From positions 5,296 to 69,295 of the forward strand of contig JAFPEE010000225.1 in the NCBI GenBank assembly GCA_017389705.1: a stretch of 64,000 bases of DNA. The letters are read 5' to 3'. A program made the position numbers and the translations under genes. How positions within the stretch are numbered: the first letter of the stretch is position 1; each line of letters opens with the position of its first letter. The DNA comes from Prevotella sp. GTDB taxonomy: Bacteria > Bacteroidota > Bacteroidia > Bacteroidales > Bacteroidaceae. This document shows, piece by piece, positions 1-64,000 of the stretch. The notes under the pieces are model-generated. The model ran no database searches. It saw only the letters and a program-made list of their open reading frames with translations, and was not told where the DNA came from.

Positions 1-304
1 CAACTACGACACCATGCGCTATCCGTATAAGATCACGCAGACGCTGAATATGTCGGGTAATGTGCGTCTGGCTGAGGGCTGGAACATCAACTTCAGCTCG
101 GGCTATGACTTTGAGAACAAGAAGATTACCACGACGACAGCCAGTCTGTCGCGTGACCTGCACTGCTTCAATATGTCGTGTCAGATAACGCTGGCTCCTT
201 ATACCAGCTATAACTTCTCCTTCCGATGCAATGCTGCCACGCTTACCGATGCTCTGAAGTACGATAAGCGCAGCAGTTTCTCAAATGCTGTACAGTGGTA
301 TTGA
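1..304 (+). CDS. Putative LPS-assembly protein LptD, C-terminal part (5' end outside window)
   Basis: Beta-barrel-like C-terminus (SSGYDF...SLSRDLHC...LKYDKRSS...WY) typical of Bacteroidetes LptD-like proteins; frame open to the window edge. Confidence 0.7.
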   Translation, partial: NYDTMRYPYKITQTLNMSGNVRLAEGWNINFSSGYDFENKKITTTTASLSRDLHCFNMSCQITLAPYTSYNFSFRCNAATLTDALKYDKRSSFSNAVQWY

Positions 305-308
305 TCGG

Positions 309-2567
309 CTATGAGTTTAGCAGGGCATCGAGGGATTCCTGCTCACCGACCACCCAGAGGATGTCGCCCTCTTCAAAACGACGATTGGGATTGACGGGCG
401 ACAGGTTCTCCTTACCTTCTTCCAAGCCGATGACCATACAGCTGTACAGGTTGCGGATGCCACTCTCTTTCAGTGTCTTGCCAATGAAACGGCTTCCCTT
501 GCCAAGGATGAGCTGACGAAGCTTCATCTCACGGTTCTCCAGGTCGAAGTCCTCACCAATAACCTCAGATTCAACAGCATGGGCAAACTTGGTGAGCTGC
601 TCATCGCTGCCAATGACCTGCAGTCTGTCGCCAGGGAAGATGACATAGTCGCCATCGGGGATGTTCAGACGGAAGTTGGCACGCAGGATGCTGCTGACGT
701 GAACACCATACTTACGGCCTAAATCCAGCTGTTTCAGCGTGCTTCCCATCCACTGTGAGTTCATGGGGATGGCCAGCTCGGAAATATGTACATCGCGGTC
801 CAGCAGCTTACCCTCGTACAGGGGACGCTTCTTGCCATGCACCTGTGCCTCGATGTCGCGAGAGCGCAGGTTGAGGATGAAGAGGCGCTCCAGCTTGATG
901 CTGCGCTGCTTGACGGAGCGTGACACAACCATCAGGGCCACTGTTACCAGACCAATGGTTATCATGATGGCGCTGGACAGACGGCTCAGGTAGTTGCAGA
1001 TATAGAAGATGAAGCCTACGGCAATGATGATACGCACCAGGATGGTAAACAGCAGGGGCAGGCGGTTGATGTTGCTCTCAGCCCACAGGGCACGGAACTC
1101 CTCACTACGGTTCTTCTTCATCACCATGGCACGCAGGAAAGGCGATATGAAGAGTACGGTGACAAGGCCTGTAATGGCGTTGGCATACCAATGCAGATCC
1201 CAGCCGGGAAGTACGCTGCGCATGAAAGGCAGGAAGAAGGTGAACATGACGGCAATGACTGCCGAGGTGAGGATGGAGTAGATGAGCGTGTTGACGGCCA
1301 TCTGTGTCAGCAGGTGCTTCCACTTGCTCTTCTCTGTCGTGTTGGGATGACTCATGGACAGATGGTTGAGCAGCTTGATAATCTTGTTGGGCAGACGTTT
1401 CTCCAAGCTGTTATAAGCCGGTATGGCAAGCCGTATCATGTAAGGTGTGAGGAAAGTCGTAATGACGGATACGGCTACCACTACCGGATAAAGGAAATCG
1501 CTGATGACGTTCAGGGCAAGACCCAGCGAGGCTATGATGAACGAGAACTCACCAATCTGTGCCATGGAGAAACCACAGCGCATGGCTGACTTCAGTGACT
1601 CGCCACCCAAGATGAAGGAGATGGTGCCGAGGATGCTCTGGCCTATGAGGATGGTGAGTACCAATGCAAGGATGGGTAGGGCATAGTCTATTAGAATCTG
1701 TGGGTCTACCAGCATGCCTACGGATACGAAGAAGATGGCTCCGAAGAGGTTCTTGACAGGCTCAACAATCTTCTCGATGTGCTCAGCCTCGATGGTCTCA
1801 GCCAGGATGCTACCCATGATGAATGCACCAAAGGCCGACGAGAAGCCTACCTTGGTAGAGAACACTGCCATGGCACAGCACAGACCTAACGACACGATGA
1901 GCAGCACCTCGCTGTTGATGAGCTTGCGGACTCTGCGCAGGAACTCGGGAACAGCAAAGATGCCCACTACCAGCCATAGCACGAGGAAGAAGCCTATCTT
2001 GACTACAGAGCCTAACATCTGGCCTCCATCAGGATTGTTGCCGCTGGCAATAGCCGACAGCATGACCATCATGACAATGGCCAGAATGTCTTCCAGGATG
2101 AGCACTGACATGACGATGCCGGCAAACTGCTGCTGGCGCAGTCCAAGGTCGTCGAAGGCCTTATAGATAATGGTCGTTGACGACATGGCCAGCATACCAC
2201 CCAGGAAGATGCAGTCCATCCTGGGCCACTCGAAGAGTCGGCCTACCAGCACGCCCAGCATGGACATGCAGAAGATGATGGTGGTGGTGGAGATGATGGG
2301 TGAGGCACCCATCTTCAGGATCTTCTTGAACGAGAAGTCGAGACCCAGCGAGAACAACAGGAACATCACGCCGATGTCGGCCCAGAGGTGTACGTTCTCG
2401 GTGTCTACCACTGAGGCGGTATAGGGCATGTGGGGGCTTACGAGGAATCCAGCCACGATGTAGCCCAACACCAAGGGCTGCTTGAGCTTCTTGAAGATAA
2501 TGGTCACGATGCCTGCTGAGATGAGGATGTAGGCCAGGTCGTTGATAAGTGCTGGAATTTCTGCCAT
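309..2567 (-). CDS. CPA2 cation:proton antiporter with two C-terminal TrkA-C (RCK_C) domains
   Basis: KQPLVLGYIVAG, LFSLGLDFS, SSTTII, LILEDI and QIGEFSF motifs; two TrkA-C-like repeats. Confidence 0.9.
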   Translation of the reverse strand: MAEIPALINDLAYILISAGIVTIIFKKLKQPLVLGYIVAGFLVSPHMPYTASVVDTENVHLWADIGVMFLLFSLGLDFSFKKILKMGASPIISTTTIIFCMSMLGVLVGRLFEWPRMDCIFLGGMLAMSSTTIIYKAFDDLGLRQQQFAGIVMSVLILEDILAIVMMVMLSAIASGNNPDGGQMLGSVVKIGFFLVLWLVVGIFAVPEFLRRVRKLINSEVLLIVSLGLCCAMAVFSTKVGFSSAFGAFIMGSILAETIEAEHIEKIVEPVKNLFGAIFFVSVGMLVDPQILIDYALPILALVLTILIGQSILGTISFILGGESLKSAMRCGFSMAQIGEFSFIIASLGLALNVISDFLYPVVVAVSVITTFLTPYMIRLAIPAYNSLEKRLPNKIIKLLNHLSMSHPNTTEKSKWKHLLTQMAVNTLIYSILTSAVIAVMFTFFLPFMRSVLPGWDLHWYANAITGLVTVLFISPFLRAMVMKKNRSEEFRALWAESNINRLPLLFTILVRIIIAVGFIFYICNYLSRLSSAIMITIGLVTVALMVVSRSVKQRSIKLERLFILNLRSRDIEAQVHGKKRPLYEGKLLDRDVHISELAIPMNSQWMGSTLKQLDLGRKYGVHVSSILRANFRLNIPDGDYVIFPGDRLQVIGSDEQLTKFAHAVESEVIGEDFDLENREMKLRQLILGKGSRFIGKTLKESGIRNLYSCMVIGLEEGKENLSPVNPNRRFEEGDILWVVGEQESLDALLNS

Positions 2568-2627
2568 GGATTGCTGCTCCTAATTTTATTCTTGGGTTCT
2601 TGACGCTGAGCTTGGTCTTACCTCGGT

Positions 2628-3851
2628 TTACTGATTGTACTGGGCAGTGAGCTCGCAAATCTTGACGACAACCTGCATGGCCTTCTGCATAGACTGGATG
2701 CTGACGAACTCGTAAGGACCATGGAAGTTGACACCACCAGCGAAGATGTTGGGGCAGGGGAGACCCTTGAAAGACAGCTGGGCACCATCCGTGCCACCAC
2801 GGATAGGTTTCACCTTGGGACTGACACCAACCTCCTGCATAGCTCTGAGTACCAGGTCGATGACATGCATCTGAGGGTCGATCTTCTCTTTCATGTTATA
2901 GTATTGGTCGCTGACGATGCACTCGACAGTTCCCTCGCCATACTTCTCGTTCATCTGCTCTGCACAGCGCTGGATGAAGCGCTTGCGGTCTTCGAAACGG
3001 TCCCTGTCATGGTCGCGGATGATATACGACATCTTAGCCTGCTCCACATTGGACTGAATGCCCAGCAGGTGGTAGAAACCCTGGTAGCCATCAGTGGTCT
3101 CTGGAGTCTCGTCAGCAGGTAGCATGTTAGCAAACTCTGCTGCCAGACGGTTGGCATTCACCATCTTGTCCTTGGCATAGCCGGGATGTACGCTGATGCC
3201 CTTGATGGTCATCTTGGCAGAGGCAGCATTGAAGTTCTCGAACTCCAGCTCACCTACATCGCCACCATCCATGGTGTAGGCCCACTCGCATCCAAACTTC
3301 TTGACATCGAAGTGGTGGGCACCCATGCCTATCTCCTCGTCGGGATTGAAGGCAATGCGTATCTTGCCATGCTTGATCTCCTTATGCTCCTGCAGATAGA
3401 CCATGGCCTGCACAATCTCGGCAATGCCTGCCTTGTCGTCAGCACCTAAAAGGGTGGTGCCGTCAGTGACGATGAGGTCCTCGCCTACATGCTGCAGCAG
3501 CTCAGGGAACTTCTTCGGGCTGGAGACAATGCCTTCAGAGAGAAGGATGTCTGAGCCGTCGTAGTTAGAAACTATCTGTGCTTTGATGTCGGCACCAGAG
3601 CAGTCGGGGCTGGTGTCGTAGTGAGAGATGAAGCCAATGGTAGGCACGTCGTCCTTCATGTTACTCTTCAGCGTGGCGTAGAGATAGCCTTTCTCGTCGA
3701 GCTCCACATCGTCAAGGCCTTCGTGCTCCAACTCTTTCTTCAGGTAATCGGCAAACAGCAATTGTTTGCTGGTACTGGGTACAGTCTCGCTCTCCTCGCT
3801 TGACTGGGTATCGAACTTGGTGTAGTTCAAAAAACGTTCAATAATATCCAT
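2628..3851 (-). CDS. pepT: Peptidase T (tripeptidase)
   Basis: [27 protein letters not shown] and NFHG motifs; start moved to MDIIERF, downstream of the promoter. Confidence 0.95.
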
Positions 3852-3877
3852 TTCTTGTTTTAAAGTTTTATAGCATG

Positions 3878-3885
3878 CAAAGGTA
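3878..3885 (-). promoter_or_regulatory. Bacteroidetes sigmaA -7 element of pepT
   Basis: TACCTTTG on the minus strand matches TAnnTTTG. Confidence 0.7.
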
Positions 3886-3961
3886 AACAAAAAAAACAGA
3901 AAAGCCAAATATTCTTTGACTTTTCTTATTTTGTGGTTATTTTCTTCAAATTTCCTGTTTC

Positions 3962-6163
3962 TTAAATCTCAAAGGGAATCACCAGCTTAAAGGTGATGTT
4001 GCGTCCCATGTGATAGACTCCCCTACGTCCTGTGACGTTGTTGACGTCGGCATATTTCAAACGACTCAAGTGATTCTGGTAGGCACGGTTCAGCAGGTTG
4101 TTGGCTGTCACGTATAGCTCGGCAACCTTCTTCTGGCCAAACAAGATGTCGGTACCTAAGGACAGGTTCAGAAGGGTGTAGCCGGGGGTAGGTGTCTCAG
4201 TGTCGTCGGCACTAAAGACGTGACTCTGCTTTAGGTAGCACTCCAGACCTGCCGCAATATAAATATTGTTTAATGATACGAAAGAGGTGAAATGCTTGTG
4301 GTCGGTCTCATGGTTGTGGCCTACGGTGCTATGCTGGTGGTGTGCCAGCTCCCACTTAAGCTCTGAAGTCCAGCGTGGAGCTGGAGTGTAGGGTAGATAT
4401 TTCATGTTGTCAGGCTGGTGCAGCAGCTGGGCATCGACATACGAGAAAGTATTGGCCAGGTGCAGAGAGTGGATGGGGTGGAAGTCTACGCCAGCCTCGA
4501 AACCTAACAGGCGGGCATCTCCCTGAGCATAGGCATAGACGGGATTGTCGTCGATGAAGGTTCCTTCGCCTTTCAGGTAGATATAATTGTCAATCCTATT
4601 GGCAAAGAGTGCCAGCTGTGCGGAGACATAGCGCGAGGTAAAGTCTATTCCCAGGTCGCCCTGCAGACTGTATTCGGCCTTGAGCTGCTGGTTGCCCAGC
4701 TCGTAGCGCAAAGAGCCCTCATGAACACCGTTGGAGGCCAGCTCGCTCATGTTGGGAGTACGAAAGCCACGTGCCACATTGAGTCGTATGTTCAGGTGGT
4801 CGTTCATGTTCCATACTGCTCCCAAGCTACCCGTCAGTCCGTTGAAATGGCGTGTGAAGTCGGTAAAGCGCAGCGCTTCGTCTTCGACGAGCTCATTGCC
4901 ATGCAGGTAGCGGTGGTCGTACCTGACGCCTCCATTCAGTGTCCATCGGTAAAGGGTCTTGCTGACGGTGGCATAAGCTCCGATGTCAAAGAGGCGGTAG
5001 TTGGGGATAAGGAACTCCTCGCCTTTGTTCTGTGACTGCTGCCACATGCCTCCCAGACCTGCTGACAGCTTCCATCCATCCCACTCGTGGGTCAGGTAGC
5101 GGAAGTCGTAGGTAATGGTATGTAGCTTGAGGAACAGCTCTGGCTTCTCTTCTTCCTCTTCAAACTCCTTGCGACGATTCTGCTGATAGCCGATGATGGC
5201 CTTCAGGTAGCCTTTCTCCAGGTTCAGGGAGTTGTCCCACACCAGCTTGTAGTGCTTCACCTGCTGGAAAGGCAGCGTCTTGCCATATTGGCAACCGGTC
5301 CAGCCTTCCTCGTGCTCCAGCTCGCCAGTCTCAGTGTCACGCTCACCTTCCACGATGCCAGGTGTCAGGTGGTGTGAGGTCCAGGTGAGGCGTGAGTGGC
5401 CCCACTGCTTCTGCAGGCCTATCATCAGTCGGCCTGACATCTCCTTGAACTGTGAGCCAGGGACATAGCCGTCGTACTTATTCTTATAGGCGTGAGCCAT
5501 CTTGCCACTCCAGCGGGCATCCCATACAAAGCCATGCTGGTTGCCTGCCATGTTCAGCGAGTAGCCCAGCAGACCATTGTTGGTCTGGTATTCTGTGCTG
5601 GCATCGCCACGCAGGCTACCCTCAGGCAGGATGGGCTGGCTGTGCAGGATGACAACGCCTGCCATGGCGTCAGAGCCATACATCAGTGAGGCAGGGCCTT
5701 TCAGAATCTCAACAGAGCTCACTGCTCCGCCATCTACCTCTACGCCATGCTCGTCGCCCCATTGCTGGCCTTCCTGACGTACACCCTCGCTCATGACAAC
5801 AACGCGGTTGTATCCTAATCCACGGATGATGGGCTTGGAGATGCCGCTACCTGTCGTCAGCTGTGCCATGCCTGGTTGCTTGGCAATGGCATCAATGACA
5901 TTGGTAGACGATGTGGAACGCAGTTCCTTGGCGCTCACTATAGTAATGGGCGTTGTAGAGTTCTTCAGCTTGGTGTCACCGGTAACACCTGTCACCACTA
6001 GCTCGTTAAGCTTCAGGTGGCGAAAGAAGATGTCTGTAGAATCCTCTCCGTGGTGATGTTGCTGTGAGGGTTGTGGCTTGTGGTTATCCTGTGCTGCCAG
6101 AGGGATGCTGACACTCATCAGCCATGCTCCCAAGGCGAGCATTCTTATCATTTTCGATTTCAT
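3962..6163 (-). CDS. TonB-dependent receptor with His-rich segments (probable metal uptake)
   Basis: Signal peptide, LNELVVTG TonB box, plug motifs KPIIRG and [20 protein letters not shown], barrel-type C-terminus. Confidence 0.9.
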
Positions 6164-6168
6164 TGATG

Positions 6169-6176
6169 CAAAGGTA
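6169..6176 (-). promoter_or_regulatory. -7 promoter element of the TonB receptor gene
   Basis: TACCTTTG on the minus strand, 5 nt from the first ATG. Confidence 0.65.
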
Positions 6177-6213
6177 CGAATAACTTGTCAAAGTGCAAAA
6201 TAAATAGGAAAGA

Positions 6214-6247
6214 TTTGTAGGCTTTTAAGAAATTTTTTGTACCTTTG
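6214..6247 (+). promoter_or_regulatory. Promoter of the sugar catabolic operon
   Basis: TTTG (6214-6217) plus TACCTTTG (6240-6247). Confidence 0.7.
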
Positions 6248-6300
6248 CACTCAGAACGAACTAACAACTAAAACAAACACGTAAAAATGTAATACTCACC

Positions 6301-7491
6301 ATGCTCGTTATCTTGGGCATGGTGACCTTCCTCGATCGCATCAACATCAGTGTGGCAGGGTCGAGCATCATGCATGACCTCAATCTGTCACCCTCGCAGT
6401 GGGGATGGGTGCAGAGTGCCTTCATCCTCTCCTACGGACTGATGCAGATTCCCATGGGAGCCTTAGGCGATCGTTTTGGACATCGTAAGATATTGGCTGC
6501 CATTGTGTTATGGTGGTCGTTGTTCACGGCCTTTACAGGCTTGGCAGGAGGACTGGCCTCGCTGTTGGTTATACGCTTTATGTTTGGCATTGGAGAGGCT
6601 GGCTCGTCACCATGCTCGACAGGTGTTATCTCGCGCTGGTTTGAGAAAGGGGAGGTAGGCAAGGCACAGGGCTACGTCTGGGCAGCATCACGTATGGGAG
6701 GTGCTCTGACGCCTTTTGTCGTCATACCCGTAATGATGTCTGTTGGCTGGCGGGCAGCATTCTACCTTTAAGGTGCCATGGGCATTTTGTGGGCTGTCGT
6801 GTGGTATTGGTATTATCGCGACAAGGAGCCTCTTACCGCTCATGCCACACCTATAAGCTCGAAAAGCATCTGGTCGGATATTTTGAAGAATAAGCAGTTC
6901 TGGCTTCTCTGCACCATGTATTTCTTCTATACCTTCGGCTCATGGTTCTTCTTCTCATGGTTCCCTACCTTTATGGAACTGGGACGAGGCTTTGACAAGA
7001 CAGAGCTGACCTATGCTGTCGCTGTACCTTTCATTATGAGTATGATAGGTAATATAGCAGGAGGCCACCTGACAGACCTGCTGACACAGAAGTATGGCAT
7101 CCGCATAGGACGTAAGGCGCTGGGTTCTACATCGTTGGCTGTTTCTGCCGTATGCATGTTCCTTGCAGCCTTCATCCCTGGCAAGATGGCCGTATTCATC
7201 TTCCTGTCGCTTTGCTTTGGTATCTTCGACCTCATGCTGCCCTCTGCCTGGGCCTTGTGTATCGACCTTGGCAAACAGCAGGCAGGAACCCTCTCCGGTG
7301 CCATGAATACAGCTGGCAACATAGGAGGTTTCTGCTGTGGCATTCTCTTTGGCGAGCTTGTACAACAGTCGGGCAATTACAACCTGCCACTCTACATGAT
7401 AGCTCTTATGCTCGTCATCAGTGCCATCCTCTTCGCCTTCATCAATCCCTCCAACCCCATTATCCAGGAAAACACGAGTCCAGGGAAGTGA
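6301..7491 (+). pseudogene. MFS transporter (ACS/sugar-acid type) interrupted by an in-frame TAA
   Basis: ORFs 6301-6771 and 6778-7491 share one frame, separated only by TAA GGT GCC; together they form a complete MFS (FLDRINIS, GALGDRFG, GTLSGAMN). Confidence 0.85.
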
Positions 7492-7548
7492 GGACTTTTT
7501 AGGCTGAAGTGCGTCTATATATAAATAGGTATTTATAAACGAATAAAT

Positions 7549-9030
7549 ATGAAGCAGTATTTCTTTGCTGTCGACCTAGGGGCGACGAGTGGACGTACCA
7601 TCTTGGGTACGCTTTCAGACGGGAAGCTGGAGCAGGAGGAGATTACCCGTTTTCCTAACAACCTGATAGAGACAGGAGGTCATTTCTACTGGGATATCTA
7701 CGCCTTGTACTTTGAGATGATTAAGGGTCTGCAGATAGTGGGCAAGCGTGGGTTGGACATTTCCAGCATAGGTATTGATACGTGGGGAGTGGACTTTGTG
7801 TTCATAGGTGAGGATCATGCTATCTTGCGTAATCCCATGGCCTATCGTGACCCCCATACGTTTGAGGCCATAGATGACTATCTGCAGCATGTGAAGGACA
7901 AGAAAACGGTGTACGATATTACGGGCATCCAGTTTATGAACTTCAACTCGCTGTTCCAGTTGCATGCTATGCGTAAGGCTGGCAATTCGGCATTGCAGCA
8001 TTGTAAGAAGGTACTGTTTGTGCCTGATGCGCTGAGCTGGATGCTGACAGGAGAGGCGGTATGCGAGTATACCATCGCCTCAACATCGCAGATGCTTAAT
8101 CCCAAGACGGGTAAACTGTCGGAAGAGCTCATAGAGAGCGTCGGCCTGACTCCTGAGCATTTTGGACGCTTGGTACAGCCTGGAACAAAGATTGGCGTGC
8201 TGACAGAGGAGGTGCAGAAGATAACAGGGCTGGGGCCTGTGCCAGTGATAGCTGTTGCTGGGCATGATACTGCCAGTGCAGTAGCTGCTGTACCTGCCAA
8301 GGACGAGAGTTTTGCCTATCTGAGTAGTGGCACATGGAGTCTGATGGGTATTGAGACCAAGCAGGCGATTATCGATGAGCGCAGCTACGAGCTGAACTTT
8401 ACCAATGAGGGTGGCATAGAGGGTACGACGCGTTTCCTGAAGAACATCTGTGGCATGTGGCTCTATGAGCGCTGTCGTAAGGAATGGCCTGAGGAGGTGC
8501 GCCAGCTGAGTCATCCGGAGCTGCAGGGCTCTGCCATGCAGGTAGAGGCCTTCCGTAGCATTATCAACCCTGATGATGCCATGTTTGCCAATCCTCCCTC
8601 GATGATTAAGGCCATACAGCAGTATTGTCGTGACACACAGCAGGTTGTTCCTGAGACACCTGCGGAGATATGCCGTTGCATCTTCGACTCGCTGGCCTTG
8701 CGCTATCGTCAGGTGTTCGGATGGCTAAAGGATTTCGCCTCGTTCCCACTCGACATGCTACACATCATTGGCGGTGGCTCGCTGAACAAGTACCTGAACC
8801 AGTTTACTGCTGACGCTTTGGGCGTTGAGGTGCTGGCAGGTCCTCAAGAGTGTACGGCTATAGGTAACATCATGCTACAAGCCAAGGCTTCAGGACTGGT
8901 CAGCGACATCTGGGCGATGCGTGCCATTATAGCCAATAGCGTCGAAATGGTATCTTACCATCCGACAGGCGACAAGGCTGCATGGGATCAGGCTTACGAG
9001 AAATATCTAAAAGTAACAAATAAAAAATAA
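7549..9030 (+). CDS. rhaB: Rhamnulokinase (FGGY family)
   Basis: AVDLGATSGR, GIDTWGVD, GHDTASA, SSGTWSLMG and FTNEGG motifs. Confidence 0.85.
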   Translation: MKQYFFAVDLGATSGRTILGTLSDGKLEQEEITRFPNNLIETGGHFYWDIYALYFEMIKGLQIVGKRGLDISSIGIDTWGVDFVFIGEDHAILRNPMAYRDPHTFEAIDDYLQHVKDKKTVYDITGIQFMNFNSLFQLHAMRKAGNSALQHCKKVLFVPDALSWMLTGEAVCEYTIASTSQMLNPKTGKLSEELIESVGLTPEHFGRLVQPGTKIGVLTEEVQKITGLGPVPVIAVAGHDTASAVAAVPAKDESFAYLSSGTWSLMGIETKQAIIDERSYELNFTNEGGIEGTTRFLKNICGMWLYERCRKEWPEEVRQLSHPELQGSAMQVEAFRSIINPDDAMFANPPSMIKAIQQYCRDTQQVVPETPAEICRCIFDSLALRYRQVFGWLKDFASFPLDMLHIIGGGSLNKYLNQFTADALGVEVLAGPQECTAIGNIMLQAKASGLVSDIWAMRAIIANSVEMVSYHPTGDKAAWDQAYEKYLKVTNKK

Positions 9031-9040
9031 TAAGATCATT

Positions 9041-10471
9041 ATGGCAAAACCATTAGTTGAAACCAAAGCAAGAGTAGGTGTGTTCAGCATTGCGCTGGGT
9101 GCATACCTGCCACAGTTCCCTCAACTCGTACCTGAGTTCGAGGCACAGTATGAGACCTTTAAAAAGACGTTGCCCAACACCATTGACATCATTGATGGTG
9201 GCATGGTGACTACCAAGGAGCAGTCGATGGCAGCAGGTGACAAGTTCCGTGCTGCTGATGTAGACCTGGTGATTCTCCAGATGCTGACCTATTGTACATC
9301 TTATAATATGCTGCCTGCTGTTCGTGACCTCGACGTACCTGTTGTGATTGTGAACGTACAGAAGAAACTGGCTCCCGACTATGACAAGACGGACATTCCC
9401 ACCTGGCTGGGCGAATTGTATGCCTGTGGTGCCATTGGCGAGATGGTGGCTGACCTGAATCGTGCCGGCAAGCGCTCTGCTGTCATCACTGGCGTAGTAG
9501 AGGGAGGCGACCCAGAGGTACAGGCAGAGATAGAGGACTGGTGCCGTGCAGCACAGGTGCGTCGTCGTTTCCGCGATACGAATATAGCCCAGATAGGTCG
9601 TCCCTATCCAGGCATGATGGACCTCTACATTGACGAAACCAACCTCTACCATCGTATGTTTGTCTATACCAAGCAGTTCGATTGGGAGCAGATGTGGGCT
9701 ATTGCTGACAATATCACTGACGAGGCCGCTATCAAGGCCAAGGCTCAGGATATTTTGGACACCTTCGACATCGAGGGTGGGGGAACCATTGAGAAAGTGT
9801 GGGATATGGCCAAATACGTCGTTGCCTTCGAGCAGTGGGTCAAGGACGAACAGCTGGGTATGATTGCCTCGCACTACGCTGGCTTCGCACAGGGTGTAGC
9901 TGGCAAGCTCGACTCTATGCTGATTCCTGCCTTCTCGATGCTCATCAAGCAGCATACTGCTTGTGCAGTAGAGGGCGACATGAAGGTGGCTATGGCCATG
10001 TCGATTCTGAAGACCATCTCAGGCACAGGTACGCTGGCTGAGATGTACTCTATTGACTTCCCGAAAGACATCTGCATCATTGGCCACTCTGGCTCTGGCG
10101 ACTTCGATATCTCGCAGGCCCACAAGCCTACGATGAAGATTGTGCCCGTGTTCCACGGGAAGACGGGAGGTGGCTATCTGACGCAGTTCTATCCTCCCAC
10201 GGGTCCTGTGACCTATCTGGCCATTACACAGGACAAGAACGGTGTCTTTAAGTTTGTGGTGGCTGAGGGCGTGAACGAGGAAGGACCTATCTTTACCTTT
10301 GGCGACACCAACATGCGCACCAAGTTCTCGCTGAGCTGTCGTGAGTTTGTCAACAAGTGGAGTGAGGCAGGTCCTACGCATCATATGGCAGCAGCTGTGG
10401 GTCATCATATCGACACCATTCTGAAGGTTGCCAAGATTTTCAACATAGAGTGTGACGTAGTTTGTCGTTAA
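9041..10471 (+). CDS. L-fucose/L-arabinose isomerase family protein
   Basis: CAVEGD, IGHSG and GPTHH metal-site motifs of the FucI/AraA fold; not RhaA-like. Confidence 0.8.
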   Translation: MAKPLVETKARVGVFSIALGAYLPQFPQLVPEFEAQYETFKKTLPNTIDIIDGGMVTTKEQSMAAGDKFRAADVDLVILQMLTYCTSYNMLPAVRDLDVPVVIVNVQKKLAPDYDKTDIPTWLGELYACGAIGEMVADLNRAGKRSAVITGVVEGGDPEVQAEIEDWCRAAQVRRRFRDTNIAQIGRPYPGMMDLYIDETNLYHRMFVYTKQFDWEQMWAIADNITDEAAIKAKAQDILDTFDIEGGGTIEKVWDMAKYVVAFEQWVKDEQLGMIASHYAGFAQGVAGKLDSMLIPAFSMLIKQHTACAVEGDMKVAMAMSILKTISGTGTLAEMYSIDFPKDICIIGHSGSGDFDISQAHKPTMKIVPVFHGKTGGGYLTQFYPPTGPVTYLAITQDKNGVFKFVVAEGVNEEGPIFTFGDTNMRTKFSLSCREFVNKWSEAGPTHHMAAAVGHHIDTILKVAKIFNIECDVVCR

Positions 10472-10476
10472 TTATA

Positions 10477-10510
10477 AGAGGTGAGAGGTAAGAGGTGAGA
10501 GGTAAGAGAA
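10477..10510 (+). repeat. Heptamer array AGAGGT(G/A) x~5, left arm of a 34-bp inverted repeat
   Basis: agaggtgagaggtaagaggtgagaggtaagagaa is the exact reverse complement of 12355-12388. Confidence 0.95.
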
Positions 10511-10543
10511 ATGTTCTAATGGCAGAGAAGGGTGCGCAAGCTA

Positions 10544-10576
10544 TTCTCTCATCACTTACCTCTCACTAATCACCTC
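10544..10576 (-). repeat. Degenerate inverted copy of the heptamer array
   Basis: ttctctcatcacttacctctcactaatcacctc; 8 mismatches in 33 nt versus the distal arm by manual alignment. Confidence 0.8.
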
Positions 10577-10592
10577 AAAAATAATAACGTTT

Positions 10593-11930
10593 ATGAAAAA
10601 AGAAGGAAGTTTAAAAAGTACTATTGCAGTTTCACTTACTAATTATTTGGATGCAGGTGCAATTGTGGCTGGTGGTAGTGGTTTAACACTATGGCAGAAC
10701 TATCTCGGCTTGTCTGAAATGCATCTCGGTTGGTTGAACTTTATTAGCGCAAATGCTTTAGGTGCTGCTATAGGTGCCATTATTGGAGGCTTTTTAGCCG
10801 ACAAGTATGGTCGTAAGTTTATATTTACGTATAACCTTTTGGTGTATATGACGGGAGTATTGCTTATCATGTTAAGTGTTAATTTCCCTATGTTGTTATT
10901 GGGCTTCTTGGTCACAGGAATCTCAGTTGGTGTCGGTGTGCCTGCTTCGTGGACGTATATCTCTGAGTCATCCGAGGTCAACAACCGAGGTCGTAACATC
11001 TGTATCTCGCAGATGTCATGGGGCATCGGTCCGATGATAATTCTCCTATTGGGGATGCTATTAGCTCCTGAGGGTGTACTTTTCGGATGGGTTAAAAGTG
11101 TTGCTGGGATATTTATAGAGACCGCAACTTTAACCGATGCTGTTAAAGTTTTCTCTTCTCGTATAGTATTCTTCTCACTGTTCGTTGTTGCATTTATTGC
11201 TTGGAATTTGCAGCGTGGCTTGCAGGAAAGTGCTGAGTTTACTGCTCAAAAAAACACAGGTGAGAAACAGAATGGTCTAATGGATAATATCCGCCTACTG
11301 TTCACCAATAAGGTGGCTGTTAAAACGGTCTGTTTCTTAGCAGGCATTTATCTTACTTGGAATCTTGTTGCATCAGTGATGGGCTTCTTCCAACAGCATA
11401 TCTATGAGAAAGTGGGAGGCCTGACAAATGCAGAAGCAAACTGGGCAAGTTGCATACAATGGGCAGTTATTGTAGGAATAACTTTTATAACTTCTAAACT
11501 TATTGATAAAATTGAGCATAAGTTAATTTATGTGTTTGGGCTTGTCATTGCAATTTTGGCATGGATAGTTGTATTAGAGCCAGGCGTTGATACTACTTTT
11601 GGCTTATGGGCATTTGCTATTCTGTGGGGTATTCAGGGCGGAACGTCCGTTCAGATATTCTATGCTCTGTGGGGCTCAGAACTTTTCCCTGCAAAGTTTC
11701 GTGCCGGCGCACAAGGTTTCATGTTCTTCTTAGTACGTGGTTTATGTGCTTTTGGTGGTTTAACGTTTACACATATTTTTGGAAAAGAGGGTGAGGGTCT
11801 AATTACAGCAGCTTATATTATGATGGCTTTATTGGCAATATCATTAATAGTTGGAGTTGTCGGTTCTCCGAAAACTCGCGCAAGATCTCTTGAAGAGATA
11901 ACTAAAGAACGTTATGGCGATAATTATTGA
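10593..11930 (+). CDS. MFS sugar transporter, IolF/RhaY-like
   Basis: TIAVSLTNYLDAGAIVAG, GGFLADKYGRK, ASWT and SELFPAKFRAGAQG resemble Bacillus IolF; AT-rich codon usage. Confidence 0.8.
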   Translation: MKKEGSLKSTIAVSLTNYLDAGAIVAGGSGLTLWQNYLGLSEMHLGWLNFISANALGAAIGAIIGGFLADKYGRKFIFTYNLLVYMTGVLLIMLSVNFPMLLLGFLVTGISVGVGVPASWTYISESSEVNNRGRNICISQMSWGIGPMIILLLGMLLAPEGVLFGWVKSVAGIFIETATLTDAVKVFSSRIVFFSLFVVAFIAWNLQRGLQESAEFTAQKNTGEKQNGLMDNIRLLFTNKVAVKTVCFLAGIYLTWNLVASVMGFFQQHIYEKVGGLTNAEANWASCIQWAVIVGITFITSKLIDKIEHKLIYVFGLVIAILAWIVVLEPGVDTTFGLWAFAILWGIQGGTSVQIFYALWGSELFPAKFRAGAQGFMFFLVRGLCAFGGLTFTHIFGKEGEGLITAAYIMMALLAISLIVGVVGSPKTRARSLEEITKERYGDNY

Positions 11931-11948
11931 TGTGTTGAGAGAGTTGGC

Positions 11949-12314
11949 ATGAATGATTTCTATTACAGAAAACTTGTTGTTTACCATAAGTCAATGGAAC
12001 TTGTAAAGAGGGTCTATCAGCTAACAGAATCATTTCCTTCTTCTGAGCGTCATGGACTGACGAATCAGATACAGCGAGCAGTGATATCAATCCCTTCCAA
12101 TATTGCAGAAGGAATGGGGCGTTTCTCAAATAAAGAGCGTATTCACTTCTTGGAAATTGCTAATGGTTCATTAATGGAGGTAATGTGTCAATTGGAGGCC
12201 TCATTACTGCTTGGCTATATCTCTCAACAACAATTCGATGAACAAGAATTATTTATATCAGAAACCACAAGAATGTTGGTTGCATTAAGAAAGACATTCG
12301 AAGATAAAGTATAA
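11949..12314 (+). CDS. Four-helix-bundle protein (23S rRNA IVP / TIGR02436 family)
   Basis: L.VY.KS, FP..E.HGLT.QIQRA.ISIPSNIAEG and FLEIANGSL.E signature. Confidence 0.92.
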   Translation: MNDFYYRKLVVYHKSMELVKRVYQLTESFPSSERHGLTNQIQRAVISIPSNIAEGMGRFSNKERIHFLEIANGSLMEVMCQLEASLLLGYISQQQFDEQELFISETTRMLVALRKTFEDKV

Positions 12315-12354
12315 CACAAGGTGTAGGAAGAGGCAAAAGGCTGCGAATTAACAA

Positions 12355-12388
12355 TTCTCTTACCTCTCACCTCTTACCTCTCACCTCT
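12355..12388 (-). repeat. Right arm of the perfect 34-bp inverted repeat
   Basis: ttctcttacctctcacctcttacctctcacctct. Confidence 0.95.
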
Positions 12389-12400
12389 AAAAAGTATATT

Positions 12401-13222
12401 ATGAAAAGTATATTAGAAGGCCGTCCCGAGTTGAAGGCTGTTATTGATCAGATTGCCGAGGTGACGGGATACCTCTGGCAGAAAGGATGGGCAGAGCGTA
12501 ATGGTGGTAACATCACCGTCAACGTCACGGAGTATATGGATGAGGAATGCAAGTCCATGGAGGCCATCTCGCCAGTGAAACAAATCGGTCTGACGCTGCC
12601 CCAGCTGAAAGGTAAGTATTTCTATTGCAAGGGTACAGGCAAGCGCATGCGCGACCTGGCTAAGGAACCCATGCAGAACGGTTCCATTATCCGCATCTGT
12701 GACGACTGTGCCTCATACGAGGTGATAGCCGATGTGAACGTGGTGCCCACCTCGGAGCTGCCTACTCATCTGGCGCTACAGAACTACCTGTTAGAGACGG
12801 GCTCATGCTATAAGGCAACGCTGCATACACACCCTATCGAGCTGGTGGCCATGAGCCATATACAGCGTTTCCTGAAGGGTGACGAAATGACACGTGTGCT
12901 GTGGTCTATGATTCCTGAGACATTGGCCTTTGCTCCCCTGGGTATAGGCATAGTGCCTTATGCCATGCCTTCGTCAGTAGCACTTGCTGAGGCTACCCTG
13001 GAGCAGATTAAGACACACGATGTGGTGATGTGGGAGAAGCATGGAACGGTTGCTGTAGGACAGGACATCATGGATGCCTTCGACCAGACCGATGTGCTCT
13101 GCAAGGCTGCCAACATCTACATGTGTGCCCGCTCGATGGGCTCCGAGCCTGATGGCATGACCTTCGAGCAGATGAAGGAAGTGCAGGATGTGTTCAACCT
13201 GCCAAAGAAACGTCCTTGCTGA
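12401..13222 (+). CDS. rhaD: Rhamnulose-1-phosphate aldolase (class II)
   Basis: KGWAERNGGN, PTSELPTH, HTHP and WEKHG motifs. Confidence 0.9.
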   Translation: MKSILEGRPELKAVIDQIAEVTGYLWQKGWAERNGGNITVNVTEYMDEECKSMEAISPVKQIGLTLPQLKGKYFYCKGTGKRMRDLAKEPMQNGSIIRICDDCASYEVIADVNVVPTSELPTHLALQNYLLETGSCYKATLHTHPIELVAMSHIQRFLKGDEMTRVLWSMIPETLAFAPLGIGIVPYAMPSSVALAEATLEQIKTHDVVMWEKHGTVAVGQDIMDAFDQTDVLCKAANIYMCARSMGSEPDGMTFEQMKEVQDVFNLPKKRPC

Positions 13223-13226
13223 GAAA

Positions 13227-13257
13227 GGCTTTTGGCAGTTAGCTTTTAGCTAATAGC
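13227..13257. repeat. Degenerate heptamer tract
   Basis: GGCTTTT GGCAGTT AGCTTTT AGCTAAT AGC. Confidence 0.65.
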
Positions 13258-13283
13258 ATTAAAAACGAAACAAAGCTACGGGT

Positions 13284-13895
13284 TCAGTCGAAGATTCTGA
13301 ACTCGTAGCCTTCATTTTGTAACCATTCGATGGACATAGGCAGAGCAGTACGCAGTTTCTCGATGCTCTTCAGAGAGTCGTGGAAGGTGATGATGCTGCC
13401 ATTACGGGCATAACGTTTGACGTTGTTGAGTACGTCTTCTGCTGTCAGCCATTTAGAGTAGTCGCGGGTGACAAGGTCCCACATGACAATCTTAAACTTA
13501 CGGGAAAGCCAGGCATACTGGCCTAAGCGCATCCATCCGTGGGGTGGGCGAACAAGATTGGTACGCAGATAGGCATTGGCCTTCTCTACATTATAGCTGT
13601 ACTCACGGATGGTATTGCTAAATCCTCCGATGTGGTTATGGGTGTGATTACCAATACGGTGTCCTTCGGCTATGACGCGCTGGTGTAGCTCAGGATATTT
13701 TCGGGCATTGTCGCCTACCATGAAGAACGTGGCTTTGATATGATAGCGCTTCAGCACGTCGAGGATAAACGGCGTAGCCTCGGGTATAGGACCGTCATCA
13801 AAGGTCAGGTATACCGACCTCTCATGACGATCCATACGCCATAGCGCTTTGGGGTAAAGCCATCGTAGCCACTTGGCAGGTTGCTCGATAAACAT
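13284..13895 (-). CDS. Polysaccharide deacetylase (CE4/NodB)
   Basis: LTFDDGP, GNHTHNH, RPPHG and ITFHD motifs. Confidence 0.92.
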   Translation of the reverse strand: MFIEQPAKWLRWLYPKALWRMDRHERSVYLTFDDGPIPEATPFILDVLKRYHIKATFFMVGDNARKYPELHQRVIAEGHRIGNHTHNHIGGFSNTIREYSYNVEKANAYLRTNLVRPPHGWMRLGQYAWLSRKFKIVMWDLVTRDYSKWLTAEDVLNNVKRYARNGSIITFHDSLKSIEKLRTALPMSIEWLQNEGYEFRIFD

Positions 13896-13930
13896 TGCAG
13901 TTAGCTTTTATCAGTTAGCTGTTGGCTTTC
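13896..13930 (-). repeat. Heptamer tract filling the whole intergenic gap
   Basis: Minus strand reads GAAAGCC AACAGCT AACTGAT AAAAGCT AACTGCA, directly followed by ATG. Confidence 0.75.
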
Positions 13931-16900
13931 TAATATCCCAGGTTGCCGCCTTTCTGCTCATAGATTGCCGCCATCTGGTTCAACTCCTGCATGTGCTTGT
14001 CGGCCCACTTCTGGTCGAAGGTGTCGCTAATGGCAATGAGCTGCTGCATGATGTAGAGCTGGATGGCACAATCGTTCTGAGCTGCATCGAAGCGGTATCC
14101 TTCCAGTGAGCAGTACCAGCGCAAATACTGGCTGGCAGTAGTCCACAGCTCATCCATGATGGCCTTGGCCTCCTTGGCCTTGCCAATGCTGGCCCAGCCA
14201 CGAACCAAGTCCATAGAACCGCTGCTATAGTTGTGAGGAACATTGAAGCTCGGTATCATCTTGGCTGTGTAGCTCAGCACTTTCTCTGCCTGTTCGTCCT
14301 TGCCCTCGTTAATCAGCTCAAGAGCCAGCTTAGCCATGATGCGACGATGGGTATAGCACATACGGGTTACTGTCTCGTCGAGATAGATACCAGGCTTGTC
14401 GATGCCACCAAACTTGAAGCGGTTCATGATGTTATCATAAGTACGCTTTGTGTCGAAATTCTTCACGCCATCAATCGACTTGCCGCCATTGGTGGTGGTG
14501 AAAGGCGTGATGCGGTAGGCCAGGCCCTCAGTGATGGTATTGTCGCCCAGGTTGATGTAGTTATCCTCGCCAACGCTGACAGCCACATAGATGGGACGTG
14601 TCCAGTTACACTCAGACAGCATCTCCAGTATCATCAGGTCGCCTTTATAGAGGGCATGCTTACCCTTGAGGGAGATGACCATCTTGTCAGGGATGGAGTC
14701 GGTAGCCATCATCATGCCACTCTTGCGGACAGCCTCCTTGTCAATGGTCATGTAGAGCGTGTCGGTAGGAATCATGTGCAGGTCCTGATTCTTGGAGCGT
14801 ACCCAGTATTTGAGCACGTTCTTCAACTCGAAGGGCTCGTCACCGAACTGCTCCCGGGCCTGCTCAGGATTCTCCTTGTAGTGTGCCAGTACGGCTTCCT
14901 TCATGCTGGGCTCGACGGTGATGTATTCGTTGGTGCCTGCACAGTACTCGATACGTTCCCACGAGATGGGTACGGAAGGCGAGTCATAGGCAGGACGGCG
15001 CATCTGGTCGATGTACCAGTCTGTCTGCAGATAAGAGAGGTTGCAGACGCGGGCATCAGTACGCACGCCCTCTACGTCCTGGGTGTACCACAGGGGGAAG
15101 GTGTCGTTATCGCCATTGGTATAGATGATAGGATTGTTCTCTTGTTGCAGCGACATCAGGTAGTTCTGTCCGAAGTCACGACAGGTGTAACGTTCTGAAC
15201 GGTCGTGGTCGTCCCAGGTCTGAGAGGCCATCTGCACAGGAACCATCAGGCAGACGATGCTGACAAGGGCTGCGATAGCGGTAGCAAATTTCTCACTCTT
15301 AATCTTTTCCCTTAACATCTCGATGATGGCTGCCACGCCAATGCCACACCAGATGGCGAAGGCGTAGAAAGACCCTGCATAGGCATAGTCGCGTTCACGA
15401 GGCTGCATCGGTGTCTGGTTCAGGTAGATGACGATGGCCAGACCTGTCATGAAGAACAGGAAGAAGACCACCCAGAACTGGCGGATACCCGTCTGGTCCT
15501 GCTTGGAGCCATGGTGTTTGGCCAGTGACTGCCAGAAGAGTCCGATAATACCCAGCAGCAGAGGCAGCATGTAGAACACGTTATGACCCTTGTTGTTCTT
15601 CAGCTCGTCGGGTAACAGGTCTTGGTCGCCCAGACGCCAGTCGTCGAACCACTCGATGCCACTCAGCCAGTTGCCATGCTCCAGCTCTCCATTACCCTGT
15701 ATGTCGTTCTGACGACCAGCAAAGTTCCACATGAAGTAGCGCCAGTACATCCAGTTACACTGGTAGCTGATGAAGAAGCGCAGGTTCTCAAACTGTGAGG
15801 GTACCTTGACGCTTACCATCTCGCCACAGCGGTCGTACTGTACCTCGCTGCCACTGACGCCCCCCATCCAACTCTCGTAAGCATCGCGGTGGGAAGAGCT
15901 ATACATGCGTGGGAACAGCATGTTCTGGGCATATTTATATTCGTCTTTGGTGCGTACAACGAAGTATTCATCCTTCTCGTCTGGTGAAGCTTTCTCCTTG
16001 CGTTGCCATACGGGGTCGCCATTGGTCATGACGGGACGACAGTATTCGCCGTCCTTCTCCAAGGCAACCTGTGAGGTATAGGCCTGCCCGTAGAAGAGTG
16101 GACGCTGGCCGTACTGCTCGCGACCCAGGTACTCGCCCAGGGTGAAGATGTCCTCTGGTGAGTTCTGGTCCATGGGTGGGTTGGCTGCTGAACGGATGAC
16201 GATGAGGGCATACGATGAGTAGCCAATCATCAGCATCAGCATGCAGAGCAGGGAGGTGTTCTTGATACGTGCTGAAACGAGGAGCTTCTTACCTTGTTTG
16301 TAGCTCAGTATGAACCACATGATGGCCAGTACCACCAGTCCGATGATGGCTGCACTCCATCCATGGCCATAGAAGGGAATACCCAGCATGGCTACAGCCA
16401 GAAGGAAGGCAATGTTCTGGCGCTTCTGGTTCAGGTCGTGGTAGGTTTCGTAGATGGCCCAGATGATGATGCCGATAAGCAGGAAGATGTAGATAATCTC
16501 ACCTGTATTGAATGGCATGCCGAGCATGTTGACAAACAGCAGTTCGAACCAGCCGCCTACCTGTACGATGCCAGGGACGACGCCATAAAGCACAGCTGCC
16601 AGGATGACAACGGAGATGCCGAGGGCTATGAGCGATCCCTTCAGGTCGCGCTTGGGATTGTCGGTGGGGAATTTCCGGTAGTAGTAGACCAGCACGATGG
16701 CAGGCAGGCACAGCAGGTTTAGCAGGTGAACGCCAATAGACAAGCCCGTCATGTACATTATTAGTACTAACCAACGGTCTGCATGCGGCTGGTCGGCCTG
16801 GTCTTCCCATTTCAGGATGAGCCAGAATACAACAGCGGTAAAGGCTGATGAATAGGCATAGACCTCACCCTCGACAGCAGAGAACCAGAAGGTGTCGCTG

Positions 16901-17298
16901 AAGGTGTAAATCAGCGCGCCCACCATGGCTGATGCCTCAATGGCAATCATCTTGGCTGTGGTCAGCTGGCTCCAATCCTTGATGAGCAGACGGCGCACCA
17001 GGTGCGAGATGGTCCAAAATAGGAACAGGATGGTGGCTGCAGAGAGCAGGGCACTCATCGTGTTGACCATATAGGCTACCTGACTGGGGTCAGAGGCAAA
17101 CTGCGAGAATAGGTTGGCAGTAAGCATGAAGAATGGTGCACCGGGCGGGTGACCGATTTCCAGTTTGTAACCAGTAGAGATAAACTCCGGACAGTCCCAG
17201 AACGAGGCTGTTGGCTCGATAGTGGAGCAATACACCACAGCAGCGATGGCAAACGCCAGCCAGCCCATGATATTGTCCACAAGTCTGAATTGTTTCAT
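13930..17298 (-). CDS. DUF2723 (TMEM260-like, GT-C fold) membrane protein
   Basis: ASFWDCPEF, HPPGAP, FWFSAVEGEVY, RERDY and GDNDTFPLWY motifs. Confidence 0.88.
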   Translation of the reverse strand: MKQFRLVDNIMGWLAFAIAAVVYCSTIEPTASFWDCPEFISTGYKLEIGHPPGAPFFMLTANLFSQFASDPSQVAYMVNTMSALLSAATILFLFWTISHLVRRLLIKDWSQLTTAKMIAIEASAMVGALIYTFSDTFWFSAVEGEVYAYSSAFTAVVFWLILKWEDQADQPHADRWLVLIMYMTGLSIGVHLLNLLCLPAIVLVYYYRKFPTDNPKRDLKGSLIALGISVVILAAVLYGVVPGIVQVGGWFELLFVNMLGMPFNTGEIIYIFLLIGIIIWAIYETYHDLNQKRQNIAFLLAVAMLGIPFYGHGWSAAIIGLVVLAIMWFILSYKQGKKLLVSARIKNTSLLCMLMLMIGYSSYALIVIRSAANPPMDQNSPEDIFTLGEYLGREQYGQRPLFYGQAYTSQVALEKDGEYCRPVMTNGDPVWQRKEKASPDEKDEYFVVRTKDEYKYAQNMLFPRMYSSSHRDAYESWMGGVSGSEVQYDRCGEMVSVKVPSQFENLRFFISYQCNWMYWRYFMWNFAGRQNDIQGNGELEHGNWLSGIEWFDDWRLGDQDLLPDELKNNKGHNVFYMLPLLLGIIGLFWQSLAKHHGSKQDQTGIRQFWVVFFLFFMTGLAIVIYLNQTPMQPRERDYAYAGSFYAFAIWCGIGVAAIIEMLREKIKSEKFATAIAALVSIVCLMVPVQMASQTWDDHDRSERYTCRDFGQNYLMSLQQENNPIIYTNGDNDTFPLWYTQDVEGVRTDARVCNLSYLQTDWYIDQMRRPAYDSPSVPISWERIEYCAGTNEYITVEPSMKEAVLAHYKENPEQAREQFGDEPFELKNVLKYWVRSKNQDLHMIPTDTLYMTIDKEAVRKSGMMMATDSIPDKMVISLKGKHALYKGDLMILEMLSECNWTRPIYVAVSVGEDNYINLGDNTITEGLAYRITPFTTTNGGKSIDGVKNFDTKRTYDNIMNRFKFGGIDKPGIYLDETVTRMCYTHRRIMAKLALELINEGKDEQAEKVLSYTAKMIPSFNVPHNYSSGSMDLVRGWASIGKAKEAKAIMDELWTTASQYLRWYCSLEGYRFDAAQNDCAIQLYIMQQLIAISDTFDQKWADKHMQELNQMAAIYEQKGGNLGY

Positions 17299-17322
17299 TC
17301 TATTGTCAGTTTAATTAATTTG

Positions 17323-17330
17323 CAAAGGTA
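17323..17330 (-). promoter_or_regulatory. -7 promoter element of the DUF2723 gene
   Basis: TACCTTTG on the minus strand. Confidence 0.65.
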
Positions 17331-17384
17331 ATAAAATTAAGTGAAAAGTGAAGACGGAAAATTGAAAAATTAGCTTCCGCTATA

Positions 17385-17837
17385 TTATATTAACAATTGT
17401 GCACCATAGACAAGCAGTACGTAACGCAGGAATTTTCCGATGGTCATACTGGTCAGCGAGATGGGAATATTGGCCCTCATCAGGCCCAGGACTATCGTGA
17501 TGGCACTCCCCAGGACAGGCACGAAGGCAAAGAAGCCCATCCACGCACCGTGTCCGGCCATGAACCGCTGTGCCCTGTCCAGGTCTTTCTGCTTGACGTG
17601 CAGGTATTTCTCTATCCACTCAATCTTGCCTTGTCGCCCCACGAAATAGTTGAACATGCCTCCAGAGACATTGCCGATGGTGGCATAGATAATCAGCAGC
17701 CACGGGTCGAGCCCGGCAGCCAGGAATCCCGCCATCACCGCCTCGCTGCTGAAGGGGAAGAACGATCCGGCTATGAAGGCTACTACCAGCATGCCCCAAT
17801 AGCCATAGCTTATCAGGAGGGAGATAAAAACATCCAT
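17385..17837 (-). CDS. YqaA/DedA (VTT/SNARE-associated) membrane protein
   Basis: PFSSE, ATIGN..G..NY..G and GKFLRY motifs. Confidence 0.85.
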   Translation of the reverse strand: MDVFISLLISYGYWGMLVVAFIAGSFFPFSSEAVMAGFLAAGLDPWLLIIYATIGNVSGGMFNYFVGRQGKIEWIEKYLHVKQKDLDRAQRFMAGHGAWMGFFAFVPVLGSAITIVLGLMRANIPISLTSMTIGKFLRYVLLVYGAQLLI

Positions 17838-18751
17838 ATGTTGTAACCTGTTAGTATTAATGTAAGGACTATGAAAGCGCAGAAGGCGATGTTGGTCATC
17901 TTGGTTGAGGTCAACGCCAGGAAGTGGGCTATCAGAGGAGCAGTACAGATAATCATGATGCGCATCAGACAGTCATAATGCTGTGGCTGCAAAATCAGGA
18001 ATAAGGCTGTTGCCAAATCAGTCCAGATGAAGAAACCGAAGATGAGCCGGACGCGAATCTTGTCGTCGTGGTGCTTGTTGATGTAATGGATGATGCCTGT
18101 AATGGCGGCCATGCCAACGAGTGCGAAGGTTGCTATCTGACTGGTACTCAGGATAGAGAAGTCGAACGGGACTTTGAAGGCAGCCAGTCTCGCAAAGTGG
18201 TTGATGAGCGGCGTGAAATCGCCAGCCCACACCAAAAGACAGGACTCATACCAATAAGGTGTCAGCAATCCAAGTACCGAGGCTCCCCACGTTCGCCAGG
18301 ACAATGACTGCAGCTGGGTGGCTGACAGGAGCCACAGCAAGGGCAGGTAGTACAGCACTTGGGCATAGAAGATGCTGGCCGTTCCAAACAGCAGATATGC
18401 GTAGTAGGTATATCCTCCGGACTGCTTGTCTTGATAGCTCATAAACAGCATGAACATGGAGCCAATGATACACACCTCCATGATGCCTTTGTGTGCAAAC
18501 GGAAACAGGAAACAGGCACAGCAGGTCAGGACAAGGAACGAACAACTCACCATTCGCGAGTAGATGCGGATAAGTGCATTGGTGTTGTTCATCTCTGCCA
18601 TGAGAATGGCCGATACACCAAAGCAGACGAACTGTGCCCACCATTGCTGCTGGATAAGTCCGCAGAGCAGCCAAACGCCTGTGGCATAGATGGTTGTCAC
18701 AGGTAAGGCCAACTTGCTTTCTGCAACCTTGTTCTGTAGTCGTTTCCTCAT
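17813..18751 (-). CDS. Conserved polytopic membrane protein (DUF6427-like)
   Basis: Multiple TM helices; lies downstream of purD, a synteny I recall from Bacteroidales. Confidence 0.6.
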   Translation of the reverse strand: MRKRLQNKVAESKLALPVTTIYATGVWLLCGLIQQQWWAQFVCFGVSAILMAEMNNTNALIRIYSRMVSCSFLVLTCCACFLFPFAHKGIMEVCIIGSMFMLFMSYQDKQSGGYTYYAYLLFGTASIFYAQVLYYLPLLWLLSATQLQSLSWRTWGASVLGLLTPYWYESCLLVWAGDFTPLINHFARLAAFKVPFDFSILSTSQIATFALVGMAAITGIIHYINKHHDDKIRVRLIFGFFIWTDLATALFLILQPQHYDCLMRIMIICTAPLIAHFLALTSTKMTNIAFCAFIVLTLILTGYNIWMFLSPS

Positions 18752-20020
18752 TTACAGGTCTGCACCAATGTCACGACGGAAGTACTTGTCGGTGAATTGT
18801 ATCTTCTGAGCCTCATCAAATGATTTCTGCAAGGCCTCGGCCTTGTCCTTGCCATATGACGAGACAGCGATGACGCGTCCGCCATTGGTGACGACCTGAC
18901 CATCCTTGAGGGCTGTTCCTGCATGGAAGACGATGCTGCCCTCCACCTGGTCGATGCCTGTGATGGGGTAGCCCTTTTTGTACTCTTGGGGATATCCGCC
19001 GGAAACCAGCATGACGCAGACTGCAGCACGCTCGTCGAACGCTATCTCGCGCTTGTCCAGACGGCCTTCAGCAATGCCCTCGAACAGGTCTACAATGTCT
19101 GACTTCAGTCGAAGCATGACGCTCTCGGTCTCCGGATCGCCCATGCGGCAGTTGTACTCAATGACCATCGGTTCGCCCTTGACGTTGATGAGTCCAAAGA
19201 AGATAAAGCCCTTATAGTCAATGCCTTCAGCCTTCAGTCCCTCAACAGTAGGACGTACGATGCGGTCGTCCACCTTCTGCATCCACTCCTTGGTAGCAAA
19301 GGGAACAGGGCTGACAGAGCCCATGCCGCCGGTGTTCAGACCCGTGTCGTGTTCGCCAATGCGCTTGTAGTCCTTGGCCTCAGGCAGAATCTTATAGTGC
19401 TCGCCGTCTGTCAGCACGAAGACAGAACACTCAATACCACTCAGGAATTCCTCGATGACCACACGGCTGGAGGCATTGCCAAACATGCCGCCCAGCATCT
19501 CCTTCAGCTCCTTCTTGGCCTCGTCGAGGGTAGGGAGGATAAGGACGCCCTTTCCTGCACAAAGACCATCGGCCTTCAGTACATAAGGTGCTTCCAGCGT
19601 TTCAAGGTAAGCCAGACCCTCCTCCAGGTGCTCTCCGTCGAAGGTCTCGTGGCGGGCCGTGGGAATCTGGTGACGCTGCATAAAGCCCTTGGCAAAGTCC
19701 TTCGAGCCTTCCAGCACAGCACCAGCCTTTGAGGGACCGATGACGGGAATGTCCTTCGTCCTTGCGTCAGCCTTCAGGTCGTCGTAGATGCCCTTCACCA
19801 GAGGATCCTCAGGACCTACCACCACCATGCCAATCTGCTTCTCCACGCAAAACTGCTTGATAGCCTCGAAATCGTCAGCCTTCATGCTGACATTCTCACC
19901 ACAGTTGCTTGTGCCAGCATTACCTGGCGCAATGTACAGCTTCTCACACTTGCTGCTCTGAGCAATCTTCCATGCCAGGGCGTGCTCGCGCCCGCCACTA
20001 CCTAATAAAAGTATCTTCAT
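18752..20020 (-). CDS. purD: Phosphoribosylamine-glycine ligase
   Basis: [28 protein letters not shown] and [10 protein letters not shown]. Confidence 0.97.
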
Positions 20021-20049
20021 CTTTAATCTCTAATTTTGCAAAATCGCTG

Positions 20050-20081
20050 CAAAGGTAGCGCTTTTTCTTGATACATCCAAA
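20050..20081 (-). promoter_or_regulatory. purD promoter
   Basis: TTTG (-33) and TACCTTTG (-7), 20-nt spacing. Confidence 0.75.
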
Positions 20082-20144
20082 TTTGAACGCCTCGAATGCA
20101 CCGAAAACATTTCATTCGCTCTGACAGGAGCATAGATGTTTATC

Positions 20145-20613
20145 ATTTTGTCAAACATAAACACAATTTTTTTTCTCAAAATCTCAAAATCTACCTTCAT
20201 CCTTCACTCTTTTGAAAGTAACTTATTGTGCCACAAGGTGTTAACTAACTTTAAAGCCATCATTAAACCTTCACTTATCCTTCACTTTTCCGTCACTCAT
20301 CCTTCACTTTTTGCTTTAATGGCACCTGAAGAGCACTCACATTACGACTGACTACCCTTTACTCGGCATGTGAATAGGGCTTTGTCGGCATGTAAATCAT
20401 GCTTTCTCGGCATGAAAGTGACGGATGAGTGAAGGATAAGTGAAGGTTTAGTGAAGGTTTAGTGAAGGTTTAGTGAAGGTTTAGTGAAGGTTTAGTGAAG
20501 GTAAAGAAGTGGCTTAAATCATTGAATTACAATATTTTAACTATAAAAGAGTGAAGGATGAAGGTTAATTTCATGATTTTCATAAAACATTTCGCTGAAC
20601 AGTTTGACAAAAT
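20145..20613. repeat. ~470-bp imperfect foldback palindrome with internal 11-bp and 22-bp repeats
   Basis: Terminal 12-bp IR attttgtcaaac/gtttgacaaaat; 21-bp IR at 20193-20213 and 20545-20565; CCTTCAC and GTGAAGG 11-mer arrays in opposite orientation. Confidence 0.85.
20440..20494 (+). repeat. Tandem repeat (GTGAAGGTTTA) x5
   Basis: Five perfect copies plus three degenerate flanking copies (20418-20505). Confidence 0.97.
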
Positions 20614-20633
20614 CAGGGCTCTGCAAGGGGATT

Positions 20634-20710
20634 TTGAGCCGGCCGCTGCCAAACTTTGCCCGGCTCGATGACTGTCATTGCCCGGCTCAATGCCAGTCTT
20701 TGCCCCGTCT
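20634..20710 (+). repeat. 22-bp-period direct repeats, core TTGCCCGGCTC
   Basis: Cores start at 20634, 20656, 20678 and 20700. Confidence 0.75.
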
Positions 20711-20857
20711 AGAGATGATGTTTACTCCATCTAGTTTTCCACTCTGTACTGTTCAGGCTCTATCTGACACTAAAGGTAGGGTTTTCGTTTTGTTTGCAAA
20801 ATGATCATGGTGAGTACAATATTCATAAGACTATTACGTTTTATTAAAAACGCTTTG

Positions 20858-21613
20858 ATGAAAGTCTCCATCATAACAGCAACATTTAATAGTGTACGGA
20901 CATTAAATGAAACGATAAAATCAGTATTGGCACAGACATATGCCGATATTGAATATATCATTGTTGATGGTGCTTCAACGGATGGAACTTTGGATATTAT
21001 TCAAAAATCTGCGCCACTTTTTGGAGGTAGGTTGAAATGGTTGTCAGAAAGAGACGGTGGTATATACGATGCTATGAATAAAGGGATTCAGATGGCAACA
21101 GGAGAAATTGTTGGAATTCTGAATTCTGATGATTATTTTACATCAAATGATGTAGTAGAACGTCTTGTACCATATTTTGTAGAAAAATCCCTTGATGCCG
21201 TTTATGGAGATATCCATTTTATCCATGACGTCCAGCCGGACAAGTGTGTAAGATACTATTCTTCTAAGAAGTTCTCTCCCATGTGGCTTCGTTTTGGTTT
21301 TATGCCTGCTCATCCCTCATTCTATTGTCGCAGGGAAGTGTTTGAAAAGGCAGGTCTTTACAAAACAGACTATGCCATAGGTTCTGACTATGAGATGATG
21401 GTACGCCTCTTTATGAAGCACCATGTCAAAGCAAAATACCTACCTTTAGACTTTGTGACGATGCGTACAGGAGGCGCTAGCACCCGTAATGCCAAGAGTC
21501 GTCTGCAACTCATCAAGGATGACGTCCGTGGCTGCCGCGAGAACGGCATCTACACCAATGCCTTGATGATCAGTGTGAAATTCCTGTATAAGATTTTTGA
21601 GTTGCGTTGGTAG
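20858..21613 (+). CDS. Glycosyltransferase family 2 (WcaE/WfgS-like)
   Basis: MKVSIIT, VDGASTDGT, GIYDAMNKG, LNSDD and PAHPS. Confidence 0.92.
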   Translation: MKVSIITATFNSVRTLNETIKSVLAQTYADIEYIIVDGASTDGTLDIIQKSAPLFGGRLKWLSERDGGIYDAMNKGIQMATGEIVGILNSDDYFTSNDVVERLVPYFVEKSLDAVYGDIHFIHDVQPDKCVRYYSSKKFSPMWLRFGFMPAHPSFYCRREVFEKAGLYKTDYAIGSDYEMMVRLFMKHHVKAKYLPLDFVTMRTGGASTRNAKSRLQLIKDDVRGCRENGIYTNALMISVKFLYKIFELRW

Positions 21614-22589
21614 CTTCTTCCTTGAAGATGTAGCCTCCGCTCCAATAACATGTCTCTCCTTTCTTCATGGGTAATCCAACTTCACCTACTAGTCGGAAGT
21701 ATGTTTTGCCATAAGGAGAGGTGAAGCAATATTGGCGATTGGTGTCAATCTTACATTTATTATACTGATTTTGTGCCCCAAGGCCAATGCTGTCAAGGAA
21801 ACATAGTACCTGATGTCCATCACCCATGGTGCACTCAGCACTACTGGCGCGAGCCATAGTGCCGTTATATCCATCAGTAAGACAGGTAAATACGGAGTCT
21901 GCGCAGAACATACGTACTCTTCCGCCAAAACAAGATTGCAGACCATAATATATTTCGATGTTGAGATCTTCTAAAGCTTCACTTAGCACGCTAACAGCCA
22001 TCGTGTCATGACGGAAATGGTAAGTCACTATTTCCTTTAAAACTTCTCGACCATTTCCGTTAGCCTCTTTGGTATTACCTGCTTGAAGGAAGTTCTCAAC
22101 AACAACACTAGCTTCTTGACAAACAGTGTTCTTTATGTTTTTTATTGCTTTTCCATCAACATATACAGTAACATTTGATGTCCGTGCTGTAGGCGATCCT
22201 GTAAAGTCACCATTATAAGCGTGCCAACCACCTGTAAATCCACTATTGCCGTTTCCGTTGTTGATTGCTGACATCCAATAAGGACCTACCCAGTCTGTTG
22301 CACTTACATAAGTTGGTCCTTGATTATTTGTATTTGCTAAAGAATCACTATTGTTAGGTATGTATGCAATGCGTTGAAGTTGCACAAGATTATTGCCACC
22401 ACAGGGACCAAGAATAATATCCAAATCATGAGTCATTACATATTTACGGACTACACTAATCTTATTTCCCTCTTGGCTTATTTTCAAAAGAACAGGGTTC
22501 TGTGGCTCGCTGGGAGGAATACCGATGTCATCAGTACACGCGAATATCAATAGTAAAACTGTAAAAACAAAAGGAAAACCGTATTTCAT
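21570..22589 (-). CDS. Hypothetical lipoprotein
   Basis: MKYGFPFVFTVLLLIFA-C lipobox; start overlaps the stop of the upstream GT. Confidence 0.7.
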   Translation of the reverse strand: MKYGFPFVFTVLLLIFACTDDIGIPPSEPQNPVLLKISQEGNKISVVRKYVMTHDLDIILGPCGGNNLVQLQRIAYIPNNSDSLANTNNQGPTYVSATDWVGPYWMSAINNGNGNSGFTGGWHAYNGDFTGSPTARTSNVTVYVDGKAIKNIKNTVCQEASVVVENFLQAGNTKEANGNGREVLKEIVTYHFRHDTMAVSVLSEALEDLNIEIYYGLQSCFGGRVRMFCADSVFTCLTDGYNGTMARASSAECTMGDGHQVLCFLDSIGLGAQNQYNKCKIDTNRQYCFTSPYGKTYFRLVGEVGLPMKKGETCYWSGGYIFKEEATNATQKSYTGISH

Positions 22590-23794
22590 AATTTTTTGTT
22601 GAGTAGTTTTTGGTATAATTCTATATACTTCGAAAAGCAAAGTTTTTGGTCAAATAATAGTTGTGCTCGTTGGGCGCATAACATGCTAATTGATTCTCTT
22701 TCCGTAGGGGATTTAGCCCTTATACTCTCAATGGCTTCAACTAATGCATTTATGTTTCCTCTTTCGACAACGATTCCTGTTTTTGAATTAATAGTCTCTG
22801 GGCTTCCACCTGTAGCATATGTAACAACTGGAGTTCCGCAGGCCTGAGCTTCTAAATTGACAGTTGGATAAGTGTCATTATAGGTGGGATTAACAAAGAC
22901 GTCAGCATTAGAGTAATATGACACCAATTCTTGTACGTTGCTTGTATGCTCGATACAGTTGATTTGTCGAGGAAGTTTATTTCTTACGTGTTCAGGGACT
23001 CCTACAAGTGTTATGTCATAATACATAATTTTGCTGAGTTGGACGAACTCGTCAATTCCTTTATCTTTGTTCCATGTGGAGGCAACCCCTAAAATATGGA
23101 ATTTGTTATCTGAAATCAATTTCTTTTTTGGCTTGAATATGTCCAAATTAATTCCATTGTTGATGGTAACGGTGGGATGATTCCTAAGAAAAGAATCTTT
23201 TACAATTTCTTCCTGCCATTTTGAAACAGTAACAATCGTTATTTGTGATGGCAAATTGAAGTAATACTTCTTTTGCGTGTAGTTATTCTTGGAATTGTCA
23301 AAGATTAATGATGCAGGATAGCTTGATTTGTTTGGACAATGGTGGCATCCAATCTTCCATCTATCGCAGCCAATAGAATCAAAGTGAGCACAATGCCCTG
23401 TTATTGGCCAACAGTCATGAAGTGTCCAGACAACGGGTATGTTAGCTTCTGCAAGATATTGGAATATGAGAGGGTAGTTGAGATAGTAGCCATGAATGTT
23501 GTGAAGATGAATAATGTCAGGCTTTATAAATTGTATGGTCTTAATGAGGTGTTTGGTAGCCCTGCTCGATGCTAGCCCGTGATTATCCATAATACGTGAT
23601 TGTATTCCGTGGATATATTCATCCCACATACTGCCAATCCTAATCAGGTGTGAATGGCTCGGTTGGGCTTTTCGCCCGTATGCAATATGGCTCTGCCAAC
23701 CATATGAGATGGCTAGCTGCCCAATTTCTTCTGCAATCTTACCATGAGATCCGCAGTTGGCTGTTATGTTAATTTGAAGTAGAGTCAGCATCAA
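22586..23794 (-). CDS. Glycosyltransferase family 4 (WcaC-like)
   Basis: IHLHNIHG, VWTLHDCWP.TG.C and PTVNLEAQACGTPV. Confidence 0.9.
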   Translation of the reverse strand: MMLTLLQINITANCGSHGKIAEEIGQLAISYGWQSHIAYGRKAQPSHSHLIRIGSMWDEYIHGIQSRIMDNHGLASSRATKHLIKTIQFIKPDIIHLHNIHGYYLNYPLIFQYLAEANIPVVWTLHDCWPITGHCAHFDSIGCDRWKIGCHHCPNKSSYPASLIFDNSKNNYTQKKYYFNLPSQITIVTVSKWQEEIVKDSFLRNHPTVTINNGINLDIFKPKKKLISDNKFHILGVASTWNKDKGIDEFVQLSKIMYYDITLVGVPEHVRNKLPRQINCIEHTSNVQELVSYYSNADVFVNPTYNDTYPTVNLEAQACGTPVVTYATGGSPETINSKTGIVVERGNINALVEAIESIRAKSPTERESISMLCAQRAQLLFDQKLCFSKYIELYQKLLNKKL

Positions 23795-24561
23795 TATTTT
23801 TTATTGCAACTTAGAAAGTAAGACACATGTTTGTATGGCCAAAATGGCTCAAAATGTCGTCTGTTGATAACTTGTCCGTTAAATGAGAAATAATTCTTAT
23901 AGTCTGATTGCGAGAAGACATATTGATACGACTTGCACGCAATATCAATGGAAAGTTTGTTGGCATGTGTTAGTTTCCCATAGGGGAAAGCGAAATAGTC
24001 ACATGATGATGCTAATTGCTGTTCGATAACCCTTTTGCATTCGACAATTTGATATTCCAAGACGTCCTGTTGGTTGCTATTTATCATGTAATGATCCATC
24101 GTGTGGGCCCCAATGATATGACCACGTCGCTTAAGTTCCTTTATGTGCTGCCATCGCATAGGCTTCTTGTCAGGGGTCATCACAATGGTGTTATTGAAGT
24201 TCTCAACATAATGGGCGTCTCCGTCAATATAATTGGGGTTGACAAAGAATAGGGCATTGGTATTAAACTCCTCCAAGACAGGAGCAAAGATGTCATAGCA
24301 TTCCATAAATCCGTCGTCAAAGGTAAATGCAACCATTGGTGTATCTGGAGTTTTATGGTGGCAGATTCTTTGTATGGCTTCTTCTATTTTGACAAACTGA
24401 ACTGATTTCTGTAATTGGAGCATTAAGGCTCTAAAAGTCTCAGGTTCAATCTCATCTTGTATTCTATGCCCATTTAGAATATGTATACCATTTGCAGGCT
24501 TCGAAAATAAACCAAGTGTATCGAGAACGATATTTCGTGCTATTGTTCTTAAGTAAGACAT
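23791..24561 (-). CDS. Polysaccharide deacetylase family protein
   Basis: FTFDDGF, GAHTMDH and FAFPYG. Confidence 0.88.
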   Translation of the reverse strand: MSYLRTIARNIVLDTLGLFSKPANGIHILNGHRIQDEIEPETFRALMLQLQKSVQFVKIEEAIQRICHHKTPDTPMVAFTFDDGFMECYDIFAPVLEEFNTNALFFVNPNYIDGDAHYVENFNNTIVMTPDKKPMRWQHIKELKRRGHIIGAHTMDHYMINSNQQDVLEYQIVECKRVIEQQLASSCDYFAFPYGKLTHANKLSIDIACKSYQYVFSQSDYKNYFSFNGQVINRRHFEPFWPYKHVSYFLSCNKKY

Positions 24562-25682
24562 TATTCGCTTAATACTTTTTTTAAAATATTTATTTGATAA
24601 TCAATGTTCCACTTTGTATCAATTTCCTTGAACGCTTCCATTCTGGTTTTTTCTCTTTCTGGAGCACTGATGGTAATCCACTTCTTTATCTTGTTCTTTA
24701 GATCCGTGATGCTGCCTCTTTCGTAAAAGTCTCCAGTTACACCAGGTTTTATCGCTTCAAATTCTGGCATTTGATATGGAAAATCTCCATGTGTAATAAC
24801 AGGGCATCCGAAAGATAACGAGTGGATGGCTGTAAGGCCTACATTGCCAGGAGAAACACAAACAGATGCATTGTAGAAAAGTTCAGCCAATATGTTGTCG
24901 TCATAGCACGGACCATACATCCATACTTGCCCTCCAACACGATGTTCTTCTGCATATGCTTCTATATTGACATTGTCAACATCTTCACCAACCATAATAA
25001 CATTTACACGATGTCCCTCTGCTTTAAGTTGTTCAATGCAGTCTATTAGAATCTCCAGTTTTTTTCGTTTCTGAATCCTTCCGCAATAAATAATCGTAGG
25101 TGATTCATTGTGGAAGTGCTGTTGATATATATCTGTCACTTGAAGTGTATCCCTTATCCCTTTTTCTTTGTATGAATCAAGAGAGTTTGCTATACAAAAC
25201 ATCTTTTCTGATGGAATACCAACGTCTTCCATTAGCCGAATAGCATAATCACTGTATATCAATAAGCGGGAATGAAGCTTATAAAACACCTTTTTTATGA
25301 CTTTTTTAATAACAGACTCTCGTCCATACCATCCATGTGTCCAAGCAATGGTTTCTTTTCCACAAAGTTTAGCCAATAATAGGATGATCCATGATGAAAG
25401 ACAATAAGGTTCTCCGTCAAGTATATAGTATTTATATGGCAAAAAAATCAGCTTAACTGATCCAGACTGCCAATAAAAGTTATGAAAAAAAATGTTGGTA
25501 AGTTCCTTTTTAAATCCTGGCAAGTTTGAATATTCGAAAGTCTTGATTTCTGTATCAAGTTTATCTCCCAGAAAGAAAGAACATGAAAACTCTTCTGCCA
25601 TTTTTGTAAAGATGGGCAGGCGGTAGTGAGTTCCTATATTGGTTATCAGACAGATATTGTTTTTGTCTTCTTTCATATACAT
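24561..25682 (-). CDS. Glycosyltransferase family 4
   Basis: YCGRIQKRK and SPGNVGLTAIHSLSFGCPVIT. Confidence 0.88.
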   Translation of the reverse strand: MYMKEDKNNICLITNIGTHYRLPIFTKMAEEFSCSFFLGDKLDTEIKTFEYSNLPGFKKELTNIFFHNFYWQSGSVKLIFLPYKYYILDGEPYCLSSWIILLLAKLCGKETIAWTHGWYGRESVIKKVIKKVFYKLHSRLLIYSDYAIRLMEDVGIPSEKMFCIANSLDSYKEKGIRDTLQVTDIYQQHFHNESPTIIYCGRIQKRKKLEILIDCIEQLKAEGHRVNVIMVGEDVDNVNIEAYAEEHRVGGQVWMYGPCYDDNILAELFYNASVCVSPGNVGLTAIHSLSFGCPVITHGDFPYQMPEFEAIKPGVTGDFYERGSITDLKNKIKKWITISAPEREKTRMEAFKEIDTKWNIDYQINILKKVLSE

Positions 25683-25703
25683 AATATAAACGAAGTGATT
25701 GGC

Positions 25704-27050
25704 TTATTTATTGTTATTTATACTTCGAATATTTAATGAAGATGTATCAAAGCAGAGCAGTATGACAAAGAGAATAAGAAGACCACTCGACAAAAGAGTG
25801 GTAAAAAGTGAAACATTCAGCAGATATGCCAACGATGGTAAGAAGATAACAAAGAGGTCGGTTTTTTTATATTTATACGATATGGCGTTAATAAAATATA
25901 AAACAACCAAGAAGATGCAGCCAATGAAAATGATTCCTACAAGTCCAGCAGCTGCCATGCCATCAGTTAAGAACATATTGGCATTGGCGTTTTGGGCTCC
26001 ATACGCAACAGCTTGCCCTAATGGTCTATCATATGGGTAACCTCCTGTTAAAGCATTAACTATATTGATATGAGTATAGTAGGTGTAGGGATTCTCTTGA
26101 AAGAAATGATAGTAATTTTGAGTAAGCCATCCTGCTACACATACAGTTCTTAAAAGGACAATAGATATTAATGTGAATAGGACTTTGTTATTTTCATCTT
26201 GGATGATGAAAAGAATAATAGAAATAAGAGACACTCCTAAAACAATATAGGAATGAAGCCGCATACATATGATTTCTTCCTTAAGTTTGATGAGATAATA
26301 CATCCCGATGAGAGCAAAAGGTAAAAGAAATGTTATTTTCTGCATGTCAGCCATAAACAATAGGATATAACCACATAGTATTCCAATTGTTTTTAACCAA
26401 CTCTTCTGGTTCAGATAACAGACTAAGAGAAAAGGATAGAAGGCTCCGCTCAGCCATCCTTGTATGTATAGTATCAGTCCAATCCCACTGCTGTTTTCTG
26501 AGTTTTCTTCTCTCAGGCTATAAAGAACATCCAGTTGTGTGAATATGTTAACGAAATGCATGGAGTTGGCTCTGAATGCAATAAAGATAATGGTGAGAAG
26601 AAGTGTCGCGATTTCAATATATACAAGTGGAATAGACGGACTGAAATCAAGATTTTTTAGGGGTGTACCAAATCTGCCGATACAGAAATACAAAAAGAAG
26701 AGGCAGCATAGAATACCCGTATAAGCATAGAGGCTCAAATTGCTGATACCATATAGCGTAAAAAGAGCATGAACAAACGGAAGATAAACAAACAAATATA
26801 AGAAAAGACAAATAAATGAAGAAGCATCCTCTATTTTCTGATAGGCTATAATGGGTATGACAGAAATTACAATCCATGACAGCCGCTTAAGAAAAGTCAT
26901 CTCCACATAATCTACTCCACCCATGTATGAGAATAATTTGTATACGAAATTCTCAAACATATAGTCGTAGAACAATATGTATAGGATGCAGCAGATAATT
27001 CTGCCAGCCATACTATCTGCATCGAATATGAAACTGATAACTTTCTTCAT
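25704..27050 (-). CDS. Probable Wzy polysaccharide polymerase
   Basis: About 11-12 TM helices, AT-rich, adjacent to the flippase in a polysaccharide locus. Confidence 0.65.
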   Translation of the reverse strand: MKKVISFIFDADSMAGRIICCILYILFYDYMFENFVYKLFSYMGGVDYVEMTFLKRLSWIVISVIPIIAYQKIEDASSFICLFLYLFVYLPFVHALFTLYGISNLSLYAYTGILCCLFFLYFCIGRFGTPLKNLDFSPSIPLVYIEIATLLLTIIFIAFRANSMHFVNIFTQLDVLYSLREENSENSSGIGLILYIQGWLSGAFYPFLLVCYLNQKSWLKTIGILCGYILLFMADMQKITFLLPFALIGMYYLIKLKEEIICMRLHSYIVLGVSLISIILFIIQDENNKVLFTLISIVLLRTVCVAGWLTQNYYHFFQENPYTYYTHINIVNALTGGYPYDRPLGQAVAYGAQNANANMFLTDGMAAAGLVGIIFIGCIFLVVLYFINAISYKYKKTDLFVIFLPSLAYLLNVSLFTTLLSSGLLILFVILLCFDTSSLNIRSINNNK

Positions 27051-28384
27051 GCTATAAGTCTAATGATTAATAATGCGATAGAGATACCCCATACAGGCAG
27101 AAACTTGATATATTGATGTATATTGAGGTGGCTGAGTGAAAGTTGTTTTAAAAAGAGTGCCATCTTGACAACGAAACAGGATACTGAGTATACGAATAGA
27201 ATAAAAAACAAATTCTTAGTGTGTTGGCATAATAATATGATGCCCCCAATGCCCAATAGAAAATACATGGAATCGTATATCAGTAAAGTCCTTTGTTTGT
27301 TCAAAATACGGAATAAAGGTAATATCGGCTGGGTCAAGATGGTAGGAAACGACCATAAGGCAAGACAAAGGGCAACATTACCGGCAGAATGCCATTGATT
27401 ACCCAAAAAGAGAATTATCAGTTGGTCCCCTCCACAAGCTATAAATAACAAGGGAAGGATGGATATAACACATAAGATTCGAAGAACAGCATGGGTGGTT
27501 TCACTAATAATGTTATCGTTTGGCACCGAAATAGAGATGCGCTGATAATAGACCTTACCAATCGCTGAACCAACCAAAGACATAGGTAGCAAAAGTAATT
27601 GAAACACAATGGAGAAACAACCGATACTTGCTTTGTCGAAATAGAAAGATAGAATAATAACAGGAAGGTTGAAGGCGGCAAATGATAACAAGGAAGATGG
27701 CGCATCAAATAAAGGAAAATTCCTATACTGCGAAATTAGTTGTTTTAGTTGAACAAAACTTGTTTTCGCCCTGTGCTTAATAGCAGATCCTTTTGTAATT
27801 GTCCAAAGTAGGAAAATAGCGGTGATGCCTTCTGCCAAAGTAGTTCCAAGTATCAGACCATTTGCAATTTGTATACCAATAAATGCCAAAAGAATTCGGA
27901 AAGCAGCTTGTGAACATCCAAGAACAATGTTTGAAAAGGCTAATGTATAATATAATTCCTTTCGGTTACAGAGATTATAGCAAATTGTATAGACAGTATA
28001 GAATACAAAGTAAATGAACAGAAGTATAGAACCAGGAAATGTAGAAATGAAATTATTCCCTGTGATGTTTCCTGTTATAAACAATAGTCCGAATAGTAGA
28101 ATAGTAATCATGCTTACACCAATACACAATTTGATGGCATTACCTAATTGATACTTTGGTGCTTGTATGAGAATATTTTCAAAACCTAAGAAAAGAACTA
28201 TAGTCGACATGACGATGAAAGAAGAGAATATTCCCCATTCTCCAAAGTCACTAGGAGTGTATAAACGTGTCAAGATAGGTGTAACGATCAGTGGCAACAT
28301 ATACATAATGAGGTTACTCACCGACATTTTGGCGGTATCTTTCAGTAGTGAGGTCTTAAGTATGTCTTTCAGTCTCGTTTTCAA
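27047..28384 (-). CDS. Wzx-type oligosaccharide flippase
   Basis: PILTRLYTPSDFG, YRNFP and IGKVYYQ; about 12 TM helices. Confidence 0.88.
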   Translation of the reverse strand: MKTRLKDILKTSLLKDTAKMSVSNLIMYMLPLIVTPILTRLYTPSDFGEWGIFSSFIVMSTIVLFLGFENILIQAPKYQLGNAIKLCIGVSMITILLFGLLFITGNITGNNFISTFPGSILLFIYFVFYTVYTICYNLCNRKELYYTLAFSNIVLGCSQAAFRILLAFIGIQIANGLILGTTLAEGITAIFLLWTITKGSAIKHRAKTSFVQLKQLISQYRNFPLFDAPSSLLSFAAFNLPVIILSFYFDKASIGCFSIVFQLLLLPMSLVGSAIGKVYYQRISISVPNDNIISETTHAVLRILCVISILPLLFIACGGDQLIILFLGNQWHSAGNVALCLALWSFPTILTQPILPLFRILNKQRTLLIYDSMYFLLGIGGIILLCQHTKNLFFILFVYSVSCFVVKMALFLKQLSLSHLNIHQYIKFLPVWGISIALLIIRLIA

Positions 28385-29289
28385 AACTTATACTTTTGGG
28401 GTGAAGGGACATAATACATAGTAATACCATGGCGTCCTAATTCCAGCATTTTCTCTAAACATGGCTTGGCATCGTACATGGTTATCAATAGGTTAGATAA
28501 ACGTTTCTTTTTATGGATATCTGGACTAAAATATTTTGTTAGTCTTTTTTCTCTGGTTCTGCATTCCAAATCTCCAGTAAGACAAGTATATTGCTTGACT
28601 TCTCCTTGATCGTTGTAATATCGATAGGATTGCAGCTTGTTAAAAAACTGTTGCCAATATGGATGCTCTTTGTATAAGATAGCTTCAACACAATGGTCAA
28701 AGGTGCCGATATAGAATGACGGCATACCTAAATTGACAACAATACCTCCTAACTGTACCATTCTATAGTAGGGAGAATATTCATCCCAACAGTTATTTCC
28801 AAGATGATGGTCTTTAGTAAGCCATTTTGCATGCTTTCCAAATGCACATACAGAATGTTGGACATTAATGCTTCTGACGACATTGGGGTATTGACGAAAT
28901 GTTTCTGCTAAATAACCAGCTGCGGTCTTGTCTGTTTTGGGATTGAATATGTAATTATCAAGATTTATATCCCGAAGATCTGTGAATGGCATAGCTGGCA
29001 TCATCAGTGTCCCCTCTGGTGTAAGATAATTAATAATGGCATCTATCAGCTCTTTTGCTGTGCCTTGATAGTTGTAGAATTCTTTCATGGAAGCATGGAT
29101 GCAAACAACCCCTCCGGGTTTAACTCCTAATAATGCCATTGTATTGATAATATCTTGAGGAGTGTATTTTTTATTGTAGATATGCTTGCCAATATTTTTT
29201 TTTATGTTTTTACGCACCAAAGAGATGTCTTGAATCCCTGTGAGTTTCTTGATGATAATTCCTAATTGTGTGTAAAAACTAACTTTCAT
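28381..29289 (-). CDS. AAC(3)-family (Antibiotic_NAT) acyltransferase
   Basis: VCIHAS, GTLMMP, G.LAETFR, RS...HSVCAFG, SPY and TFDHCVE motifs. Confidence 0.82.
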   Translation of the reverse strand: MKVSFYTQLGIIIKKLTGIQDISLVRKNIKKNIGKHIYNKKYTPQDIINTMALLGVKPGGVVCIHASMKEFYNYQGTAKELIDAIINYLTPEGTLMMPAMPFTDLRDINLDNYIFNPKTDKTAAGYLAETFRQYPNVVRSINVQHSVCAFGKHAKWLTKDHHLGNNCWDEYSPYYRMVQLGGIVVNLGMPSFYIGTFDHCVEAILYKEHPYWQQFFNKLQSYRYYNDQGEVKQYTCLTGDLECRTREKRLTKYFSPDIHKKKRLSNLLITMYDAKPCLEKMLELGRHGITMYYVPSPQKYKF

Positions 29290-29307
29290 CGTGTTGTATA
29301 CATAACA

Positions 29308-30348
29308 TTATGCAAATATATCTGAAATGCTGTGTCGCAAAACCCATAGCGATGTTCCAAAGAATGTAACAAGAAGCATGATAAAAACAAATAGCATTCG
29401 TTTGGGACCGGCAGGCTTAGTGGGGGAAGATGCTCCTTTTAAAATGGTGAAAGCTGGTGTGCGTTCCTGAACTTTTGCTTTGGCTGCCTGTAATTGTGTG
29501 TTTAAAGTGTTATACGTATTGAATTTAATCTGCATGTCGTTTTCCATGTCTTCCAATTTTGATTCAACACTTTTCAAAGCCATGTTAGTATTGGCATCTG
29601 CGAAGGATGCATATTTTTGGCGTGACTGTTCGTAAATTTTCTTTGCTTCTTGAGTAAGGGTTTTGTAATATTCCCAATCGCTACGGGCTTTATTTGTCCT
29701 GTAGTTGGTTATATATGTTCTTAACTTCGATCTCACGGAATCTGCAAGTGTCTTGCAAATATAAGGGTCTTGTGCTTCTGTTGTAATTGTTATGACTCCA
29801 TTTTTGGAATTAGCTTTTATAGAGACATTATTCCTAATCTCTTTGGCTATTTCCTCTTGTTCTTTAGTCAGATTGTAGGGGTCAAGAATCTTTGAGTTAT
29901 CTTTTAGAGTATTCTGTTTAAATATATTGAAGATGGAACACCACCATGCTTCTTTTTGTCCATTTTCCAGATAGTCATAATAGTTCGTATCTATTTTCCG
30001 ATCTTTACTTACTACTTGTATGCTAAAAAGACTAGTAACAAATCCATTGTCATCCATCAAATCAGGATATAGCAAAGGAGTTATGGCATCAGTTGTTTGC
30101 ATTTCTCCAATATCGAAGCCGAATGATGATGCAATGGAACTTAGCGTTCCTTTGCCTAAGGAACTCTCAATTTCAGGCGCCAATTTTGTGTCAGTAATAT
30201 AGAATCTTGGAAGGCTGAAAATGTATATGCAAGAAAGAACGAAAGCAATGGTGAGAGTCTTAGCCAATGTTATTCTGCTCTTCCATAGAATTTTAATTCC
30301 TTTTCTAAGGTCAATAACCTTAAGTTTTGTCGTTGCGTTCTCTTCCAT
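29308..30348 (-). CDS. Wzz-like chain-length determinant
   Basis: N- and C-terminal TM helices, coiled coil, LYPD and KVQERTPAF...P..P.GPKR. Confidence 0.88.
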   Translation of the reverse strand: MEENATTKLKVIDLRKGIKILWKSRITLAKTLTIAFVLSCIYIFSLPRFYITDTKLAPEIESSLGKGTLSSIASSFGFDIGEMQTTDAITPLLYPDLMDDNGFVTSLFSIQVVSKDRKIDTNYYDYLENGQKEAWWCSIFNIFKQNTLKDNSKILDPYNLTKEQEEIAKEIRNNVSIKANSKNGVITITTEAQDPYICKTLADSVRSKLRTYITNYRTNKARSDWEYYKTLTQEAKKIYEQSRQKYASFADANTNMALKSVESKLEDMENDMQIKFNTYNTLNTQLQAAKAKVQERTPAFTILKGASSPTKPAGPKRMLFVFIMLLVTFFGTSLWVLRHSISDIFA

Positions 30349-30354
30349 AATTCT

Positions 30355-32883
30355 TTACTTCGTCAAATTAGCAATGGTGGCAATCATGGTGCCGAGGGAG
30401 GCTGCTGTGGTTCCTATGCTGAGCCATTGCTGCAGGCCGAAGCCTTGGCGCTGACGCTTGGTGGGAACAACGATCTGACAGCCTGGAGCTGGCTTGTGCT
30501 TACGATCTGCACGGGCTACCATGCCGTTCATGTAGATGATGATGGTTTTACTCTTTTTAGCCGTTGTCGTAGTTCCGCCTGCAAGCTCAATATAATAGTC
30601 CGTGTCTTTTCCTTCCTTATAATATACGGTATTAGGATAGAGCACTTCGCCATTGATTTTGACGGTACCATCGTAGCGAGGAACGACGATGCGGTCGCCT
30701 TCTCGCAGTACGGGATCATCGTCGCTGCCAGGATTCTTCAGCGCTTTGTCGAGCTCAATGCCTACAGGGTAGTTAGCGTTGACCATCAGTTTGCGGATGT
30801 CGATAGAGTCTTTGCCCGAGTTGCGCTGGGCAGTACGGAGTACGGTTTCCATCATCTCGCGCTCGTCTGGAGTCATGAGGCGCAGCAACTTGGTACCTTC
30901 CGGGTAGGCACGTTTGGTCAGTCCTCCTGCTTGTTTGATGACGTCGCTGAGGCGTTGTCCCTTATTGGATAGCGCATAGGTGCCTTCGAACTGTACTTCG
31001 CCCTCGACCGTCACGTTTTGCTGCTCCGTATAGTTAGGGCTGCGGCGAACATAAACCTCATCGAAAGGCTGCAGTATGAAGTCGGGCTGGTCGGCGATGG
31101 AGAAGTCAGGTGTCAGCTTAAAGCTAAAGGTCTGGGCTATCTGATCCTCTGCTTCCGATGCATATGGGTTGGTGATGCGACGAGCCACGTCAACCTTAAC
31201 CATGGATGCTGCCTCGGTAGGTCCTCCTGCCTGCAGAATCAGATCTTCAATGGTTTCATTCTCTGCATATTTATAAACGCCAGGGTAGAGCACTTCGCCG
31301 TTGATTGTAACGGTTTTTTTCTCGTTTCGCTCCTCGCGACTGGCAATATAGATAACATCCTCGTTCTGTAGGGGAACGTCAGGCGAGGTTCCCTCCAAGA
31401 TGCCACGAATGTCAATACTCTTCACTTCCAATGTGCGGTCAGGCTTCATGCGGTGCATTACGGCATGCTGGCCAATGGCTCCCTCGGTCAGTCCGTCAGC
31501 AGCTTCAACCAGAGCCTTGACGGTACTGATGTTGCCTCCTACCTGATACATGCCGGGACGGAAGATGGCACCTTTGATTTCCACCATGTTCTGATAGCGG
31601 GTGAGGGTGGAGTCAACGCTGACAGAGTCTTCGTCCATGAGTTTGAAACTGTTCAGGTCGAACTCGCCTACGCTGAATACTGAATACTGCTGGCCTGCCT
31701 TGCGATTGATGCGGATGGCCTTGGTATAGGCGTCGCCAGTAAATCCACCAGCATAGCGCAACAGGGTTGCGGCGCTCTCCGTCTTCTTCATCTCGTAGAA
31801 CATGGGGCGCTTTACCTTGCCGGTTATGTTGACCAGCGCCTCGTATGGGCTGACGGTAATGATGTCGTTGTCTTGCAAACGGACGTCGCCACTCAGCTTG
31901 CCGTTGAGCAGGAAGTCGTAGACGTCGACATTGGAGATGAGTTTCCCATGTCGATAAACCTTCACGTTGCGTAAGGTTCCAATCTCATTAGGGCCACCAG
32001 CCATGTAGAGGGCGTTATAGACGGTGGCGAAGGCAGAAAGGGTATAGGTTCCAGGAACCTTGACTTCGCCCATGACGCTGATGGTGATGGTGCGAGTCTG
32101 GCCCAGCGTCAGGTCTATCTTTGACCCTTGAAAGCGAGGACCTAAGACGTTCTTGAGTCTGCTCTTGGCCTGGCTGACGGATAAACCTCCCAGCTGGATG
32201 ACGCCAATGTCCTCTATGGTAATGGTTCCGTCAGGCGATATCGTCTCGGTAATGCTTTCCTGTGAGGATCCCCAGATGTCGATGTTTACAGCGTCTCCAG
32301 GCCCCAGCCTGTAGTTCTGCGGGGTAGCCAGATTCATGCTGCTCTCGAAGGTGAGATCTTTGTTGTTGAACACGTCATGGCCAAAAATCTTACGTTTCTC
32401 AGGCTTTTCCTCTTCGTAATAGTACTTCAGCGAGTCGGGCATCATGAAGTCCATGGCCTCGTCCATCTCGACAAAGTCCGTATCGTCGTCGTCATAGGTG
32501 TGCTTCTGAATCTGGTTTTTCTTCTTCGTATCCTTGACGCGGAACTGAGAAGCCTTCTTTTTGTCCGTTTTCTTTTGTTCCTCACGCTTCTCACCATTAG
32601 CCTCTCGCAAGCGGGTCTTGACCTCCTTTGAGCCGGCAGTGATGTCCTCGGCTCCCAAAGCGCCATTCTTTATCTGTTTCTGATATTTCTTCTGGATGCG
32701 ACGAATCTGCTCGATGGTCACACCACGCTGCATCAGTTGGGTTACAATCTTTTGGCGCGAGACGCCTTGAGCGTTCTGCTCTATCACATAGTCCATCACC
32801 TGGTTATCTGTCATTCCAGACTGTGCCCAGCTCATGGAAAATACCAATAAGAGACTAACTATAGTAGTAACTATTCGTTTCAT
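30355..32883 (-). CDS. SLBB-domain polysaccharide export protein (Wza/KpsD-like)
   Basis: YRLGPGD Poly_export motif and repeated V.GEV..PG SLBB units; start at MKRIVTT (signal peptide). Confidence 0.92.
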   Translation of the reverse strand: MKRIVTTIVSLLLVFSMSWAQSGMTDNQVMDYVIEQNAQGVSRQKIVTQLMQRGVTIEQIRRIQKKYQKQIKNGALGAEDITAGSKEVKTRLREANGEKREEQKKTDKKKASQFRVKDTKKKNQIQKHTYDDDDTDFVEMDEAMDFMMPDSLKYYYEEEKPEKRKIFGHDVFNNKDLTFESSMNLATPQNYRLGPGDAVNIDIWGSSQESITETISPDGTITIEDIGVIQLGGLSVSQAKSRLKNVLGPRFQGSKIDLTLGQTRTITISVMGEVKVPGTYTLSAFATVYNALYMAGGPNEIGTLRNVKVYRHGKLISNVDVYDFLLNGKLSGDVRLQDNDIITVSPYEALVNITGKVKRPMFYEMKKTESAATLLRYAGGFTGDAYTKAIRINRKAGQQYSVFSVGEFDLNSFKLMDEDSVSVDSTLTRYQNMVEIKGAIFRPGMYQVGGNISTVKALVEAADGLTEGAIGQHAVMHRMKPDRTLEVKSIDIRGILEGTSPDVPLQNEDVIYIASREERNEKKTVTINGEVLYPGVYKYAENETIEDLILQAGGPTEAASMVKVDVARRITNPYASEAEDQIAQTFSFKLTPDFSIADQPDFILQPFDEVYVRRSPNYTEQQNVTVEGEVQFEGTYALSNKGQRLSDVIKQAGGLTKRAYPEGTKLLRLMTPDEREMMETVLRTAQRNSGKDSIDIRKLMVNANYPVGIELDKALKNPGSDDDPVLREGDRIVVPRYDGTVKINGEVLYPNTVYYKEGKDTDYYIELAGGTTTTAKKSKTIIIYMNGMVARADRKHKPAPGCQIVVPTKRQRQGFGLQQWLSIGTTAASLGTMIATIANLTK

Positions 32884-32936
32884 ATGTTTGTTGTATACAT
32901 TATTATATATAACACGTCGTATAGCGAAATATTGCG

Positions 32937-32994
32937 CAAAAGTACAATTTTTTATGGGAAATACTGCATAATTCATAAATTATTTGTATCTTTG
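32937..32994. promoter_or_regulatory. Divergent promoters for the polysaccharide operon and ssrA
   Basis: TACTTTTG on the minus strand (32937-32944) and TATCTTTG on the plus strand (32987-32994). Confidence 0.7.
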
Positions 32995-33020
32995 CAGCCG
33001 AATTACGACATTTTATACTT

Positions 33021-33422
33021 GGGGTTGACTGGATTTGACAGCAAGATGAGATGGTACGTAAGCATGCGGAGTGACGGCTGTATACTCCATAATCCATTCG
33101 GTCGAACAATTAATTGGCGAAAACAAGTACGCTCTCGCTGCCTAAACGAAGTACAGTAGTTTACTGGCTTAATTCCCTTACAAGGTGAGGGAACGAGACA
33201 TCGCTCCAAGGACGTGGTTCCGAATCTGAGGATCAAGCGGTGCAGGATTCATCGGAAATAGTTTCCCGGGTGCTCCGACTGGGGAATGAAATTTTAGGAG
33301 ATAAGGTTGTTGATGGGTGGTCCAGGTCTTGTCACAGCACGAAAATGAAGTCTGGAATAAGCATGTAGAAAGCGTATGGTTTCCTTGTTTGGACGAGGGT
33401 TCGACTCCCTCCAGCTCCACAA
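33021..33422 (+). ncRNA. ssrA: tmRNA
   Basis: 5' GGGGTTG pairs with CAGCTCC (G3-U70); T-arm GAGGGTTCGACTCCCTC; tag ORF 33116-33145 reads (A)GENKYALAA*. Confidence 0.97.
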
Positions 33423-33431
33423 AAGTGATGG

Positions 33432-33459
33432 AAAGAGGGCAATGTTTTGCTCTCTTTTT
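33432..33459 (+). terminator. Intrinsic terminator after ssrA
   Basis: aaagagggcaa-tgtt-ttgctctcttttt hairpin with T run. Confidence 0.75.
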
Positions 33460-33495
33460 GTGTTGATTTTTATTAACAAACGGATGAAAGTAAAA

Positions 33496-33583
33496 ATCAA
33501 TCGTCATGTGAGCATCGTTCAATCGTAATATGAAGGGCCTTCAATCGTAATGTGAGCACCCTTCAGTCGTAATACGATTCCTG
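33496..33583 (+). repeat. Four 22-bp direct repeats, core TCAATCGTAAT
   Basis: atcaatcgtcatgtgagcatcg / ttcaatcgtaatatgaagggcc / ttcaatcgtaatgtgagcaccc / ttcagtcgtaatacgattcctg. Confidence 0.88.
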
Positions 33584-33694
33584 CTCAGTTGGTTACATAT
33601 CGGAAAAGTAAGGAAAATACTATGTATTTTACTTTGATTTCAACCTTATTTATTAGTTTTTCCGCTTTTTCTTTGCCTTTTGCCAAAAAATGAC

Positions 33695-33702
33695 TACCTT
33701 TG
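33695..33702 (+). promoter_or_regulatory. -7 promoter element of the PKS/fatty-acid operon
   Basis: TACCTTTG 7 nt before ATG 33710. Confidence 0.7.
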
Positions 33703-33709
33703 CACGCTC

Positions 33710-34441
33710 ATGAAATATATATTGGTTACAGGAGGGTCAAGAGGTATTGGACGGTCCATTTGTGTCAGACTGGCCAATATGGGCATGCCCGTTGTTATTA
33801 ACTACAACTCCAACAAAGAAGCAGCCCAGGAAACTCAGCTTCTGATAGAGCAAAATGGGGGAAGGGCAGAGTTGCTGCCTTTCGACGTCTCTAACAAGCA
33901 AGATGTTGACGAGGCCTTAGACCTGTGGGAAGCGGGGCATCCTGACGACTACATCTCTGTATTGGTGAACAATGCGGGCATTCGTCGTGACAATGTGATG
34001 TTCATGATGTCTGATGACGACTGGCATCAGGTATTGGACACCACACTTGATGGCTTTTTCTATATTACCAGACGGCTGCTGAAGCATATGATGCCTCGCA
34101 AACGAGGTGGCAGAATAGTCAATGTGGCCTCACTCTCAGGAGTGAAGGGCCTTCCAGGTCAGACCAACTACAGCGCAGCCAAAGCTGCTTTGATTGGTGC
34201 GACAAAGGCTCTGGCGCAGGAAGTCGCACCACGCAACATTACAGTCAATGCTATTGCTCCAGGCTTTATAGAGACGGATATGACCAAGGAACTGCCTGTA
34301 GACGAACTGAAGAAACTGATACCTGTGGGACGTTTCGGTTTGCCAGACGAGGTTGCTGCCTTGGTGGCATTTCTGGCATCGGACGATGCAGCCTACATCA
34401 CAGGCGAGGTAATCAACATTAATGGTGGACTATACACATGA
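33710..34441 (+). CDS. fabG: 3-oxoacyl-ACP reductase
   Basis: TGGSRGIG, NNAG and YSAAK. Confidence 0.92.
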   Translation: MKYILVTGGSRGIGRSICVRLANMGMPVVINYNSNKEAAQETQLLIEQNGGRAELLPFDVSNKQDVDEALDLWEAGHPDDYISVLVNNAGIRRDNVMFMMSDDDWHQVLDTTLDGFFYITRRLLKHMMPRKRGGRIVNVASLSGVKGLPGQTNYSAAKAALIGATKALAQEVAPRNITVNAIAPGFIETDMTKELPVDELKKLIPVGRFGLPDEVAALVAFLASDDAAYITGEVININGGLYT

Positions 34442-35658
34442 GAAGAGTAGTCATTACGGGCATGGGCATCTGGTCATGTCTGGGAACAGATATAGAATCC
34501 GTAAGAAACGCACTTTATAACGGCAAGTCAGGCATCGGGCTTCAGCCTGAGCGTCTGACCTATGGCTATCGTTCTGGGTTGACGGGAATTGTCGAGACGC
34601 CAGTCATCACCAAGCAGATGCTGGACCGTCATACACGTGCAGGCATGTCGGAAGAGGCTCAATATGCCTATATGGCCAGTCGCCAAGCCTTCGAACAGGC
34701 AGGCATCAGCGACGAATATCTTCGCATCAATGAGGTAGGTTGCATCTTTGGCAACGACTCATCGGCCAAGCCAGTCATTGAGTCTTCGAAGATTATGGAT
34801 GAGAAGCATGACTCGGCCATGTTGGGCTATGGACTGGTTTTCCAGTCTATGAACTCGACGGTGAATATGAACCTCAGCACCATTTTCCATCTGCGTGGTG
34901 TCAACTTCACCATTAGTGCAGCCTGTGCCAGCGGAAGTCATTCCATTGGTCTGGGCTTTATGCTCATCCGTCAGGGTCTGCAGGAGATGGTGCTTTGTGG
35001 TGGAGCCCAGGAAACCAACTACTACTCGATGGCAACCTTCGATGCCCTGAATGCTTTCTCTATCCGAATGGACGAGCCCACCAAGGCCAGTCGCCCCTTC
35101 GATCGGGATCGTGATGGGCTCATTCCCAGTGGTGGTGCAGCAGCTTTGGTTCTCGAAAACTACGAACATGCTGTGGCTCGAGGCGCAACGATTCTTGGTG
35201 AGGTTGTGGGCTATGGTTTCTCCAGTAATGGAGGAGGCATCTCTGAGCCCAGCGACGAGGGTAGTGTGATTGCTATGACGAGAGCCCTCAAGGATGCAGG
35301 ATTGGCAACGTCGGATGTTGATTATATCAACGCTCATGCCACCAGTACCCGACAAGGAGACATGTATGAGGCTATGGCTCTGAACAAGATGTTCAAGGGT
35401 CAGCGGGCACTCATCAGTTCCACTAAGTCGATGACGGGCCATGAGTGTTGGATGGCTGGTGCCAGCGAGATTGTCTACAGTCTCCTGATGATGCAACATC
35501 ATTTCGTTGCCCCCAACATCAACTTCGAGCATCCGGATGAACATTCTGAGACTTTGAACATTGCCACCAAGACCGTAGAGACGGATGTCAATGTGGTCTT
35601 AAGCAATTCTTTTGGATTTGGAGGTACCAATAGTGCTTTGGTGCTTAAAAAGATATAA
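34438..35658 (+). CDS. Beta-ketoacyl-ACP synthase (FabB/F-like)
   Basis: SAACASG, HATST and GHECW catalytic triad; SFGFGG. Confidence 0.92.
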   Translation: MRRVVITGMGIWSCLGTDIESVRNALYNGKSGIGLQPERLTYGYRSGLTGIVETPVITKQMLDRHTRAGMSEEAQYAYMASRQAFEQAGISDEYLRINEVGCIFGNDSSAKPVIESSKIMDEKHDSAMLGYGLVFQSMNSTVNMNLSTIFHLRGVNFTISAACASGSHSIGLGFMLIRQGLQEMVLCGGAQETNYYSMATFDALNAFSIRMDEPTKASRPFDRDRDGLIPSGGAAALVLENYEHAVARGATILGEVVGYGFSSNGGGISEPSDEGSVIAMTRALKDAGLATSDVDYINAHATSTRQGDMYEAMALNKMFKGQRALISSTKSMTGHECWMAGASEIVYSLLMMQHHFVAPNINFEHPDEHSETLNIATKTVETDVNVVLSNSFGFGGTNSALVLKKI

Positions 35659-35677
35659 GCCATTAGGAGAAAACGAT

Positions 35678-36781
35678 ATGAAACTGAATCCATCCTTGTC
35701 TGGTTATACCAAAGAACATCAGTCAGCCATTGAAGCCAAGCAGCTGGCTGCGTTTATTGCATGGGGACCTGTGGTTTTCCAGGCTTCACGACTGATGCTC
35801 AAGCTGGGTATCTTTGAAGCCATCCACCAGACAAAGGATGGGTTGACTCGTCAGGAGATTGTCCGTCAGACTCATCTTTCGGACTATGCCGTCAAATGTC
35901 TCTTGGAAGCCTCGCTGTCGATAGGTACTGTGCTGGTAGATACAGAGACGGACAGATTTACGTTGTCCAAGGCTGGATGGTTCTTGCTGAATGACGATGC
36001 CTTGCATGCCGATATCAACTTCAACCACGATGTCAACTACGAAGGGTGGTTCCGTCTGGAGGAGTCGCTAGTCAATGGTAAGCCAGAGGGACTCAGGCAC
36101 TTTGGTTCCTGGCCTACCATCTATGAGGGCCTGTCCAGCCTGCCAGAACAAGTGCAAAAGAGCTGGTTTGGCTTTGACCACTATTATAGTGATTCATCTT
36201 TCCCGGAGGCACTGAAGATTGTCTTCGATGAACATCACGTCAAGACGCTGTATGATGTCGGAGGCAATACAGGCAAGTGGGCCTTGCAGTGTGTAGGCTA
36301 TGATCAGGACGTGGAAGTGACCATTCTTGATTTGCCCCAGCAGATAGACCTGATGCAGGCTAACGTGCAAGGCAAGCCTGGAGCAGAGCGTATATCAGGC
36401 TTTGGTATTGACCTGTTGGACGAGCATGCCTTGTTCCCCAAGCGTGAGTCAGGACTCGATGCCATCTGGATGAGCCAGTTCCTCGATTGTTTCAGCATGG
36501 AAGAAATTGTTGGAATCCTGAATCGTGCCAAGGAGGCGATGACTCCTCAGACACGTCTCTATATCATGGAAACGCTGTGGGATCGTCAGCGTTTTCCGAC
36601 AGCGGCATTCTGCCTGACAATGACCAGCCTGTACTTTACTGCGTTGGCCAATGGCAATTCGAAGATGTACAATACTGACGACCTGACCAGCTGTATTGAA
36701 AAGGCAGGATTGGAGGTCGAGCAGATATACGACTATCTAGGATGGGGACACTCCATAGTGATCGTAAAATTACGAAACTGA
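35678..36781 (+). CDS. SAM-dependent O-methyltransferase
   Basis: DVGGNTG, ILDLP and WMSQFLDCF. Confidence 0.85.
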   Translation: MKLNPSLSGYTKEHQSAIEAKQLAAFIAWGPVVFQASRLMLKLGIFEAIHQTKDGLTRQEIVRQTHLSDYAVKCLLEASLSIGTVLVDTETDRFTLSKAGWFLLNDDALHADINFNHDVNYEGWFRLEESLVNGKPEGLRHFGSWPTIYEGLSSLPEQVQKSWFGFDHYYSDSSFPEALKIVFDEHHVKTLYDVGGNTGKWALQCVGYDQDVEVTILDLPQQIDLMQANVQGKPGAERISGFGIDLLDEHALFPKRESGLDAIWMSQFLDCFSMEEIVGILNRAKEAMTPQTRLYIMETLWDRQRFPTAAFCLTMTSLYFTALANGNSKMYNTDDLTSCIEKAGLEVEQIYDYLGWGHSIVIVKLRN

Positions 36782-36802
36782 CAAACCAGCGAAAAAGAAA
36801 CA

Positions 36803-37057
36803 ATGAATAATATGACAAGAACAGAAATTGAAGAGAAGGTCAAGGCCTTTCTCATTGATGACCTCGAGATTGATGAGGACAAAATCAGTAATGACGCATT
36901 GTTAAAGGACGATATGGGCATTGACAGCCTCGACTTCGTTGACATTGTCGTCATTGTGGAGCGTAACTTTGGCTTTAAGATTGTTCCTGAGGAAATGCAG
37001 GACGTGAAAACCCTAAGCCAGTTCTGCGACTACATAGAGGGAAAAATGCGAAATTGA
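36803..37057 (+). CDS. Acyl carrier protein
   Basis: GIDSLD phosphopantetheine motif. Confidence 0.93.
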   Translation: MNNMTRTEIEEKVKAFLIDDLEIDEDKISNDALLKDDMGIDSLDFVDIVVIVERNFGFKIVPEEMQDVKTLSQFCDYIEGKMRN

Positions 37058-37087
37058 CAAAACCAGCTAGACTGACGAGTTGAGAGA

Positions 37088-37957
37088 ATGAAGCAGTGGG
37101 ATGGTACGACATACGGCAATGGGGCCATGCATCGCTGGCTAATTGCCTTGTTGCGAAACATAGACGTTCGTGTGTTCTATGCTTTTGCATACGTTTTTGT
37201 GGTTCCCCCTTGCCTGTTCTGTTCGAGTTTTACCCCCATCTGGCATTATTTTCGTCAAAGACTGGGCTATTCATCCTTGAAAGCCTTTTGGTATACCTAC
37301 CTGAACCATGGCATATTTGCCCAGGCAGTCATCGACAAGTTTGCCATGTATGCAGGTCGTAGGTTTGACATTGAGGTCGATGGCCTGGCCTTCTTCCAGC
37401 AATTGGCCGGTCAGCCTGATGGCTTCGTCATCCTGAGCTCTCATGTGGGAAACTACGAAATAGCCGGCTACTCGCTCGTCAGTTCAGAAAAGCGCCTCAA
37501 TGCCCTGGTCTATTCTGGAGAGAAGGAAAGTGTGATGAAGAATAGGAATAAGATGTTCGTTCAAACCAACATCCATATGATTTCTGTCCGGAAGGATATG
37601 AGCCATCTGTATGATATCAACAACGCCTTGGCTAATGGCGAGATCGTCAGCATACCGTCAGATAGGATTTGGGGCTCGTCCAAATCCATCTCCATTCCTT
37701 TCCTGGGGCGTGAGGCTGACTTTCCTGTCGGACCTTTCCATGTGGCGGCTTTGCGAGGGCAGGAAGTGCTGGTTGTCCATGTGATGAAGATTGCCGTCAA
37801 GCGCTATAGGGTTTATGTGAAGCCCCTCGCTTACGACAAGCATGCCCCCAGGCAGGAACAGATAGAAGCGCTGGCCCGTCAGTATGTGGCAGAGTTGGAG
37901 CGCATGCTTCGCCAATATCCTACCCAGTGGTATAACTATTTCGATTTTTGGTCATGA
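37088..37957 (+). CDS. LpxL/HtrB-family acyltransferase
   Basis: SSHVGNYE, SDR, FPVGP and YPTQWYN. Confidence 0.85.
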   Translation: MKQWDGTTYGNGAMHRWLIALLRNIDVRVFYAFAYVFVVPPCLFCSSFTPIWHYFRQRLGYSSLKAFWYTYLNHGIFAQAVIDKFAMYAGRRFDIEVDGLAFFQQLAGQPDGFVILSSHVGNYEIAGYSLVSSEKRLNALVYSGEKESVMKNRNKMFVQTNIHMISVRKDMSHLYDINNALANGEIVSIPSDRIWGSSKSISIPFLGREADFPVGPFHVAALRGQEVLVVHVMKIAVKRYRVYVKPLAYDKHAPRQEQIEALARQYVAELERMLRQYPTQWYNYFDFWS

Positions 37958-38415
37958 CAACTTGCGAGCTATCTATATTCACCAGCGAGTATCTGAGGCA
38001 GATAGACGTCCACGAGCTCTTGCCCCAGCAGGAACCTTTTGTCATGATAGGCTGCCTAAGCCATCTCGACATGGTTCGTACCATCACAGAGACGATGATT
38101 CAAGAGGATAACCTCTTCGTTGAAAATCGTTTGTTCAGCGAGTCCGGCCTTATTGAAAATATAGCCCAGACCTGTGCTGCCCGCATAGGTTTTGTCAACA
38201 AGTACATATACAAGAAGCCAGTACAGATGGGCTTCATTGGCTCTATTAGGAATATGGAAGTCTTGGCTTTGCCTCGGGTGGGTGAGGTCATCACCACAAC
38301 TGTTGACGTTAGGGAAGAGGTTTTCGGAATGACACTTGCTGAGGCTACGGTTTTCTCGGGAGCGAAACTGTTGGCAACAACGGAAATAAAGATAGCCATC
38401 AAAGACAGGAGTTAA
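37954..38415 (+). CDS. Hot-dog-fold 3-hydroxyacyl-ACP dehydratase-like protein
   Basis: LLPQQEPFVM and LIENIAQT. Confidence 0.8.
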   Translation: MTTCELSIFTSEYLRQIDVHELLPQQEPFVMIGCLSHLDMVRTITETMIQEDNLFVENRLFSESGLIENIAQTCAARIGFVNKYIYKKPVQMGFIGSIRNMEVLALPRVGEVITTTVDVREEVFGMTLAEATVFSGAKLLATTEIKIAIKDRS

Positions 38416-38420
38416 CAGAT

Positions 38421-38837
38421 ATGGAATTGAAAGCATCGAAAGAAATAGAAATACGTTTTAGCGAGGTCGACTCCATGAATGTGGTATGGCATGGCTCGTA
38501 TCCTCTTTATTTCGAGGATGCCCGTGAGGCTTTCGGTCAGAAGTACGACTTAAGCTATATGGGCTTCTTTCGTGAGGGCTATTATGCCCCTTTGGTGGAA
38601 CTGACATTCCATTATAAGAAGCCCCTTCGCTATGGGATGAAGCCCAGGGTGGACATTATCTATCGTCCAACAGAAGCAGCCAAGATTGTCTTCGACTATG
38701 AGATTTATGATACTGCCGACGAGAGTCTGGTGGCTACAGGGCATTCTGTTCAAGTGTTTATGGACAAGGACTACCAGCTTGTCTGGGATAATCCTGAGTT
38801 CTATCTTAAGTGGAAAAAACGATGGTCTATCATATAG
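38421..38837 (+). CDS. Acyl-CoA/ACP thioesterase (4HBT family)
   Basis: RFSEVDSMNVVWHGSY...FEDAR. Confidence 0.88.
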   Translation: MELKASKEIEIRFSEVDSMNVVWHGSYPLYFEDAREAFGQKYDLSYMGFFREGYYAPLVELTFHYKKPLRYGMKPRVDIIYRPTEAAKIVFDYEIYDTADESLVATGHSVQVFMDKDYQLVWDNPEFYLKWKKRWSII

Positions 38838-40519
38838 CAGATAATATCATATCGCCTCTTGGGCTGACGTCAGAGGAGAACTACCAGGCTGTCAAGGCTG
38901 GTCGCTCTTCCCTTCGTCGCTATGATGACCGCTGGGGACTACCACATCCATTTACCGCCTCCTTGTTCTCCGACCAGCAAACACGGTCGTTAGCCGTTGA
39001 GGGCATGACTCGTTTCGAGTCACTTGCCGTCCGCTCTGTTCAAGAGGCTGTCGAGGGTAGCGGGATAGACGTAGCCAGCCCTAGGGTTGTCTTTCTGCTG
39101 AGCACAACGAAGGCAAATATAGATGGCCTGGCCACCTCTTCCTCCGCTTTCGTATCGCCAAGCGTAGCAGCAAAGCGTATTGCCGTCAGGCTCGGCCTCG
39201 TAACGGAACCTATCGTCGTCTGCAACGCCTGTATTTCGGGTGTGTCAGCTATTGTGCTGGCTCAAAGACTATTGGAGGCCGACAGGTATGACTATGCAAT
39301 CGTGTGTGGTGCCGACGTGCAGAGTCGTTTCACCATTTCAGGCTTCGCGTCGCTGCAGGCTCTTTCCGTAGCAGCGTGTAAACCCTTCGACGTAGAGCGC
39401 ACAGGCCTGAATCTGGGTGAGGCTGCAGCTACCATCGTCTTGGGGAACAGGAAGCCAAACCGTTCCGCCGGTCATTATTGGGTGATAGCAAAGGGTGTCG
39501 TTCGCAATGATGCTTTCCACATGAGTTCTCCTTCCAAGCATGGCGAGGGCGCTACCCGTGCATTGACAGCCGTTGCCTCCCACCTTAGCTCATTGGCATT
39601 TATCAATGCCCATGGTACGGCCACATTGTTCAACGACCAGATGGAGTCCGTAGCTATTGAACGGGCAGGCTTGAGTCATGTTCCTGTAAACGGACTGAAA
39701 GGCTATTTGGGTCATACGTTAGGTGCTGCAGGCGTTTTGGAGACCATCTTGTGCATGAAGTCTGCCGACGACCATACCATTCTTGCCACTCGAGGCTATC
39801 AGGAGAAAGGTGTATCAGGCCATATCTCTATCGCGTCAGACCATATATTCACTTCCAGCACCAGCTTTGTGAAGATGATTTCAGGCTTTGGAGGTTGCAA
39901 TGCGGCATTGTTCGTCACTAAGATGGCACCGCCCCCCCAACAGCTAACAGCTAACAGCCAACAGCTAACAGCCAAAAGCCACATAAAGATAACTCCTTCA
40001 GGGGTGTCGTTGGATGGGAAAGCGCTGGTGTGCTCTGCTAAAGGACCAGCCTTGCTAACCAGTCTGTATAAGCAGTTCGTTGGCGACTATCCCAAATATT
40101 ATAAGATGGATCCGCTGAGTCGTTTAGGCTTTGTGGCTTCGGAGCTGTTGCTCAGGCAGGAGTCAGACCATCCGTGCCAGGACACCAGCGACAGGGCTGT
40201 CATCCTGTTCAACCACTCATCATCCATCATGGCCGACAGGCTCTACCAGGAGTCCATACAGCATCAGGAAAACTATTTTCCCAGTCCTTCGGCCTTTGTC
40301 TATACCTTACCCAATATGGTCACAGGCGAGATCGCTATCCGTCATCATTATTACGGCGAGACATCATTTTATATATTGCATCATCGTGACGACCTGCTCA
40401 TGGAGCACATTGTCAGCGCGTCGTTCGCAGACGGAGACACGAAGAGTGTCCTCAGCGGATGGCTCGACTACGAGGACGACAGCCATTTCGAGGCAGACTT
40501 GTTTATTGCAGAACGTTGA
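38822..40519 (+). CDS. Ketosynthase fused to a C-terminal chain-length-factor-like domain
   Basis: NACISG, HGTAT and GHTLG; second domain YPKYYKMD...FPSPSAFVYTLPN. Confidence 0.85.
   Translation: MVYHIADNIISPLGLTSEENYQAVKAGRSSLRRYDDRWGLPHPFTASLFSDQQTRSLAVEGMTRFESLAVRSVQEAVEGSGIDVASPRVVFLLSTTKANIDGLATSSSAFVSPSVAAKRIAVRLGLVTEPIVVCNACISGVSAIVLAQRLLEADRYDYAIVCGADVQSRFTISGFASLQALSVAACKPFDVERTGLNLGEAAATIVLGNRKPNRSAGHYWVIAKGVVRNDAFHMSSPSKHGEGATRALTAVASHLSSLAFINAHGTATLFNDQMESVAIERAGLSHVPVNGLKGYLGHTLGAAGVLETILCMKSADDHTILATRGYQEKGVSGHISIASDHIFTSSTSFVKMISGFGGCNAALFVTKMAPPPQQLTANSQQLTAKSHIKITPSGVSLDGKALVCSAKGPALLTSLYKQFVGDYPKYYKMDPLSRLGFVASELLLRQESDHPCQDTSDRAVILFNHSSSIMADRLYQESIQHQENYFPSPSAFVYTLPNMVTGEIAIRHHYYGETSFYILHHRDDLLMEHIVSASFADGDTKSVLSGWLDYEDDSHFEADLFIAER
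39939..39980 (+). repeat. Six heptamer units AACAGC(T/C) in a coding linker
   Basis: AACAGCT AACAGCT AACAGCC AACAGCT AACAGCC AAAAGCC, preceded by C7. Confidence 0.95.
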
Positions 40520-40533
40520 ATTAAAGACATCAT

Positions 40534-40791
40534 ATGGAAGATTTAGTATTCGAATTGAAAGAAAAGATAATCGAGGCCCTCAATCTGGAGGAGATGACTC
40601 CAGACAGTATAGATACCGATGCCCCCTTGTTTGGCGAGGGGCTGGGCCTTGATTCCATTGACGCGTTGGAGCTGATAGTCCTGATAGAGAAGAACTATGG
40701 CATTAAGCTGGCCAATCCTTCTGAGGGTAAGGCCATCTTCCAGAGCGTACGTACCATTGCTGACTTCATAAGCCAGCATCGCAAAAAATAG
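40534..40791 (+). CDS. Acyl carrier protein
   Basis: GLGLDSIDALE. Confidence 0.93.
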   Translation: MEDLVFELKEKIIEALNLEEMTPDSIDTDAPLFGEGLGLDSIDALELIVLIEKNYGIKLANPSEGKAIFQSVRTIADFISQHRKK

Positions 40792-40796
40792 TGCCG

Positions 40797-42566
40797 ATGA
40801 GTAAACATATAGTCATCACAGGAGCAGGAATCATCTCTGCCATAGGAAACGACAAGGCGTCAGTCTTGCAGTCGCTGAAAGAGGGCAAGACTGGCATTGG
40901 TGCGATGAGGTATCTTCGTTCCTCCCACCATGAGCTTCCTGTGGGCGAGGTGAAGCTGTCTGACGAGCAGATGAAGGCCATGTTGGCCATTGATGCCTCC
41001 TGCGACATGAGTCGTACCACCCTGATGGGAATATTGGCAGTCCGTCAGGCCATAGACGAAGCCCGTCTGGTAAAAGACGAGGGCAGGCGGGTGGTGCTGG
41101 TCTCAGGGACCACCGTTGGCGGCATGGACAAGACGGAACACTATTTCCACACTTTCGCCGACAGCGACCAGCATATCGACTGTCTGCGTACTCACGATGG
41201 TGGCGGTTGTACGAAAGCTGTCGCCAGTCATTTTGACCTCTTCGACCGTTGCACCACCGTCTCCACAGCGTGTTCCTCAGCAGCCAATGCCTTGGTCGTG
41301 GGCGCCAACCTGATCAAGGCAGGCAAGGCAGATGTCGTTGTCGCTGGAGGGTGCGAGGCTCTGACACGGTTCCATCTGAATGGCTTCCGCTCTCTAATGA
41401 TTCTCGACCATGAGCCTTGTCGCCCGTTCGATGCCACCCGTCAGGGACTCAATCTGGGCGAGGGCGCTGCTTATGTGGTCTTAGAGTCTGAACAGTCGGC
41501 CAGGAACCGCCATGTCGAGCCACAGGCCTTTCTGACGGGCTATGGCAATGCCTGCGATGCCTTCCATCTGACAGCATCCTCAGCCGATGGCGAAGGAGCC
41601 TTCCTGGCTATGAAGGAGGCTTTGGAGATGGCTCAGCTCACACCTCAGGACGTAGACTACGTGAATGCCCACGGTACAGGCACACCTAATAACGACGCGA
41701 GCGAGAGCGCAGCCCTTAAGCGCCTTTTTGGAAAGCAGCTGCCAAGCATCTCCAGCACCAAAGGATTTACGGGCCATGCCACCAGCGCCTCAGGCAGTAT
41801 AGAGACCGTCATCTGCCTGCTGGCTATGCGCCATGGCTTCATACCGCAGAATTTAGGATGGCAGCGTCAGGCAGACGACTGCATTGCGCCATCGCTTGGC
41901 ATGTCTGACTGTCGCTTAAACCATGTGCTGTGCAATTCTTTCGGCTTTGGAGGAAATGACACGTCGCTTCTCTTTTCACTTCGTCCCCAAGACAGCACCC
42001 CTGACATATTGTCGATACCAGTATCTGCCATTCGACATCTTGCAAGAGTCGAGATTACACACGAAGATATTTTGGCAGAGGTACGCGCCTACGTGAAACC
42101 TATGGAGCTGCGACGCATGGGGAAGATGATGAAGTGTGCTTTGTTGTCTTCTATGCGTGCTTTGGAACAAGCAGGCATTAAGACACCTGACGCTATTATA
42201 ACAGCCACCTCGTTAGGGTGTTTGGAGAATAGCGAAAAGCTGTTGTTCCAACTTCAGGAAGAAGGTGAGGTGATGCTTAAGCAGACCCTCTTTATGCAGA
42301 GCACGCATAACACCATCAGCAGTAGTATTGCCATAAAAACTCAATGTCATGGGTATAATATGACCTATACTCATGGGAAGGAGTCATTAGAATGGGCTTT
42401 ATTGGATGCTGAGATGCTGCTGCGCAGTGGCAAGGCTAAGACGGTGCTGGTAGGGTTGCATGACGAGTCTACCCCGTTGTATCGTTCTGTACAAGCACGT
42501 CTGGGAAATGAAGATACAATATTACCAATTCACTCAATAGCTTTTGTTTTGACATGTGGAGATTAG
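40797..42566 (+). CDS. Ketosynthase fused to a C-terminal chain-length-factor-like domain
   Basis: STACSS, HGTGT and GHATS; second domain LRRMG...FMQSTHNT. Confidence 0.85.
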   Translation: MSKHIVITGAGIISAIGNDKASVLQSLKEGKTGIGAMRYLRSSHHELPVGEVKLSDEQMKAMLAIDASCDMSRTTLMGILAVRQAIDEARLVKDEGRRVVLVSGTTVGGMDKTEHYFHTFADSDQHIDCLRTHDGGGCTKAVASHFDLFDRCTTVSTACSSAANALVVGANLIKAGKADVVVAGGCEALTRFHLNGFRSLMILDHEPCRPFDATRQGLNLGEGAAYVVLESEQSARNRHVEPQAFLTGYGNACDAFHLTASSADGEGAFLAMKEALEMAQLTPQDVDYVNAHGTGTPNNDASESAALKRLFGKQLPSISSTKGFTGHATSASGSIETVICLLAMRHGFIPQNLGWQRQADDCIAPSLGMSDCRLNHVLCNSFGFGGNDTSLLFSLRPQDSTPDILSIPVSAIRHLARVEITHEDILAEVRAYVKPMELRRMGKMMKCALLSSMRALEQAGIKTPDAIITATSLGCLENSEKLLFQLQEEGEVMLKQTLFMQSTHNTISSSIAIKTQCHGYNMTYTHGKESLEWALLDAEMLLRSGKAKTVLVGLHDESTPLYRSVQARLGNEDTILPIHSIAFVLTCGD

Positions 42567-42907
42567 TCACGTATGCAGTCATACAGAGCATGTTGCTTTG
42601 TGGTGGACAGGTGTTCTTGAAGTTTGCCCTGACCAGAATGCCTTCATTTGGATGGAACAAAGCGTTCTGGGTAGCCGCTCTTACCAACTGGCAGTTTGCT
42701 GTCAGTGGTATCCTCTTTGGCACCTGTTCCTTGCTGTGGATGTATATTATCAAGCATTTCCCATTCAGCGCGGCTTATCCAATGGTTAGCCTGAGCTATG
42801 TCTTTGGTATGTTGGCTGCCATCCTCTTTTTCAACGAAGAAGTTTCTTTGTCTAAGTGGATTGGCGTGCTGTGTATTGTTATAGGTTGTTTCTTAATCGC
42901 AAAATAA
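42554..42907 (+). CDS. Small EamA/DMT (ArnE/F-like) membrane protein
   Basis: Four TM helices; S.AYP..SL.Y and E.VS..KW.G. Confidence 0.8.
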   Translation: MWRLVTYAVIQSMLLCGGQVFLKFALTRMPSFGWNKAFWVAALTNWQFAVSGILFGTCSLLWMYIIKHFPFSAAYPMVSLSYVFGMLAAILFFNEEVSLSKWIGVLCIVIGCFLIAK

Positions 42908-43581
42908 TGATGAGACGAAGCATGTTGATACTATCTTTCCTGATAACAGGACTTCTGACGATGAAAGCGCAGGGAGATATCAAGCAGAAAATTATTCAGG
43001 CGGCATCATCCATCAAGACGATGCAGTGTGAATTCGTTCAGACGAAGCACATGAAGATGCTCAACGACCAATTGGTTTCCAAGGGAAAGATGTGCTATCA
43101 GACTCCCGATAAGCTGAGATGGGAATACGTGGATCCCTACACTTATACCTTTATCCTCAATGGTAGTCAGGTGCAGCTGAAAAATAGCATTGCAACGCCA
43201 CACTCTCTTGGGGAGAATAGGAGCGATGTCATCGATGTGAATCAGAATAAGATATTCAAGGAGATAGCGCAAATCATGGTGGGTAGCATGGTGGGTAGCT
43301 GTCTTTCTGACGATAAGAACTTCAGGACCAGCATTACTACGACCAGTACGGAATACGTGGCCTCAATGCTTCCATTAAAGAAGCAGATGAAGCAGCTGTT
43401 CCAGCGCATCGTCCTTCATTTCCCAATTGCATCGCCACACTCTCAAAGAGAGAAGGGGAGAATGAATTCGGTGGTGTCTAAAGTGGAGCTGATAGAAAAG
43501 AACGGAGATAGAACTATTATCGATTTAAGTCATATACGTCTCAATGAAACCATTCGTTCTGACCAGTTTGCTATTCGTTAG
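42907..43581 (+). CDS. LolA-like carrier protein
   Basis: Signal peptide, F.QTK..., SKG and LRWEY..P; carries two repeat-derived segments. Confidence 0.85.
   Translation: MMRRSMLILSFLITGLLTMKAQGDIKQKIIQAASSIKTMQCEFVQTKHMKMLNDQLVSKGKMCYQTPDKLRWEYVDPYTYTFILNGSQVQLKNSIATPHSLGENRSDVIDVNQNKIFKEIAQIMVGSMVGSCLSDDKNFRTSITTTSTEYVASMLPLKKQMKQLFQRIVLHFPIASPHSQREKGRMNSVVSKVELIEKNGDRTIIDLSHIRLNETIRSDQFAIR
43189..43217 (+). repeat. 29-bp intragenic stem-loop element, copy 1
   Basis: attgcaacgccacactctcttggggagaa. Confidence 0.85.
43426..43454 (+). repeat. 29-bp intragenic stem-loop element, copy 2
   Basis: attgcatcgccacactctcaaagagagaa. Confidence 0.9.
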
Positions 43582-43999
43582 CATGTTGGTGATGAGGGCT
43601 TGTCCTATGATGGCTCAGACTCAGCAACTTTTCCCCTTCCAAACGGGGGAGAAGATTCGGTATACTGCGTCTATTGAGATGCCTAAGGGATATATCAGTG
43701 GGATATGTGTACTGCTGAACGAAGGAGATGTGGTCAGGGGATGTCTGTTCAATGAGTTTGGCGTGACTGCGTTGGACTTCTCCTACCAACCGAAGAAAGA
43801 CAAGGTCAAGCTTCATACTGTTATGGGACTGATGGACAAGTGGTATATCAGAAGGGTATTGAGAAAGGATTTGCGTCAGCTGATGCAGTGTCTGCAGAAT
43901 GGTATGACGGCCTATCAAGACGAAAAGCATGGAATAACCTACAGGTTAACTCCGATGAAGATTGCAGAGCCACGCTCCCAAAAGGAGAATTTAAAATAA
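43544..43999 (+). CDS. Hypothetical exported protein of the PKS cluster
   Basis: Signal-like N-terminus; NEFG..LDF motif; overlaps its upstream neighbour. Confidence 0.7.
   Translation: MKPFVLTSLLFVSMLVMRACPMMAQTQQLFPFQTGEKIRYTASIEMPKGYISGICVLLNEGDVVRGCLFNEFGVTALDFSYQPKKDKVKLHTVMGLMDKWYIRRVLRKDLRQLMQCLQNGMTAYQDEKHGITYRLTPMKIAEPRSQKENLK
43961..43989 (+). repeat. 29-bp intragenic stem-loop element, copy 3
   Basis: attgcagagccacgctcccaaaaggagaa. Confidence 0.8.
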
Positions 44000-44014
44000 G
44001 AAAGCTAATAGCGT

Positions 44015-44473
44015 ATGGTATTGAAAGATAGTCTATATCAAATAATTGCTAAAGAAGAGTTGGAAGATACGCTCTCGACTTACGAGTGTGACTTTCCAAT
44101 TGTATATTCCCTGTCTTTAAATCAGAATCATTTAGTCTATCAAGCTCACTTCCCTGGCGAGCCTATCACACCAGGCGCTTGCATTGTACAGATAGCAAAG
44201 GAGTTGTTTGAGGACCATCTGAAAGGTAGCTATACCATTCGCACCGTCAAGAATGTGAAGTTCCTGTCTGTGATATCTCCTACGCAAACACCTCGTGTAG
44301 ATTATGTCTTTGAAAAGATGATGGCGTCGGAGGAAAGTGGCGATTATAAAGTCCAGGTTCAGGTACGAGATGCCACATCAACGTTTGCCAAGTTATCGTT
44401 AGTATTCTCTCCATGCGAGTATGGCGGTGTAATCTCGTCCTGCGAGTGCAAAAATTTAAATAGAGCAGTATGA
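44015..44473 (+). CDS. FabZ/ApeI-like dehydratase
   Basis: YQAHFPGEPITPG and VKFLSVISP. Confidence 0.85.
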   Translation: MVLKDSLYQIIAKEELEDTLSTYECDFPIVYSLSLNQNHLVYQAHFPGEPITPGACIVQIAKELFEDHLKGSYTIRTVKNVKFLSVISPTQTPRVDYVFEKMMASEESGDYKVQVQVRDATSTFAKLSLVFSPCEYGGVISSCECKNLNRAV

Positions 44474-45969
44474 TGGGTGTTGAGGAACAAAAGAGGTTGC
44501 TGCACGACAGAGGCATCTGCGTGGTTATTCCTACATATAACAATGAAGGAACGATAGACCATGTAGTTCATCAGGTGTTGCAGGAGTGTGGCGACGTCAT
44601 TGTTGTCAACGACGGATCAACAGACCATACTGGGATTCTCTTAAAGAAGTATCCTGCCATCACGCTGGTGGAATATCCCAAGAATCAGGGTAAAGGGTAT
44701 GCGCTTAAAAGGGGATTTAGGAAGGCTCTCCAGCAAGGCTTCTCCTATGCTATAACGTTGGATGGTGACGGACAGCACTATCCCGAGGATATAGCTAAGT
44801 TTCTCAAAGCCAATCAGGAACATCCTGGCGCTTTGATTATCGGTAGTAGGAATCTTGAGGGCATAGAGCGCAGCAAGGGCAGTGACTTCGCCAATAAATT
44901 CTCCAATTTCTGGTTTTACGTCCAGACAGGCAAAAGGCTGGCAGACACCCAGACAGGTTATCGGCTATATCCCCTTAAGAAACTTCATGGATTAGGGCTG
45001 CTGACCAGTCGCTATGAGGCTGAGCTGGAACTGTTGGTCTTTGCCTCATGGCATGGTGTCTCTCTTGTGCCCATCCCTATAAACGTCTATTACCCGCCCA
45101 AGGAAAAAAGAGTAAGCCATTTCCGACCTGTCAGGGATTTTTCTCGTATTAGCATCCTTAATACCTTATTGTGTTTCTTGGCAGTAGTCTATGGATGCCC
45201 ACTGCGTATTTGTCGCTTCTTTGGGAAATACATAAGGACCTTTTATGCGCTAATCTTCTTTGTCTTTTTCTCGCTGTTTATTATTACTCCATTGGTCTGG
45301 TTCTACGTGAAGGTGGGGAAGATGACGGAGCAAAAGAAGCAGCACCTGCACCAACTCATCCAATGGATCTCAAGGTTTCTGATGATGAAGCATGGTGTTC
45401 CGGGAACCTCTTTCTCCTATCAGGTAGCAGAGAATGTCAGTTTTGATACGCCACGCATCATTATATGTAACCACCAGTCGCATCTGGATCTCATGTGCCA
45501 ACTGGTATTCACGCCCAAAATCGTTTTCCTGACAAAAGACTGGGTGTGGAACAATCTCTTCTATGGTTTCCTCATTCGTCATGCAGAATATTATCCTGTA
45601 TCAGAGGGCCTCGAGACATTGTTGCCTAAGCTCAGGTCTTTAGTCCTGCGAGGATACAGCATTGCAGTCTACCCTGAGGGCACACGCTCGAGGGATTGTC
45701 AGATAGGCCGTTTCCATCAGGGGGCTTTCTATTTGTCAGAGCAGTTGGGCATCGACCTGCTGCCAATGTGCCTGTATGGTACGGGCAAGGCACTCCCTAA
45801 AGGAACCTATTTACTGAACAAGAGTCCTATCTATATTCAAGTGGACAAGCCTGTGACGCGAGACGAGCTGAAAAAGGTAGGGGACACGATGAAACAGGCA
45901 TCCTGGATGCGTGCCCGCTATAGAAAGGAATATCAGGATATTACTAATAGATTAGAGCAAGATGCGTAA
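44470..45969 (+). CDS. GT2 glycosyltransferase fused to a PlsC-type acyltransferase
   Basis: VIPTYNN, NDGSTD, DGDGQH and DTQTGYR; then NHQSHLD and YPEGTRS. Confidence 0.88.
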   Translation: MMGVEEQKRLLHDRGICVVIPTYNNEGTIDHVVHQVLQECGDVIVVNDGSTDHTGILLKKYPAITLVEYPKNQGKGYALKRGFRKALQQGFSYAITLDGDGQHYPEDIAKFLKANQEHPGALIIGSRNLEGIERSKGSDFANKFSNFWFYVQTGKRLADTQTGYRLYPLKKLHGLGLLTSRYEAELELLVFASWHGVSLVPIPINVYYPPKEKRVSHFRPVRDFSRISILNTLLCFLAVVYGCPLRICRFFGKYIRTFYALIFFVFFSLFIITPLVWFYVKVGKMTEQKKQHLHQLIQWISRFLMMKHGVPGTSFSYQVAENVSFDTPRIIICNHQSHLDLMCQLVFTPKIVFLTKDWVWNNLFYGFLIRHAEYYPVSEGLETLLPKLRSLVLRGYSIAVYPEGTRSRDCQIGRFHQGAFYLSEQLGIDLLPMCLYGTGKALPKGTYLLNKSPIYIQVDKPVTRDELKKVGDTMKQASWMRARYRKEYQDITNRLEQDA

Positions 45970-47509
45970 GAAGGTTGTCATCATAGGAAGCGGACTGGGA
46001 GGATTGTCCTGCGGGGTTATCCTGGCGAAGAATGGCTATGACGTTACCGTTCTGGAACAGGGTAACCAGCCTGGCGGATGCTTACAGTGCTTTACCCGCA
46101 GAGGGGTAAAGTTCGAAACTGGTATGCACTTCATTGGCAGTGCCTCTGAAGGGCAGACGCTAGACAGAATCATGCGCTACCTGGAGGTAAAGAAAGATGT
46201 GACGCTGGCTCCGTTGGATCCGGAGGGCTATGAGGTCGTCTCTATCGGAGGACAGGAGTTCCGCTTTGCCAACGGACGTGAGGCCTTTATTAAACAGATG
46301 GCCTCCTATTTTCCACATCAGCGCACTAACCTGGAGCGATACTATGACTTGGTAGAGCTGCTCGCTGGTGCCTCCTCACTGCATTCTTTAAGAGATCCTA
46401 ATAACCCTCGCATGGCAACGCTCTCTTTGCATCGCCACACTCTCAAAGAGCGAAAGAGAGAACAGTTGACTGACAATAGTCAACTATCTACCTACCAGTT
46501 GCGCACCATCCCTGAGGTCATCGACGAGATCATTACCGACCCTCTACTGGCTAAGGTGTTGGTGGGTAATCTGCCTCTCTATGCAGCAGAGAAAGACAAG
46601 ACTCCTTTCTCTACCCATGCCTTTATTATGGATTTCTACAATCAGAGTGCCTATCGTTTTGTGGGTGGCAGTGAGACAGCCGCCGCCTCGTTAGTTAGAA
46701 CGATGGAAAAATATGGAGGTAGAATCGTGCTTAACCATCAGGCTCGGAAAATTATCTGTGACGAGACACATGCTGTTGCTGTCGATGAGTTTCCTGCTGA
46801 TTATGTCATCTCCGATGCTCACCCAATGCGTACCTTGGAACTGGTGGATTCTAAGCTGATACGTCCTGCTTTCAGGGAGCGTATCAATGCCATTCCTCAG
46901 ACGGTGGGCTGTTTCTCAGTCTACTTGGATTTCAAGAAAGATACGATACCGTATATGAATAGCAACTATTACGGCTATCTGGGGGATACACCTTGGGGCT
47001 GTGAGCAATACGACGAACACTCCTGGCCTAAGGGCTACCTCTATATGCATTTCTGTCAAGAATCCAATCCTAAATATGCTACCACCGGTGTCATACTCTC
47101 CTATATGCAGATGAGCGATGTAGACCAGTGGGCTGATACCATGGTAGGTCATCGTGGTGCAGACTACGAGGAGTTTAAGATAGAACGCGCAGAGCGGCTT
47201 TTAGAAGTAGTAGGAAAATCTTTCCCAAATCTGAGGAGTGCTATTAACCATTACTATACATCTACGCCTCTGACCTATCGCGACTATACCGGTACCGAGG
47301 GAGGTGGTATGTATGGCGTGGCGAAGGATGTGAGGATGGGAGTAGCCTGTCGGGTACCTCATAAGACCAAGATTCCCAACCTGTTTCAGACGGGTCAGAA
47401 TATCAACTCGCATGGTATGCTGGGCGTAATGGTGGGTACCATTGTGACCTGTAGTGAACTGTTGACGCCAGAGCGTATCTATCAGCAAATAAGCAGAGGA
47501 GGAGATTAA
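45962..47509 (+). CDS. Phytoene-desaturase-like FAD oxidoreductase
   Basis: GSGLGG, FETGMH, STPLT and TGQN..HG. Confidence 0.88.
   Translation: MRKKVVIIGSGLGGLSCGVILAKNGYDVTVLEQGNQPGGCLQCFTRRGVKFETGMHFIGSASEGQTLDRIMRYLEVKKDVTLAPLDPEGYEVVSIGGQEFRFANGREAFIKQMASYFPHQRTNLERYYDLVELLAGASSLHSLRDPNNPRMATLSLHRHTLKERKREQLTDNSQLSTYQLRTIPEVIDEIITDPLLAKVLVGNLPLYAAEKDKTPFSTHAFIMDFYNQSAYRFVGGSETAAASLVRTMEKYGGRIVLNHQARKIICDETHAVAVDEFPADYVISDAHPMRTLELVDSKLIRPAFRERINAIPQTVGCFSVYLDFKKDTIPYMNSNYYGYLGDTPWGCEQYDEHSWPKGYLYMHFCQESNPKYATTGVILSYMQMSDVDQWADTMVGHRGADYEEFKIERAERLLEVVGKSFPNLRSAINHYYTSTPLTYRDYTGTEGGGMYGVAKDVRMGVACRVPHKTKIPNLFQTGQNINSHGMLGVMVGTIVTCSELLTPERIYQQISRGGD
46426..46454 (+). repeat. 29-bp intragenic stem-loop element, copy 4 (nested)
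   Basis: tttgcatcgccacactctcaaagagcgaa, inside an outer gcaacgctctcttt...aaagagagaa. Confidence 0.88.
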
Positions 47510-47511
47510 GC

Positions 47512-49020
47512 ATGCAAAAGTCAGTTATTATCATAGGTGCTGGGCTTGGAGGCCTGTTTACGGGAGCCTTCCTCGCTAAAGAGGGAATGGAGGTAACCCT
47601 ATTGGAGAAGAATGCTACCATAGGGGGAGGCTTGCAGTCGTTCAGACTTTTTGGTGAGACCTTCGATACTGGTATGCATGTTGTTGGTGGTATGTATCCA
47701 GGAGGTAATATTTACAAGATATGCCGCTATCTGGGCATTCTTGATCAAGTCCGGTTGAGAGATGTCGATGATAATTGTACGGACCAGCTGTATTTTGCTG
47801 AGGACCAGATGTATTATAGGATAGCAAAGGGCCGTGAGGGCTTTGTTAGCTCCCTGGCTTCTTATTTCCCTCAGGAGAGAGAAAACCTGGAGCGCTATGT
47901 GGCTGCTGTCTTTGATATGACGGAGCAGATAGATCTGTTCAACCTTCGCCCCTCGCAAGGTCGTCTGTCGTTGTTTACCGGTTCTGACGATTTCCTGATG
48001 GCGGCCAACGAGTTCATCGCCAAGTATGTGGAGGATGAGAAACTGCGTAGCGTGTTAGCCTATATGAATCCGCTGTATGGTGGGCGGGCAAACCAGACTC
48101 CTGCCTACATCCATGCCGTCATCAGCACGTTATACATCCGTGGGGCCAGTCGCTTTGTCGATGGCAGCTTCCGTTTCGCAGACTTGCTGGCTGGTGTAAT
48201 CAGACAGCATGGTGGGCATATCGTCACTGACGACGGTGTCGACTGTGTGGAAGTCGTTGACAGGCATGTCGATTACGTCAAGACCGTTAGCGGGAAAACC
48301 TATACCGCAGACTACTACATCTCGGACATCCATCCGTGCACCTTGTTGGGACTGATGGATGGGCGGGCGATGCCCAAGTCTTACTGGGAGCGCCTGAATG
48401 CCATTCCCAACTCCCACTCGGCATTCTCGCTGTATGTCAAGATGAAGGAGGGCTCGTTCCCCTATATGAATTATTCGGAGTACTACATGACGCGCTATGC
48501 TGATGTATGGCACTTCGCGGACTGTCGATGGCCGTTGGGTTTTCTGCTGATGACGCCACCGGAAAGTCATCAGGGGGCTTACAGCACCAAAGTACTGGTG
48601 ACGGCTCCAATGTCCTTCGATATGGTCAGGCAGTGGGAGCACACACGGGTAGGGCGGCGTGGTGATGCCTATGAGCAGTGGAAGAAAGAGTGTGCTGAGG
48701 AGTTACTGACGCTGATAGAGGAGATGCATCCGGGCTTCAGGGACCACATCGAGGCCGTTAATACGGCATCACCGCTGACCATTCGCGACTACTACGGAGT
48801 CAAGGAGGGCAGCATCTGTGGCTTCAGTAAGGATTGCCGGCATATTGCCCTGTCGCAAGTGCCTGTAGTGACAAAGATCAGCAATCTGCTGCTGACAGGA
48901 CAGAACAACAACCTACACGGCTTCTGCGGTGTGCCCCTGACGGCCATCAACACCTGTGAGGCCATTTTGGGTGTGAATACTATCATCAACAGAATAAACG
49001 AATGCGAAGTAAACTGCTGA
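47512..49020 (+). CDS. Phytoene-desaturase-like FAD oxidoreductase (paralog)
   Basis: GAGLGG, FDTGMH, ASPLT and TGQN..HG. Confidence 0.88.
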   Translation: MQKSVIIIGAGLGGLFTGAFLAKEGMEVTLLEKNATIGGGLQSFRLFGETFDTGMHVVGGMYPGGNIYKICRYLGILDQVRLRDVDDNCTDQLYFAEDQMYYRIAKGREGFVSSLASYFPQERENLERYVAAVFDMTEQIDLFNLRPSQGRLSLFTGSDDFLMAANEFIAKYVEDEKLRSVLAYMNPLYGGRANQTPAYIHAVISTLYIRGASRFVDGSFRFADLLAGVIRQHGGHIVTDDGVDCVEVVDRHVDYVKTVSGKTYTADYYISDIHPCTLLGLMDGRAMPKSYWERLNAIPNSHSAFSLYVKMKEGSFPYMNYSEYYMTRYADVWHFADCRWPLGFLLMTPPESHQGAYSTKVLVTAPMSFDMVRQWEHTRVGRRGDAYEQWKKECAEELLTLIEEMHPGFRDHIEAVNTASPLTIRDYYGVKEGSICGFSKDCRHIALSQVPVVTKISNLLLTGQNNNLHGFCGVPLTAINTCEAILGVNTIINRINECEVNC

Positions 49021-49856
49021 CACTGGTTCTTCTACAGACATGGCAGCTGTGTGTCGGTACTCAGGTGAACATCTGGGAGGGAACGGCATGTCGCCACAAG
49101 GTGAAGATGACTCCCTACATAGTAGAGGGACAAAACAATATGGCCGTCATCGTATGTCCTGGGGGGAGCTACTTCTGGCACGACAGCCATGCGGAGGGTC
49201 CCGAGGTTGCTCAGTGGCTTAACAGGAACGGCATCTCGGCTTTTGTGCTGAACTATAGGACGGCTTACATCCCTGCCTATGCCACGCACTTCCGACTATT
49301 GTTCCGCGGCAACCGCTATCCTGACCCTCAAGACGACTTGCGACAGACCATCAGGTACGTCAGGCAACATGCTGCTGACTATGGCATTGATTCCACCAAG
49401 GTAGGCGCGATGGGCTTCTCGGCAGGTGGCCATCTGGTCATGTCGGCGGCAGAGCTGTATGATGTGGCAGATCGTCCCGCCTTTGTGGGAGCTGTCTACC
49501 CTGTCGTCACGATGTCGGCTCCTTATGTCCATAAACGCTCACGCAGAGGATTGCTGGGCGACTCCAGGACCAGCAACAAACAGCTCAGGGACTTGCTGTC
49601 GTTAGAGCGACACGTACCCAGGGACTGCCCGCCGGTATTTCTGGTAAACTGTAAGGACGACCCCGTTGTGGACTACAGGAACAGCCTTCTGCTGGACTCT
49701 GCCTTGCAGGCCAATAACGTAGACCATAAATACCTGTTCTACCAGACTGGAGGCCATGGCTTTGGTGCCAGCGAGACCAAAGGCTCTGCGGAGTGCCGTC
49801 AGTGGAAGGAGGAGTTTCTGAAGTGGGTGAGGGAAGTGTTAAGTGATAAACGATAA
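49002..49856 (+). CDS. Alpha/beta hydrolase (esterase)
   Basis: CPGGSY, GFSAGG, DDP.V and GHGFG. Confidence 0.88.
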   Translation: MRSKLLTLVLLQTWQLCVGTQVNIWEGTACRHKVKMTPYIVEGQNNMAVIVCPGGSYFWHDSHAEGPEVAQWLNRNGISAFVLNYRTAYIPAYATHFRLLFRGNRYPDPQDDLRQTIRYVRQHAADYGIDSTKVGAMGFSAGGHLVMSAAELYDVADRPAFVGAVYPVVTMSAPYVHKRSRRGLLGDSRTSNKQLRDLLSLERHVPRDCPPVFLVNCKDDPVVDYRNSLLLDSALQANNVDHKYLFYQTGGHGFGASETKGSAECRQWKEEFLKWVREVLSDKR

Positions 49857-49870
49857 ACGATGATTGAAAA

Positions 49871-52297
49871 ATGGTAACATTGGTACTTCGTATATTCGAC
49901 ATGATGCGCAGGCGCAGGCTTCTTCGGTCGCTATCGCTGCTGCTCTTCACCGCATTACTCCTGGTGCCGCTGACTATCCATATGGCTGGCGGTACCTTCT
50001 CTTCGTCAGAGGATATTACCGACTTCCTGCCTGCCGAGTCAGCAGACTATCGCGAGGCAATGGAGGCTTGGAAGAAGTCGCCAGAGACCAGCAGGATTGT
50101 CGTCCTGTTCAGCCAGAAAGCTAATAGCGCTCGCAACGCCACACTCTCAAAGAGAGAAAAGCTCCCCCAGGCCATCGACCGCTTCACCAGTCTCCTTGAG
50201 GAACGTGACACGACAAGAATGGTACACGACTTGATAAGTCAGGTCGATATGGAGCAGATGGCCAGACAGATGTACCAGCGTGTGCCTTTACTCCTGACTG
50301 ATTCCGACTATGCCCGTGCCGACAGTCTGCTCAGCGACAGCAGCTACATCTTGCGTCAGCTGAGGGCCGACAAGCAAATGTTGCTGTTGCCCATGTCAGG
50401 AATGCTGACACAAAGCCTGCAGTATGATCCGCTGAACCTCTTCACCCCTGCTCTGCAGCGGCTGCAGGGCCAACAGAGCGCTCTGGTTATGCTGACTTCG
50501 CCCTACGGTAGCAGTGAGACGGGACAGAACGGCAAGCTGACAGATCTGCTGAACGATTGCATACAGCAGGTACAAAGAGATATTCCTGAAGTCAGCATCC
50601 ACTTGACGGGTGCTCCTGTCATCGCTGTCGGCAATGCCCGTCAAATCAAGGCCGACAGTTTGCTGGCCGTATCGCTGGCTGTCGTACTTATAGTCTGCCT
50701 GCTCTTCGTGACCTTTCGCCAGGTGCGTAACATCGTTCTTATTGTGCTGTCGATAGGTTGGGGTTGGCTCTTTGCCGTCGGAACTATGCTACTCATCAAC
50801 ACACAGGTGTCTGTGATAGTAATAGGTATATCGTCTGTCATCCTGGGCATTGCTGTCAACTATCCGCTACATCTGACAGCTCATCTGCGCCACACCACCG
50901 ATGTCCGTCAGGCCTTGAAGGAGATAGTGATGCCCCTGTTGGTGGGTAACGTGACAACGGTAGGTGCCTTTCTGGCCCTCGTTCCGCTGGATGCTGTTGC
51001 CCTGCGTCATCTGGGGCTGTTCAGCTCACTGCTACTCGTAGGTACTATTCTGTTTGTACTCTTATGGCTTCCTCACATGGTGAAACCTGCCGCCGCACCA
51101 CCTGCCTCAGTTCGGTGGCTGGAGCGCGTGAGCAGTCTGACGCTGGAGAACAAGCGCTGGTTGGTTGGCGTGGTGACGGTGCTGACCATTGTGCTAGGCT
51201 ACTATAGTTTGCAGACAGGCTTCGATGCTGACCTCAACCACATTAACTACATGACTTCTGAGCAAAAGCTAATAGCCAACAGCCAACAGCCAACAGCTAA
51301 CAGCCAACAGCTAACAGCCATCTGGAACTCCTTCGTTTCTCGTCATGGTGCCTACCTCCAGTCGGCAGTCACGGAGGCTGCCCGTGCTGAGGGCTTTGCC
51401 GACCATACCTTCGACGGTTTTTTCTCACTGCTTACACCGCTGGCTCCCAAGGCGCCTCCGCTCTCCACGCTGGTCACCCATCTGTCTGCTGACTTCAACT
51501 ACATAGGCTGGGCTTGCGGGCTCATCGTATTCTTCTTCCTATGGTTTTCGCTGGGGAGCATTGAGTTAGCCCTGCTCTCCTTCCTGCCCATGGCCGTCAG
51601 CTGGATATGGATTCTGGGTATCATGGTGCTGTGTGGTATTCAGTTCAATGTCGTCAACATCATTCTGGCTACTTTTATCTTTGGACAGGGTGACGATTAT
51701 ACTATCTTTATGACCGAAGGTTGTCAGTATGAGTATGCCTATAGGCGCAAGATGCTGGCGTCTTATAAACACAGCATCATCATCTCGGCACTGATTATGT
51801 TCATTGGTATAGGCACGCTCATCTTTGCCAAGCATCCTGCCCTGCATTCGTTGGCTGAGGTCACCATGGTGGGCATGTTCTCCGTAGTCCTGATGGCCTG
51901 GCTCTTTCCGCCACTCATCTTTCGATGGCTGGTATGTGACAGACAGGGCTATCGACGACAGCCTATAACGCTGCGTACCCTACTTCTGCGTCTGTTGCCA
52001 TGGGTCCATGCTACGGAAGACCCCTTCCGTTTGGTGGCAGACCGCTACCGCTATCGGGGGGTCGAGATTTCATCGGCTGTGAATCGAAGACTGCGTCAAC
52101 TGCGTCATACGCAGCTTGCTCTCACTGCTCAACTGACGGATGAGGGTTGGGGGGAGACAGCCCTTTTAATGGCATTGCAATATCCTGATACCATCTTTAC
52201 CGCCTCTATTGCAGACCCTGACCGTCTGCTGATGGCACGATATGCCGCTGAGGGCTTGGCCCCCAACCTTACCTTTATTCCTAAAGAAAACTCTTAA
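49871..52297 (+). CDS. MMPL/RND-family exporter (shortened)
   Basis: Two TM bundles with GIAVNY and FGQGDDY; large periplasmic loop. Confidence 0.85.
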   Translation: MVTLVLRIFDMMRRRRLLRSLSLLLFTALLLVPLTIHMAGGTFSSSEDITDFLPAESADYREAMEAWKKSPETSRIVVLFSQKANSARNATLSKREKLPQAIDRFTSLLEERDTTRMVHDLISQVDMEQMARQMYQRVPLLLTDSDYARADSLLSDSSYILRQLRADKQMLLLPMSGMLTQSLQYDPLNLFTPALQRLQGQQSALVMLTSPYGSSETGQNGKLTDLLNDCIQQVQRDIPEVSIHLTGAPVIAVGNARQIKADSLLAVSLAVVLIVCLLFVTFRQVRNIVLIVLSIGWGWLFAVGTMLLINTQVSVIVIGISSVILGIAVNYPLHLTAHLRHTTDVRQALKEIVMPLLVGNVTTVGAFLALVPLDAVALRHLGLFSSLLLVGTILFVLLWLPHMVKPAAAPPASVRWLERVSSLTLENKRWLVGVVTVLTIVLGYYSLQTGFDADLNHINYMTSEQKLIANSQQPTANSQQLTAIWNSFVSRHGAYLQSAVTEAARAEGFADHTFDGFFSLLTPLAPKAPPLSTLVTHLSADFNYIGWACGLIVFFFLWFSLGSIELALLSFLPMAVSWIWILGIMVLCGIQFNVVNIILATFIFGQGDDYTIFMTEGCQYEYAYRRKMLASYKHSIIISALIMFIGIGTLIFAKHPALHSLAEVTMVGMFSVVLMAWLFPPLIFRWLVCDRQGYRRQPITLRTLLLRLLPWVHATEDPFRLVADRYRYRGVEISSAVNRRLRQLRHTQLALTAQLTDEGWGETALLMALQYPDTIFTASIADPDRLLMARYAAEGLAPNLTFIPKENS
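50130..50158 (+). repeat. 29-bp intragenic stem-loop element, copy 5
   Basis: ctcgcaacgccacactctcaaagagagaa, preceded by agaaagctaatagcg (identical to 43999-44013). Confidence 0.9.
51264..51319 (+). repeat. Eight heptamer units AACAGC(T/C) inside the MMPL gene
   Basis: AAAAGCT AATAGCC AACAGCC AACAGCC AACAGCT AACAGCC AACAGCT AACAGCC. Confidence 0.95.
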
Positions 52298-52308
52298 CAA
52301 TCGATAGA

Positions 52309-52542
52309 ATGACAATGAAAGAGAAAATAAGAATCCTATTAGAAGATGCCCTGCCGTTGGTGGACTTCGACGCTGACTTCCTGTTTGCCGAGCTTGACTC
52401 GCTGGGCGTTACCACCATATTGATGTTACTGTCTGATGAGTTTGGCATCAGGCTCGAGGCCTCTGATGCGACACCTAAAAACCTCAAGACCATCGACAGC
52501 ATTGCGCAAATGGTTGAACGTAAACTCGCAGAGCTGAAGTAG
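52309..52542 (+). CDS. Acyl carrier protein
   Basis: ELDSLG motif; 77 aa, acidic. Confidence 0.85.
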   Translation: MTMKEKIRILLEDALPLVDFDADFLFAELDSLGVTTILMLLSDEFGIRLEASDATPKNLKTIDSIAQMVERKLAELK

Positions 52543-52545
52543 TGT

Positions 52546-53883
52546 ATGATGCTGGAAAACTATTTGGCTATACATGCTAAGTGCCGGCCGCAGAAGACGG
52601 CCATCGTCTGTGGCGAGGAGCAGTGTACATACCGTCAGTTGTACGAGCGGGTAACAGCATGTGTCGAGGAGCTGAGGGACAGATACCCGAAGGGGGGTAT
52701 CGTCTGCTTGCATGCCCTACCTGCCATTGACTATCTGGTCAACTACTTTGCACTCCACCTTTTAGGTTGCGTCGTGGCTCCGCTGGAGAAGGAGTTACCC
52801 GAGGCTGCCTTCCTGGCCATATCACGCCAAATGGCCTCCTGCCAAGCACCTCCTGGCACTGCCGACATTCTCTATACCACAGGCACTACTGGACAGTCTA
52901 AGGGGGTCATCGTCAGTCACCGCGCCATTTTGGCCGATGCAGAGAATCTCGTGGAGGGACTGGGTTTCAGCCCTGAGCTGGTGTTCGTTGTCAACGGGCC
53001 TCTCAATCACATCGGGAGCCTGTCTAAAATTTACCCTGTCATCTTGTTGGGCGCCACGCTCATCATGGTCGACGGACTGAAAGACCTGAACCGTTTTTAT
53101 GCCGCCTTCGACTATCCTGCCACCAGGATGGCCACCTTCCTGGTGCCTGCCAGCATACGCATCCTCATGCAACTCAGCGCAGATCGCCTGGCATCCTATG
53201 CTCAGAAGATTGACTTCATCGAGACGGGGGCCGCAGCTATCTCGCAGGCCGATATGCAACAGCTCTGCCGACTGCTACCCTATAGCAGGCTATACAATAC
53301 ATACGCCTCTACTGAGACTGGTATCATCTCCACCTACAATTTCAATGATGGCCAGTGTCTGGCAGGCTGCCTGGGTAAGCCCATGCGCCACTCTGAGGTT
53401 GTCATCACTCCCCAGGGCTTCATAGCCTGTAAAGGCGACACCCTGATGAGTGGCTATCTGGGCGATGAGGAGCGTACCGCACAGGTATTGAGGGATGGCT
53501 TGCTCTATACCTCCGACCTCGGCATGCTCGACAGTCAGGGACGACTGCACCTCAAAGGCCGTGAGGATGACGTCATCAATGTCGGGGGCTTCAAGGTAGC
53601 ACCTACAGAGGTCGAGGATGCTGCACTGGCTTCCCCTTTAGTGCAAGACTGTATCTGCATCGCTGTCGACCATAGGATTACCGGTAGTGCCCTCAAGCTG
53701 TTGGTAGTTGTCAAAGACGGACAGACGCTCGACAAGCGTGTTCTCGCGGCCCACTTGAAGACTAGGCTTGAGACCTACAAGATACCCCTGTTATACGAGC
53801 AGGTAGATACGATCCACCGCACCTTTAACGGTAAGATAGACCGCAAGTACTATCGTTCCGCCCCAGTCTCGTGTAAAGCCTGA
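52546..53883 (+). CDS. AMP-binding acyl-CoA/ACP ligase
   Basis: YTTGTTGQSKG, YASTE, TSDLG, GREDD and GK.D. Confidence 0.9.
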   Translation: MMLENYLAIHAKCRPQKTAIVCGEEQCTYRQLYERVTACVEELRDRYPKGGIVCLHALPAIDYLVNYFALHLLGCVVAPLEKELPEAAFLAISRQMASCQAPPGTADILYTTGTTGQSKGVIVSHRAILADAENLVEGLGFSPELVFVVNGPLNHIGSLSKIYPVILLGATLIMVDGLKDLNRFYAAFDYPATRMATFLVPASIRILMQLSADRLASYAQKIDFIETGAAAISQADMQQLCRLLPYSRLYNTYASTETGIISTYNFNDGQCLAGCLGKPMRHSEVVITPQGFIACKGDTLMSGYLGDEERTAQVLRDGLLYTSDLGMLDSQGRLHLKGREDDVINVGGFKVAPTEVEDAALASPLVQDCICIAVDHRITGSALKLLVVVKDGQTLDKRVLAAHLKTRLETYKIPLLYEQVDTIHRTFNGKIDRKYYRSAPVSCKA

Positions 53884-53898
53884 AGGGCTGATAAAACA

Positions 53899-53932
53899 AC
53901 AGTCCCTGCCATCGGGGATTGGCAGGGACTGT
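53899..53932. terminator. Hairpin between convergent genes (probable bidirectional terminator)
   Basis: 13-bp stem ACAGTCCCTGCCA / TGGCAGGGACTGT. Confidence 0.75.
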
Positions 53933-53952
53933 GATGTATGGTTGTATGACTG

Positions 53953-55308
53953 CTAATCCAACTCAGCCAAGTTCTTGGCAATCATCTCGTCGGTGACGGT
54001 ATAGTTCTGCAGGTCACCGTTGATGAACTGCTCGTACGATGGCATGTCGATGAGCCCGTGACCTGAGAGGCTGAAAAGGATGACCTTTTCCTCACCAGTC
54101 TCCTTGCATTTCTTTGCCTCGCGGATGGTGGCAGCAATGGCGTGACAGCTTTCAGGAGCCGGAATGATGCCTTCTGTGCGGGCAAAGAGCATGCCGCTCT
54201 CGAAAGTCTCAATCTGCGGAATGTCAACGCCGTGCATCAGACCGTCTTTCAGCAACTGGCTCACAATGACTCCAGCGCCATGATAGCGCAGACCTCCGGC
54301 ATGAATATTCGAGGGCTTGAAGTTGTGGCCAAGCGTATACATCGGTAGTAGCGGTGTGTAGCCGGCCTCGTCACCGAAGTCGTAGCGGAACTGACCGCGT
54401 GTCAGCTTAGGACAGCTGTTAGGCTCGGCAGCGATGAACGCTGTCTGCTTACCCTCCATAATGTTGTGACGCATGAAGGGGAAGGCCAGACCACCGAAGT
54501 TCGAGCCGCCACCGAAGCAGGCAATCACAACATCCGGATACTCGCCAGCCATTGCCATTTGTTTCTCAGCCTCCAGACCAATGATGGTCTGGTGTAGCGT
54601 CACGTGACTCAGCACCGAGCCTAGTGTGTATTTACAATTAGGTGTGGTGGTGGCCAGTTCTACAGCTTCCGAGATGGCTGTTCCCAGTGAACCAGGATGC
54701 GTGGGATCCTTGGTGATGATGTCCTTGCCGGCACGGGTCGACATGGAGGGTGAAGCTGTCACAGCAGCTCCGAAGGTACGCATCACCGTTGAGCGATAAG
54801 GTTTCTGCTGCATGGTGATCTTCACCTGATATACAGCAGCCTCCAGTCCGTATAGCTTAGCAGCGTAGCTCAGCGCCATGCCCCATTGGCCGGCACCCGT
54901 CTCTGTCGTCACGTTCGTCGTGCCTTCCTGCTTGGCGTAGTAACACTGCGGGATGGCCGAGTTGATCTTATGTGAACCCAGCGGGTTGATACTCTCATTC
55001 TTGAAGTAGATATGGGCAGGTGTGCCTAGTGCCTCCTCTAGAGCGTATGCACGCACCAGTGGGGTGGAGCGGTAGTAACGGTACTTGTCCAACACTTCTT
55101 CGGGAATGTCAATCCAGCGGTGTTCTTGATCCAATTCCTGTACGCAGCATTCACGCGGGAAGATATGTGCCAGATCGTCGACGCTCAGAGGCTGCTTTGT
55201 CTTCGGATGAATCGGAGGCATGGGTTTCGTCTTCATGTCGGCCTGTATGTTATACCACTGTGTAGGAATCTCACTCTCCTGAAGGATGAATTTCTTTTGT
55301 CTTGCCAT
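53953..55308 (-). CDS. TrpB2-like PLP enzyme (stand-alone tryptophan synthase beta)
   Basis: GSHK.N, TETGAGQWG, GGGSN, HAGGLRYHG and PAPES.HA. Confidence 0.92.
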   Translation of the reverse strand: MARQKKFILQESEIPTQWYNIQADMKTKPMPPIHPKTKQPLSVDDLAHIFPRECCVQELDQEHRWIDIPEEVLDKYRYYRSTPLVRAYALEEALGTPAHIYFKNESINPLGSHKINSAIPQCYYAKQEGTTNVTTETGAGQWGMALSYAAKLYGLEAAVYQVKITMQQKPYRSTVMRTFGAAVTASPSMSTRAGKDIITKDPTHPGSLGTAISEAVELATTTPNCKYTLGSVLSHVTLHQTIIGLEAEKQMAMAGEYPDVVIACFGGGSNFGGLAFPFMRHNIMEGKQTAFIAAEPNSCPKLTRGQFRYDFGDEAGYTPLLPMYTLGHNFKPSNIHAGGLRYHGAGVIVSQLLKDGLMHGVDIPQIETFESGMLFARTEGIIPAPESCHAIAATIREAKKCKETGEEKVILFSLSGHGLIDMPSYEQFINGDLQNYTVTDEMIAKNLAELD

Positions 55309-55340
55309 TATTTATATTTTTGGTGAATGATTACCGCCTG

Positions 55341-55431
55341 CAAAATTACGAAAAAGTAGGCAAAATGCAAAATATAAATATAAAAAACAGCAGAAAATGG
55401 CTGCTACTCCCACATAAAAATTGTACTTTTG
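55341..55431. promoter_or_regulatory. Divergent promoters for trpB2 and the symporter
   Basis: TAATTTTG on the minus strand (55341-55348); TACTTTTG on the plus strand (55424-55431). Confidence 0.65.
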
Positions 55432-55439
55432 CACCCGCA

Positions 55440-56855
55440 ATGATAATTATCGCAGTAGTATTGACGTATTTTGCCATATTGTATGCCATTAGTTGGTGGA
55501 CAGCACAGAGGTCTACTAACGACACCTTCTTTCGTGCTGGGCGTAAGTCGCCTTGGTATATGGTTGCTTTCGGAATGGTGGGCGCCTCTATTTCTGGAGT
55601 CACCTTTGTGTCGGTACCGGGAATGGTAATGAAGATGCAGATGACTTATCTACAGACGTGTATAGGCTTTATTCTAGGCTACCTGTCAATTGCTTTTGTA
55701 CTGCTGCCTTTGTATTACCGTTCTAACCTGACCTCTATCTATTCTTACCTCGGACAGCGCCTGGGCAGATGGTCGCACAAGACGGGCTCGTCGTTTTTCC
55801 TGCTGTCGAAAATGGTGGGAGCCTCGTTGCGTTTCTACGTGGTGTGTATCATTTTGCAGCGCTTTGTGTTTGCACTTATGGGTGTTCCTTTTGTGCTGAC
55901 GGTTATCGGATTGGTTGCACTGATTTGGCTTTATACGCGTCAGGGAGGCATCAAAACGCTGGTGTGGACGGACTCCCTGCAGACAGTTTGTCTTTTTACG
56001 GCTTTGTTGCTGATGATGTATCAGGTAATGACGGACTTGGGTATGACCGTCGGTGAGGCGGTGACGGCTGTCTGTCAGAGCGAGCTCTCGCGGGTCTTTG
56101 TGCTTGACGACTGGGTGAGCAAGCAGAACTTCTGGAAACAACTGCTGAGTGGAATATTCATAGCGATAGTAATGACGGGCTTGGATCAGGATATGATGCA
56201 GAAGAACTTGACTTGCAAGAACTTATGTGAGGCGCAGAAAGACATGTGTACCTATGGCTTTGCTTTTGTGCCGGCCAATTTGCTGTTTATGGCATTGGGC
56301 GTCTTGCTGGTTTTGTTAGCTCATCAGCAGGGTGGGGTGTTACCTGCAACCGGTGACGAGTTGTTGCCACAGTATGTAGAGCAGTCTGGCGTGCTGGTGA
56401 CAGCGCTGTTTACGTTAGGCATAGTGGCGGCTTCGTTTTCCAGCGCAGACTCGGCACTGACTTCCCTGACCACCATTTATTGTGTGGACATTCGGGAACA
56501 ACCTGATAATGAGCAGCTTCGGAAACGTACCCATGTGCTGATGTGTATAGTGTTTGTGCTTTTTATCCTACTTTTCAAGGCGGTAAACTCTACCAGTCTC
56601 ATTGACGCAGTTTATATCATTGTGAGCTATACATATGGGCCTTTGCTGGGATTGTTCGCCTACGGTCTGCTGACTAATCGGGGTGTTAATGACAGGCTGG
56701 TTCCCTATATCGCTTTGGCCTCGCCGTTGTTGTGCTACGCCATAGATTATTGGGTAGGGCTACAGACTGGTTATCGTTTCGGCTATGAGTTGTTGATGCT
56801 AAATGGTCTGCTGACTTTTATGGCTTTGTGGCTGACTGCTCGGTGTTCATCCTGA
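55440..56855 (+). CDS. Sodium:solute symporter (SSS family)
   Basis: FFRAGR.SPW, SGVTFVSVPG, VWTD.LQ, GLDQDMMQK and SSADS. Confidence 0.92.
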   Translation: MIIIAVVLTYFAILYAISWWTAQRSTNDTFFRAGRKSPWYMVAFGMVGASISGVTFVSVPGMVMKMQMTYLQTCIGFILGYLSIAFVLLPLYYRSNLTSIYSYLGQRLGRWSHKTGSSFFLLSKMVGASLRFYVVCIILQRFVFALMGVPFVLTVIGLVALIWLYTRQGGIKTLVWTDSLQTVCLFTALLLMMYQVMTDLGMTVGEAVTAVCQSELSRVFVLDDWVSKQNFWKQLLSGIFIAIVMTGLDQDMMQKNLTCKNLCEAQKDMCTYGFAFVPANLLFMALGVLLVLLAHQQGGVLPATGDELLPQYVEQSGVLVTALFTLGIVAASFSSADSALTSLTTIYCVDIREQPDNEQLRKRTHVLMCIVFVLFILLFKAVNSTSLIDAVYIIVSYTYGPLLGLFAYGLLTNRGVNDRLVPYIALASPLLCYAIDYWVGLQTGYRFGYELLMLNGLLTFMALWLTARCSS

Positions 56856-58539
56856 GACGGTCGAAGTATTCCTTGGGTTGGAATCCCATCTCCTTCTTGA
56901 ACGAGGTAGCAAAGTATTTAGGATCTTTGAATCCTACCCGATAGGCTATGTCGCTGATGCGTAGGTCAGGATTTTCAAGCGCTATCTTACAGGCTGTTTT
57001 TAGGCGAATGTCGCGAATAAAGGATGACACGTTCATTCCCGTAAGTGCACGCAACTTGTTGTAAAGCGTGCTGGCGCTTGCTCCCATGTCAGCGGCAAAC
57101 GCCTCTCGGTCGAAGTCAGAGTCGTCTAGATGCTCGTGTACACAGTTGATGGCTCTTTTCAAAAACTCCTCGTCCATTGTCAGCGGTCTGTTGACCAACT
57201 CTTCCGCATTCTCTGACTCAGGCTGGCTGGTACGACGCACACGCTGGCGGTTCTCAACAATATTATCAATGCGCAACTGTAGGTCTTTCAGCCTGAACGG
57301 CTTGGTAATATAGTCGTCAGCACCAGCTTCCAGGGCTTCTTGATGGTCTTGGGGTTGTGTCTTGGCTGTCAGCAGAATGATAGGCAAATGGCTGAAGTTC
57401 TCGTTTTGTTTGATTTGGCGGGTCAGCTCGAGTCCGTCCATCTCAGGCATCATCACATCAGAAATAATAATGTCTACATCGTTGTCGCGAATAACTTTCA
57501 GCGCCTCTTGGCCATTGATAGCTGTCAGGATGTGATATCGGGGCTGCAACAGCTGTTGCATCAGCATTATCAGCTCGGTGTTGTCCTCTACAATCAGCAC
57601 CCTGTAGGCGTCCTCGTCCGCTGTTTCTGTGGAGGAAATGCTGGTAGGCGCTGTTACGGAAATCTCAGGCAGGTCAATGATATTGCTGATGGGGGCTTTG
57701 AACTCAACCTTGTTCTGCTCGTCAATCTGAGATGCTGCGAAGGCCTCCTTGCCAATAGGCAGGTCGACAATGAATGTAGTACCCTGACCTTCAATGCTTT
57801 TGCACTGAATGGTACCCCTGTGTAGATAAACCAAATCGCGGGTCAGAGAAAGCCCTAATCCCGTACCAAACGTCTGGTTGCGCCGGTAGTCACCATCATA
57901 AAAACGCGAGAACAGGTGTTTCATCTTTTCTTTAGGAATGCCGCTACCGTTGTCGCTGACGCGGATAGTTATGTGGTCGTAGTTGCGATTCGTGGCCACC
58001 TCAAGGGCGACCTTGCCGTTCTCCTGCGTGTATTTGGCTGCATTCGACAGCAAGTTGAAGATAACTTTGTCCAGTTTATCGGTATCTATCCAGCCCATCA
58101 TACTTTCAGGCTTGCAGCTGATGGTGAACTCCAGGCCTTTCCGCTTCATTAGCGGCTCGGTGCAACGAGCTGTCTCGGTAATGTATTTCATGACGTCGCC
58201 TCGGCTTACCAGTAGTTTCAGACTGCCATTCTGCGACTTACTAGTTTCCAGAATCTGCTGGAGCAGGCGCACAGTACGCTGAATGTTCAGCTCCATCAAG
58301 TCATATTCCTGCTTTTCTGCTGGCTGGCTGGTGCGCAAATGCTCTATAGAAGCGGCAAGGATGGTAAGCGGTGTGAGTATTTCATGGGTAATGTTCGTGA
58401 ACAAATAACTCATCTGTAGGCGATTTCTGATGCGCACACTACGCAAATAAAGCCATCTTCCTACCGGAATAATGATGGCCATTAGGCATATGATACCGAT
58501 TAATATTAGTTCTTTATCGTTAAGGTGTAGTAAATTCAT
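56818..58539 (-). CDS. Hybrid histidine kinase/receiver/AraC regulator lacking a periplasmic sensor
   Basis: One TM helix; THEILTPL; NLLSNA.KY; D.G.G; GTGLGL; VEDN; SDVMMP; LTAK; KPF; AraC HTH. Confidence 0.92.
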   Translation of the reverse strand: MNLLHLNDKELILIGIICLMAIIIPVGRWLYLRSVRIRNRLQMSYLFTNITHEILTPLTILAASIEHLRTSQPAEKQEYDLMELNIQRTVRLLQQILETSKSQNGSLKLLVSRGDVMKYITETARCTEPLMKRKGLEFTISCKPESMMGWIDTDKLDKVIFNLLSNAAKYTQENGKVALEVATNRNYDHITIRVSDNGSGIPKEKMKHLFSRFYDGDYRRNQTFGTGLGLSLTRDLVYLHRGTIQCKSIEGQGTTFIVDLPIGKEAFAASQIDEQNKVEFKAPISNIIDLPEISVTAPTSISSTETADEDAYRVLIVEDNTELIMLMQQLLQPRYHILTAINGQEALKVIRDNDVDIIISDVMMPEMDGLELTRQIKQNENFSHLPIILLTAKTQPQDHQEALEAGADDYITKPFRLKDLQLRIDNIVENRQRVRRTSQPESENAEELVNRPLTMDEEFLKRAINCVHEHLDDSDFDREAFAADMGASASTLYNKLRALTGMNVSSFIRDIRLKTACKIALENPDLRISDIAYRVGFKDPKYFATSFKKEMGFQPKEYFDRLRMNTEQSATKP

Positions 58540-58708
58540 GCTGCAAATTTAAGTATTTTCTTCCAAATAACGATATTTTTAGACAAAAAAAGCATGGGAA
58601 TGGTGTATTTTAGTTTGAATTACGTGATTATTGGTTGGATTTTAATTAAATTCACGTTATTTAAACCTTAATTATCGATATGTGAACTCTCTTCTACAAA
58701 TTTTCGCT

Positions 58709-58716
58709 TACCTTTG
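58709..58716 (+). promoter_or_regulatory. Orphan -7 promoter element
   Basis: TACCTTTG(C) with no downstream plus-strand gene. Confidence 0.7.
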
Positions 58717-58721
58717 CATCA

Positions 58722-58871
58722 GAAATAACAACGGATTCTGTTCCGTGCTTGGATTTTAATAGGACGTGAGTCTCCCAAAATTTAAGCGAATAAGTTTTTA
58801 ATGGTTAAGGTTTATGGTTGATTAATTTAGTTTTTTTGTAGAAGAACCTCGCTGGGAAGCGAGGTTCTTTT
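58722..58871 (+). ncRNA. Candidate small RNA (~150 nt)
   Basis: Promoter and terminator bracket an ORF-less U-rich segment; the 5' end is approximate. Confidence 0.55.
58842..58871 (+). terminator. Intrinsic terminator
   Basis: AAGAACCTCGCT-GGGA-AGCGAGGTTCTT followed by further T residues. Confidence 0.85.
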
Positions 58872-58950
58872 AGTATGCCATGATGAGGTGCTGAGGCCAT
58901 TCGTCATGTTTCTTAAAGCAGATGGGGGTATTTTATGTCGATTTGATTCC

Positions 58951-59502
58951 TTATTTCAAGAGTTCCTCAATCTGCTCTGCAATATTGTCAATCTTCTCTG
59001 TAGGCTCGAAACGAGCAACTACCTGTCCCTTCTTATTAATCAGGAACTTGGTGAAGTTCCACTTGATGTCGGTTTTCTGCTTATATTCAGGGTCGGCCTT
59101 GGTAAGCATATCGTCCAAGATGTGGGCAATGGGGTGTTCCATATCCCAACCGGCAAAGCCTTTCTGTTCCTGCAGAAATTTGTAAAGCGGATCAGCTTCT
59201 TCGCCATTGACTTTAATCTTCTTAAAACGCGGGAATTCGGTGCCGAAGTTTAGCTTGCAGAACTCGTGGATGGACTCGTCCGTGCCAGGGGCCTGTTGGC
59301 CGAACTGATTGCAGGGAAAGTCCAGAATCTCAAAACCTTGGCTGTGGTATTTCTTATAAAGGTTTTCCAGCTCGTCGTACTGCGGTGTGAAACCACACTT
59401 CGTTGCGGTGTTGACAATTAACAGTACTTCGTCGGCATATTCCTTTAGAGAAACATCCTTACCCTTTCTGTCCTTGACAGAGAAATCATAAACGGTCTTC
59501 AT
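58951..59502 (-). CDS. Glutathione peroxidase family (Cys type)
   Basis: NTATKCG, FPCNQF and WNFTKFL. Confidence 0.95.
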   Translation of the reverse strand: MKTVYDFSVKDRKGKDVSLKEYADEVLLIVNTATKCGFTPQYDELENLYKKYHSQGFEILDFPCNQFGQQAPGTDESIHEFCKLNFGTEFPRFKKIKVNGEEADPLYKFLQEQKGFAGWDMEHPIAHILDDMLTKADPEYKQKTDIKWNFTKFLINKKGQVVARFEPTEKIDNIAEQIEELLK

Positions 59503-59618
59503 TTGTTTTAATTATTTGTGATAGAATTGGTTTTCGTTTGTAAAATTACAAAAAATCTTTGTGATTACCAAAAGTTTTAGGATTTATTTTAGATTGAGGT
59601 TATGGTTTTTAGCTGATA

Positions 59619-59661
59619 AAGGCGCGACCATAGGCATATGCAACTACCTTGGACGCGCCTT
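59619..59661 (-). terminator. Hairpin downstream of the L31 gene
   Basis: AAGGCGCG...CGCGCCTT stem. Confidence 0.55.
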
Positions 59662-59689
59662 CAAAAAGTCTTGCTAGGCGTGAAATTAT

Positions 59690-59944
59690 TTATTTCTTCG
59701 CAGCCTTACCGTAGCGGCTCATGAACTTATCAACACGACCAGCGGTGTCGACGAGCTTGCTCTTACCAGTGTAGAAGGGGTGAGATGTGCTCGAAATTTC
59801 AATCTTTACCACAGGGTAAGTTTCGCCTTCGAATTCTACGGTGTCGTTAGTCTTTGCGGTAGAACGCGAAAGGAACATATCGCCGTTGGACATGTCCTTA
59901 AACACGACGGGGCGATAGTTTTCTGGATGAATACCTTTTTTCAT
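59690..59944 (-). CDS. rpmE2: 50S ribosomal protein L31 type B
   Basis: [18 protein letters not shown] and GRVDKF; no Zn-binding Cys. Confidence 0.95.
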
Positions 59945-59996
59945 TTTTACTTGTTATTATTAAATATTATTTGATCATTGTGCATAAAAGCGGCTG

Positions 59997-60028
59997 CAAA
60001 GGTACAACTTTTTTTCTGACTGTGCAAA
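59997..60028 (-). promoter_or_regulatory. L31 promoter
   Basis: TTTG plus TACCTTTG, 20-nt spacing. Confidence 0.75.
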
Positions 60029-60139
60029 TTTATCCGATACTTTTTCATATACTTTTTTATAGGCCAAAGCAAATGGTGAGCCGGAAACAGTGTCTGAAGA
60101 AGGTTGAAAAATAGTATTTTCGCCTAAAATGCTCAAAAA

Positions 60140-60171
60140 TTTGGAATCGGCAAAAAAATGTTGTACCTTTG
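60140..60171 (+). promoter_or_regulatory. Promoter of the EEP-UDG-udk unit
   Basis: TTTG plus TACCTTTG, 20-nt spacing. Confidence 0.75.
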
Positions 60172-60190
60172 TGGCCAGAACGAATAAACA

Positions 60191-61246
60191 ATGATAACAA
60201 TGAAAATTAAACAAGCCTTACTATTATTACTGCTTGTAGCAGTTGGGGTGCAGACATCAGATGCACAGCGCTATCAGGTTTATGGAGTGGGTTTTTATAA
60301 TCTAGAGAACCTATTCGACTATCAGCACGACAAGGGTAAGAGCGATTATGAATACCTGCCTGATGGCAGGAATAGGTGGACAAAAATGAGATATCAGCAT
60401 AAGCTGCTCAATATGTCGACAGTTCTTGCTGATATGGGTACCGATTTGTTGCCGGGATTGGGATGTGCGTTGATTGGTGTTGCCGAAGTTGAGAATGCCC
60501 GTTGTTTGCGCGACCTTTGTAACCAACCGAAGCTTAAGCAGCGCAACTTCAAGTACTGCCATATTGAGGGACCTGATCAGCGTGGTATAGACTGCGCTCT
60601 GCTGTATAATCCTAAATTATATAAGGTACGCGAAGTGAAACTGGTTCCCTATATCTATGATAAGGAGGAGGATAAAGGCCATGCTACCCGTGGATTCCTG
60701 ACTGTCAGCGGCACCTTGTCAGGCGAGCATGTTACTGTTATAGTCTGCCATTGGCCCAGTCGTGGCACCATCTCTTATTACCGTGAGTTGGCAGGCCATC
60801 AGGTAAGAGCCCTCAAAGAAAAATTGCAGAAAGAAGATCCGCAGGTAAAAATCATCATTATGGGCGACATGAACGATGATCCTCGTAATCGCTCTATGTC
60901 CGTAGCGCTTGGTGCCAAGCGTGAAATCAACGAAGTAGAGGAGGGCGGGTTGTACAATCCTTGGTGGAAGTTGCATGACAGCGGAACAGGCACCTTGACT
61001 TACAAGAATGCGTGGAATCTGTTTGATCAGATTGTGGTCAGCCAGAACCTGTTGCCAAAAGAAGGCGGCAATGACTATAATACGCTGAAATTCAAAAAAC
61101 ATCAAATATTCCGTCGCGACTACCTGTTCCAGACGGAAGGTCAATATAAAGGGGCCATTAAACGTACTCACGCTGGAGGTGAGTGGCTCGATGGCTATAG
61201 CGACCACCTGCCCACCATTATTTATCTGATGAAGGAGAAGAAATAG
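60191..61246 (+). CDS. Exported endonuclease/exonuclease/phosphatase family protein
   Basis: Signal peptide; FYNLENLFD, EVEN, HWPSR, GDMND, FDQI and YSDHLP. Confidence 0.9.
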   Translation: MITMKIKQALLLLLLVAVGVQTSDAQRYQVYGVGFYNLENLFDYQHDKGKSDYEYLPDGRNRWTKMRYQHKLLNMSTVLADMGTDLLPGLGCALIGVAEVENARCLRDLCNQPKLKQRNFKYCHIEGPDQRGIDCALLYNPKLYKVREVKLVPYIYDKEEDKGHATRGFLTVSGTLSGEHVTVIVCHWPSRGTISYYRELAGHQVRALKEKLQKEDPQVKIIIMGDMNDDPRNRSMSVALGAKREINEVEEGGLYNPWWKLHDSGTGTLTYKNAWNLFDQIVVSQNLLPKEGGNDYNTLKFKKHQIFRRDYLFQTEGQYKGAIKRTHAGGEWLDGYSDHLPTIIYLMKEKK

Positions 61247-61250
61247 CGCT

Positions 61251-61823
61251 ATGGAGGTAGAACGCCATCCTTTACAGCCTTTCCTGCCAGAGGGTACACT
61301 GTTACTGATGCTGGGTTCGTTTCCGCCATCCAGAAAACGCTGGTCAATGGATTTCTTCTATCCGAACTACACCAACGACATGTGGAGGATTTTTGGACTT
61401 TGTTTCTTTGATGACAAGATGTATTTCGTTGATGAGGAACATAAGACCTTCAGGTTGAAAGATATAGAGTTTTTGCTCAAGGAACGTGGTATAGGCATTT
61501 ATGATACGGCAACCGCTGTGGTGCGTACCCAAGGAACGGCTGCCGACAAGGATCTGGAGGTGGTGGAATCAACGGATATGGAAGCGTTGCTAGAGAGAAT
61601 TCCTCATTGCAAGGCCATCGTTACGACAGGCGAGAAGGCTACTAGCGTGTTTTGTGAGCATTTTGCTGTCAAGGCGCCTAAGGTAGGCTCTTTCACGGAG
61701 TTCTCGTTTGGCTCACGGGTGCTTCGGCTCTACCGGATGCCTAGCTCGTCAAGGGCTTATCCGATGAAGGTGGAACGAAAGGCTGCGTATTATCAGCTTA
61801 TGTTTGATGAAATTGTAAAGTAA
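61251..61823 (+). CDS. Uracil-DNA glycosylase superfamily protein
   Basis: HPLQPF, LGSFPP, FFYPN..NDMW and MPSSS. Confidence 0.85.
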   Translation: MEVERHPLQPFLPEGTLLLMLGSFPPSRKRWSMDFFYPNYTNDMWRIFGLCFFDDKMYFVDEEHKTFRLKDIEFLLKERGIGIYDTATAVVRTQGTAADKDLEVVESTDMEALLERIPHCKAIVTTGEKATSVFCEHFAVKAPKVGSFTEFSFGSRVLRLYRMPSSSRAYPMKVERKAAYYQLMFDEIVK

Positions 61824-61842
61824 AATAAAAGTATAAATCGAG

Positions 61843-62457
61843 ATGACGATTATTGGAATAGCAGGCGGGACGGGTTCAGGAAAGACCACCGTCGTCAAAC
61901 AAATTACCGAGGTGTTGCCCGCCCATTGTGCAGCCATAGTTCCGTTGGACTCATACTACAATGATACGACGGGGCTGACGGATGAGGAACGCAAAGCCAT
62001 CAACTTCGACCATCCTGACGCTTTTGACTGGAAATTGCTGACGGAACATATCAAACAGCTAAAAAACGGTCAGGCTATCGAACAACCTACCTATTCGTAT
62101 CTTGTTTCTAACCGTCTGCCTGAGACCGTCCATGTAGAGCCTAAACCTGTCATTATTCTTGAAGGTATCATGACGTTGCATTACAGGAAGTTACGCGATA
62201 TGATGGACCTCAAGATTTTCGTAGAGACAGATGCTGATACACGGCTTATTCGCAACATTCGTCGTGACGTGGTGGAGCGTGGACGTACGGTGGAGATGGT
62301 TTTAGACCGTTATGAAAAGGTACTAAAGCCTATGCATGAACAGTTTATCGAGCCCACCAAGAAGTTTGCCGATCTGATTATTCCATGGGGCCACGAGAAC
62401 AAGACTGGTATTCATATTCTGAAAACTTATATTGAAGGAATTGTAACAAATGTGTGA
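61843..62457 (+). CDS. udk: Uridine kinase
   Basis: GIAGGTGSGKT, NFDHPDAFD, RRDV.ERGR and FIEPTK. Confidence 0.95.
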   Translation: MTIIGIAGGTGSGKTTVVKQITEVLPAHCAAIVPLDSYYNDTTGLTDEERKAINFDHPDAFDWKLLTEHIKQLKNGQAIEQPTYSYLVSNRLPETVHVEPKPVIILEGIMTLHYRKLRDMMDLKIFVETDADTRLIRNIRRDVVERGRTVEMVLDRYEKVLKPMHEQFIEPTKKFADLIIPWGHENKTGIHILKTYIEGIVTNV

Positions 62458-62488
62458 TATTTCTTCATTTTCATCCTAAAACTCCTAT

Positions 62489-62519
62489 AACCCGCCAAAA
62501 TTGAGCGGGTTTTCTTTTT
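62489..62519 (+). terminator. Intrinsic terminator after udk
   Basis: AACCCGC / GCGGGTT stem followed by a T-rich tail. Confidence 0.75.
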
Positions 62520-62537
62520 ATTATAAATAAAAATTAG

Positions 62538-62545
62538 TACCTTTG
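62538..62545 (+). promoter_or_regulatory. -7 promoter element
   Basis: TACCTTTG. Confidence 0.65.
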
Positions 62546-62576
62546 CACCCAAATTTGTAAAAATAGCAACTAAGAA

Positions 62577-63626
62577 ATGGAAAAACAGATGAATTATCTC
62601 GACCGTAACGAGTTTAATTTCGAACCAAGTCCAAAGGTGATAGACGCCATAAAGAATTTTAATCCCAAAGACCTCTGTTTCTACACTCGTATCTACGATC
62701 AGGGCAAGAAGAGTGTCATCAGTGTTCGCCTGAGTGAAATCTACCATGTTCCAGAAGAGCAAGTACTGTTGACCTATGGTGGTGAGGATATGCTGAAGAA
62801 CGCTATCCACTATTTCCTCATGCTAGGTGACAACAAGAAAATTCTTATTCCAGAGTTCTCTTGGTGGTACTACAATCGTGTTGCCTCTGAGTGTGGCGGC
62901 ACCTTTGAGATGTACCCTCTGCACGAGCTGGAGGATACCTTTGCCTACGACGTTGACGAAGTCATTGAGTACACCAACCGTATTCATCCCCGTATGCTAC
63001 TGCTGGCCTCACCCAACAACCCTACGGGAAACTGCCTGACAAGCGAAGAGATAGGTCGTATCATGGAGCATATTCCTGCTGACACAATGGTGCTTATTGA
63101 CGAGGCCTACGCCAGCTTTATTACTACTGATACGGACTATATTGCTCCGCTAGTGAACAAATATAACAACCTGATTATCTCGCGTACCTTGTCTAAGTTC
63201 TATGGCCTGCCTGGCCTGCGTTGTGGATTTGGTTTCATTGGTGCTGGTCACGACCAGTTCCTGAGCTACGTCAACAAGTATTTGGGCTACAATCGCTTCT
63301 CAGAGGCCGTGGCCTTGGCTGCTCTCGATAGCGACGAACATTATCGACATGTAGCCGACGATATGGAGTGGGGACGCCAGCTGTATAAGAAGGAGCTGGG
63401 TTCGCTGCCTGGATTCAAGGTGTATAAGTCGGTGGCTAACTTCATTCTTATCAAGTATCCTGTAGAGATTAAGGAACAGCTGATGGAGGCTCTGAAGATT
63501 CAGGACTATAAGATTAAGTTCATGGGCGACAAGGGTTTGGAGTCGTGCCTGCGTATCACGCTAGGTCGTAAGGAACAGACGCAAACCGTAGTTGACACCA
63601 TTCTCAAGGTAATAGGTAAAAAGTAA
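62577..63626 (+). CDS. PLP-dependent class I/II aminotransferase/decarboxylase (HisC/CobD-like)
   Basis: LDRNE, SPNNPTG, IDEAY and RTLSKFYGLPGLRCG. Confidence 0.88.
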   Translation: MEKQMNYLDRNEFNFEPSPKVIDAIKNFNPKDLCFYTRIYDQGKKSVISVRLSEIYHVPEEQVLLTYGGEDMLKNAIHYFLMLGDNKKILIPEFSWWYYNRVASECGGTFEMYPLHELEDTFAYDVDEVIEYTNRIHPRMLLLASPNNPTGNCLTSEEIGRIMEHIPADTMVLIDEAYASFITTDTDYIAPLVNKYNNLIISRTLSKFYGLPGLRCGFGFIGAGHDQFLSYVNKYLGYNRFSEAVALAALDSDEHYRHVADDMEWGRQLYKKELGSLPGFKVYKSVANFILIKYPVEIKEQLMEALKIQDYKIKFMGDKGLESCLRITLGRKEQTQTVVDTILKVIGKK

Positions 63627-63649
63627 TAATAGAATATTTTGTTACCGCA

Positions 63650-64000
63650 ATGATAGGAGTCATCTTAGCTGCGGGTATGGCCAAGCGCCTGCGTCCGCTG
63701 ACAGATAACAAGCCCAAATGTCTGCTTGAAGTAGGCAGTCGTACATTGTTGGAACGCACTGTCTGTGCAATGCAACAAGCAGGTATCAGCGAGTTTGTGG
63801 TGGTGACGGGTTATTGCGCTGACCAAATCCGTAACTTCCTGAACGATTATTGTCAAAAGCTGGCAGCTGACAGCCAGAAACCTCATTTCACATTTCTTCA
63901 CAATGCCGATTACGAGCATAACAACAACATCTTTTCTTTGTGGATGTCTATGGAGGTTGTGCGTGGCAAGGAGTTCCTGTTGATGGACAGCGACATTCTC
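63650..64000 (+). CDS. NTP transferase, LicC-like cytidylyltransferase (partial, runs off the window)
   Basis: Manual translation MIGVILAAGMAKRLRPLTDNKPKCLL...VVVTGY...NNNIFSL...MDSDIL; absent from the ORF track because there is no stop. Confidence 0.88.
   Translation, partial: MIGVILAAGMAKRLRPLTDNKPKCLLEVGSRTLLERTVCAMQQAGISEFVVVTGYCADQIRNFLNDYCQKLAADSQKPHFTFLHNADYEHNNNIFSLWMSMEVVRGKEFLLMDSDIL

Follow-up and report, generated by a model that had tools for sequence, protein, structure and literature searches.

We analysed a 64,000-nucleotide stretch of a Prevotella assembly (3.5 Mb, 51% GC, 86% completeness), hereafter the window, in which a sugar-catabolic operon contains a perfect inverted repeat built of heptamers (Table 1). 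The left arm (L) begins 5 nt after the isomerase stop codon (10469-10471), and the right arm (R) ends 12 nt before the aldolase ATG at 12401. The two arms are exact reverse complements (34/34), and the inverted repeat stretches to 47 nt at 91% identity. The heptamer pattern AGAGGTR has six overlapping matches across the window, all within L and R, and none in 100 shuffles. A preliminary description of this DNA had reported a perfect 34-bp repeat enclosing only an AT-rich MFS gene and a four-helix-bundle (4HB) gene, without transposase or target duplication, and these observations hold. Profile matches identify the two enclosed genes, and GC content is 37-41% inside against 52% outside (MFS 0.407, 4HB 0.366, isomerase 0.520, aldolase 0.527); the GC counts given there, 16/60 at 11461-11520 and 34/60 at 9481-9540, were both exact on recount. 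A domain search of the enclosed and neighbouring genes detected no transposase domain. No target duplication was seen at the arms, either as a direct repeat outside them or by eye when filled and empty spacers were compared. What had been overlooked is that L also pairs locally with a decayed copy, L', giving a 100-nt hairpin in the spacer between isomerase and MFS.

Table 1. Genes and repeat features of the operon, in window coordinates
Feature	Position	Strand	Remarks
Rhamnulokinase-like FGGY kinase	7549..9030	+	First gene of the operon stretch examined; Pfam FGGY_N/C; TIGR02627 509 bits, slightly below cut-off
Sugar isomerase, L-arabinose/L-fucose isomerase superfamily	9041..10471	+	Not RhaA type; 92-97% amino acid identity in relatives
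L arm	10477..10510	+	About 4.9 AGAGGTR heptamers; left arm of the empty hairpin, perfect complement of R
Empty-hairpin loop	10511..10545	+	Both ends match sub-terminal sequences flanking the 4HB gene in the gene-bearing unit (spacer comparison)
L' arm	10546..10576	+	Decayed L complement (80-90%); closes the local hairpin (predicted -45.7 kcal/mol, z -6.4)
MFS transporter, sugar-porter-like	10593..11930	+	Native operon position; AT-rich allele, GC3 0.35
Spacer, 18 nt	11931..11948	+	Inner (left) arm of the 4HB unit missing here; arm present at the same place in G087 and L099/L100
Four-helix-bundle protein gene, 121 aa	11949..12314	+	PF05635/TIGR02436
3' sub-terminal segment of the 4HB unit	12315..12354	+	Conserved relative to G087 and metagenome relatives
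R arm	12355..12388	+	Right arm of the 4HB unit; complement of L
Rhamnulose-1-phosphate aldolase (rhaD)	12401..13222	+	NF002963 300 bits, cut-off 170

Several other features of the window were recorded. Directly upstream of the kinase, at 6301-7491, an MFS_1 gene is split by an in-frame TAA (6769-6771) into parts of 156 and 237 aa, and is either a pseudogene or the product of an assembly error. A polysaccharide deacetylase gene follows the aldolase; the metagenome contig L098 has a HEPN/nucleotidyltransferase pair there instead (3489-4180). A tmRNA gene lies at 33021-33422 (RF00023, 134 bits) and was the only match to reach threshold in an Rfam search of the window, with no rRNA and, elsewhere, sub-threshold matches to generic hairpin models. 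Two arrays of CAGCYAA-type heptamers (39937-39981 and 51264-51318) lie on the same strand, 11 kb apart, and overlap long frames that are possibly spurious.

Comparison with relatives changes how the inverted repeat should be read. The MFS gene is an ancestral operon gene in its native place, not imported cargo, because the order isomerase-MFS-aldolase is conserved in at least 10 species. Genome G015 carries neither element, its spacers measuring 4 nt between isomerase and MFS and 33 nt between MFS and aldolase. Both spacers are filled in G087, which has the layout isomerase-[arm-loop-arm]-MFS-[arm-4HB-arm]-aldolase, AGAGGTR units as at our locus and a 4HB protein 88% identical to ours. Among the metagenome contigs with the closest MFS alleles, the inner arm between MFS and 4HB gene is kept in L099 and L100 and absent in L095-L098, as it is at our locus. 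The retention in G087, L099 and L100 of an arm that has been lost here shows that the 34-bp repeat is made of the left arm of the first element and the right arm of the second, the two elements being separate. The ends of the empty-hairpin loop match short sequences between the arms and the 4HB gene, and empty hairpins at other places repeat these sub-terminal words; judged from these matches, the empty hairpin is best understood as a deletion derivative of a gene-bearing unit whose interior is gone.

The enclosed segment also has a history of exchange between species. The MFS proteins of relatives are 80-100% identical to one another, with GC3 of 0.56-0.70, whereas ours is only 74-79% identical to all of them. 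Its AT-rich allele belongs to a small clade that is always found between high-GC flanks. Between our locus and L095, DNA identity is 85% in isomerase and aldolase, 95% in the MFS gene and 98% in the 4HB gene, rising about 50 nt inside the MFS gene and falling about 25 nt beyond the R arm. When L099 is compared with L100, the isomerase genes match at 87% as far as the stop codon; the sequences are then 100% identical from the first base of the L arm until the inner arm is reached, which shows a difference of one repeat unit. Three of the four mapped breakpoints thus lie at or beside an arm, an association that is suggestive only. We considered whether the arms are the exact ends of the exchanged segment and rejected it: this holds for L099 against L100 and fails at the left end for our locus against L095. 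Read from these alignments, the process is allelic replacement within a conserved operon. The earlier proposal of a "recombination cassette" therefore keeps limited support where it concerns arm-delimited segments exchanged between species, and loses it where it concerns cargo delivery. The AT-rich allele class (GC3 0.35-0.38; our locus and L095-L100) occurs in several species with high-GC flanks, its alleles differing by about 20% in DNA. Either these alleles were imported repeatedly from a low-GC donor or their AT-richness is maintained locally.

These observations weigh on the explanation first offered for the locus, in which one unit bounded by the 34-bp repeat had delivered both the MFS gene, as cargo, and the 4HB gene to an operon without them. 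The perfect arms and the sharp GC drop between them invite that idea, as does the higher identity of the MFS-4HB segment (95-98%) relative to its flanks. But every relative examined, whether it has arms or not, carries an MFS orthologue at the corresponding position, G087 and L099/L100 still have the inner arm, and the left breakpoint against L095 falls within the MFS gene instead of at the L arm. The empty-site alleles that had been proposed as a check exist as presence/absence polymorphism at each spacer separately, as in G216, where a full hairpin fills the isomerase-MFS spacer that is 4 nt long in G015 (MFS proteins 94% identical). An isomerase followed directly by the aldolase, with no MFS gene between them, was not found among the 300 genomes of the genus searched. 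A single cargo-carrying cassette is thus very improbable, and the case carries a caution, since two neighbouring elements with the same arms can mimic one. It is more doubtful still that the 34-bp repeat acts as a switch by making the 1.9-kb segment invert. Perfect arms 1.84 kb apart could support homologous inversion, but no dedicated invertase lies nearby, and the layout has the same orientation in all 7 of the 7 relatives that carry it.

The 4HB protein is a clear member of its family, scoring 125 bits against PF05635 (cut-off 33.8) and 119.5 against TIGR02436 (cut-off 24). It matches PDB 2GSC with an E value of 3e-22, a similarity to the solved pentameric Xcc0516, and the residues Q40, R43, S47, N51 and E54 (motif R..S...N..E) are invariant across 21 sequences. 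Profile searches found no nuclease, transposase, recombinase or HUH domain in it. The same genome holds a second PF05635 gene between inverted arrays of a different heptamer (contig C212) and a gene remnant among further arrays (C202).

The association of this family with inverted arrays extends well beyond the genome at hand. We scored the flanks of 33 PF05635 loci from 30 Prevotella genomes as inverted repeats, with flanks paired across loci as the control: the median score was 17 against 7.5 for mismatched pairs, and 24 of the 33 exceeded the 95th percentile of the control. A multi-phylum sample, biased in that it consists of the best 80 matches to a Prevotella-derived profile, gave a median of 15.5 against 7.5 for mismatched flanks, with 54 of 78 loci above the 95th percentile. 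These 78 loci come from Bacteroidota, Acidobacteriota, Planctomycetota, Clostridia, Chloroflexota, Pseudomonadota, candidate phyla and others. The arm unit is 7 nt long in most phyla and 7 or 8 nt in Prevotella. An arm holds between 2 and 19 copies (median about 4), and the two arms of a locus often differ in number, so that the suggestion of five heptamers per arm matching the five subunits of a pentamer fails. The 4HB genes are intact, and their GC content lies below that of their flanks at 76 of 80 loci, yet tracks host GC (r 0.86).

In a tree of 35 4HB proteins, those from one insertion site group together (10 label changes, compared with 20.8 after shuffling), a pattern that fits mostly vertical descent of the genes. 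The repeat-unit family nevertheless goes with the clade of the 4HB protein even where insertion sites differ, and two distant clades are represented at one site. In three cases (L184, G087:C32; L189, G017:C2; L187, G051:C1), 4HB genes lie inside long composite blocks of nested or repeated hairpin modules. Earlier work has noted PF05635 genes between cas genes (PMC3936711); in a literature search of incomplete coverage, we found none described within heptamer arms in operon spacers.

Short tandem arrays are themselves abundant in Prevotella. Tandem Repeats Finder detected 182 period-7 arrays of 67 unit families in our genome, where period 7 far exceeds neighbouring periods. Fourteen adjacent inverted array pairs were found in this genome, 6 of them short hairpins and others enclosing ordinary host genes. 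Of 101 Prevotella genomes, 28 contain AGAGGTR arrays, a patchy distribution in which a few genomes carry very high numbers, and the two strands hold about equally many. Given these arrays, the arms at our locus are one instance of a genus-wide repeat class. The survey of PF05635 genes that had been suggested succeeds in finding inverted arrays around most of the loci sampled, while heptamer arrays as such are special neither to this locus nor to 4HB genes.

Some individual arrays were noted in passing. A near-perfect inverted repeat of about 45-50 bp with GTTACYT-type heptamers surrounds a 2-kb segment with frames on both strands (G000 C214:14662-16702), possibly an invertible or mobile segment judging by this layout. 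Nine sense AGAGGTR units end exactly at the ATG of a minus-strand gene at G000 C5:4907-4969, where no inverted partner lies nearby. AGAGGTR-type arrays also occur inside coding sequence, at G000 C218:4763-4778, in L036 (G008:C29) at 5162-5186 and in L041 (G008:C155). The G008 rhamnulokinase alignment is 11 residues longer at the array site, so in-frame arrays can be tolerated within proteins. A GC-rich, TGCGCA-like word was seen again in several hairpin loops.

The arms could also be by-products of a genus-wide tendency to form operon spacers from slipped 7-8-nt tandem repeats, kept alike by gene conversion among neighbouring copies and serving as unstructured or tunable translation leaders in a phylum that does not rely on Shine-Dalgarno sequences, the 4HB gene being incidental. 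The 182 arrays of 67 families in one genome are in keeping with this, and in eight relatives both operon spacers are made up of direct arrays that differ from species to species and stop a few bases short of the start codon. TAACTGA-type repeats of Beggiatoaceae, Cyanobacteria and Bacteroidetes likewise form intergenic arrays of 2-40 heptamers, often just before start codons (PMC4679880). Slippage leaves unexplained, however, why PF05635 flanks are inverted and mutually complementary in many phyla, and why it is the pyrimidine-rich strand of the arm that stands directly upstream of the aldolase start. We regard it as an unlikely account of the locus. A likeness of the AGAGGTG unit to a Shine-Dalgarno sequence was also considered and rejected, as other loci use unrelated units.

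A stronger case can be made for mobile DNA, with arm-4HB-arm units autonomous and empty hairpins non-autonomous, in the manner of REPIN/RAYT systems or MITEs; the 4HB protein would bind the arms and promote copying or insertion. The clean difference between filled and empty spacers in G216 and G015, close relatives by their MFS proteins, is what such an element would leave, as are patchy, occasionally very high copy numbers on both strands and a sub-terminal sequence common to hairpin copies. The correspondence of unit family and 4HB clade across sites, the presence of two distant clades at one site and the low GC of the 4HB genes relative to their flanks point the same way. Against this, nuclease, transposase and recombinase domains are all missing from the 4HB protein, no target duplication was found, and the clustering of 4HB genes by insertion site fits mostly vertical descent. 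A REPIN/RAYT-like model, in which AGAGGTR hairpins would need a cognate 4HB gene, also fails in three of the five genomes richest in them (G017, 99% complete; G081; G050), which have no 4HB gene bearing AGAGGTR arms; G050 has no PF05635 gene at all. We therefore consider the explanation as a whole rather doubtful, although mobility as such is still plausible given the filled and empty spacers and the patchy bursts of copy number.

The remaining evidence concerns RNA. The predicted duplex energy is -70.9 kcal/mol for L-R against -39.9 kcal/mol for L-L', and in the predicted minimum free energy structure of the whole 1.94-kb RNA all 34 L positions are paired with R. The local L-L' hairpin would form first during transcription and may pre-empt pairing of L with R. 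An RNase III gene is encoded in the genome. One RNA-library contig is identical to 11850-12118, spanning the junction between MFS and 4HB genes, and could be contaminating DNA. Contigs from public RNA runs cover small shares of the stretch, and those with cross-arm joints differ in their loop letters and derive from other loci that share these arms; no strand-changing joint appeared among the joints listed. G.U pairs at arm mismatches number 96 on the sense strand against 145 on the antisense strand, or 26 against 32 by locus, counts that include loose alignments extending past the arms. As there is no sense-strand G.U bias, maintenance at the DNA level, whether through gene conversion or through templated copying, is just as possible as selection on the sense RNA.

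Taking these lines together, we think that the locus probably consists of two adjacent stem-loop elements, an empty hairpin and a 4HB unit, which would be mRNA counterparts of ribosomal intervening sequences (IVS) and uncouple cistrons through RNase III-type processing. The two would be neighbouring members of one family whose stems are inverted arrays of short tandem repeats. The first, at 10477-10576 in the isomerase-MFS spacer, would derive from a gene-bearing unit by deletion; the second, in the MFS-aldolase spacer, has lost its inner arm here, leaving only the right one. The AGAGGTR unit common to both makes their outer arms a perfect 34-bp repeat around the MFS gene of the operon and the 4HB gene. 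Both units would be transcribed within the polycistronic message, and their arms would pair into a long duplex, a likely substrate of RNase III, with cleavage in the stem expected by analogy with the Coxiella IVS. Such cleavage would uncouple the neighbouring cistrons and release or limit the 4HB message, with a presumed effect on expression and perhaps some role for the 4HB protein. Though unproven, an IVS-like interpretation accounts for the 4HB unit better than any other we have, and a purely regulatory role of the RNA does not explain why the same arm family stands at many loci in some genomes. The proposal of an mRNA "intervening sequence" in the preliminary description thus gains from the occurrence of the 4HB family in heptamer stems, as in 23S rRNA, and from the predicted preference for L-R pairing, but not in its form of one element spanning both genes.

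More tentatively, and with clearly less confidence than in the reading just given, PF05635 genes, inverted heptamer arms and empty hairpins may form one widespread, undescribed class of selfish stem-loops, found in operon spacers and in 23S rRNA. Such a class would partly explain the excess of heptamers, and its arms, identical in different species, would provide portable homology for swapping neighbouring host genes from one species to another, the AT-rich MFS allele at our locus being an example. It would offer one explanation for PF05635, a family of unknown function with many thousands of members, for rRNA IVS, and for the heptamers of Bacteroidota, Cyanobacteria and others. In Prevotella, a dominant genus of gut and rumen, stems inside metabolic operons could set the relative expression of neighbouring genes, and could also mark places of allele exchange between species.

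Several known systems share parts of this organization. The Avd protein of diversity-generating retroelements has a related four-helix-bundle fold, and our 4HB protein weakly matches the bAvd and Avd models, although at 35 bits against a cut-off of 80. Its gene has as neighbours the kinase, isomerase, MFS, aldolase and deacetylase genes, with neither an adjacent reverse transcriptase nor a template/variable repeat pair. The transposase and target duplication that define insertion sequences and MITEs are likewise lacking at our locus.

The likeness to REPIN/RAYT systems goes further. RAYTs are HUH Y1 transposases flanked by their own repeat, and the repeat population depends on the cognate gene. 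These systems combine a single gene between inverted copies of a repeat with dispersed hairpin doublets, mostly vertical inheritance of the gene and a lineage-specific repeat type. The 4HB gene similarly lies between inverted copies of a repeat that is also found as dispersed hairpins, is inherited mostly vertically and has clade-specific units. Unlike RAYTs, it encodes no HUH or other catalytic domain, many hairpins occur without a cognate 4HB gene, and the arms are tandem arrays instead of one palindrome.

The closest parallel is provided by the ORF-bearing IVS of 23S rRNA in Coxiella burnetii and Leptospira, which carry a member of the same protein family in the loop, terminal inverted repeats and a long stem with heptamers. 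The Coxiella IVS has a 28-bp terminal stem cut by RNase III, and a variable number of tandem heptamers (2-3) before the S23p ORF; an AG-rich sequence precedes the ORF in ORF-bearing IVS, for which a selfish or once-mobile origin has been proposed (PMC4990558). A terminal stem of this kind is found across the PF05635 family and in the G087 unit, while at our locus the partner arm lies 1.4 kb further upstream and the stem also spans a host gene, the inner arm being lost. The host RNA differs as well, being a sugar-catabolic mRNA and not a 23S rRNA with an insertion in helix 25 or 45. Heptamer arrays on their own also have precedents. Geobacter metallireducens has paired tandem-repeat sites on opposite strands at variable distance (PMC2700814), and we found no mention of PF05635 beside arrays in that paper or in the one on TAACTGA repeats (PMC4679880). 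PF05635 genes between cas genes, the paired sites of Geobacter and the heptamers before start codons were each known separately; what appears to be new, as we found no earlier account in the literature searched, is their joining into operon units in which a gene lies within a heptamer stem.

Follow-up and report, generated by a model that had tools for sequence, protein, structure and literature searches.

Six copies of a short box-and-hairpin repeat in the window (the whole 64,000-nt stretch of Prevotella sp. DNA analyzed here) are probably members of a repeat family, very small, mobile, and non-autonomous, that occurs in a subset of rumen Prevotella and is tolerated in frame. Very small mobile DNA of this kind is barely described outside Rickettsia and cyanobacteria. 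Rfam covariance models returned chance-level matches only, none at a copy, and our literature search found no paper carrying the motif, so the suggestion in an initial annotation of this DNA that the element is undescribed stands as far as these searches go.

The unit starts with A[T/A], continues with a 12-nt box that hardly varies (TGCAACGCCACA), and closes with a hairpin of the form CTC...GAG, followed by AA. Stems are 5 bp or 6 to 10 bp long. Two forms are common, one of 27 nt with a 5-bp stem and one of 33 nt with an 8-bp stem; taken alone, the hairpin with the 5-bp stem has little stability (-2.8 kcal/mol, z about -1). Stem sequence covaries: 98% of cells are paired, compared to 21 to 52% in slid controls, and 24 cells have changed on both sides, compared to 3.4 in shuffles (0/500 shuffles as high). 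The unit ends in TGCAAC... and ...GAGAA, with no terminal inverted repeats, and its 5' part is the box, with no GTAG-type tetranucleotide. An upstream consensus, [G/C]A[T/A], could belong to either the target or the element. The combination of an invariant box with a hairpin conserved in structure and variable in sequence suggests that folded single-stranded DNA may be recognized by an enzyme acting in trans.

Five plus-strand copies had been listed in the initial annotation. In a pattern search of the window, with matches scored by mismatches and compared to 100 shuffles (0 expected), four were recovered with 0 to 1 mismatch (43190, 43427, 46427, and 50131). The fifth, at 43961, is real but degenerate (no match at ≤3 mismatches; weak in nhmmer, E 7.3), and a sixth, on the minus strand at 44405 to 44432, had been missed. 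The window thus holds five plus-strand copies, four near-perfect and one degenerate, together with one degenerate minus-strand copy. Re-reading the sequence confirmed the translations given earlier in three frames, the nested arrangement at 46412 to 46462, and the 15-mer shared between 44000 to 44014 and 50115 to 50129. The copies, adjoining 15-mers, and host genes are as follows.

43189..43217, plus strand: copy 1, a 27-nt unit then AA; stem CTCTC/GGGAG; 1 mismatch (pattern search)
43426..43454, plus strand: copy 2, a perfect unit, CTCTC AAA GAGAG; exact match (pattern search)
43961..43989, plus strand: copy 3, degenerate, with box TGCAGAGCCACG and stem CTCC/GGAG; from sequence
44000..44014, plus strand: heptamer-type 15-mer (AGCTAAT-type units) adjoining copy 3
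44405..44432, minus strand: copy 4, degenerate; 3 mismatches (pattern search), nhmmer E 1.6e-5
46412..46462, plus strand: nested pair in the flavin amine-oxidase-type gene; pattern match and sequence
50115..50129, plus strand: identical 15-mer, adjoining copy 6 on its 5' side
50130..50158, plus strand: copy 6, with the CGCAAC box variant, a type associated with heptamer flanks; 1 mismatch (pattern search)
42907..43581, plus strand: LolA-like outer-membrane lipoprotein carrier (PF03548, from Pfam labels of homologues), host of copies 1 and 2
43544..43999, plus strand: 151-aa ORF conserved in 71 related loci, host of copy 3
44015..44473, plus strand: weakly FabA-like 152-aa ORF, host of copy 4
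45962..47509, plus strand: flavin amine-oxidase/NAD-binding oxidoreductase of the phytoene-desaturase type (PF01593, PF13450), host of the nested pair
49871..52297, plus strand: MMPL-family membrane protein (PF03176), host of copy 6

Aligning the host proteins to orthologues, a check that the initial annotation had proposed, supports insertion at four of these sites. Copy 1 lies in frame in the LolA-like gene (translated as IATPHSLGE) at a 9-residue gap in 70/71 orthologues, and copy 2 in the same gene (IASPHSQRE) at an 11-residue gap in 71/71. Both inserts are kept in a 97%-identical protein and absent from the next relative (60%). Copy 4 is antisense in the tail of the FabA-like ORF (PF07977 at E 3.5e-4, weaker than the family cut-off), where the plus strand reads FSPCEYGGV and 63/64 orthologues have a gap of ~17 residues. 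The nested pair consists of a full inner copy (46427-46454) within the loop of an outer copy (46412-46426 plus 46455-46462) that lacks CACAC, and the segment of ~25 residues is absent from about 77/80 orthologues. In strain X14, a C>A difference at 46451 restores a perfect stem to the inner copy. As judged from the 64 to 80 orthologues aligned, these four copies are clean insertions of 9, 11, ~17, and ~25 residues. In the 151-aa ORF, which matched no family in a Pfam search, copy 3 makes up the C-terminal tail and is followed by the heptamer-like 15-mer; an insertion here is plausible, not proven, because the tails of orthologues vary at this point. The MMPL gene carries copy 6 (RNATLSKRE) in its N-terminal region, which is variable among orthologues, several relatives having copies of their own nearby in other frames.

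All host reading frames in the window remain open, and copies within genes appear to be read through as short, floppy protein loops, translation being deduced from the open frames rather than from peptides. In an AlphaFold model of the LolA-like protein, pLDDT falls below 50 at the two inserts and nowhere else: that of copy 1 at residues 96-102, after a strand at 88-94, and that of copy 2 at residues 177-185, between strands at 165-173 and 192-197. Mapping onto structure, as had been recommended, thus places both in disordered loops between strands. Together with the orthologue gaps, the exact filled and empty sites, and the frame-preserving lengths described below, this bears out the initial view of a miniature element adding in-frame loop peptides.

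The genome as a whole holds ~50-60 copies. A core-pattern search gave 31 matches compared to 0 for the control, a script-based scan for box plus hairpin ~41, and a covariance-model scan, also proposed at the outset, 62 at E ≤ 0.1; the claim that no copies lie outside a 7-kb stretch is correct for the window and wrong for the genome. Five related rumen species carry 38 to 51 exact 14-mers each (0 for the control). Across other projects, six genomes besides this one contain the family, as do at least 120 metagenome contigs. In a genus sample, 1/60 other genomes had the element, and 4 was the highest number of matches for any genome in a family sample of 300. Copies are clustered, with 23 pairs within 10 kb compared to a random mean of 4.5. 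Tandem arrays (spacing 32-33 nt) and nested copies are a further sign of repeated insertion.

Misassembly had been named as a possible refutation. The assembly is a fragmented metagenome product (265 contigs, 86% complete) in which contig breaks are frequent at copies. However, contigs from three independent bovine studies (X8, X10, and X14) cross all six window copies gap-free, which rules out an assembly or binning artefact; with the occurrence of the family across other projects and the open host frames also against it, we give this explanation a negligible probability. Copy 6 is additionally crossed gap-free by an RNA-library contig of X19.

By a long-ORF criterion applied to two genomes, 70/95 copies lie within long ORFs, some of the antisense calls under this criterion probably being promoter-proximal rather than genic. 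Units of 27 or 33 nt account for 43/50 and 31/32 copies in genes, compared to 10/25 outside (Fisher p 9e-5), where unit lengths vary. Hosts are unrelated housekeeping genes, with no favored position within the transcript; genes for DXP synthase, ClpB, FBPase, TatD, Mfd, PrmC, and glycoside hydrolases are among the hosts. Copies are also found between genes and near promoter-like sequences. About one-quarter of copies in genes are antisense; among frame-preserving genic copies, 63/86 are sense (p 0.007 against 0.6). The sense frames of the unit are hydrophilic, and the antisense frames are hydrophobic or contain a stop.

Evidence of movement comes from five sister rumen species that are 90-94% identical in DNA and carry copies at sites other than those of this genome. 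The length difference between filled and empty sites in the sisters is exactly 33 nt, with a single 34-nt case beside a stop codon. Junctions show AA ambiguity only, with no target duplication >2 nt. In one and the same 13-kb cluster, there are ~15 sites across the sister species, none common to this genome, and 4 are each common to two sisters in pairings that are mutually incompatible; recombination, as opposed to fresh insertion, could account for part of this site sharing. The 5' end of the element itself is echoed at some empty sites (AATG..., in one case TGCAACGCC). The longest shared flank is a 105-nt repeat without a transposase. No movement was observed directly, and within the species all six window copies are fixed, even in a strain with ~1.5% divergence. 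New copies appear as exact single-unit additions beside an AA or AT dinucleotide, anywhere in the genome. Within genes, only frame-preserving, stop-free copies probably survive, to be translated as short hydrophilic peptides.

An alternative hypothesis is that the box-preceded hairpin is kept as an RNA signal, a processing or protein-binding site in mRNA decay, processing, or translation, as the initial annotation had suggested for this long polycistronic mRNA. A covarying hairpin behind a nearly invariant box, the sense enrichment in genes, and the presence of six copies in one long operon would suit such a role, but the antisense quarter, the unrelated hosts without a favored transcript position, and the genome-wide, partly intergenic distribution speak against it. 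Because sites differ among species that are 90-94% identical, none is conserved in the way expected of a regulatory site. The encoded peptides would likewise predict the sense bias, no Rfam family matches, and an RNA role leaves the origin of the copies unexplained. We consider this explanation distinctly unlikely. That the copies are instead DNA-binding sites kept for a host function (nucleoid organization, replication, repair, or DNA uptake), neither selfish nor mobile, is very improbable. Conservation of box and hairpin and the intergenic copies near promoter-like sequences are compatible with it; however, there are only ~50 copies per genome, strongly clustered and not spaced, at sites that sister species do not conserve, and most genomes of the genus and family samples lack such a set. 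Nor is there a strand bias with GC skew: 27 copies have the top strand of the element on the G-rich strand and 22 have it on the opposite one, a test of low power in this fragmented assembly because genes are also unbiased (51%).

A mobile repeat need not imply an enzyme. Template switching or microhomology-primed repair, as for heptamer tracts, followed by homologous recombination between lineages, could also spread the unit. The genome contains 305 period-7 tracts. Of 95 copies, 16 have heptameric flanks, with the unit placed precisely at a boundary between heptamers, and at least four unrelated heptamer families are involved. The 15-mer at 44000 to 44014 fits the AGCYAAY family, which flanks many copies elsewhere in the genome. 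Along with the tandem and nested copies, the empty sites that resemble the 5' end of the element, the incompatible site sharing among sisters, and the lack of a linked enzyme in our searches, these tracts favor enzyme-free spread. Against this, unrelated sites with only AA in common have nucleotide-exact junctions, an invariant box with a compensated stem fits protein recognition better than passive copying, and the family is restricted to few species. We therefore regard enzyme-free spread as unlikely and prefer a mobile repeat recognized in trans.

The best guess for a mobilizing enzyme, though a doubtful one, is a RAYT-type tyrosine transposase (HUH/Y1). RAYT substrates carry a conserved GTAG-type tetranucleotide 5' of the hairpin. 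The RAYT-like genes of this genome, of which there are three or four, score 64-66 bits to NF047646 (cut-off 80) and are flanked by their own hairpin, distinct from that of the element; RAYT-like genes also occur in 14/59 non-carriers of the genus sample. A search for a linked RAYT or reverse transcriptase gene, suggested at the outset, found no element copy beside the RAYT-like genes of this genome, no such adjacency in carrier G320 or the sister genomes, no reverse transcriptase in three carriers, and no enzyme consistently linked to the element. Among 80 metagenome loci fetched by the element alone, 7 carry a Y1/RAYT-like ORF, compared to ~0.6 expected (P 2e-6; 3e-4 when orthologous loci are merged), and in two of the seven, the element abuts the flank motif of that gene. 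A RAYT-like tyrosine transposase is only a lead.

In behavior, the family resembles the palindromic elements (RPEs) of Rickettsia, with which it had been compared initially, although not in size or sequence. RPEs are described as dispersed palindromic repeats of ~105-146 bp that lie in frame within protein-coding genes, including housekeeping genes, and are apparently translated and tolerated, without a linked transposase (Ogata et al. 2000, as discussed in PMC3184786). In-frame insertion tolerated in loops is likewise indicated here by the orthologue gaps, the unit lengths, and the LolA-like model. In contrast, the Prevotella unit is 27 or 33 nt long, has no known sequence relation to RPEs, is found in Bacteroidota rather than Alphaproteobacteria, and also occurs in tandem, nested, and in heptamer arrays. 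Closer in size are the cyanobacterial SDRs, of which SDR4-6 are described as dispersed repeats of 21-27 nt judged mobile from filled and empty sites (PMC4390886, PMC5861425, PMC13756078). SDR5 is described as inserting precisely into a short target, between bases 3 and 4 of HIP1 (PMC4390886), and SDRs are reported only in Nostocaceae in the account of PMC5861425. The Prevotella family is similar in its 27- and 33-nt units, in the exact 33-nt filled/empty differences between sisters, and in the 16/95 copies within heptamer flanks. It differs, compared by description and not by sequence, in being mostly genic with length classes that are multiples of three, and its hosts are Prevotellaceae. The SDRs of Elhai and colleagues (2008) reportedly lie in tandem heptamer repeats as well, and their hairpins reportedly show compensatory changes.

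Other known systems were also compared. REP/REPIN sequences mobilized by RAYT are extragenic, non-autonomous units of ~30 nt with a conserved single-stranded 5' part and a hairpin (PMC3116915). The Prevotella family shares the size, a hairpin in which structure counts for more than sequence (with covarying pairs), the presence of RAYT-like genes in the genome, and enrichment near such genes in metagenome loci. However, the REP analogy drawn initially fails on location, copies being mostly intragenic, and on the missing GTAG. In addition, the RAYT-like genes here are flanked by another hairpin, copies are single rather than inverted doublets (with one head-to-head pair, L174), and they number ~50 rather than hundreds. 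Like MITEs, the element is short, non-autonomous, and multi-copy, has filled and empty sites among relatives, and is sometimes fused to reading frames (PMC3184786, PMC10969869). Unlike them, it has no terminal inverted repeats, no known parent insertion sequence, and no clear target duplication (≤2 nt, ambiguous), and it is several-fold smaller than any MITE in those sources, where the smallest are ~100 bp. Single-strand substrates of the IS200/IS605 type insert 3' of a short specific sequence without target duplication, have a hairpin near one end, and are biased in orientation with replication direction. Here, there is a hairpin, no duplication >2 nt, an upstream [G/C]A[T/A], and, in the low-power test above, no replication-orientation bias.

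If the mobile reading is correct, a dominant rumen genus harbors mobile DNA as small as 27 nt that lives mainly inside essential genes through frame neutrality and harmless encoded loops. This would extend to Bacteroidota a habit of Rickettsia RPEs, known at such a size only for the SDRs of Nostocaceae. Repeats of this kind break metagenome assemblies at k-mer scale, as observed here, can produce false indels in orthologue alignments, and would add lineage-specific peptides to enzymes; they also mark insertion-tolerant loops, which could be of use in protein engineering. How elements without a gene or terminal repeats move, a question since 2008, becomes testable with this family, given its defined 12-nt box and defined hairpin, its exact junctions, and the RAYT-like enzyme candidates that the same genomes supply. 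A stronger proposal, which we hold possible at somewhat short of an even chance, is that the element (core 25-31 nt) is among the smallest self-propagating bacterial DNAs, active over species divergence in rumen Prevotella, writing short loops into housekeeping proteins, mechanistically tied to tandem heptamer arrays, and moved by a RAYT-like enzyme on intragenic single-stranded DNA or by an undescribed mechanism. In that case, the element and heptamer tracts together would act as a general source of variation in the loops and linkers of proteins in the group. The MMPL gene that hosts copy 6 also contains a translated heptamer tract (51263-51320, from the tandem-repeat listing).

A pattern search of the window recovered at 0 to 1 mismatch four of the five plus-strand copies of the hairpin repeat that the initial annotation had proposed, together with one minus-strand copy at 3 mismatches, where a control of 100 shuffles led us to expect none. 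The fifth plus-strand copy is present but degenerate. Copies and host genes, the latter all members of an aryl-polyene-type operon, are as follows.

Element copies in the window and their host genes
43190, plus strand: element copy, 0-1 mismatch
43427, plus strand: element copy, 0-1 mismatch
43961-43989, plus strand: degenerate copy, seen in the sequence; weak nhmmer match (E 7.3)
44405-44432, minus strand: element copy, 3 mismatches
46427, plus strand: element copy, 0-1 mismatch
50131, plus strand: element copy, 0-1 mismatch
Host gene: LolA-like carrier (PF03548)
Host gene: 151-aa ORF without known family
Host gene: weakly FabA-like ORF
Host gene: flavin amine-oxidase-type oxidoreductase
Host gene: MMPL membrane protein

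The copy at 46427 forms part of a nested arrangement (46412-46462), in which a complete copy is lodged in the loop of another that is itself partial. The peptide translations first reported for the repeat are correct, with three frames in use, and the 15-mer said to be shared by two copies does occur at both 44000-44014 and 50115-50129. Three independent bovine studies yielded contigs that run through all six window copies without a gap, which rules out misassembly, an outcome that the initial annotation had named as refuting. One bridging strain is ~1.5% divergent, and its change at 46451 restores a perfect stem in the nested inner copy. Assembly breaks are frequent at element copies, as would be predicted for a repeat whose length is close to the assembler's word size. 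Two RNA-library runs turned out to be assembled contigs of a related strain, covering part of the operon and only copy 50131 of the six.

Alignment to orthologues (64 to 80, drawn from 80 related loci) revealed segments at four window copies that nearly all orthologues lack.

Segments at window copies and orthologues without them
43190: 9 residues (27 nt), missing from 70/71 orthologues
43427: 11 residues, missing from 71/71 orthologues
44405, antisense: ~17 residues, missing from 63/64 orthologues
46427, nested pair: ~25 residues, missing from ~77/80 orthologues

These four copies are insertions. Orthologues vary around copies 43961 and 50131, for which insertion is therefore not proven. Directly after the copy at 43427, positions 43455-43462 read GGGGAGAA. 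This stretch has the look of a near-duplicate of that copy's own 3' arm (GAGAGAA), and it may explain why the orthologue gap is 11 rather than 9 residues. In the AlphaFold model of the LolA-like protein (mean pLDDT 79.5), the only two segments below pLDDT 50 are residues 96-102 and 177-185, the two inserts themselves, one following strand 88-94 and the other lying between strands 165-173 and 192-197. Both are kept in a 97%-identical public protein, and neither occurs in the next relative, at 60% identity. The oxidoreductase loop orthologous to 46412-46462 carries unrelated insertions in other Prevotella (loci L070, L085, and L048), that of L070 being a PQTTN-type heptamer peptide; this loop is a repeatedly hit site.

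The element is real, although not confined to the locality where it was first seen: in the 3.5-Mb assembly of the whole genome (G000) its 21-nt core has 31 matches compared to 0 for a reversed control, a box-plus-hairpin script finds ~41 copies, and a covariance model gives 62 matches at E <= 0.1. Copies are clustered, with 23 pairs <=10 kb apart, where 2000 random trials gave a mean of 4.5 and a maximum of 17. Aligned copies read, in order, G or C at position -3, A, T (sometimes A), a near-invariant box (TGCAACGCCACA), a hairpin opening with CTC and closing with GAG, and AA. The short form of the stem has 5 bp (CTCTC nnn GAGAG) and yields a 27-nt unit; the long form has 6-10 bp of variable sequence (e.g., CTCTGACC/GGTCAGAG, CTTTGACC/GGTCAAAG, CTTCGACC/GGTCGAAG, and CTCAGACT/AGTCTGAG), with 8 bp and a 3-nt loop giving a 33-nt unit. 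Folded as DNA, the 5-bp hairpin is weak on its own (-2.8 kcal/mol, z about -1, compared to -7.5 kcal/mol, z -3.1, for the 8-bp hairpin), and the structural case therefore rests on covariation. Pairing is standard in 98% of pair cells across 66 distinct copies, compared to 21-52% in slid controls, and 24 cells carry double-sided changes against 3.4 in shuffles, none of 500 shuffles scoring as high. Nested copies and tandem arrays at 32-33-nt spacing also occur, including one triple array in frame within a 506-codon ORF of G303, one of five sister rumen species.

These five species (G301-G305; rumen metagenome-assembled genomes found via the oxidoreductase gene) each hold 38-51 exact box 14-mers, compared to 0 for a control. 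Across their orthologous 13-kb cluster there are 2-6 copies per species at ~15 sites, none coinciding with a site in G000; 11 are private to one species, and 4 are common to two species in mutually incompatible pairings. DNA identity of 90-94% among the five allows junctions to be read to the base. Filled and empty alleles differ by exactly 33 nt at three sites and by 34 nt at one, beside the oxidoreductase stop codon. The only junction ambiguity is an AA or AT dinucleotide, which excludes a target duplication of >2 nt, and some empty sites resemble the 5' end of the element. From these alleles, the element appears to be mobile, now or in the recent past.

Copy length differs with genic context. 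In G000 and G303, of 50 copies within long sense ORFs, 43 have a length of 27 or 33 nt, compared to 10/25 multiples of three outside long ORFs (Fisher p 9e-5); in metagenome contigs the corresponding counts are 20/20 and 28/37, and a length divisible by three is likewise seen for 11/12 copies in antisense ORFs. Genic copies use all three reading frames. Selection seems to sort which copies survive inside genes. The sense orientation is taken by 63 of 86 frame-preserving genic copies (p 0.007; stop codons alone would predict a fraction of 0.6). Sense-frame peptides are hydrophilic (IATPHSQRE, LQRHTLKER, CNATLSKRE), whereas antisense frames are hydrophobic or contain stops, a difference through which peptide selection can explain the sense bias; element strand was not associated with GC skew (27:22). 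Hosts include DXP synthase, ClpB, class-3 FBPase, TatD, Mfd, and PrmC, as well as a dihydrolipoamide-dehydrogenase-type enzyme, glycoside hydrolases, and a sigma factor. With such housekeeping-type hosts, the element is not limited to dispensable genes.

Heptamer repeats recur as neighbors of the element. G000 contains 305 tracts of period 7, drawn from many unit families. Of 95 element copies, 16 have heptameric flanks, in which cases the 27-nt unit is placed exactly between two heptamer units. The flanking heptamers belong to at least four unrelated families (AGCCAAC-, AACGTTC-, AATGGTC-, and CCATCAG-type), and a variant of the box (CGCAAC, with CT in front) is associated with them. Either the element targets heptamer arrays or one process yields both. 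Translated tracts (CAACAGC/TAACAGC type; 39937-39981 and 51263-51320) in ketosynthase-like and MMPL genes encode NSQQLTA-type peptides. At ~51230-51330 of the MMPL gene, other Prevotella (L031-L056) have a ~60-residue segment, whereas in G000 and its closest relatives this interval consists of short linkers alone, made of heptamers and elements and different in each species. Inverted arrays at 10475-10508 and 12357-12388 (TAAGAGG/TGAGAGG versus CTCTTAC/CTCTCAC) enclose an MFS gene and a 121-aa gene (11949-12314) of the 23S rRNA intervening-sequence protein family, a four-helix-bundle family (PF05635, 125 bits). This gene has two intact copies in G000, the second on contig C212, and a fragment on C202 that adjoins the flank motif of a RAYT (REP-associated Y1 tyrosine transposase type) gene.

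Looking for a linked RAYT/TnpA or reverse transcriptase gene had been proposed as a check. Reverse transcriptase (PF00078) is absent from G000, G301, and G302, and a retro-element origin was therefore given up. G000 encodes RAYT-like genes, three of them full and a fourth fragmentary, whose best family is NF047646 (64-66 bits, compared to a cut-off of 80).

RAYT-like genes in G000 (266-296 codons)
C197:47844-48999
C202:146-2388
C91:14453-15241

Each full gene is bracketed by its own hairpin, GATCAGGGGACGGTTCTCTGATC or a variant (~10 copies in G000), and no element copy lies beside the RAYT-like genes of this genome. In the five sister genomes, searches with Y1_Tnp (PF01797) and a G000 RAYT-like protein gave inconsistent or fragmentary matches, and the NF047646 profile matched weakly in all five, never adjoining the element. 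RAYT-like genes also occur in 14/59 non-carriers of the genus sample. Metagenomes give evidence in favor of such an enzyme: 7/80 loci fetched by element pattern alone hold a Y1/RAYT-like ORF, compared to ~0.6 expected from the density in G000 (P 2e-6, or 3e-4 with orthologous loci merged), and none was found in 1 Mb of oxidoreductase-selected loci. In 2 of the 7, the element directly adjoins the flank motif of that gene; two more carry it in frame inside the Y1 gene, as does G303. An 8-mer, TCAGAGAA (TCAGAGAAC if the next base is C), common to the 33-nt class and the complement of the RAYT flank, could be a chance match. Our best guess, a tentative one, is that an enzyme of the RAYT type might mobilize the element by acting on single-stranded DNA in folded form. 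The PF05635 gene was rejected as a candidate since none of its G000 copies adjoins the element, and a larger parent element was likewise set aside, three G303 copies sharing only a 105-nt flank without a gene, and clustering of all ORFs around 150 loci returning no recurrent neighbor other than the Y1-like ORFs. In-frame insertion of one copy in an IS200-like Y1 transposase ORF is seen at L121/L144 (G303:C59, ~66240) and at metagenome locus L243; the profile covers only the part of the ORF after the insert (positions 45-121).

In a family-wide sample, 0/300 genomes had >4 matches at 1 mismatch, compared to 34 in G000, and a genus sample of 60 genomes yielded one further carrier (G320). The element has matches in at least 120 metagenome contigs; viral contigs gave no exact match. 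Rfam returned nothing relevant for the window and seven other copy-bearing loci, and the motif sequence, searched in the literature, gave unrelated primers only, so that within the literature searched the repeat can still be called undescribed. Small dispersed repeats with heptamer context and hairpins were reportedly described by Elhai in 2008. These cyanobacterial repeats are closest to the element in size, insertion precision, and heptamer context; reports of them are confined to Nostocaceae, with function and mechanism still unknown (PMC4390886, PMC5861425, PMC13756078). Closest in behavior are the Rickettsia palindromic elements, in frame, translated, and tolerated, which measure 105-146 bp (PMC3184786). 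The element differs from REP sequences in location and 5' tetranucleotide and from MITEs in terminal repeats and target duplication. Of the two original readings, a miniature element adding loop peptides in frame is upheld by orthologue gaps, filled and empty sites, frame-preserving lengths, and inserts below pLDDT 50, and an RNA signal on the polycistronic mRNA is not sustained. The family is one of very small non-autonomous mobile repeats colonizing coding sequence in frame, a known but rare kind.

In an intergenic subfamily (G000 C210:956-994; G303 loci L128, L137, L146, and L158 at ~1499), the stem is bulged (CTCTGCACC TTY AGGTCAGAG) and is followed downstream by a conserved tail. This subfamily adjoins a second hairpin and the reverse complement of a Bacteroidetes-type promoter (TTTG...TAccTTTG).
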